From assembly GCA_041497675.1 (NCBI GenBank), contig JBGQGY010000031.1, forward strand, positions 1-30,648: a DNA stretch of 30,648 bases, given 5' to 3'. Below are positions 1-30,648 of the stretch, in pieces. Made by a program: the position numbers and the translations under genes. The stretch is from a bacterium (GTDB taxonomy: Bacteria > Sysuimicrobiota > Sysuimicrobiia > Sysuimicrobiales > Humicultoraceae). Under the pieces are notes generated by a model. That model made no database searches, was not told the origin of the DNA, and worked only from the letters and a program-made list of their open reading frames with translations. Positions within the stretch are counted from its first letter, which is position 1; the number at the start of each line of letters is the position of its first letter.

Positions 1-2
1 CC

Positions 3-1058
3 ACGGATCGGACCACGCCTGAGGCCCCAGATTTACAGAAGGCGCTGCGGGCGATGGTGGACCGAGGCTGCCGGTACGCCGCGGTGGAGGTCGCGTCGCA
101 CGCCCTCGCGATGGAGCGGGTCGCCGGCTGCCATTTCGAGGCGGGCGTCTTCACCAACCTGACCCGCGATCACCTGGATTTTCACAAGAGTATGGAGGCG
201 TACCTGGCGGCGAAAGCCCGGTTGTTCGCCACACTGCCGGACGACGGGTGGGTGGTGCTCAACACCGATGATCCGGCGCTGGCCGTACTGCGCGCAGTGA
301 CGCGCGCCCGCGTGATGACGTACGGGCTGCACGCGCCCGCCGACGTGCGCGGTCACGAATTGCGCCTGCACCTGCGTGGATCGGAGTTCGTGGCGGAGAC
401 GCCGGCCGGCAGCGCGCACGTGACGCTGCGGCTGGCGGGCGCGTTCAACGTCGCCAACGCGCTGGCTGCGCTGGCGGTGGGGCTGACCCAGGGCATCGCG
501 CTCGAGGTCGTCGCTGAGGCGCTGGCCTCGATGCCGGGGATTCCCGGCCGGTTCGAGTCCGTCGATGAGGGGCAGCCGTTTGCGGTGATCGTGGACTACG
601 CGCACACGCCGGACGGTCTCGATAACGTCCTGCGCACGGCGCGCGGGATCACCACAGGCCGTCTCATCGTCGTGTTTGGGTGCGGCGGTGATCGCGACAG
701 GACCAAGCGGCCGATCATGGGTCGCATCGCGGCGGAGCACGCCGACCGGGTGATCGTGACGTCGGATAATCCGCGCAGCGAGCCGCCACGGGCGATCATC
801 AATGAGATCACCCCCGGCGTCGACGCTGGCGCCGCGGGCCGCGCCGTGACCGTGGAGATCGAGCCAGATCGGCGGCGCGCGATCGGCCTGGCGGTCGGCG
901 CCGCCGCGCCCGGCGACCTGGTGCTCATTGCCGGGAAGGGGCATGAATCCTATCAGGAGGTCGCAGGCGTGCGGCACGCCTTTGACGACCGTCAGATCGC
1001 CCGCGAGGCGCTGCGCGCGTCACGGGCGGCCGCAAGCGGAGGGACAGGCGCACCGTGA
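3..1058 (+). CDS. murE: UDP-MurNAc-tripeptide synthetase MurE (5'-truncated by window edge), meso-DAP type
   Basis: Frame open from base 3 (TDRTTPEAPDLQ, the TTPE motif). Motifs NLTRDHLDFH, DYAHTPDG, FGCGGDRD, DNPR (meso-DAP specificity) and GKGHE. Stop overlaps the murF start (GTGA). Confidence 0.95.
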   Translation, partial: TDRTTPEAPDLQKALRAMVDRGCRYAAVEVASHALAMERVAGCHFEAGVFTNLTRDHLDFHKSMEAYLAAKARLFATLPDDGWVVLNTDDPALAVLRAVTRARVMTYGLHAPADVRGHELRLHLRGSEFVAETPAGSAHVTLRLAGAFNVANALAALAVGLTQGIALEVVAEALASMPGIPGRFESVDEGQPFAVIVDYAHTPDGLDNVLRTARGITTGRLIVVFGCGGDRDRTKRPIMGRIAAEHADRVIVTSDNPRSEPPRAIINEITPGVDAGAAGRAVTVEIEPDRRRAIGLAVGAAAPGDLVLIAGKGHESYQEVAGVRHAFDDRQIAREALRASRAAASGGTGAP

Positions 1059-2449
1059 GCCTACGCCTCAGGGTTGCAGACGTGCTGGCGGCGACGGGCG
1101 GACGCGCGCTGCCGCCGGAGATTGATCTCCCCGACGCCGTCACCGGCGTGGCGATCGACAGCCGCGTGGTGTCTGGCGGCGATCTGTTCGTCGCCCTGCG
1201 GGGCCCCCAGACCGACGGACATGCCTTCGTGGCCGACGCCTTGGGGCGCGGTGCGGCGCTGACGTTGATCGCGGATCCGCGGGCGGCCCGCGGGCCGGCG
1301 ATCGTCGTCGACGATACGCTGCGCGCGCTGGGCGCCATCGCCGCGCTGCACCGCCGCTCGCAGCACGCGACCGGGATCGGTATTACCGGCAGCGTCGGGC
1401 AGACGACGACCGTCGGACTGTGCGCAGACGTGCTGGCGCGGCGCTGCGACGTCCTGCGCTCGGCCCCCTCGTGGAACGCCGAGCTGGGTGTCGCGCTGAC
1501 GCTGTTGGGCCTGCAGGCCCATCACGACGTGGCCGTGATCGAGATGGCGATGCGCGGGCTCGGGCAGATTCGCGAACTGGTGGAGATGGCGGCCCCGCGC
1601 ATTGGGGCAGTCACGAACATCGCCGACACACATCTGGAGCTCCTGGGATCGCGTGAACAGATCGCCGCCGCCAAAGCGGAACTGCTCGACGGGCTCCCGG
1701 CCGACGGCGTCGCCATCGTCAACGCAGACGAAGCCTTGACCGAGCGGCTTCTCCGCGACGTCCGCTGCTCGGTGGTGACCGTGGGCATCACGCACCCTGC
1801 CGACGTGCGGGCGACCGAGATCACGCGGACCAACGGCGGCTACGCGTTCCATCTGCGCGTGCACGATCAGGAGACCCCGATCTATCTGCCGCTGCCGGGC
1901 GGCCATCAGGTCCGCAACGCGTTGGTGGCCGCGGCGGTGGGTCACGCAATGGGGTTGAACCTGTCAGAGATCCGCGAGGGTCTCGCCGGTACCCACCCGG
2001 CCAAGATGCGGCAGGATGTGGTGATGGTCGGCGATGTGATGCTGATCGACGACTCGTACAACGCCAGCCCGCAGTCGATGGCCGCCGCGTTCGACGTGCT
2101 CGCTCAGGTCGGCGGCCGGCGGCGGCGGGTGCTGGCGCTTGGAGAGATGCGCGAGCTGGGCCCGCAGTCCCACGAGTTTCATCGCCGTGTCGGCCGCGAG
2201 GTGGCCGCGCTGGAACCGGCCTTTCTGCTGGTGGTCGGGCCGAACAGCCGCTGGTATTTGGAGGGCGCAGTGGACGCGGGGCTGCCGCTGGCCTCCACGG
2301 CCGCGGTGACGACGACGGATGAGGCCGCACGAGTGCTTCAGACCGTGCTGCGGCCCGGCGATGTCGTGCTCGTCAAGGGCTCGCGGGCCATCGAGATGGA
2401 GCACGTGGTCCAGGCCTTGCGAGAGGGCCAGCCGGTGAGCCAACCGTGA
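1055..2449 (+). CDS. murF: UDP-MurNAc-tripeptide--D-Ala-D-Ala ligase MurF (P-loop Lys reads as Gln)
   Basis: IDSR, FVALRG, DGHAF, GITGSVG(Q)TTT, DDSYNASP, LGEMRELG, LVKGSR motifs. Sits between murE and mraY; GTG start overlaps the murE stop. Confidence 0.93.
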   Translation: MSLRLRVADVLAATGGRALPPEIDLPDAVTGVAIDSRVVSGGDLFVALRGPQTDGHAFVADALGRGAALTLIADPRAARGPAIVVDDTLRALGAIAALHRRSQHATGIGITGSVGQTTTVGLCADVLARRCDVLRSAPSWNAELGVALTLLGLQAHHDVAVIEMAMRGLGQIRELVEMAAPRIGAVTNIADTHLELLGSREQIAAAKAELLDGLPADGVAIVNADEALTERLLRDVRCSVVTVGITHPADVRATEITRTNGGYAFHLRVHDQETPIYLPLPGGHQVRNALVAAAVGHAMGLNLSEIREGLAGTHPAKMRQDVVMVGDVMLIDDSYNASPQSMAAAFDVLAQVGGRRRRVLALGEMRELGPQSHEFHRRVGREVAALEPAFLLVVGPNSRWYLEGAVDAGLPLASTAAVTTTDEAARVLQTVLRPGDVVLVKGSRAIEMEHVVQALREGQPVSQP

Positions 2450-3417
2450 GCACCGGCCTGTCGCTGCCGGCGCAGATGGTGCTGGCCGCCGCGATCGCCG
2501 CCGTCGTGGTGATCCTGGCCGGACCTCGCGCGGTATCGCTGCTGGCCGGTTGGGCGCGGCAGCACATCCGCGAGGACGCCCCGGCCCGCCATCAGGGCAA
2601 GGCGGGCACGCCCACCATGGGTGGGCTGCTGATCGTCCTGGCCGTCCTCGTGGGATCGGTCGTCGCGGGGGGACTCCAACCGCCGCTCCTCTTCGGTCTC
2701 GGAGCGATGCTCGTGTTTGGCGGGATCGGGCTGCTCGATGATGTCTTGAAGATCCAGCGCAACCGCAACCTGGGGCTGCGCGCACGCGAGCGTGTGATGC
2801 TGCAGGTCGCCGCCGCCGCGGTCCTGGGGTGGGTGGCGGCCGGCGCGCCGTGGATCGGCACGGACGTCGCGGTGCCGTGGCGGGGGACCATCAATCTGGG
2901 ACCGTGGTACATCCTCTTCGTCATGCTCTTTGTCGTCGGGTTTGCCAACGCTGTGAACCTCACCGATGGGCTCGACGGGCTGGCCGCGGGTCTGGTCGCG
3001 CTCGCGGCCGTTGGTCTGGCCGTGATTGGCTGGGCGGGTCTTCACCCATCGGCCGCGGTGCTGGGCTGCGCCGTTGCCGCATCGGCCGCCGCGTTCCTGC
3101 GCCTGAACGCGCACCCGGCGCGCGTCTTCATGGGCGACGTGGGATCGAACGCGTTGGGCGCCGTGCTGGCGGCGCTCGCGATCATCACCAAGAGCGAGCT
3201 CGCCTTGATCGTCCTCGGCGGCGTCTTTGTCGCCGAGGCGCTCTCGGTCATCCTGCAGGTGGTGTATTTCAAGAGCACCGGCGGCCGCCGGATCTTTCGC
3301 ATGAGTCCTCTCCACCATCACTTTGAATTGGCGGGGTGGCGCGAGCAGGACGTCGTGCGGCGATTCTATCTCGTCGGTCTGCTGTGTCTCCTGCTGGGCA
3401 TGCTGGTGGTCGCATGA
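2446..3417 (+). CDS. mraY: Phospho-N-acetylmuramoyl-pentapeptide transferase
   Basis: KAGTPTMGG, LLDD, NAVNLTDGLDGLA, FMGDVGS and PLHHHFEL motifs; hydrophobic multi-pass protein. Confidence 0.97.
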   Translation: MSTGLSLPAQMVLAAAIAAVVVILAGPRAVSLLAGWARQHIREDAPARHQGKAGTPTMGGLLIVLAVLVGSVVAGGLQPPLLFGLGAMLVFGGIGLLDDVLKIQRNRNLGLRARERVMLQVAAAAVLGWVAAGAPWIGTDVAVPWRGTINLGPWYILFVMLFVVGFANAVNLTDGLDGLAAGLVALAAVGLAVIGWAGLHPSAAVLGCAVAASAAAFLRLNAHPARVFMGDVGSNALGAVLAALAIITKSELALIVLGGVFVAEALSVILQVVYFKSTGGRRIFRMSPLHHHFELAGWREQDVVRRFYLVGLLCLLLGMLVVA

Positions 3418-4907
3418 CGTCCCCGGGCGCGCGCGTGCAGGATGTGCTGGCGCGGTTGCGCGGCCGGCGGATCCATGTGCTGGGGCCGTCGGGGACCGAG
3501 GGGTCATCGGTCATCGACTTTCTGGTGCAGCACGCTATCACCACGGTCACCGCGCACGATCTCGAGCCGGCCGAGCGCTTTGCCGACACGGTTGCGCGCA
3601 CACACCGGTGGCTCGACGCTGATGGTCGCGCGGCCTTGATCCGGCGGCTGCAGGCGGCACCGATCGCGTGGCGTCAGGGCGCGGCCTATCTCCAAGGGCT
3701 GGACGACGCCGAGGTGATCGTCGTCCCGCAGTCGTGGATGCGCCATCCGCAGAACGGGCCGGTTCGCGACGCGGCGCGACGCGGCGTGCCGCTATCGAGC
3801 ATGACCCAGTTGTTCTTCGAAGTCTGCCCGGGACCAATCCTTGGCGTCACCGGCACCAACGGCAAATTCACCGTCGTGACGCTGATTAGTTCGATGCTCC
3901 AGGCGGCCGGGATCCCGATCGTGACCTCGGGGAACGACCGCACGCACGTCCCGGCGCTGGCGGCGCTCGATCGGCTGACCCCGCAGACCTGGCTGGTGCT
4001 GGAGATCAGCAACCGCCAGCTGGTTGGCTTGCCGTACAGCCCCCACGTCGCGGTGGTGACCAACATCGCGCCGCACCACCTCGACGATCACGGGTCGATG
4101 GAGGCGTACGCCGACGCCAAGCGCACCATTGTCCGCCACCAGTCGTCGCGGGATCACGCCGTGCTCAACGCCGACGACCCGCGGGTCGCGCGATTTGCGG
4201 AGGGCGCAGAGTCTCGCGTCCACTGGTTCAGCCGGCGGCGACCGGTGCCGGTCGGGGCCTGTGTCGACGATGCGCGGATCGTGATCGCGGGCTCGACGCC
4301 TGCGGCCGTGTTGCCGGTGTCCGAGATCGGCATGCCGGGCGCGCACATGATCGAAAACGCGCTCGCGGCGACGGCGGCCGCTGCGATCGCGGGCGCGGGC
4401 CGCGAATCGATCGCCTCCGTGCTGCGGGCCTTTCGTGGGCTCCCATACCGCTTTCGAATCGTCGGGGAGCGGGAGGGGATAACATTTTATGAAGACTCGT
4501 TGGGCACGAATCCGACGTCGGCGGCCGCGGCGATCGCCGGCATGACGCGGCCATTTCATCTCGTCGCAGGCGGCGTGCGCACGTCCGCCCGCGCGGAGGA
4601 TTTCGTGCCGATGGCGAAGGCCCTCGGCGCCTCGCCCGTGAAGGGCGTCTACCTGATCGGAACGACGGCGGCGTTGCTCTCGGAGGTGTGTGCCGACCTG
4701 CCGGGTCACCCGCGCGTGGTGCAGGCGGGGACGCTGGATGCGGCGATGGCCCAGGCATGGGAGGCGGCGGCGCCGGGTGACGCGATCCTGTTGTCCCCGG
4801 GGTGTGAGAGCTTCGATCAATTCGCGGACTACCGCGCTCGCGGCGATCGCTTTTGCGCGCTCGCGGAGCAGTTACCCGCACGGGCGGGTACGCGGACCCC
4901 GGTATGA
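3414..4907 (+). CDS. murD: Divergent MurD-family ligase (UDP-MurNAc-L-Ala--glutamate ligase)
   Basis: ATG at 3414 overlaps the mraY stop (ATGA). GVTGTNGK P-loop and C-terminal LLSPGCESFDQFADYRARG; murD position between mraY and ftsW. Several other motifs are atypical (see findings). Confidence 0.85.
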   Translation: MTSPGARVQDVLARLRGRRIHVLGPSGTEGSSVIDFLVQHAITTVTAHDLEPAERFADTVARTHRWLDADGRAALIRRLQAAPIAWRQGAAYLQGLDDAEVIVVPQSWMRHPQNGPVRDAARRGVPLSSMTQLFFEVCPGPILGVTGTNGKFTVVTLISSMLQAAGIPIVTSGNDRTHVPALAALDRLTPQTWLVLEISNRQLVGLPYSPHVAVVTNIAPHHLDDHGSMEAYADAKRTIVRHQSSRDHAVLNADDPRVARFAEGAESRVHWFSRRRPVPVGACVDDARIVIAGSTPAAVLPVSEIGMPGAHMIENALAATAAAAIAGAGRESIASVLRAFRGLPYRFRIVGEREGITFYEDSLGTNPTSAAAAIAGMTRPFHLVAGGVRTSARAEDFVPMAKALGASPVKGVYLIGTTAALLSEVCADLPGHPRVVQAGTLDAAMAQAWEAAAPGDAILLSPGCESFDQFADYRARGDRFCALAEQLPARAGTRTPV

Positions 4908-6085
4908 GCCGCGCGTTGCCCGTGCTCAATCGGCACCAGGCGGACACGACCCTATTTGCGAGCGCGGTGGCGCTGGCCGCGATTGGGCTCGTGATGGTGT
5001 ACAGCGCCAGCAGCGTGGTCGCCTACGACCGGCTCGCCGACAGCGCGTACTTTCTCAAGCGCCAGGCGGCGTGGACGGCGCTGGGCTTCGCCGCGCTGTG
5101 GCTGGCCCGCGGCATCCACTATCAGCGGTTGCGCGCCTTTACCGTTCCGGTGCTCGTGCTGGCCGCGCTGATGCTGGTCGCCGTGCAGATCCCCGGGATC
5201 GGTCGTGTCGCGGGCGGGGCGCGGCGGTGGTTGGTCGTAGGACCGATCACCTTCCAGCCGGTCGAACTGGCGAAACTCGCGCTGGTGTTATATCTTGCCC
5301 ACTTCCTGGCGCACCGTGGAGTGAGCATCCGCAACCTGCGGCGGGGCGTGCTGCCGCCGCTGGCGATCGCCACCGGGCTGGCGGTGTTGGTGCTCCGGCA
5401 GCCCGACATGGGATCGGCGATGGTACTGGGCGCCGTGACGATGAGCCTGCTGTTCGTGGGTGGCGCCCGCATCGTCCACCTGGCGCTGATCGCCATCGCG
5501 GCGCTGCCGGTTGTCGGGCTCGCGGTCGTCATCGCCCCATACCGGTTTCAGCGGATCCTCGCCTTCCTGAATCCGTGGCACGACCCGCAGGGCGCGGGGT
5601 TCCACATCATCCAATCCCTGCTGGCGTTTGGCTCGGGAGGGCTCTTTGGCGTCGGGCTCGGGGCCAGCCGCCAGAAGTTCTTCTATCTGCCCGAACGTCA
5701 CACGGACTTCATCTTTGCCATCCTGGGGGAAGAACTTGGATTGCTGGGGACGCTTGGGCTGCTCGCAGTCTTCGGGCTCTTTATTTATCGCGGTTTTCGC
5801 ATCGCCCGCGCCGCTCCGGATCGCTACGGGGCGCTGCTGGCGTTGGGCATCACCGCCAGCGTCGCGGGTCAGGCGTTGATGAACATGGGAGTCGCCACCG
5901 GATTGCTGCCGGTCACCGGCGTGCCGCTGCCTTTCGTGAGTTTCGGCGGCACCTCGCTGGTCACGACGATGATCCAGGTCGGCATCTTGCTGAACATCTC
6001 GCAGTACATGCGGGGCGAGACGCCCGTTGCCGTGCAGTCACGGCCTGATGCGCTCCCGGTTGCCCGCGCGATCGGATCCTCATGA
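4904..6085 (+). CDS. ftsW: SEDS peptidoglycan glycosyltransferase FtsW
   Basis: ATG 4904 overlaps the murD stop. GLVMVYSAS, GARRW, FQPVELAK, QPDMGS, YLPERHTDFIFA and GVPLPFVSFGGTS motifs. Confidence 0.95.
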   Translation: MSRALPVLNRHQADTTLFASAVALAAIGLVMVYSASSVVAYDRLADSAYFLKRQAAWTALGFAALWLARGIHYQRLRAFTVPVLVLAALMLVAVQIPGIGRVAGGARRWLVVGPITFQPVELAKLALVLYLAHFLAHRGVSIRNLRRGVLPPLAIATGLAVLVLRQPDMGSAMVLGAVTMSLLFVGGARIVHLALIAIAALPVVGLAVVIAPYRFQRILAFLNPWHDPQGAGFHIIQSLLAFGSGGLFGVGLGASRQKFFYLPERHTDFIFAILGEELGLLGTLGLLAVFGLFIYRGFRIARAAPDRYGALLALGITASVAGQALMNMGVATGLLPVTGVPLPFVSFGGTSLVTTMIQVGILLNISQYMRGETPVAVQSRPDALPVARAIGSS

Positions 6086-7212
6086 AGGTGATCATCACCG
6101 GCGGGGGCACCGGGGGACATATCTATCCCGGGATAGCCATTGCCGAAGCGCTGCGGCGCCGGAAACCGGAGACCGCCATCCTGTTCGTCGGCGGAGATCG
6201 ATTCGAAGCCCGCGCCGTCCCCGACGAAGGGTGGGCGTTTGCGTCGATCACCGCGGCCAGGATGCCGCGCCGCCGCGGTCTGGGCACGATATGGTCGGCC
6301 GCGGTCATGGGCGCCGGCGCGGCACACGCGCTTTGGCTGGTGGCACGCTGGCGGCCCGATGTCGTCGTGGCGACCGGGGGCTACGTGTGCCTGCCGGTTG
6401 GCGCGGCCGCAGCGGTGCTGGGCAAGCCACTCGTTCTCCAAGAGCAAAACGCGATACCCGGACAGGCCACGCGCCTGCTGGCCCGCTGGGCGCGGTCGAT
6501 CTCCGTCCCACACGCGGCCGCGGCCGGGCGGCTCCCCGGCCGGCGCACTGACGTGACTGGGGTCCCCGTTCGCCGGCGGGCGCTGGAGGGCGATCGGCGG
6601 CGCGGACAAGAGCGCTGGGGATTGTCCACCGACCGCCTGACACTCCTGGTGATCGGCGGCAGCCAGGGCGCGCTCAACGTGAACCGGGGCGTCTGCCGCA
6701 TGGCCGATCTGCTCATGTACGACTCGCGCCTGCAGATGCTGCACCATACCGGCGCGGAACATCTGCAGTGGGTCAGGCAGACGATCGGACATCGCGAGCA
6801 CGTTGGCCCGCCGGCCATCCGGCACATCGCGGTGCCGTTCCTCGATCCGGTCGGCGACGCCTATGCGTGCGCGGATCTGGTCGTGTGTCGCGCGGGCGCG
6901 TCGACGCTGGCGGAAGTCACCGCGTGGGGTCTGCCGGCGATCCTGGTGCCGTATCCTCATGCCGCCGACAATCATCAAGAGGAGAATGCCGCCGTCCTTG
7001 AGCGCGCCGGAGCCGCCGTGCGGGTTGCGGATCGCGCCCTCGAAGGGACGGCGCTGGTCGATACCGTGCTGGCGCTGATCGGCGATCACGCGCGCCGCGA
7101 GAAGATGAGTCAGGCCAGCCGGGGTCTGGGCCGGCCCGATGCGGCGGATGTCGTGGCGGGGATCGTTCTATCGATGACGTCGCAGCGATCGGCGCAGGAG
7201 GCGAAGGCGTGA
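6082..7212 (+). CDS. murG: Undecaprenyl-PP-MurNAc-pentapeptide GlcNAc transferase
   Basis: GGGTGGHIYPG, TGGYV, EQNAIPG, GGSQGA, RAGASTLAE and HQEENA motifs. Confidence 0.96.
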   Translation: MKVIITGGGTGGHIYPGIAIAEALRRRKPETAILFVGGDRFEARAVPDEGWAFASITAARMPRRRGLGTIWSAAVMGAGAAHALWLVARWRPDVVVATGGYVCLPVGAAAAVLGKPLVLQEQNAIPGQATRLLARWARSISVPHAAAAGRLPGRRTDVTGVPVRRRALEGDRRRGQERWGLSTDRLTLLVIGGSQGALNVNRGVCRMADLLMYDSRLQMLHHTGAEHLQWVRQTIGHREHVGPPAIRHIAVPFLDPVGDAYACADLVVCRAGASTLAEVTAWGLPAILVPYPHAADNHQEENAAVLERAGAAVRVADRALEGTALVDTVLALIGDHARREKMSQASRGLGRPDAADVVAGIVLSMTSQRSAQEAKA

Positions 7213-8630
7213 TCCCCGCGGGCGGACACGTGCACTTCATCGGGATCGGCGGCGCGGGGATGAGCGCGCTCGCGCAGGTGTTGGCCGCGCGTGGTCTCGT
7301 GGTCTCCGGGTGCGACCTCCGGGCGTCGGAAGCCACGGGCCGGCTGCGGCGCGCGGGGTGCGTGGTGGAGGTCGGTCACAGTCCCGCGCACCTGCGCGGG
7401 GTCGACGTCGTGGTGGTGTCGCGGGCGATTGCGGGCGATACCGAAGAGTTGCGCGCCGCGCGCGACCTGGGACTTCCCATCAGGCATCGCGCCGAGGTGC
7501 TGGGGTACGTGATGGCCGCCGGACGGTCGATCGGCGTGGTCGGGACCCACGGTAAGACGACGACCACCGCGATGCTGGCCCGCGTCCTGATCACCGGTGG
7601 GTGCGATCCGACGGCGCTCATCGGCGCCGACGTGTCCGAATACGGCGGCAACGTGCGTATCGGCGGCGGTCAGTGGATCGTCGCGGAAGTCGACGAGAGC
7701 GACGGGTCGTTGTTGCACGTGACCCCGTTTGCGGCTGTGCTGACGAGCCTCGACGTGACGGATCACCGGGACTACTACACGTCCGTGGGACATCTCACCG
7801 ACACGTTCCTACGATTTCTGCGCGGGGTCGACGACCGGGGCTACGTGGTGCTGTGCATCGATCATCCGGAAGTGCGCCGTCTTCGCGAGCACCTCGCGCG
7901 GCCCATCATGACGTACGGGTTCTCGGCCGATGCCGACGTGCGCGGCGAGATCATCGCGATCCAGAGCGCCACCACCCGGACGGCCCTGTGGTACGGTGGC
8001 CGGCCTACCGGTGAGCTCGTGCTCGAGGTCCCGGGCCGGCATAACGTCTCCAACGCGTTGGGCGCCATCGCGGCCGCGGCACAGGCCGGCGTGCCGGTCG
8101 AGACCGCCGTCGACGCGCTGCGACTGTTTCGGGGCGCCTCGCGTCGGTTTGCGGTCCGCGGGGAAGCCGGCGGCGTGCTCGTGGTGGACGACTACGCCCA
8201 CAACCCGGTCAAGGTCGCGGCGGTGATACGCGCCGCGCGCGAAGGGTGGCCGCACCGCCGGCTCATCGTCTTGTTCCAGCCCCACCGCTTCTCGCGCACC
8301 CGCACAACGTTCGCCGAATACGGCGGCGCGTTTCAGGCCGCCGACGAGGTGGTCGTCACCGAGATCTACGCGGCGGACGAAGCGCCACTGCCCGGCGTCA
8401 GCGCGCGGTTGATCGTGGACGAGATCGCCCGACAGCGGCCGGTGCATTTTCGGCCCGGCACCGATGACGCGTTGGATCTGCTCGAGAGTCTGGTGACCCC
8501 GGGCGACATGGTGCTGACGCTGGGGGCGGGCGATATCGGCGGGGCGGCGGATACGTTCCTGGCCCGGCTGTCGGCGCGCGATGCGGGGGGCCGCGCCCAG
8601 GCCGGCGTGCAGGCGGAGGGCCGGTCCTGA
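7209..8630 (+). CDS. murC: UDP-N-acetylmuramate--L-alanine ligase
   Basis: HFIGIGGAGMS, GTHGKTTT, EVDESDGS, DDYAH, FQPHRFSRT and LTLGAGDI motifs; GTG start overlaps the murG stop. Confidence 0.93.
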   Translation: MIPAGGHVHFIGIGGAGMSALAQVLAARGLVVSGCDLRASEATGRLRRAGCVVEVGHSPAHLRGVDVVVVSRAIAGDTEELRAARDLGLPIRHRAEVLGYVMAAGRSIGVVGTHGKTTTTAMLARVLITGGCDPTALIGADVSEYGGNVRIGGGQWIVAEVDESDGSLLHVTPFAAVLTSLDVTDHRDYYTSVGHLTDTFLRFLRGVDDRGYVVLCIDHPEVRRLREHLARPIMTYGFSADADVRGEIIAIQSATTRTALWYGGRPTGELVLEVPGRHNVSNALGAIAAAAQAGVPVETAVDALRLFRGASRRFAVRGEAGGVLVVDDYAHNPVKVAAVIRAAREGWPHRRLIVLFQPHRFSRTRTTFAEYGGAFQAADEVVVTEIYAADEAPLPGVSARLIVDEIARQRPVHFRPGTDDALDLLESLVTPGDMVLTLGAGDIGGAADTFLARLSARDAGGRAQAGVQAEGRS

Positions 8631-9544
8631 TGCCCGCGACGACCCTCGCGGGGATCGAACGCCGCCTGCGTGAAAGCGTGCGGGACGTCCGGCGCGACGC
8701 GCCGCTCGCCCGCCACGTGGCATTCCGCATCGGCGGCCCGGCCGACGTCCTCGTTATTCCGCGGAACGTGGGCGAACTGCGCGCGGCGATGCGCGTCCTC
8801 ACCAACGAGGACATCAGGCCGACAGTCATTGGCGCGGGATCGAACGTCCTCGTGGGAGATCGGGGCATCCGGGGCATCATCGTGAAGATCGGCAAGGGTG
8901 TGGACCGCGTCGAAATTGACGGCGAACGCGTCACCGCGGAGGCGGGGGCCGGTCTGCCCGCGCTGGCGTTGCGGTGCGCCCGGGCGGGATTGGCGGGGGT
9001 GGAGTTTGCCGCCGGCATCCCGGGATCGGTGGGCGGGAGCGTGGTGATGAACGCCGGCGCGCACGGTCACGCAATCGAAGACGTGATCGAGGCGGCCGAC
9101 GTGTACACGCCCGATGGCGATCGGCGCCTCGACCGCGCGGCCCTGGGATTCGCCTACCGCCTATCTGTTGTGCAGCACCACCCTTGGGTCGTAATCTGCG
9201 CGACGTTTCGCCTCCAGCGCGGCGATCCCGCAGCCATCATGGAGCGTCTGACCGCCTGGCTGGCGCACCGCGGTGCCACGCAGCCGATCGGTCCGCCGAG
9301 CTCGGGCTGCATGTTTCGCAATCCGCCCGGTGATCACGCGGGACGCCTGATCGACATAGCCGGGGGCAAGGGGTTGACGGTGGGTGGCGCCAGGGTCTCC
9401 GAGGTCCACGCAAACTACATCGTGAATGAAGGAAGCGCAACCGCATCCGACGTGATGGCGCTTGCGGAACAGGTTAAGGTGCGCGTGCGTGAGCGTACCG
9501 GTACGATCCTGGAGATGGAGGTCAAACTTCTCGGCGAATTCTAG
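8630..9544 (+). CDS. murB: UDP-N-acetylenolpyruvoylglucosamine reductase (short type II, Cys variant)
   Basis: RIGGPAD, GAGSNVLV, GIPGSVGG, MNAGA, GCMFRNP and HANYIVN motifs; TGATG overlap with murC. Confidence 0.95.
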   Translation: MPATTLAGIERRLRESVRDVRRDAPLARHVAFRIGGPADVLVIPRNVGELRAAMRVLTNEDIRPTVIGAGSNVLVGDRGIRGIIVKIGKGVDRVEIDGERVTAEAGAGLPALALRCARAGLAGVEFAAGIPGSVGGSVVMNAGAHGHAIEDVIEAADVYTPDGDRRLDRAALGFAYRLSVVQHHPWVVICATFRLQRGDPAAIMERLTAWLAHRGATQPIGPPSSGCMFRNPPGDHAGRLIDIAGGKGLTVGGARVSEVHANYIVNEGSATASDVMALAEQVKVRVRERTGTILEMEVKLLGEF

Positions 9545-9567
9545 CGACGATCATCGCCGTACACACC

Positions 9568-10320
9568 GTGCCGACACCGACCCCGTCCACGCCCACTCGC
9601 CGCAGAGTCCCGGCCCGATTTGCGATCGTCATGGCCGCGCTGTGTGCGGCGGCGGCGCTGCCGCAGTCCTCGCTCTTTGCGATCGAGCGCATCGACGTCA
9701 CCGGCGCCATGACCCTGGACGGGTCGACGATCCGCACGCTCTCGGGGCTGCGGCCAGGCCAGCGGGTTTTCGCCGTTGACGCAGCCGCCGTGGCGGCGCG
9801 TCTGACCACGCATCCTCGGATCAAGACGGCCGCCGTGCGGGCGCGGCCCCCTCACGCGATGAGCATTGCCATTGTTGAACGGCGCCCGGTGATCGCTGTG
9901 GTCCTGGGCGACGAGTTTGCCCTCGTCGACCAGGAGCTCATGGTGGTGGAGGTAGGCCCAGATCCGGGCGACCTGGTCCGCGTCGTCGATCGGAGCGGTC
10001 GTTCCGGTTGGGTGCGTCCTGGAACGCGCGTCTCGTCCGACGCCGGGAAGACCGCGTTGGACGCGCTGGCCGCGCTGCCGGAAGCCCTGGCCGCGGACGT
10101 GTTCAAGGTCATCGTCGCGCCCGGCCCTGATCTCACCTTTGTCATGCGATCCGGGCTCGAGGTGCGGGCCGGAGGTCTCTCAGGTCTGTCCGATCGGCTG
10201 GCGCAGGTACCCGGGTTGCTCGCGGCGCTTCGCGCGAGGCGCCTGTCGGTAGCATCGATTGATCTGAGGTACGCCGGCTCGATTGTCGTGAAACCGGTTG
10301 CAGGAGGAGAAGCGCGGTAG
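9568..10320 (+). CDS. ftsQ: Cell division protein FtsQ/DivIB (POTRA domain)
   Basis: N-terminal hydrophobic segment, F-x-I-x-x-I-x-V-x-G POTRA start, P-x-I...V-x-x-x-x-P...I-x-I-x-ER-x-P, C-terminal IDLRY; directly before ftsA. Exact start codon uncertain. Confidence 0.85.
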   Translation: MPTPTPSTPTRRRVPARFAIVMAALCAAAALPQSSLFAIERIDVTGAMTLDGSTIRTLSGLRPGQRVFAVDAAAVAARLTTHPRIKTAAVRARPPHAMSIAIVERRPVIAVVLGDEFALVDQELMVVEVGPDPGDLVRVVDRSGRSGWVRPGTRVSSDAGKTALDALAALPEALAADVFKVIVAPGPDLTFVMRSGLEVRAGGLSGLSDRLAQVPGLLAALRARRLSVASIDLRYAGSIVVKPVAGGEAR

Positions 10321-10329
10321 GCGTGGAAT
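10303..10329 (+). promoter_or_regulatory. Putative SigH-type promoter for ftsA-ftsZ
   Basis: GGAGGAGAA-N11-GTGGAAT fits the Bacillus SigH consensus RNAGGAWWW-N11/12-RNNGAAT with one mismatch; ftsAZ has a SigH promoter in B. subtilis. Confidence 0.5.
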
Positions 10330-10333
10330 AGCG

Positions 10334-10381
10334 CACCCAGATCTAGGGGCGCACAAGACTCAACCCTACCACAGGTAGCAT
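10334..10381 (+). promoter_or_regulatory. Tandem NrdR-box-like operator upstream of ftsA
   Basis: Box 1 at 10334-10349 (cacCcAgATcTaGggg) has all six invariant positions of acaCwAtATaTwGtgt. Box 2 at 10366-10381 (ctaCcAcAggTaGcat) has 5 of 6. Offset is 32 bp. Confidence 0.6.
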
Positions 10382-11620
10382 ATGGCACGTCGGGGCCCGC
10401 TTGCGGGTCTGGACATTGGAACCACCAAGGTGTGCGCTATCGTCGGCGAGGTGGACGAAGACGGTGATGTGCACATCGTCGGCGCCGGCATCGCGCCCTC
10501 GACCGGCGTGCGCCGCGGCGTCGTCGTCGATCTGGACTCCACCGTGTCCGCGATCGAGCAGGCTGTCGAGCGCGCGGAACGCATGGCGGGCGTGAAAGTC
10601 TCAGCGGTCTATGTGGCCGTTTCAGGTGAGCACATTGCCTCTGCCGACAGCCGGGGCGTGGTGGCGGTGGCGCGGGGTGACCACGAGATCGGCGAAAGCG
10701 ACGTCGCGCGCGTGATCGACGCGGCGCGGATGTCCGCACTGCCTGCCTCGGATCGCGAGATCATCCACCTGTTGCCGCGCGACTTCGTCGTCGACGGGCA
10801 GGACGGCGTCAAGCGACCGGTCGGCATGTTCGGCACGCGGCTGGAAGTCGAAGCCCACATTGTCACGGGTGTCGCGACGGCCCTGGCCAACGTGGCCAAG
10901 TGCGCGCAGCGCGCCGGTCTCGACGTCGATGAGATGGTGCTCGAGCCGCTGGCATCAGCGGCGGCCGTGCTGACCGCGGCCGAGCGAGACCTCGGGGTCG
11001 TCGTCGCGGACCTTGGTGGCGGGACGACAAGCATCGGCATCTTCGCCAACGGCGGGCTCTGCCACGTGGGCATTTTGCCGGTCGCGGGCGCGCACCTGAC
11101 GAGCGATATCGCCGTCGGCATGCGCACGCCGATGCCCGAGGCGGAGAAACTCAAGATTCGATGGGGCGCGGCGACGCCGGCCATCGTGACCGAAGGTGAG
11201 ATGATCGAGGTGTTCAACGTCGGGGGCCGCGAACCGCGCGTGCTGCCTCGACGGTTGCTGGCCGAGTACATCGAGCCGCGTTTGGACGAGATCTTTTCGC
11301 TGATCCAGGCCGAGATCGGGCGCAGCGGATACACACACCGAGTGCCGGCCGGTATTGTGCTGACCGGCGGCACGGCGCAGCTCGAGGGGTTGGAGGAGTA
11401 CGCCGAGCGGCGGCTCGGTATGCCGGCCCGCATCGGCGCGCCGAACCATCTGTCGGGGCTGGCCGAGGCGGTGCGCAGTCCGGCGTACAGCACCGGTGTC
11501 GGGTTGGTCGTCCACGGCTCCACGGCGCGGACGCAGGTCGGGACCGTACATCGCAACGGGACGAGTTCGGTTTGGGAACGTGCCCGGGAATGGGTGAGGG
11601 AGATCCTCCAGGGGGGGTAA
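10382..11620 (+). CDS. ftsA: Cell division protein FtsA
   Basis: [38 protein letters not shown] and P-x-YSTGVGL motifs; C-terminal amphipathic helix ([13 protein letters not shown]). Confidence 0.97.
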
Positions 11621-11661
11621 CCCACATCGGACCTCGGGATCTTACATCGAGGAGGAGCACC

Positions 11662-12717
11662 ATGGCCAATGTTGAGCGTGATCTCCGTCGGTATGCCGCG
11701 ATCAAGGTGGTGGGGGTAGGAGGCGGCGGGAGCAATGCCGTCAACCGCATGATCTCGGCGGGATTGCGCGGAGTCGAATTCATCGCAATCAACACCGACG
11801 CGCAGGCGCTTGCGCTCTCGTCGGCCGACAAGAAGATCCACATTGGGGCGAAGGTGACACGGGGCTTGGGCGCCGGGGGCGATCCCAACGTCGGCCGGCA
11901 GGCGGCTGAGGAGAACCGGGACGAGCTGCGGGAAGCGCTGAGCAACGCGGACATGGTGTTCATCACCGCGGGCATGGGCGGTGGGACCGGGACCGGGGGC
12001 GCGCCGGTGATCGCCGAGATCGCGCGCGAGCACAATGCGTTGACCATCGGCGTCGTCACGAGGCCCTTTGGGTTCGAGGGCAAGCGACGCGCCGCCGCCG
12101 CGGAAGAGGGCGTCAAGAGCCTACGCCAGAAAGTGAACACGCTCATCACCATCCCCAACGACCGGCTCCTGCAGATCATCGATCGGCAGGCGACGGTCAT
12201 CGAGGCCTTCCGCACGGCCGACGACGTGCTGCGTCAGGGCGTGCAGGGCATCGCCGACCTCATCACCATTCCTGGTCTGATCAACCTCGACTTCGCGGAC
12301 GTCCGCACGATCATGACTGAAGCCGGATCGGCCCTGATCGGGATCGGCGTCGCGTCGGGCGAGGAGCGGGCGACACGGGCGGCGCAGGCGGCGATCAGCA
12401 GCCCGCTGCTGGAAACGTCGATGGACGGCGCGCGCGGGGTGCTGATCAACGTGACCGGCGGCATCGATCTGGGCCTGCTCGAGGTGAGCGAAGCGGCGCA
12501 GATCATCCGCGAGGCCGCCGACCCCGAAGCCAATATCATCTTTGGCGCCGTGATCGACGAGAAGAGCAAGGACGAAGTGCGAATTACCGTGATCGCAACC
12601 GGGTTCGACTCGGTACGCCGCGTCGAAGAGCCGGTGGCCGCGACCTCGGAGCGGCCGAAGGAGCCCGTCAGGCTCATCGACGACCTGGACATCCCGGCCT
12701 TCCTCCGCCGCCGCTAG
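11662..12717 (+). CDS. ftsZ: Cell division protein FtsZ
   Basis: RBS AGGAGG at 11650-11655 then ATG 11662 (the ORF-track start at 11572 is too long). GGGTGTG tubulin signature, NLDFADV, C-terminal DIPAFLR core. Confidence 0.98.
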
Positions 12718-12735
12718 CCCTCGGCTGGACTGCCG

Positions 12736-13851
12736 TTGGAACCGTACCCATTCGCGCCCGGCGGACACGACGTCGCGGCCGAACAGGATGATCGCCTCCT
12801 CACCGCCTGGCGGCATATCCAGGCGTTGTTTCCTGGGGCCACGCCTCTGCCGGGGCCCCAGCCGATCTTCACACTGACGACCGCCGAGGGCATCCGCGAC
12901 CGCTTCGTCGAACTTCAGCGGCGTCTGGCGCCGCTGGACCTCCTCCCGCTGCTGCGGCGCCAGGACGGCCGGCCGGTCCTGATCCTCATTCCCAAACCCG
13001 CGGCGGGTCGCTGGGCGTGGCAGACGAACGCCCTGCTGTTCTTAGCCACACTCGCCACCACGTTCTACGCCGGATACGCGCAATCGGTCGCGCTGGTCCG
13101 TGACGGGTACCTGACAGATCCGATCGCCGGCGGGATGGAGTTCTCGGTGGCAGTCCTCTTCATCCTGGTGTCGCACGAGATGGGTCATAAGCTCGCGGCC
13201 GTCCGCCGCGGCATCGACGCCAGCCTTCCCTATTTCATCCCCATGATGCCGCCCGTCGGCACCATGGGCGCCGTGATTATCACGCGCGCTCCTGCGCCAA
13301 ATCGTGACAGCTTGATGGACCTCGGTGCCTCGGGACCGATCGCGGGGTTCGTGGCCGCCATTCCCGTGCTGATCTACGGTATCCTGCACTCCTTTGTGAT
13401 CCAACCCGAGCGGGTGCAGGGGCTGATCACCTTCCCCGATCCGCTGCTGATGCGTGTGCTGGCGCGGGTGCTGGTCGACGTCCCGCCCGGCCGTGATCTC
13501 CTGATGCACCCTGTGCTCTTCGCCGGGTGGATCGGTCTCTTCGTCACCAGCCTGAACCTGTTGCCGACCGGGATGCTCGATGGGGGCCACGCGGTTCGGG
13601 CCGCGCTGGGTCCGCGCGCCCACGCGCTCCTGTCGATCGTCGGGATCGCCCTGGCGGCCGTGATGGGCGCGTGGCTGATGGCGCTCTTGATGGCGCTGCT
13701 GATGCGGCGCGGGCACGTGGGCCCGTTGGACGACCTCTCGCCACTGAGCCGGTCGCGGCAACTTGTGGGGCTCGCACTGATCGTGATCTTCATCCTCAGC
13801 GCATCGGTCGTCCTGCCGTTGTCCTCACTCCGCGACCTGATCAACCGATAG
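12736..13851 (+). CDS. Site-2 protease (peptidase M50 family, EGY/SpoIVFB-like)
   Basis: HEMGH zinc motif, LPYFIP...GTMGAVI, SGPIAGF, NLLPTGMLDGGH; several TM segments. TTG start uncertain. Confidence 0.88.
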   Translation: MEPYPFAPGGHDVAAEQDDRLLTAWRHIQALFPGATPLPGPQPIFTLTTAEGIRDRFVELQRRLAPLDLLPLLRRQDGRPVLILIPKPAAGRWAWQTNALLFLATLATTFYAGYAQSVALVRDGYLTDPIAGGMEFSVAVLFILVSHEMGHKLAAVRRGIDASLPYFIPMMPPVGTMGAVIITRAPAPNRDSLMDLGASGPIAGFVAAIPVLIYGILHSFVIQPERVQGLITFPDPLLMRVLARVLVDVPPGRDLLMHPVLFAGWIGLFVTSLNLLPTGMLDGGHAVRAALGPRAHALLSIVGIALAAVMGAWLMALLMALLMRRGHVGPLDDLSPLSRSRQLVGLALIVIFILSASVVLPLSSLRDLINR

Positions 13852-13854
13852 GCC

Positions 13855-15060
13855 GTGCGCGCGCCCACGACACCGGCACACGCGAGTCGCCCGGGCCGCT
13901 GGTGGCGCGCGGTCGTGGCGGTCTTTCTCAAGGAGATGCGCGAAGCGCTCCGTGACCGGCGAACGCTGATCGCCGCGGTCGTGCTGCCCGCCGTCGTCAT
14001 GCCGGTCGTGGTGCTCCTGATGCCCGCCCTGGCAAAGCGACAAGAGACGTTCTTGCTCCAACATCCGGCGCGAATCGCCGTCGAGGGCGGAGACGCCTCC
14101 GGGCTCGCGGCCGCGGGGTTCGAAGAGCGCGTCTTCAGCCTCGTCTCGACCCCCTCACCGCGAGCCGCGCTCCGCCGCGGCGAGGTCGATGCCGTGCTGG
14201 TCGACGAAGGCCCCCAGGGGCCTCCCAGGCGGGTCCTCGTGCTCTACGACGAGACTCGTGCGGCGTCGCGCGCCGCGGTGGAGAAGGTCATCCGCACGGC
14301 CGCAAAACTGGCGTTGGCCGAGTTGCAGACCGCGGCGCGTGCCGGCGGGCTGGACCCCGAGCAGATGGTGCCGGTCATCGTCGAGCCGCGCCCCATCCTT
14401 GCGTCCAACCCCCTGGGTGGCGGCCCGCTGGCCATCGCGCTTCCGTTCTTTCTCGCCGTCTGGTTGCTCCTCGGCGGCCAGTATGCCGCGCTCGACGTCG
14501 GTGTCGGGGAGCGCGAGCGGGGGAGCCTGGACGCGCTGCTGGTGAGTCCCCCATCCCGGTCTGCGATCGTGGTGGGGAAGTTCCTGGCCGTGCTGCTGCC
14601 GGCGGTCTTCGCCGCCGTGGTCATGGTGGCGTCGAGTATCGCCTCGGCGAAGCTTGGCGCCCGCCTCCTGCCCGACCAGGCCGCCGCCGGTCTGACGGTG
14701 GGAGTGGCGGCCTGGCTGCTGGTGGTCGGGGTGGCCCTGGGCGCGCTCCTTTCGGCGGTGCAATTGCTGCTGAGCCTGGGTTCCAGGAGCCTCAGAGAGG
14801 CCCAGCAGGCGTTCACCGGGCTCTACCTCCTGGTGGCGCTGCCGATCATGCTCGTGCCGCTGTTGGGTGAGTGGGACGACCGGCCCTGGATGCCGCTGAT
14901 CCCGGTCGTCAACGCCGGTCTGGCCTACCGGGATATCCTGGCCGGCCGCGCCGTCGGGGCCCAATTGGCGGTCACTGTGGGTGTGCTCCTGGTGGCCACC
15001 CTCCCGTTCCTGGCCCTCGGGGCTCGGGTGCTGGGCAACCAGCGAGTACCGAATCGATGA
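13855..15060 (+). CDS. ABC-2 type permease, NatB-like
   Basis: FLKEMREALRDRRTL N-terminus and GERERGSLDALLVSP-x-SR...GKFL motif; one TM, an extracytoplasmic loop, then about five TMs. Confidence 0.82.
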   Translation: MRAPTTPAHASRPGRWWRAVVAVFLKEMREALRDRRTLIAAVVLPAVVMPVVVLLMPALAKRQETFLLQHPARIAVEGGDASGLAAAGFEERVFSLVSTPSPRAALRRGEVDAVLVDEGPQGPPRRVLVLYDETRAASRAAVEKVIRTAAKLALAELQTAARAGGLDPEQMVPVIVEPRPILASNPLGGGPLAIALPFFLAVWLLLGGQYAALDVGVGERERGSLDALLVSPPSRSAIVVGKFLAVLLPAVFAAVVMVASSIASAKLGARLLPDQAAAGLTVGVAAWLLVVGVALGALLSAVQLLLSLGSRSLREAQQAFTGLYLLVALPIMLVPLLGEWDDRPWMPLIPVVNAGLAYRDILAGRAVGAQLAVTVGVLLVATLPFLALGARVLGNQRVPNR

Positions 15061-15129
15061 CGGACCCCGCGCGAGCGAGAAAACAGGCGATCGGACCCGG
15101 GTGGGGTGGCAAGAGGGCCGAAGCGAGCG

Positions 15130-15158
15130 TTGACACACCAGATATGGGATCCTAGAAT
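15130..15158 (+). promoter_or_regulatory. Sigma70/SigA promoter of nrdR-nrdJ
   Basis: TTGACA (15130-15135), 17 bp spacer, TAGAAT (15153-15158); 30 bp upstream of the nrdR ATG. Confidence 0.85.
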
Positions 15159-15182
15159 CGATTTTGCCTCTACCGGTGGGGT
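15135..15182 (+). promoter_or_regulatory. NrdR boxes in the nrdR-nrdJ promoter
   Basis: Box 1 at 15135-15150 (acaCcAgATaTgGgat, 6/6 invariant positions) lies in the promoter spacer. A weaker box 2 at 15167-15182 (cctCtAccggTgGggt, 4/6) is 32 bp downstream, over the ribosome-binding region. Confidence 0.75.
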
Positions 15183-15188
15183 TCCCCT

Positions 15189-15710
15189 ATGCGATGCCCT
15201 GTTTGCGGCCATGAGGAAAGCAAGGTCCTCGATTCCCGCCCCGTTCTCGACGGACGCGCCATCAGGCGCCGGCGTGAGTGCCTGGAATGCGAGCGCCGAT
15301 TCACCACGTACGAGCGCACGGACATGGCCCCGCTGATGGTCGTCAAGCGCGATGGGCGGCGCGAACCTTTTGACCGCGCGAAGGTGCAGGCCGGCGTGGT
15401 GCGCGCCTGCGGGAAGCGCCCGGTCTCGATGGACGCCGTCGACGCCCTGGTCGACGAGGTCGAGCGGGAGATTCGCCAGCAGGGCACGGTGGAGATTGCC
15501 TCGGCCGCGATCGGTGATTTCGTCATGGAGCGACTGCGGGGGCTTGATGACGTGGCGTACGTGCGGTTCGCCTCCGAGCACCGGCGCTTTCAGGACGTCG
15601 ATTCGATTGCGGAGGAAATAGAAACCCTCAAGGAACGTAGGCGCCGCGAGGACGCGCTCCGCGATCAAGTACCGCTGATCACGCTTCCCGATCCACACCG
15701 CAAGCGATAA
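15189..15710 (+). CDS. nrdR: Transcriptional repressor NrdR
   Basis: MRCPVC...KVLDSR...IRRRRECLECERRFTTYE zinc ribbon; ATP cone VVKRDGRREPFDR; DDVAYVRFAS. Confidence 0.97.
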   Translation: MRCPVCGHEESKVLDSRPVLDGRAIRRRRECLECERRFTTYERTDMAPLMVVKRDGRREPFDRAKVQAGVVRACGKRPVSMDAVDALVDEVEREIRQQGTVEIASAAIGDFVMERLRGLDDVAYVRFASEHRRFQDVDSIAEEIETLKERRRREDALRDQVPLITLPDPHRKR

Positions 15711-15744
15711 ACAGAACACACAGATTGAACCGGGGGTGACGTCC

Positions 15745-18237
15745 ATGGATGCCGCATCGTCCTCTTCGACCCACTCGCAGACCCCACGCCGCGAACCTGT
15801 GGGGTATGCCGCGTCATCGGACCTCTCGCCGGAGACGCTCGCCGCTTTTGCCGGCGACGAACTCCGGGCGCGCGTCTTCCACGACAAGTACGCGCTGCGG
15901 GATCGGGACGGCACCGTGCTGGAGCGCACGCCGCAAGAGATGTGGCAGCGCATCGCCCGGGAACTGGCGTCGGTGGAGACAACGCCGGAGAAGCGGGATG
16001 AGTGGACGCAGAAGTTTGGCTGGCTGCTCGAGGACTTTCGGTTCATCCCCGGGGGCCGCATCATGCACGCGGCGGGGAACAGCCGGCGCGTTACCGCGCT
16101 CAACTGCTACGTCCTGCCGATCCGGGATGATTCGATCGAATCGATCTTCGAGTGGATGAAGGAGGCCGCCCGCACGTACAGCCTCGGCGGGGGCGTCGGC
16201 ACCGACATCTCGATCCTTCGGCCGCGGGGCGCGCCGGTGAACAACGCGGCGCGCAGCAGCACCGGGTCGGTCTCGTTCATGGAGCTCTTCTCACTCACCA
16301 CGGGTACCATCGGACAATCGGGCCGCCGCGGCGCGCTGATGATCACCATCGCCGACAACCATCCCGACTTGTTGGACTTCATCAAAGTCAAGCGGAACCT
16401 CGACAAGGTACGTTACGCCAACATCAGCATCCGGATCTCTGACGCGTTCATGCGCGCGGTCGAAGAAGACGGCGTCTGGGATCTGGCTTTTGAGAACGAT
16501 CGAGCGCAGTACCGGAAGTCCGTGCGCGCGCGAGACGTGTGGCGAGAAATCATCAAGGGCGCCCGCGACCACGCGGAGCCCGGCGTGATCTTTTGGGACA
16601 CGGTCAAGCGCTGGTCGACGTCGGAATACGACGGGATGGGTGTCGTCACGACGAACCCATGCAGCGAAATCCCGCTCGAGCCCTACGGCTGTTGCTGTCT
16701 GGGCAACGTCAACCTGGCGTGCTTTGTGCATGACGAGTTCACGTCACAGGCCCGCGTCGACTGGGAAGGGCTCGAGCGCGCGCTGCGCTACGCGACGCGT
16801 TTCCTCGACAACGTCCTTGACTACAACGCCGACAAGCATCCGCTGCCGCAGCAGCGTGAGGCCAGCCTCTTTTCACGCCGGATCGGCGTGGGGTTTACGG
16901 CGCTCGGCGACATGCTCATCAAGTTGCGCCTGAAGTACGATACCGACCAGGCGGTCGCGTTCGTCGACGGGCTGTACGATCGCATCAAGAACATCGTCTA
17001 CGACGAGAGCGTCAACCTGGCGGCCGAAAAATCGACGTTCCCCGGCTACGACGCGCGGCAGCACCTGGCTTCACCCTTCATCCAGACGCTGTCGCCGAGG
17101 ATCCGCGAGCGCGTCGAGCGCGGCGGCCTCCGCAACGTCGCGCTGCTCACCGTCCCGCCTGTGGGCAGCGGGGCGGCCCTGGCCGGCGTGACCAGCGGCG
17201 TCGAGCCGATCTTCGATATCTCGTATATCCGCCGATCGGAGTCCCTCTCGAAAGAGGTCTTCACCGTGTACCACACGCTCGTGAGAGACTACATGCAGCG
17301 CTGCGGCATCGAGCGTGAGCAAGACCTGCCGGAGTACTTCGTAACCGCCCACCAGATCCAACCGGAGATGCGGGTCCGCATGCAGGCGGCGATCCAGAAG
17401 CACATCGATCACTCGATCTCCTCGACGGTCAACCTGGCAGAAGACACGCCGCCCGAAGAGGTGGAGCGCATCTACGTCCAGGCGTGGAAGATGGGGTGCA
17501 AGGGGATCACCGTCTATCGCGAGGGGAGCCGCGAAGGGGTCCTGATTACCGAGGCGCGGGCCAAAGGCCAGTCGGCGAAGGGACAGACGGCGCAAACGAC
17601 GACACCGGCGACCGCCGCGCCGGCGACGCCCGCGGCTCCGGTCCGCGTCATCCCGCGCCAGCGTCCAAAGGTGACGGCCGGTCGCACCGAACGCATCGAG
17701 ACGCCGCGCGGCCGGGTCTACGTCGTGATCAATGAGGACGAACTGGGGATCTGCGAGGTCTTCGTGCATTCGCTCGACGTCGAGGCCGAGGCGATCGGTC
17801 GTCTGGCCTCGCTCTCCCTGCGGGGTGGTCTGGATCCGCGCGACGTGATCGAGCAGTTGTGGCGGGTACAGAGCAAAGAGCTCGCGTTCGATCGGTCTAC
17901 CGACGGCACCATCGTGCGCGTGACCACGATCGCGCAGGCGGTCGCGCTCGCGCTGGGTCGGGTGCTCTACGGGGACACGTTCCGCCCGGACAAGGCCTTC
18001 CCGAGAGCCGACGCGCTGCCCGAGCCACGACCGCGGCCACGCCAGGAGGCGCTTCGCTTTTCCCCACCGCCGGAGGCCAACAGTGGGAACGGCGGCCCCG
18101 CGCCCGAGCCGCAGGCGACCCGCGGTGTTGCCGACATCGCGCTGGAGTTCATCGGCATCTGCCCCGATTGTGGGTCGTCGCTGGTACACGAGAACGGCTG
18201 CGCCACGTGCCGACAATGCGGGTACTCGAGGTGTTGA
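15745..18237 (+). CDS. nrdJ: Adenosylcobalamin-dependent (class II) ribonucleotide reductase
   Basis: RBS GGGGGTG then ATG 15745. FIPGGRI, LNCYV, GGGVG, RRGALM, TNPCSE (thiyl Cys). KGITVYR lacks the class I YY pair. C-terminal TSCPD-like domain and CPDCG...GCATCRQCGYSRC ribbon. No beta subunit nearby. Confidence 0.92.
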   Translation: MDAASSSSTHSQTPRREPVGYAASSDLSPETLAAFAGDELRARVFHDKYALRDRDGTVLERTPQEMWQRIARELASVETTPEKRDEWTQKFGWLLEDFRFIPGGRIMHAAGNSRRVTALNCYVLPIRDDSIESIFEWMKEAARTYSLGGGVGTDISILRPRGAPVNNAARSSTGSVSFMELFSLTTGTIGQSGRRGALMITIADNHPDLLDFIKVKRNLDKVRYANISIRISDAFMRAVEEDGVWDLAFENDRAQYRKSVRARDVWREIIKGARDHAEPGVIFWDTVKRWSTSEYDGMGVVTTNPCSEIPLEPYGCCCLGNVNLACFVHDEFTSQARVDWEGLERALRYATRFLDNVLDYNADKHPLPQQREASLFSRRIGVGFTALGDMLIKLRLKYDTDQAVAFVDGLYDRIKNIVYDESVNLAAEKSTFPGYDARQHLASPFIQTLSPRIRERVERGGLRNVALLTVPPVGSGAALAGVTSGVEPIFDISYIRRSESLSKEVFTVYHTLVRDYMQRCGIEREQDLPEYFVTAHQIQPEMRVRMQAAIQKHIDHSISSTVNLAEDTPPEEVERIYVQAWKMGCKGITVYREGSREGVLITEARAKGQSAKGQTAQTTTPATAAPATPAAPVRVIPRQRPKVTAGRTERIETPRGRVYVVINEDELGICEVFVHSLDVEAEAIGRLASLSLRGGLDPRDVIEQLWRVQSKELAFDRSTDGTIVRVTTIAQAVALALGRVLYGDTFRPDKAFPRADALPEPRPRPRQEALRFSPPPEANSGNGGPAPEPQATRGVADIALEFIGICPDCGSSLVHENGCATCRQCGYSRC

Positions 18238-18301
18238 GCGAGTCCTGACGTCCCAACCCCAGCGGCGGGCCCCCGGGCTGAGGATCACCGGACAGTCGGT
18301 G

Positions 18302-18310
18302 TGGTAAACT
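18302..18310 (+). promoter_or_regulatory. Possible extended -10 promoter element (TGgTAAACT)
   Basis: TG-n-TAAACT about 35 bp upstream of ATG 18345; no convincing -35. Confidence 0.4.
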
Positions 18311-18344
18311 GAGGATAGTGTCGGTAGCGGGGGGGACAGGTGTC

Positions 18345-18872
18345 ATGGCGCGGGGGATTTTTGCGATTAGCCTGCTCGTCGTGCTCGGCGTGGCGATGTC
18401 CGCCGGCGCCCAGTCGGCGCAGAACCCGGCGGGGCCGGCGAACTGGATCGTCATCCCCGGGACGGCGATTGGCGATATCCAGCTCGGCATGAACCAGCAG
18501 CAGGTGCTCAACCGTCTTGGCATGCCCGATGAAATTTCGAACGACCGCGGCGGCGACGGCGGTCTGAATATCTACTGGGTCTACCCACAGGGCGACCGGT
18601 CGGTCTTGGTGGTGTCCTGGACCAAACGCCAGGGCGAGACCGGGGGTGTGGATTTTGTCTTCACCGATCACGTGCGGTTCGTCACCAACAGAGGCGTCTC
18701 CCTGAGCAACTCCACGTTCAAAGATCTGCTCCAGCAGTACGGCGCGCCCGAGCGCATGTCGGGTTTGGGCCGCGGTGCCGTGATGTTCTACTACGAAGGG
18801 CAGGGCGTCCGGTTCCGTGTGGAAGGTGACCAGGGCAAAGTGTCGGCGGTCACGGTGGTGCCGAAGAAGTAG
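18345..18872 (+). CDS. Secreted hypothetical protein with two BLIP/BamE-like repeats
   Basis: ATG 18345 after a purine-rich RBS; signal peptide ending AGA-Q; internal repeat IQLGMNQQQVLNRLGMPDE / VSLSNSTFKDLLQQYGAPER. Confidence 0.75.
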   Translation: MARGIFAISLLVVLGVAMSAGAQSAQNPAGPANWIVIPGTAIGDIQLGMNQQQVLNRLGMPDEISNDRGGDGGLNIYWVYPQGDRSVLVVSWTKRQGETGGVDFVFTDHVRFVTNRGVSLSNSTFKDLLQQYGAPERMSGLGRGAVMFYYEGQGVRFRVEGDQGKVSAVTVVPKK

Positions 18873-18911
18873 TTCACAGGGCGGTGCCGGTCCGTCCGGA
18901 GGTGGAAGACG

Positions 18912-19874
18912 ATGACAGGTGTGCGGTACGGTGTGGTTTTCGTTGTCGCTCTCGTGCTCGCGTTCGGCGCCGGTGGGTGGTATCCGCACCCGGCGGCCGG
19001 CGAGACGAGCCTGGTGCTGGCGTTCGTGCCGTCGCAGGATGCGCGTCGCGTGCTGGACACCGGAAGCACGCTCGGAAGGATGTTGGAAGTCGCCACGGGG
19101 TACAAGGTCCGGGCCGAGGTGCCGACCAGCTACGCCGCCACGATCGAAGCGATGTGCGCTGGTCGTGTAGATGTCGGCTTTCTGGCGACGTTTGCCTACG
19201 TACTTGCCCACCAGCGCTGTGGTGTCGACGTGGGGCTGGTGAGCATCCGTCAGGACAAGCCATTCTACGTGTCTCAGATTCTCTACAGGGCCGAGTTGAA
19301 TGCCAAGACCCTGAACGATCTGCGCGGCAAGCGGTTTGCCTTCGTCGACGCCGCTTCGGCCTCCGGATACCTCTTCCCAGCAGCGCTCCTGAAGAAGAAC
19401 GGTATCGACCCGGACCGGTTCTTCAGCCAGGTCGTCTTCGCAGGTGGCCATGACAAGGTGGTACTGGCCATTTACCAGGGCTCGGTCGACGCGGGGGCTA
19501 CTTTCGGCGATCCAGACAATCCTGCCTTCGAGGCGCGCGACCGCGTCGTCAGACAGTACCCAGACGTCAGGGACAAGGTCAAGGTTCTCATGTACACTGA
19601 TCCCATCCCGAACGACACGGTCTCCTTCCGCCGTGGTCTTCCCGACGAAGTCCGTGAGAAGACGATCAAGGCGCTGTTCAACATCGCCAAGACTGCGCCA
19701 GGCAAGGAGACCATCTACGCACTCTACCAGCATGAGGGCTATGCTGACTTGGCGGCGCTTAAGACCACTTACAAGCTCTCCCAGCTCAGGTCGTTTGATG
19801 AATACTTCCAGTCGGTACGGGATGCCGCCAAGATGCTCGGTCTCAATCTTGAGGAGCTGATCCGACCCCGCTAG
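18912..19874 (+). CDS. phnD: Phosphate/phosphite/phosphonate ABC substrate-binding protein
   Basis: RBS GGAGGTG; signal peptide; SYAATIEAM, LRGKRFAFVDAASASGYLFP, AGGHD, PIPND motifs. Confidence 0.88.
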   Translation: MTGVRYGVVFVVALVLAFGAGGWYPHPAAGETSLVLAFVPSQDARRVLDTGSTLGRMLEVATGYKVRAEVPTSYAATIEAMCAGRVDVGFLATFAYVLAHQRCGVDVGLVSIRQDKPFYVSQILYRAELNAKTLNDLRGKRFAFVDAASASGYLFPAALLKKNGIDPDRFFSQVVFAGGHDKVVLAIYQGSVDAGATFGDPDNPAFEARDRVVRQYPDVRDKVKVLMYTDPIPNDTVSFRRGLPDEVREKTIKALFNIAKTAPGKETIYALYQHEGYADLAALKTTYKLSQLRSFDEYFQSVRDAAKMLGLNLEELIRPR

Positions 19875-19898
19875 CGTGGCCGGGGTCGTAGCGAAGTA

Positions 19899-19936
19899 AC
19901 AACGAGGGAGAGGATGATGAGCCTCTCCCTCGTTGT
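19899..19936 (+). terminator. Perfect 15-bp hairpin between phnD and phnC (attenuator or mRNA stabiliser)
   Basis: ACAACGAGGGAGAGG (19899-19913), 8-nt loop, CCTCTCCCTCGTTGT (19922-19936); only a broken U-tract follows. Confidence 0.65.
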
Positions 19937-19957
19937 CTGTCGTCTCAAGGAGAGGCT

Positions 19958-20728
19958 ATGCCGGGAGCCGCGGTTCGCATCGAGCATCTTTCGAAGACGT
20001 ATCCAGACGGTACGCGGGCCCTGAAGGATATCTCGTTTTCTGTGCGGCCCGGAGAGTTCCTGATCATCATCGGGTTGTCCGGCTCCGGGAAATCCACCTT
20101 AATGCGGTGCATCAACCGGCTCATCGAGCCGACGAGTGGCAAGGTCTACATCGACGACGTCGACGTGACGGCGATGGCGCCTGACGATCTGCGCCGGCTG
20201 CGCCGGCAAATCGGCATGATCTTCCAGCACTTCAATCTGATCAAGCGGTCGTCGGTCATCACGAACGTGCTGGCCGGCCGGCTCGGGTACGTGCCGTCGT
20301 CGTGGGCGCTGACCAATCACTGGCCGCGCGAACTACGCGAGACGGCGGCAAGACACCTGGCCACTGTTGGCATCCCCGAGAAGGCGCATACCCGCGCCGA
20401 CCAACTATCTGGTGGGCAGCAGCAGCGTGTCGGTATTGCGCGCGCCTTGATGCAGGATCCGAAGGTGATTCTGGCAGACGAACCGGTCGCCAGCCTGGAT
20501 CCCGCGACGTCTCACTCGGTGCTGCAGTACATTGAGGCCCTCAACCGTCGTGACGGTGTCACGGTGATGTGCAGCCTACACTTTCTGAGCCTGGCGCGCC
20601 GGTACGGGACCCGGCTCATCGCGCTGAAGGCCGGCGAGATCGTCTTCGAAGGGGAGCCATCGGAGGTTGACGAGCGGCGCTTCAAGGAGATCTTCGGCGA
20701 AGAGGCCGTCGAGGTGGAGATTCGCTAG
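19958..20728 (+). CDS. phnC: Phosphonate ABC transporter ATPase
   Basis: [36 protein letters not shown] and [12 protein letters not shown] motifs. Confidence 0.93.
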
Positions 20729-20763
20729 GCCCTACCGCGCCGGGGCAGAGTGGAGGGGTAAGG

Positions 20764-21930
20764 ATGGGGCAGAACGCCACGGCACGCATGCCGCAGGTCC
20801 CTGAGGTGCCACGCCCAGGAACGGGGACGCTGAGGCTCATTCTCTGGTTGGTGGCGCTCGTGGCGATCTACGCCTACGGGTGGCGGGTCACCCAGATCAA
20901 CCTCATCGAGATGGCGACGAAGTGGCACCTGGCCAAGCCGTTGCTGAGCGACCTACTGCATCCTGATCTGCTAGACCGGTACCCGTTGCGCCAGATAGCG
21001 GAGGCTGGGATCGGCCTGGACGGTACGCCCCCGCCGCCGTCGGCGCCGGCCGCCGGTCCAGGCCGGGTGAGTCTGAGCACGACGTCTACGAAGATTGGCG
21101 GGCAGATCACGGTGACGGGAGAAGGCTTCGCGCCCTCTCGCCCGGTCGAACTCATCTGGCGGGACCAGGCCGGTGCGACGGCGTCGATTGCGAAGTTGAC
21201 GACCGACACGTCGGGGCGCTTCCAGACCACAATCACCGTCCCCAACGTCATTGGGACGGAGCACGCATTGGTTGCGCAGGTGACCCTTGAGGGTAGCCGT
21301 CTCGGCCCGAGCGATGCGATGAAACGCACAGCCTTCCGCATGGTCGAGACCGTGTTTCTGGCCCTGATGGGCACCACGCTGGCAATCGTCGTGGCGGTTC
21401 CGCTGTCGTTCCTGGGGGCCAAGAACCTGATGTCCCGGAGCCGTCTCAGTCTTTGGATCTACTATGCCGTCAGGACCGCGATGAACATCGCGCGGTCGGT
21501 CGAACCGCTGATCATCGCAACGGTCTTCGCCGTCTGGGTTGGGATCGGTCCGTTCGCCGGCGTGCTGGCACTGGCCCTGCATTCGATCGCCTCGCTGGGC
21601 AAGCTGTACTCCGAGCAGATCGAGTCGATCGACGCAGGGCCGATCGAGGCGATCACGGCCACCGGGGCGTCGATGTTCCAAATCGTCCGCTACGCGGTCG
21701 TTCCTCAGATCGTTCCGCCGTTTATTGCGTTTACGATCTACCGGTGGGACATCAACGTGCGCATGTCGACGATCATCGGTTTCGTCGGCGGCGGCGGGCT
21801 GGGGTTTCTGCTCCTCCAGTACATCCAGTTGCTCCTCTGGCAGCAGGCCTCGACCGCAATCCTGGGGATTGTCTTGATCGTGGCCGCGATGGACGTTCTC
21901 AGCTCGAAGGTGCGCGAGAAGGTCGTGTGA
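20764..21930 (+). CDS. phnE: Phosphonate ABC permease PhnE with inserted extracytoplasmic Ig-like domain
   Basis: C-terminal ETVFLALMGT, GPFAGVLAL, GKLYSEQIESIDAGPIEA, YRWDINVR and GGGGLG motifs; extra beta-rich segment after the first TM. Confidence 0.88.
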   Translation: MGQNATARMPQVPEVPRPGTGTLRLILWLVALVAIYAYGWRVTQINLIEMATKWHLAKPLLSDLLHPDLLDRYPLRQIAEAGIGLDGTPPPPSAPAAGPGRVSLSTTSTKIGGQITVTGEGFAPSRPVELIWRDQAGATASIAKLTTDTSGRFQTTITVPNVIGTEHALVAQVTLEGSRLGPSDAMKRTAFRMVETVFLALMGTTLAIVVAVPLSFLGAKNLMSRSRLSLWIYYAVRTAMNIARSVEPLIIATVFAVWVGIGPFAGVLALALHSIASLGKLYSEQIESIDAGPIEAITATGASMFQIVRYAVVPQIVPPFIAFTIYRWDINVRMSTIIGFVGGGGLGFLLLQYIQLLLWQQASTAILGIVLIVAAMDVLSSKVREKVV

Positions 21931-22736
21931 TTCCCGCACTGCCCGATGGCTGGCGCTGGGAGGCCCGCGACGGGCTTCGCCTCCTCGTCTCCACGCGGTT
22001 TGTGGACCTGCACGTCGTCCACGCGTTTACCACCCGTGTCGGGGGGACGAGTCATCCCCCGTTCGATGCCCTGAACCTCAGCCGCGGCGTGGGTGACACG
22101 CCGGCCGCGGTCGCGGCGAACCGGGCCCGCGTGCTCGAAGCACTTGGGCACGTCCCCGATGATCACGTGGACGCCGCGCAGGTGCACGGCGCTGAGGTCG
22201 CGGAGGCCGCCGCCGCGCATCGCGGAACGACGATCGACAGAGCAGACGGGCTGGTGGCACGCGACCCCAACGTCGTGCTCGCGGTCCATTGCGCGGACTG
22301 CGTGCCGCTGCTGTTTGTCGACGCGCGGCGAGGGGCGGTGGCCGCCCTTCATACCGGGTGGCGAGGGACGGCGGCCGGCGCGGCACAGGCGGCGGTCAAA
22401 GCGTTGCGCGACATGTACGGCACCGACCCTCGCGATCTGATCGCCGCCATCGGCCCAGCGATCGGCCCGTGTTGCTATGAGGTCGACGCACCGGTGTACG
22501 ATCGATTTGCGCCGTGGCCGTGGCGCGACCGCGTGTTTGCGCCGGCGCGGCCGGGGCACTGGCGTCTCGATCTCTGGGCGGCCAACCGGTGCCAGTTGGA
22601 AGCGGCGGGGCTTTCGGCCGGCGCGATCGTGAGCGTCGATCTGTGCACGGCGGACCACCGCGCGTTGTTTTACTCCCACCGTCGCGACGGCAAGACCGGC
22701 CATATGGCGGCGCTGATCGCCTCGCCGGCGCGCTGA
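21927..22736 (+). CDS. pgeF: Peptidoglycan editing factor / purine nucleoside phosphorylase PgeF (YfiH/YlmD)
   Basis: GTG 21927 overlaps the phnE stop. HAFTTRVGG, LNL, QVHG, ADG, ADCVP, HTGWRG, IGPAIGPCCYEV and FYSHRR motifs. Confidence 0.93.
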   Translation: MIPALPDGWRWEARDGLRLLVSTRFVDLHVVHAFTTRVGGTSHPPFDALNLSRGVGDTPAAVAANRARVLEALGHVPDDHVDAAQVHGAEVAEAAAAHRGTTIDRADGLVARDPNVVLAVHCADCVPLLFVDARRGAVAALHTGWRGTAAGAAQAAVKALRDMYGTDPRDLIAAIGPAIGPCCYEVDAPVYDRFAPWPWRDRVFAPARPGHWRLDLWAANRCQLEAAGLSAGAIVSVDLCTADHRALFYSHRRDGKTGHMAALIASPAR

Positions 22737-22746
22737 ACACCCCTCG

Positions 22747-22774
22747 CAAGGGTTTGATGGTTTCCAAACCGAAT
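22747..22774 (+). promoter_or_regulatory. Second putative SigH-type promoter (for yggS-sepF)
   Basis: CAAGGGTTT-N12-ACCGAAT in an AT-richer gap between pgeF and yggS; two mismatches to consensus. Confidence 0.35.
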
Positions 22775-22786
22775 ACCGGGTCTGGC

Positions 22787-23470
22787 GTGTCGGGCGTGGA
22801 AGAACGTCTCGAGGTGGTTCGGCGGCGCATCGCCCGCGCTGCCGCCGGGGCCGGCCGTGATCCGGCCTCGATCACGCTGATCGGCGCCACGAAGAGCGTC
22901 GACGTTGATCGGGTGCGCGCGGCGTTTCACGCGGGACTGCGGGACTTCGGCGAGAACCGCGTGCAGGAGGCGTTGCCGAAGATCGCCGCTGTCGGCGCGG
23001 GGCCGCGATGGCACCTCATCGGGCACTTGCAGCGTAACAAGGCGCGGCAGGCGGTCGGCGCGTTTGGCGTCATCCATTCGATCGACACGGTCGCGCTCGC
23101 CGAGACCCTGGACCGCGCGGCGCGTCTAACCGGCCGGCGGGTCTCGGTGCTGATCGAAGTGAACGTCGGTGGTGAGGCGACCAAGTTCGGTGTCGCCCCA
23201 GAGGCGATGGAGGGTCTGGTCGGGGCGCTTGGTGCCTGCGAGTGGGTGCAGCCGGTCGGGTTGATGACGGTCGCGCCCCCGGCCCAAGATCCGCAGGTCG
23301 TGCGTCCCGTGTTTCGGACCCTGCGCGAGCTGCGCGACCGATTGCAGCGTCAGCTGGGCGGCACGTTTCGAGAGTTGTCGATGGGCATGTCGCACGACTT
23401 TGAGGTTGCGGTCGAAGAAGGCGCTACAATGGTGAGAATCGGCCGCGCGATCTTTGGCGAGCGCGTGTGA
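22787..23470 (+). CDS. yggS: PLP homeostasis protein YggS/YlmE
   Basis: ATKS, FGENRVQE, WHLIGHLQRNK, HSID, GLMT and LSMGMSHDFEVAVEEGATMVRIGRAIFG motifs. GTG 22787 gives a typical N-terminus; ATG 22757 is an alternative start. Confidence 0.93.
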   Translation: MSGVEERLEVVRRRIARAAAGAGRDPASITLIGATKSVDVDRVRAAFHAGLRDFGENRVQEALPKIAAVGAGPRWHLIGHLQRNKARQAVGAFGVIHSIDTVALAETLDRAARLTGRRVSVLIEVNVGGEATKFGVAPEAMEGLVGALGACEWVQPVGLMTVAPPAQDPQVVRPVFRTLRELRDRLQRQLGGTFRELSMGMSHDFEVAVEEGATMVRIGRAIFGERV

Positions 23471-23525
23471 CGACGGCCACGGGAGAGGCCACGTCCAGGG
23501 GGGAGGCGCCAGCGGGAGGTGTGAG

Positions 23526-23921
23526 GTGAGCGCGATGCAGCGATTGTGGTCGTTTTTGGGTTTCACCGAGGAAGAGACGGACGGCGTGACGGAGGACGAG
23601 CCGCGGCGTCGCCGGACGCCGGTGTTCAGCCTCCACACGAATCGGGCCATGGAGATCGTCGTCCTCGAGCCGCACAGCTTCGATGAGGCGCGCGCTGGGG
23701 CCGATCACCTGAAGTCCCGGCGTCCCGTCATCGTCAATCTCAAGGACACGGATCGGGACCTGGCCAAGCGGATCGTCGATTTTACGTGTGGGGTCACCTA
23801 CGCGGTTGACGGCCAGATGCAGCGGATCGGCGATGAAATCTTCTTGTTTACGCCGAGCACCGTGACCGTGCTGGCCGAGGCGACGCAGGAAGGCCCGCGC
23901 GCGCTCTTCCCGATGGTCTGA
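23526..23921 (+). CDS. sepF: Cell division protein SepF
   Basis: RBS GGAGGT; N-terminal amphipathic RLWSFLGF; EPHSFDEA, VIVNL, AKRIVDF-x-x-G, IFLFTP motifs. Start is GTG 23526 or ATG 23535. Confidence 0.93.
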   Translation: MSAMQRLWSFLGFTEEETDGVTEDEPRRRRTPVFSLHTNRAMEIVVLEPHSFDEARAGADHLKSRRPVIVNLKDTDRDLAKRIVDFTCGVTYAVDGQMQRIGDEIFLFTPSTVTVLAEATQEGPRALFPMV

Positions 23922-23936
23922 GACCGCTGGGCCGGC

Positions 23937-24977
23937 ATGAGAACCGTCTGGTTCGAGAACGGCGCTGTCTGTCTCGTCGACCAGACCCGGCTGCCGCACG
24001 AGACCGTCGTCGTCGCCTGCCAGACGACCGACGCGCTCGCCGAAGCCATCCGCGTCCTCCGTATCCGTGGGGCGCCGGCCATCGGCGTCGCGGCTGCCTA
24101 CGGTATCGCCCAGGCCGCCGCGCAGGCGTCATCCCTCCCGGCGGAGCGCTCTCTCGCCGCTGTCCAATCGGCGGCGAGCTTGCTCGCCGCCACGCGTCCC
24201 ACAGCAGTCAACCTCCGTTGGGCTGTGGACCGGATGCTGGCCCTGGCCCGGCGGATCGCCGATCCCGTCGATCGCGCTCGGCAGCTCGCCGCGGAAGCCG
24301 ACGCTATCGCCGCCGAGGATCAGGCCGCGAACCTGGCGATCGGGCGGTTCGGTGCCGAACAGATCCGGCCCGGTGAACGCGTCCTGACCTACTGCCACAC
24401 CGGAGGGCTCGCCACCGCCGGCTACGGTACCGCGTTTGGCATCCTGAGGGCCGCGCACGAGGCCGCCAAGGGCATTCGGGTCATCGTGTGCGAAACACGC
24501 CCGGTGCTCCAGGGCGCCCGTCTGACGGCTTGGGAACTGAAGACGCTGGGGATCCCGTTCACCCTGATCACCGACAATGCCGCGGGCGCCCTGATGTCCC
24601 GTGGTGAGGTCGACCGCGTGATCGTCGGGGCCGACCGGATTGCCGCCAACGGCGACGTCGCCAACAAGATCGGCACCTATACACTGGCGGTCCTGGCCGG
24701 GGCGCACGGGATTCCGTTTCTGGTGGCCGCGCCCACGTCGACCATCGATCTGCAGATGCCGGCCGGCGCCGCGATTCCCATCGAGGAGCGCGCGGCTGCG
24801 GAAGTCACACACGCCGCCGGACGGCAAATCGCCCCGGACGGCGTGACTGTTCGTAATCCCGCCTTCGACATCACCCCGGCGCGTCTGATTACCGCCATCG
24901 TGACCGAGGCGGGCGTCGCACATCCGCCCTACGAGCGCCGTCTGGCCGAGATGGTCGCCGCGGGCGTGAAGCGATAG
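23937..24977 (+). CDS. mtnA: S-methyl-5-thioribose-1-phosphate isomerase
   Basis: DQTRLP, IRGAPAIG, RPTAVNL, LT-x-C, ETRP-x-x-QGARLTAWEL, GADRIAANGDVANKIGTY and NPAFDITP motifs. Confidence 0.93.
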   Translation: MRTVWFENGAVCLVDQTRLPHETVVVACQTTDALAEAIRVLRIRGAPAIGVAAAYGIAQAAAQASSLPAERSLAAVQSAASLLAATRPTAVNLRWAVDRMLALARRIADPVDRARQLAAEADAIAAEDQAANLAIGRFGAEQIRPGERVLTYCHTGGLATAGYGTAFGILRAAHEAAKGIRVIVCETRPVLQGARLTAWELKTLGIPFTLITDNAAGALMSRGEVDRVIVGADRIAANGDVANKIGTYTLAVLAGAHGIPFLVAAPTSTIDLQMPAGAAIPIEERAAAEVTHAAGRQIAPDGVTVRNPAFDITPARLITAIVTEAGVAHPPYERRLAEMVAAGVKR

Positions 24978-24978
24978 G

Positions 24979-26331
24979 ATGATCGCTCGATCACCCGCAC
25001 GCCGGCATCTCGTCCTGGCGTCGTTGGCAGCGATCTGGACGGTCGGCGTCGTGCAAAGCATCAGCTACCGAGAGACGGCGGGGGTGCGCCACTACGTGGT
25101 GCACCTGGCGTGGCTGCAGGGCCTGTTTCTGGTGCTGGCAGTCTTCGGTGGCGCCGTCTTGCTGCTGGGTATTTTGCGCCACCGTCCGGCTCCCGGTCGC
25201 TGGCGCCAACTTCCGATGGTCAGCATCGTCATTCCCGCCAAAGATGAAGTGCGGGTGATCGAAGGCGCGATCCGCAGCGCGTGCGCGCAGGCGTACGCCG
25301 GCGGCGTCGAAGTGATCGCCGTTGACGACTGGTCGACCGACGGCACGGGCACGCTGCTGGACCGCCTGCAGGCCGAACTGGCGCTCACCGTCGTGCGGAC
25401 CCCACCGGGCAGCATCGGCAAAGCCGAAGCGCTCGAGGCGGGGATCGCCGCAAGCCGCGGCGAGTTGATCGCCGTTTTTGACGCCGACGCGCGGATTGCG
25501 CCGGACCTCATCGGGCGGATGGTGCCGCACCTGGCCGATGCGACCGTCGCCGCCGTGCAGGGGCGCCGCCTCATCTACAACGCGCGGCGCAACATCCTCA
25601 CGCGTTTCCAAGAGGACGAGTACCGCATCTTTCAAACTCTCCTACAGCGGGCCCGTCAGGCCGTGGGCGGGTTTGTCTGTCTGGCCGGCAACGGTCTGAT
25701 CGTCAAACGCGACTCGCTGCGGTCGGTCGGCGGTTGGAACGCCCAGGCATTGACCGAGGACATCGATCTGTCCGTGCGTCTGACGTTGGCGGGATGGGAG
25801 ATCCGTTACTGTTACGACGCCGAGATCTGGGAAGAAGGTGTCGTGACGCTTCGCGACCTGTTGCGCCAGCGCGAGCGGTGGTTCGAAGGGGCGCTGGTGT
25901 GTTTTGGCGACTATCTTCCACGGATTGTCGTCGGCAAGGTGCCGCTGCTCCGCAAGACCGACATGGTGTTTTTCCTATCGGGGGCGCTCGTCAGCGTGCT
26001 GGTCGCGCTGACCGGTTACGTGTACGGGCTGATCAAGCTGCTGCACGAGGCCGTGGTCTTCATCCAGATCCCCGCATCGATCATGGCCACGGCGTCGGGG
26101 ATCCTGACCGTGGCCCTGCTGGCCGCGATCACGGCCGAGGCCGGGTGGCACCCCGGCCGTCTCGGCGGCGTGCTGGCGCGCTGGACGCTGTTTTCGTTCC
26201 ATACCCTGGTGATCGTCCCGATGGCGATCCGGCGTTACGTGTACAGCGCGATCACGGGTGCTCGCGACTGGCGGAAGACGGCACACGAAGGCGCCGCGGC
26301 GCACGGGGGCGCCGGGACTAACAGAGGCTGA
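24979..26331 (+). CDS. Membrane GT2 family glycosyltransferase (D,D,D,QxxRW type)
   Basis: SIVIPAKDE, VDDWSTDGT, GKAEAL, FDAD, LTEDIDL and QRERW motifs; TM helices at both ends. Confidence 0.88.
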   Translation: MIARSPARRHLVLASLAAIWTVGVVQSISYRETAGVRHYVVHLAWLQGLFLVLAVFGGAVLLLGILRHRPAPGRWRQLPMVSIVIPAKDEVRVIEGAIRSACAQAYAGGVEVIAVDDWSTDGTGTLLDRLQAELALTVVRTPPGSIGKAEALEAGIAASRGELIAVFDADARIAPDLIGRMVPHLADATVAAVQGRRLIYNARRNILTRFQEDEYRIFQTLLQRARQAVGGFVCLAGNGLIVKRDSLRSVGGWNAQALTEDIDLSVRLTLAGWEIRYCYDAEIWEEGVVTLRDLLRQRERWFEGALVCFGDYLPRIVVGKVPLLRKTDMVFFLSGALVSVLVALTGYVYGLIKLLHEAVVFIQIPASIMATASGILTVALLAAITAEAGWHPGRLGGVLARWTLFSFHTLVIVPMAIRRYVYSAITGARDWRKTAHEGAAAHGGAGTNRG

Positions 26332-27304
26332 CGTAGATCTCGCGCAGACGGGTCCCGACGCATTCGAGTGAGTGCGCGGCGGCGTAACGCCGGGCTTCGG
26401 CGCCCAGCCGGGCGCGCAGGTCGGGTTCGGTCGCCAGACGCCGGAGGTGCTCGCTGAACTCGTCAGCATCGGCGGCGAGCAGCGCGTTGTAGTCGTCAAC
26501 GAACCGGCCGGCAAAACACTCGGCGTCGCGGAGCACCAGCGGACGGGCGGCCGCCGCGGCTTCCAGCACCGCAATCCCTTCATTCTCGACCATGCTCGGG
26601 AAGAAGAAGATGTCCCCGGCCGCGTAGGCGTCGGTGACGTTTTCGACGTACCCGGGGAACCGTACGTTGTCCGGTGCGTCGTCGATGATCCGAAGCGTTT
26701 CGGGCTTGACGGCCTTTGGCACCAGACCAAACCACACAAACGTCATACCGGGCAGGCGGCGCGCGACCTCGACGAAGAGATCCACGCCCTTGCGCATGAG
26801 CACCAATCCGACGGCAAACGCCACGACACCCTTGAGGAGATGGCGCCCGCGTGCGAGCGTCCTGGCCCGGCGCAAGGACTGGAAGCGCCCCAGGTCAACG
26901 CCGTTGCTCACAATGTCGATCGGCCGGGTGACGCCGTGGCGCTCGAGCACGTGTTTCGTATAGAGCGTCGGTACGAGCACCAGGTCGGCCTTGTTGTAGA
27001 AGTATGTCAGCAGACGACCCAGGTACGGGGCGAGAGAGTCGCTCATCATGAACGAGTTCGCGAAGTCCTCGGCCGTCGTGTGGGCGTGGATGATGACCGG
27101 TAGCCGGCCGCTGTACTTCTCGGCGAGATACAGCGACCGTGGCCCGATCCGGTGGAGATGCAGGATGTCGAACGACTCGGTCGGATCGCCGGTCACCGAC
27201 AAACCGGCCGCCCGGAGCGCCCGCCATTGGTTTTCGTATGATTGCCGGATTCCGCCACGGGTCGTAGTCGGCCCGTGCATTTCAAGATACAGGCAAACCC
27301 TCAC
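26318..27304 (-). CDS. GT4 family glycosyltransferase (possible glycolipid synthase)
   Basis: Minus-strand RBS GGAGG 6 nt before GTG 27304 (MRVCLYLE). HAHTT, VSNGVD, RKGVD and FFFPSMVENEGIAVLEA (E-x7-E) motifs. Overlaps the GT2 3' end by 14 bp. Confidence 0.88.
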   Translation of the reverse strand: MRVCLYLEMHGPTTTRGGIRQSYENQWRALRAAGLSVTGDPTESFDILHLHRIGPRSLYLAEKYSGRLPVIIHAHTTAEDFANSFMMSDSLAPYLGRLLTYFYNKADLVLVPTLYTKHVLERHGVTRPIDIVSNGVDLGRFQSLRRARTLARGRHLLKGVVAFAVGLVLMRKGVDLFVEVARRLPGMTFVWFGLVPKAVKPETLRIIDDAPDNVRFPGYVENVTDAYAAGDIFFFPSMVENEGIAVLEAAAAARPLVLRDAECFAGRFVDDYNALLAADADEFSEHLRRLATEPDLRARLGAEARRYAAAHSLECVGTRLREIYVSLC

Positions 27305-27380
27305 GAGGTTCCTCCGGCCGCTCATCGGGTGTCTTCGCCGTCACCTCCAACGCCCCTGCTGGACAGCGACAGGTTTGCGC

Positions 27381-27410
27381 TGGACGGCTGGCGCCGGCGC
27401 ATGCTACACT
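27381..27410 (+). promoter_or_regulatory. Putative sigma70 promoter of ileS
   Basis: TGGACG, 18 bp spacer, TACACT with extended TGn (27402-27410); about 50 bp upstream of ATG 27462. Confidence 0.55.
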
Positions 27411-27461
27411 AACCCGATTCCGGGGAAGGGTGCCTGTTTTTTCTCCGGAAGGGTGGACGCC

Positions 27462-30400
27462 ATGCACGGATTTCAACCGGTCCCCACACGGGTGGAGTTC
27501 CCCGCCATCGAGCGCCAGATGCTCGAATGGTGGCGGGCCGAGGGGATTGTGCCCCGGTATCTGCAGCGAAACGAGGCCTCGCCGAATCGCTTCGTCTTCA
27601 TGGACGGGCCCATCACCGCGAACAACCCGATGGGGATCCATCATGCGTGGGGCCGCACGTACAAGGACCTGTTCTGTCGGTATAAGACCATGCGCGGCTT
27701 CCGCCAGCGCTACCAGAACGGCTTCGACGGCCAGGGGCTCTGGGTCGAGGTCGACGTCGAGAAGGAGTTGGGCTTCAAGAGCAAGCGCGATATCGAATCG
27801 TACGGGGTCGCGGCGTTCGTGGATCGCTGCAAGGCCCGCGTCGATCGCTTCGCCGACATCATCACGCAACAATCCCAGCGGCTCGGCCACTGGATGGATT
27901 GGGATCACTCGTATCACACGAAATCCGACGAGAACAACTACACGATCTGGCTCTTCCTCAAGCGCTGCTGGGAACGGGGGCTGATCTACAAGGGCCACGA
28001 CTCGATGCCCTGGTGCCCGCGTTGCAGCACCGGGATCTCCGAACACGAGATTGTGACGGAAGGCTATCGCGAGGTCACGCACCCGAGCCTGACGGTGCGA
28101 TTGCCGCTGATCGAGGAGCCCGGGCGCTCGCTGCTGATCTGGACGACGACCCCCTGGACGCTCACCAGCAACGTGGCGGCGGCGGTGCATCCCGGCCTGA
28201 CGTATGCGCGTGTGCAGCAAGGGAGCGAGGAACTCTATCTCTGTGAGAGCACGCTGACCATGCTCAAGGGGCCGTACACGGTTGTCGAGACGCTGCCGGG
28301 CTCGGCCCTGGTGGGGCGGCGCTACCGTGGGCCGTTCGACGAGCTGCCGGCTCAGGCCGACGTCGAGCACCGCGTGATCCCCTGGAAAGACGTCAGCCCG
28401 GAAGAAGGCACCGGCATCGTACACATCGCGCCCGGGGCCGGTTCCGAGGACTTTTCGCTGGGGAAGGAGTTTTCGCTTCCGGTCATCGCACCGTTGGACG
28501 AGTTTGGTGTCTTCGTCGATGGGTTCGGCGCGCTGACCGGCAAGTCGGTCTATGATGTGGCGGCGCCCATCGAGGCCAGCCTGGCGGAGAAGCGGTTGTT
28601 GTACCGGTCCGAGCCCTACACGCACCGGTACCCCGTCTGCTGGCGGTGCGCCAGCGAGCTGGTCTTCCGGGTGGTCGACGAGTGGTTTATCGCCATGGAC
28701 CCCGTGCGCGAGGCCATGACGGACGTCACGCGCACCGTACGGTGGATTCCCGACTTCGGGCTGGAACGCGAGCTCGACTGGTTGCGCAACATGCACGACT
28801 GGATGATCAGCAAGAAGCGCTACTACGGTCTGGCGCTCCCGATCTACGAGTGCCACGAGTGTGGCCGCTTCGAGATTATCGGCTCAAAGGAGGAGTTGCA
28901 GCGCCGCGCCGTCGAGGGGTGGGACGTCTTTGACGGCCACTCGCCGCACCGGCCATGGATCGACGCGGTCAAGATCGAGTGTACGTCTTGCGGCGCCACC
29001 GTCTCGCGGATCACCGACGTGGGGAACCCCTGGCTGGATGCCGGGATCGTCCCGTTCTCAACACAGGTCGACCCCGCCACGGGCCGGGTCTCCTACCTGG
29101 ACGACCGCCGGTACTGGCAGGACTGGTATCCCGCGCACTTCATCACCGAAGCATTCCCCGGACAATACCGCAACTGGTTCTACTCCATGCTGGTGATGAG
29201 CACAGTCTTGGAGAACCGGTCGCCGTTTGAAGTCTGCCTGGGCCACGCGATGGTCCGCGACGAGCAAGGGCGGGAGATGCACAAGTCGTGGGGGAACGCG
29301 ATCGAGTTTGAAGAGGCCGCGGATCGGATCGGCGCCGACGTCGTCCGCTGGCTCTTCGCGGTGCAGAACCCGGCGATGAACGTGAACTTCGGGTACGGTC
29401 CTGCCGACGAAGTGCGCCGCCGATTCTTCATCCCCTGGTGGAACGTCTACGCCTTCTTCGTGACGTATGCAGCGCTCGAGCCCATCGACTCGGGCGCCTT
29501 GCTGGAGCGCCCGCGAGATATCAGCCTGCTCGACCGGTGGATCCTGTCGCGTCTCGCCGGGCTGGTGGAGACGATGGGCGAGCGCCTGGACAACTTCGAC
29601 CCCGCCGGCGCGAGCCGGCCGGTGGAAGCCTTCGTCGATGATCTGTCCACCTGGTACGTACGCCGGAGCCGGCGGCGATTCTGGAAGAGCGAGGACGATG
29701 CGGACAAACGGGCCGCGTACTACACGCTGTACACCGTGCTGAAAGTCCTGGGTCAGGCAGTGGCGCCGTTCGTGCCGTTCATGACCGAGGCGGTCTATCA
29801 GAACCTTGTGCGCGTTATCGAGTCCGACGCACCGGTCAGCGTGCACCTGTGCAGTTTCCCCGAACCACCGGTGGGCTGGCTGGATCGCGATCTCGAAGGA
29901 ACGATGGCGACGGTTCGCACGCTGGTGAGTCTTGGCCGGGCGGCGCGCAACGTGGCGAAGGTGCGGGTCAGACAGCCCCTACCCGCCGTCCTGATTGCGA
30001 CCGCCGATCGCAGCCTCCGCGACCGCCGCGAACTCGTCGACCTGCTCGCGGATGAGCTCAACGTCAAGGCGGTCCGGTTTGTCGACGACGCGTCGGCATT
30101 CGTGCGTTACGAGGTCAAACCGCGGTTCGACAAACTGGGGCCGAAGTACGGCGGCCGGGTCCAGGCCGTCGCCGCGGGTCTGCGCGCGCTGCCGGCCGGC
30201 CAGGTGGCGGCGGCCCAGTCGGCCGGGCAGCCCGTCGCGGTCGCCGTCGGCGGTGAGACGGTGCAGGTCGAGCCCGACGAGGTCGAGCTTCGGCTCCATA
30301 CGGCCACGGGGTACGCGGCCGAGGGGTTGGGCGGGCACGTCGTCATCCTCGAGACGACGCTCGACGAGCCCCTCCTCAGGGAGGGGCGGGCCCGAGAACT

Positions 30401-30632
30401 GGTCCATCATGTCCAGCAACTGCGCAAGGATTCGGGATTAGAGGTCAGCGATCGGATCGTTCTTTACCTCGACGGCGACGACGCCCTGCAGCCGGTCCTG
30501 GAGGCGTACGGAGCGTACCTGATGGCGGAAACGTTGAGCACCGGGATCCGCCGCGGTGCGCCGGGTCGGCAGGGAGCCAAAGACGTGGCCGTGGATGGGA
30601 TGAAGGCCACCGTAGCGCTCGAACGCGCCTGA
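27462..30632 (+). CDS. ileS: Isoleucine--tRNA ligase, type 2 (GXHH variant)
   Basis: ATG 27462 after GGAAGGGTGG. DGPITAN-x-x-x-GIHH, WTTTPWTL, GTGIVHIAPG, DWMISKKRYYG, EMHKS, WYVRRSRRRFW. C-terminal EGRARELVHHVQQLRK...VSDRI and no C-terminal zinc finger, typical of IleRS2. Confidence 0.95.
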   Translation: MHGFQPVPTRVEFPAIERQMLEWWRAEGIVPRYLQRNEASPNRFVFMDGPITANNPMGIHHAWGRTYKDLFCRYKTMRGFRQRYQNGFDGQGLWVEVDVEKELGFKSKRDIESYGVAAFVDRCKARVDRFADIITQQSQRLGHWMDWDHSYHTKSDENNYTIWLFLKRCWERGLIYKGHDSMPWCPRCSTGISEHEIVTEGYREVTHPSLTVRLPLIEEPGRSLLIWTTTPWTLTSNVAAAVHPGLTYARVQQGSEELYLCESTLTMLKGPYTVVETLPGSALVGRRYRGPFDELPAQADVEHRVIPWKDVSPEEGTGIVHIAPGAGSEDFSLGKEFSLPVIAPLDEFGVFVDGFGALTGKSVYDVAAPIEASLAEKRLLYRSEPYTHRYPVCWRCASELVFRVVDEWFIAMDPVREAMTDVTRTVRWIPDFGLERELDWLRNMHDWMISKKRYYGLALPIYECHECGRFEIIGSKEELQRRAVEGWDVFDGHSPHRPWIDAVKIECTSCGATVSRITDVGNPWLDAGIVPFSTQVDPATGRVSYLDDRRYWQDWYPAHFITEAFPGQYRNWFYSMLVMSTVLENRSPFEVCLGHAMVRDEQGREMHKSWGNAIEFEEAADRIGADVVRWLFAVQNPAMNVNFGYGPADEVRRRFFIPWWNVYAFFVTYAALEPIDSGALLERPRDISLLDRWILSRLAGLVETMGERLDNFDPAGASRPVEAFVDDLSTWYVRRSRRRFWKSEDDADKRAAYYTLYTVLKVLGQAVAPFVPFMTEAVYQNLVRVIESDAPVSVHLCSFPEPPVGWLDRDLEGTMATVRTLVSLGRAARNVAKVRVRQPLPAVLIATADRSLRDRRELVDLLADELNVKAVRFVDDASAFVRYEVKPRFDKLGPKYGGRVQAVAAGLRALPAGQVAAAQSAGQPVAVAVGGETVQVEPDEVELRLHTATGYAAEGLGGHVVILETTLDEPLLREGRARELVHHVQQLRKDSGLEVSDRIVLYLDGDDALQPVLEAYGAYLMAETLSTGIRRGAPGRQGAKDVAVDGMKATVALERA

Positions 30633-30648
30633 TGGCCACTTGCAATAG

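Follow-up and report, generated by a model that had tools for sequence, protein, structure and literature searches.

A predicted tandem NrdR operator over a SigH-type promoter upstream of the division genes ftsA-ftsZ in Sysuimicrobiota

Gene order and the box pair upstream of ftsA

The window, by which we mean the whole analyzed stretch of 30,648 nucleotides (contig JBGQGY010000031.1 of assembly GCA_041497675.1), contains a dcw cluster with Mur ligases, mraY, ftsW, murG, murB, ftsQ, ftsA and ftsZ, all on the plus strand and followed on the same strand by genes for an M50 peptidase and an ABC-2 permease, nrdR and the class II gene nrdJ. The ORF assigned to ftsQ (9568..10320, +) matches NF004039 (FtsQ, E 7.5e-16) under the curated cut-off and occupies the position of ftsQ in the dcw cluster. 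The ftsA gene (10382..11620, +) was identified by TIGR01174 (439.9 bits, cut-off 175.85) and the ftsZ ORF (11572..12717, +) by TIGR00065 (437.9 bits, cut-off 295.2), with a match that begins at residue 40; the true start of ftsZ is probably located about 100 nt inside the ORF. The genes for the M50 peptidase (12736-13851, +; PF02163) and the ABC-2 permease (13855-15060, +; PF12679) form a co-oriented bridge from ftsZ to nrdR (12736..15060), and this order is the same in lineages with and without the boxes described below. The nrdR gene (15189..15710, +) encodes a Zn ribbon and an ATP cone (TIGR00244 above cut-off; PF22811, PF03477), and nrdJ (15736..18237, +) encodes a class II, B12-dependent ribonucleotide reductase (TIGR02504 above cut-off), which is the sole ribonucleotide reductase (RNR) found in the 98.6%-complete genome; neither NrdD nor a class I small subunit was found there. 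The mraZ gene is located on a separate contig in the window's genome; in relatives such as G023, it shares a contig with ftsA. A phosphonate-type ABC transporter (phnD, phnC, phnE; 18912-24977) is situated between nrdJ and pgeF-yggS-sepF-mtnA, within the distal division block.

An earlier note, made from the letters of the window, had described two NrdR-box-like 16-mers in the gap between ftsQ and ftsA, and the layout holds: the gap is 61 bp long, with ftsQ ending at 10320 and the ATG of ftsA at 10382, and the 16-mers start 32 bp apart at 10334 and 10366, so that the second ends at 10381, at the ftsA ATG. Box 1 (10334..10349, not assigned to a strand) is palindromic, scores 15.0 bits and matches 6/6 core positions, whereas box 2 (10366..10381, likewise without strand) scores 9.9 bits and matches 5/6. 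The core C-n-A-n-AT-n-T-n-G, which we take to be that of the NrdR box, was recovered afterwards from the boxes of relatives. The same arrangement recurs, as the note had also described, in front of nrdR-nrdJ, where an operator at 15130..15182 (+), which served as the internal reference, contains boxes at 15135-15150 and 15167-15182. With 15.8 and 10.0 bits these are comparable to the ftsA boxes, and the first of them falls within a sigma-70-type promoter (15130-15158, 11/12 promoter matches), in the spacer that separates its -35 and -10 hexamers.

For scoring, we used a palindromic, genus-weighted matrix trained on 52 nrdR-upstream pairs from relatives (54 regions outside the window's genus, of which 2 were dropped for more than 2 core mismatches), with which the whole 3.97-Mb genome was scanned for pairs at 31/32 bp. 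The counts of pairs upstream of nrdR itself (52/57 and 55/57) overlap the training set and are not counted as evidence. In the genome-wide ranking that the note had proposed, the ftsA pair is fourth with 24.9 bits and outranks the background. The other pairs among the top five precede a TIGR00375-like PHP gene (29.0 bits), thyX (28.3 bits), nrdR-nrdJ (25.8 bits, rank 3) and mraZ (24.1 bits); the thyX and TIGR00375 profiles score under their cut-offs, and PF02511 passes. In total, 5 pairs of at least 24 bits were found in the real genome, whereas 20 third-order Markov replicates gave on average 0.05 for every 4 Mb, with a maximum of 1, and no pair of at least 24 bits was found in the genome at 21 control spacings. 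A chance or coding origin of the ftsA pair is ruled out by the genome rank, the Markov null and the control spacings. The single-box ranks are weak for the second box of both operators (305 for ftsA, 285 for nrdR). The pairs at ranks 7 and 8 are located inside ORFs and were treated as background.

The ftsA pair thus has the 16-bp palindrome of the lineage's NrdR box and the 31-32 bp spacing of tandem NrdR operators, but the first genes behind it are ftsA-ftsZ instead of an RNR operon. We consider binding of NrdR at 10334-10381 highly probable.

Conservation in Sysuimicrobiota and the SigH-type promoter

We compared the upstream regions of ftsA across the phylum Sysuimicrobiota, which consists of one order and whose rows fall into lineages f1-f7, f1 being the clade of the window. 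In a first set, scored at 31/32 bp and at least 17 bits, a pair was identified in 31/57 ftsA-upstream regions, and none was found at these spacings in the control regions upstream of ftsZ (0/54), ftsQ (0/31, with 3 short regions dropped) or nrdJ (0/45). The set was then enlarged by 19 of 26 further genomes, with 33 bp also allowed, which gave 77 rows. The conservation that the earlier note had asked about is found in 43 of these: 23/30 in f1, 19/19 main copies in f2 and 1/1 in f6. The pair is absent from 7/30 f1 rows and was found in 0/26 rows of f3, f4, f5 and f7, even though NrdR and the same gene order are present there. The spacing is 32 bp in 32 of the 43 rows, 31 bp in 10 and 33 bp in 1, and the core columns of box 1 are 94-100% conserved, as compared to 31-64% for the spacer columns (43 rows, 16 genera). 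The pairs in f2 are the strongest and near-perfect (mean 16.8 and 14.7 bits), and in 5/5 f2 genomes no 32-bp pair other than that of ftsA is free of mismatches, with 0 matches to a reversed-pattern control. A second, divergent copy of ftsA-ftsZ in G061 (contig C143), which is a paralog or contamination, encodes an FtsA that is 49% identical and has neither boxes nor promoter motif.

These row counts are not independent. On a quick FtsA tree the box label needs 3 changes, so that the ftsA pair represents one to three evolutionary events, with one origin possible, and the pattern is one of deep conservation, not of many separate events. Likewise, a search of 185,579 species genomes with a promoter-plus-pair pattern gave 47 matches, of which 30 are directly upstream of ftsA, and all 30 precede an FtsA that is 63-98% identical to that of the window. 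Genera among the matches are placed in Sysuimicrobiota, formerly CSP1-3, by PMC11604079.

A refinement absent from the earlier note is that the ftsA promoter appears to be of the SigH type. The motif at 10303..10329 (+) consists of AGGA (10305-10308), 17 nt and GAAT (10326-10329), which we take to be the SigH consensus (AGGA, about 17 nt, GAAT); its -35 element is contained in the final codons of ftsQ, and the transcription start is predicted near 10334-10337. The motif was found in 40/43 box-positive and 26/34 box-negative ftsA-upstream rows (66/77 in total) and also precedes mraZ in many genomes. With a matrix built from the ftsA and mraZ regions of relatives, the ftsA promoter is the top genome-wide match, a result that is partly circular. 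SigH is encoded in the window's genome (TIGR02859, 350.7 bits, cut-off 294.8). Three further SigH-type candidates were identified in this genome (C21:31779 on the minus strand, C11:14166 and C11:10084 on the plus strand), two of them in front of unannotated ORFs that are membrane- or lipoprotein-like; together with ftsA and mraZ, these candidates may form a small SigH regulon.

The position of the pair relative to the promoter is fixed, whereas its position relative to the gene is not. Box 1 begins 3-4 nt past the conserved -10-like element in 38/43 rows (4 nt in the window). The interval between box 2 and the start codon, in contrast, can be anything from -1 to 79 nt, which ties the operator to the promoter. 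If transcription starts where it is predicted to, box 1 would overlap the start site. In f1, the interval from the end of box 2 to the start codon is -1 to 2 nt and columns 9-10 of the box are G and G in 23/23 rows, whereas in f2 it is 6-79 nt and column 9 has T, the consensus letter, at 100% (genus-weighted). The presence of GG at the center of box 2 in f1, and the return of T in f2 away from the start codon, point to dual use with the ribosome-binding site, and AGGT at 10373-10376 probably doubles as such a site. This reading of AGGT is based on the anti-SD sequence that we assume; the 16S tail, searched for as a check of the anti-SD, was not found in the assembly.

These data bear on whether the 16-mers belong to NrdR at all. 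The pair might serve another regulator, be it MraZ, WhiA or some further factor, or it might result from the constraints that promoter function and ribosome binding impose. Box 2 is weak on its own and overlaps the likely ribosome-binding site, and the region belongs to the division operon in which MraZ acts. However, a matrix made from nrdR promoters only finds the ftsA pair, the spacing is 31-33 bp in 43/43 rows (a range that was selected for, with 32 bp in most of them) and the control spacings are empty. Moreover, box 2 in f2 has the consensus and lies far from the start codon, and the promoter motif persists without boxes in those 26/34 rows. We therefore regard an origin of the pair outside the NrdR system as very improbable.

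Other paired boxes and the target of the ftsA operator

We also searched for paired boxes elsewhere in the genomes of the phylum. A pair upstream of mraZ was identified in 17/26 genomes with an ftsA pair (C180:4591-4638 in the window's genome), as compared to 0/19 of the others. It is located about 100-145 nt upstream of the SigH-type motif, and its second box is often weak; no promoter that overlaps the mraZ pair was identified. The gene for a long ThyX has a pair in 24/26 genomes (C4:63371-63418 in the window's genome, where a 9-mer that we take to be DnaA-box-like overlaps box 2), and a different, short ThyX has one in G040. Among five genomes of box-negative lineages, scanned at 32-bp spacing only, pairs were found at thyA in G018 and G037 and at a second RNR in G045, so that paired boxes precede three different thymidylate synthases across the phylum. 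The gene for the alpha subunit of DNA polymerase III, dnaE, is directly preceded by pairs in G037 and G045, both of which belong to f5 and are without an ftsA pair. The top-ranked pair in the window's genome (C12:17715-17762) precedes the TIGR00375-like PHP-type gene and was found in 9/30 genomes examined (of 55), which hints at a role of this gene in DNA or nucleotide metabolism. Across these genomes, the paired motif goes along with dNTP genes.

Since the gene order ftsA-ftsZ-M50-permease-nrdR-nrdJ is kept both with and without the pair, read-through from the ftsA promoter into nrdR-nrdJ is a fair rival for what is selected. According to this explanation NrdR does have operators here, but selection acts on nrdR-nrdJ: every promoter that reads into the co-oriented mraZ...ftsA-ftsZ-M50-permease-nrdR-nrdJ stretch must close if NrdR is to silence the sole RNR, with ftsAZ as a passenger. 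Among the top five pairs, three (those of mraZ, ftsA and nrdR) head units of the mraZ-to-nrdJ cluster. In f1, to which the window belongs, only 1/21 box-positive genomes has a terminator-like element behind ftsZ and the other 20 show none, so that transcripts could run on to nrdJ. A hairpin at 12804-12825 was rejected as a terminator, since the M50 ORF encloses it and it is not conserved in the relative from the genus that was checked. Box-bearing genomes in which nrdR-nrdJ is away from ftsZ were also looked for, and none was found among those with enough contig.

The situation in f2 is different. Here, the best pairs occur together with a G+C hairpin and T-rich tail, at most about 100 nt away from the stop codon of ftsZ, in 15/18 genomes, as compared to 3/15 in f4 and 2/7 in f5 (all predicted terminators; 7/77 rows were without enough sequence for this survey). 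The combination of a terminator-like hairpin with a near-perfect pair argues that ftsAZ itself is the target, and not only the downstream nrdJ. Box-negative lineages have the same gene order, mostly without such terminators, and yet they have no pair. Furthermore, a separate promoter and pair serve nrdR 4.8 kb downstream, and nrdJ is located 5.4 kb downstream of the ftsA operator, behind its own promoter. We consider it rather unlikely that nrdR-nrdJ alone is the selected target, and even if it were, ftsAZ would still be co-repressed.

To place the pair in a wider context, we scored samples from two other phyla, with the limitation that the Sysuimicrobiota-trained matrix may miss divergent boxes there. 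No pair was found upstream of ftsA in 29 scored loci from Bacillota (30 loci from 34 matching genomes, 1 dropped as truncated), and 3/69 loci from Chloroflexota had one (70 of 78 matching genomes taken, 1 dropped), with 0 in the first 29. The regions upstream of ftsZ had a pair in 0/69 Chloroflexota and 0/30 Bacillota loci. The Chloroflexota sample led to a second lineage, the relatives of G096 (one of the three genomes with a pair), in which the pair is present in 23/30 loci examined (of 40). Their FtsA proteins are 38-46% identical to that of the window and no SigH-type motif is present, and the different promoter suggests an independent gain. In three genomes inspected from this lineage, nrdR is located 32-100 nt behind the ftsZ match and has no pair of its own, as would be expected if nrdR were the target.

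The NrdR protein and a model for gated division

NrdR is encoded by a single gene in the window's genome and retains the DNA-specificity residues D15 and R17 and the RRRR motif (alignments to PDB 7p37 and 9fvr), as defined in PMC9110341. In contrast to the DNA-reading part, the ATP cone deviates at the outer-site Val/Tyr that discriminates ATP from dATP (V127/Y128 in S. coelicolor): Glu130-His131 (15576-15581 of the window) are found where most NrdRs have Val-Tyr. Glu-His is present in 24/31 f1 and 15/15 readable f2 NrdRs, whereas f3 and f5 have Glu-Tyr and f4, f6 and f7 have Val-Tyr. Among 136 readable sequences from 150 representative homologs, the second position is Tyr in 130, His in 4 and Phe in 2, and Glu occurs at the preceding position in 0. 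An ATP cone with Glu-His represents a naturally occurring variation on the known ATP/dATP switch. We rejected Glu-His as a marker for the ftsA operator, since the two do not co-vary: the box-bearing genera g4 (6/7) and g7 have Glu-Tyr, G038 has Val-Tyr, and a box-negative f1 subclade has Glu-His.

A His at the position of the discriminating Tyr lowers the claim of canonical sensing, but not the claim of binding, and nucleotide sensing by this NrdR is a matter of inference. NrdR may bind at ftsA without reading the ATP/dATP ratio as the Streptomyces protein does, being more constitutive or differently gated, with ftsAZ controlled through the level of NrdR or by another nucleotide. The frequency of Glu-His in f1 and f2, and the absence of the preceding Glu from the representatives, are in line with this, as is the Y131A variant of E. 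coli NrdR, which is described as having lost nucleotide-driven oligomerisation while keeping repression in vivo (bioRxiv 2025.03.28.645925). Against this stand the lack of any tracking between Glu-His and the ftsA operator, the Val-Tyr found in 3/3 NrdRs of the second lineage, and a regulon that is still centered on dNTP enzymes. Altogether, we find such an uncoupling from the ATP/dATP ratio improbable.

Our preferred reading, which we hold to be probable, is that 10334-10381 is a tandem NrdR operator over a SigH-type ftsAZ promoter and that the division genes are a selected, nucleotide-gated target of the regulon. It is drawn from sequence comparison, namely from the box consensus, the three-turn spacing, the conservation, the fixed promoter distance, the DNA-reading NrdR and the sister pairs. 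The proposal of the earlier note that NrdR may co-regulate ftsAZ with nrdJ is supported by the genome rank and the conservation upstream of ftsA. In S. coelicolor, a tetramer loaded with dATP/ATP or dATP/ADP binds two boxes about three turns apart and represses as dATP accumulates with low DNA synthesis (PMC9110341). By analogy, an NrdR tetramer would cover the predicted start site and the leader/ribosome-binding region of ftsA, and SigH-driven transcription of ftsAZ would behave as an AND gate, open while active SigH coincides with the consumption of dNTPs and closed once replication idles or energy runs low. The supply of FtsA and FtsZ would rise together with nrdJ and thyX. Because NrdR represses when dATP accumulates, the division genes would be coupled to active replication and not blocked by dNTP scarcity; a shortage of dNTPs would derepress ftsAZ, so that the circuit would not be a shortage checkpoint. 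Given that ftsA-ftsZ is located upstream of nrdR-nrdJ, a likely origin would be capture, in which operators arose on promoters reading into nrdR-nrdJ and were then kept for division control.

As compared to the RNR operons described in PMC9110341 and bioRxiv 2025.03.28.645925 (nrdRJ and nrdAB of S. coelicolor, PDB 7P3F; nrdAB, nrdHIEF and nrdDG of E. coli; nrdAB, nrdJab and nrdDG of P. aeruginosa), the ftsA pair has the same 16-bp palindrome, conserved C/G pairs and 31-32 bp spacing, and from the predicted start site it would overlap the core promoter as those operators do. It differs in its target, ftsA-ftsZ, in the SigH-type promoter, in the placement of box 2 over the ribosome-binding region in f1 and in the His of NrdR at the switch Tyr. 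Non-RNR targets have been predicted previously, with Shewanella dnaA and the topA gene of Pseudomonas (Rodionov and Gelfand, 2005, via bioRxiv 2025.03.28.645925), and these resemble ftsA in that an NrdR box precedes a non-RNR gene of the chromosome cycle. In the account of that preprint, however, boxes occur singly at non-RNR targets and topA showed no response when nrdR was lost; box pairs together with derepression are seen solely at RNR operons in E. coli and P. aeruginosa, and for these two species repression through paired boxes is proposed to be limited to RNR operons. The ftsA operator, in contrast, is paired, correctly spaced, kept over 16 genera and placed before division genes.

Parallels also exist on the side of the division genes. 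In B. subtilis, a SigH-dependent promoter site at ftsAZ is described to raise ftsZ transcription in early sporulation (bioRxiv 2025.04.25.650602), which resembles the window in that a SigH-type motif precedes ftsA and SigH is encoded; the Bacillota sample, which does not include B. subtilis itself, differs in that 29/29 scored genomes are without an NrdR pair upstream of ftsA. In Streptomyces venezuelae, WhiA binds nrdR and ftsW (PMC3781837), so that one regulator links division genes with dNTP supply, as NrdR may do here. WhiA, however, is a developmental regulator above nrdR, whereas here NrdR itself would act on division promoters. Repression of division by NrdR in sporulating Clostridium is put forward in PMC6362236 as speculation from gene position alone, and in PMC4898720 FtsZ appears only within an interaction network. 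Our literature search, the scope of which excluded RegPrecise, Rodionov and Gelfand (2005) and the bioRxiv supplements, retrieved no description of NrdR boxes at fts or mraZ genes. In these terms, the ftsA pair is an operator of a type already known, at a class of target for which we found no description.

More broadly, and more tentatively, NrdR may have become a cell-cycle regulator both in Sysuimicrobiota and, through a separate gain, in one or more lineages of another phylum. It would co-control RNR, thymidylate synthase, dnaE in some lineages and the mraZ and ftsA entry points, and gate SigH-driven division on active DNA synthesis. How bacteria match the supply of division proteins to DNA replication is a long-standing question, and such a regulator would provide a direct metabolite-sensing link from replication to divisome transcription without SOS, DnaA or CtrA, perhaps with an ATP cone that Glu-His has retuned. 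The literature describes NrdR as RNR-specific, and an operator at ftsA-ftsZ that is conserved and has the right spacing would contradict the restriction of paired boxes to RNR operons as a general rule. The proposed circuit would comprise 50 bp, one protein and one metabolite, and is testable in vitro and in B. subtilis with no need to culture the bacterium itself. The ftsA operator may also bear on how slow-growing soil and sediment bacteria cease division.

Finally, a few sites outside the set of genes discussed above were observed. The pair at rank 6 in the window's genome (C15:3852-3898) and another in G012 are each followed by an unannotated gene of the lipoprotein-like kind, the two genes being similar, and in the window's genome this site is divergent with a SLH/SPOR/NAGPA gene. 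A strong single box (C6:47293-47308, 15.7 bits) is located just upstream of purD; its partner at +33 is very weak. In G007, an NrdR-like 32-bp pair is present in three identical copies, of which one is located directly before a DUF772/DDE transposase gene (L443:1501-2675) and the other two (L440, L445) at contig ends; an insertion sequence may thus carry an NrdR operator in this genome.
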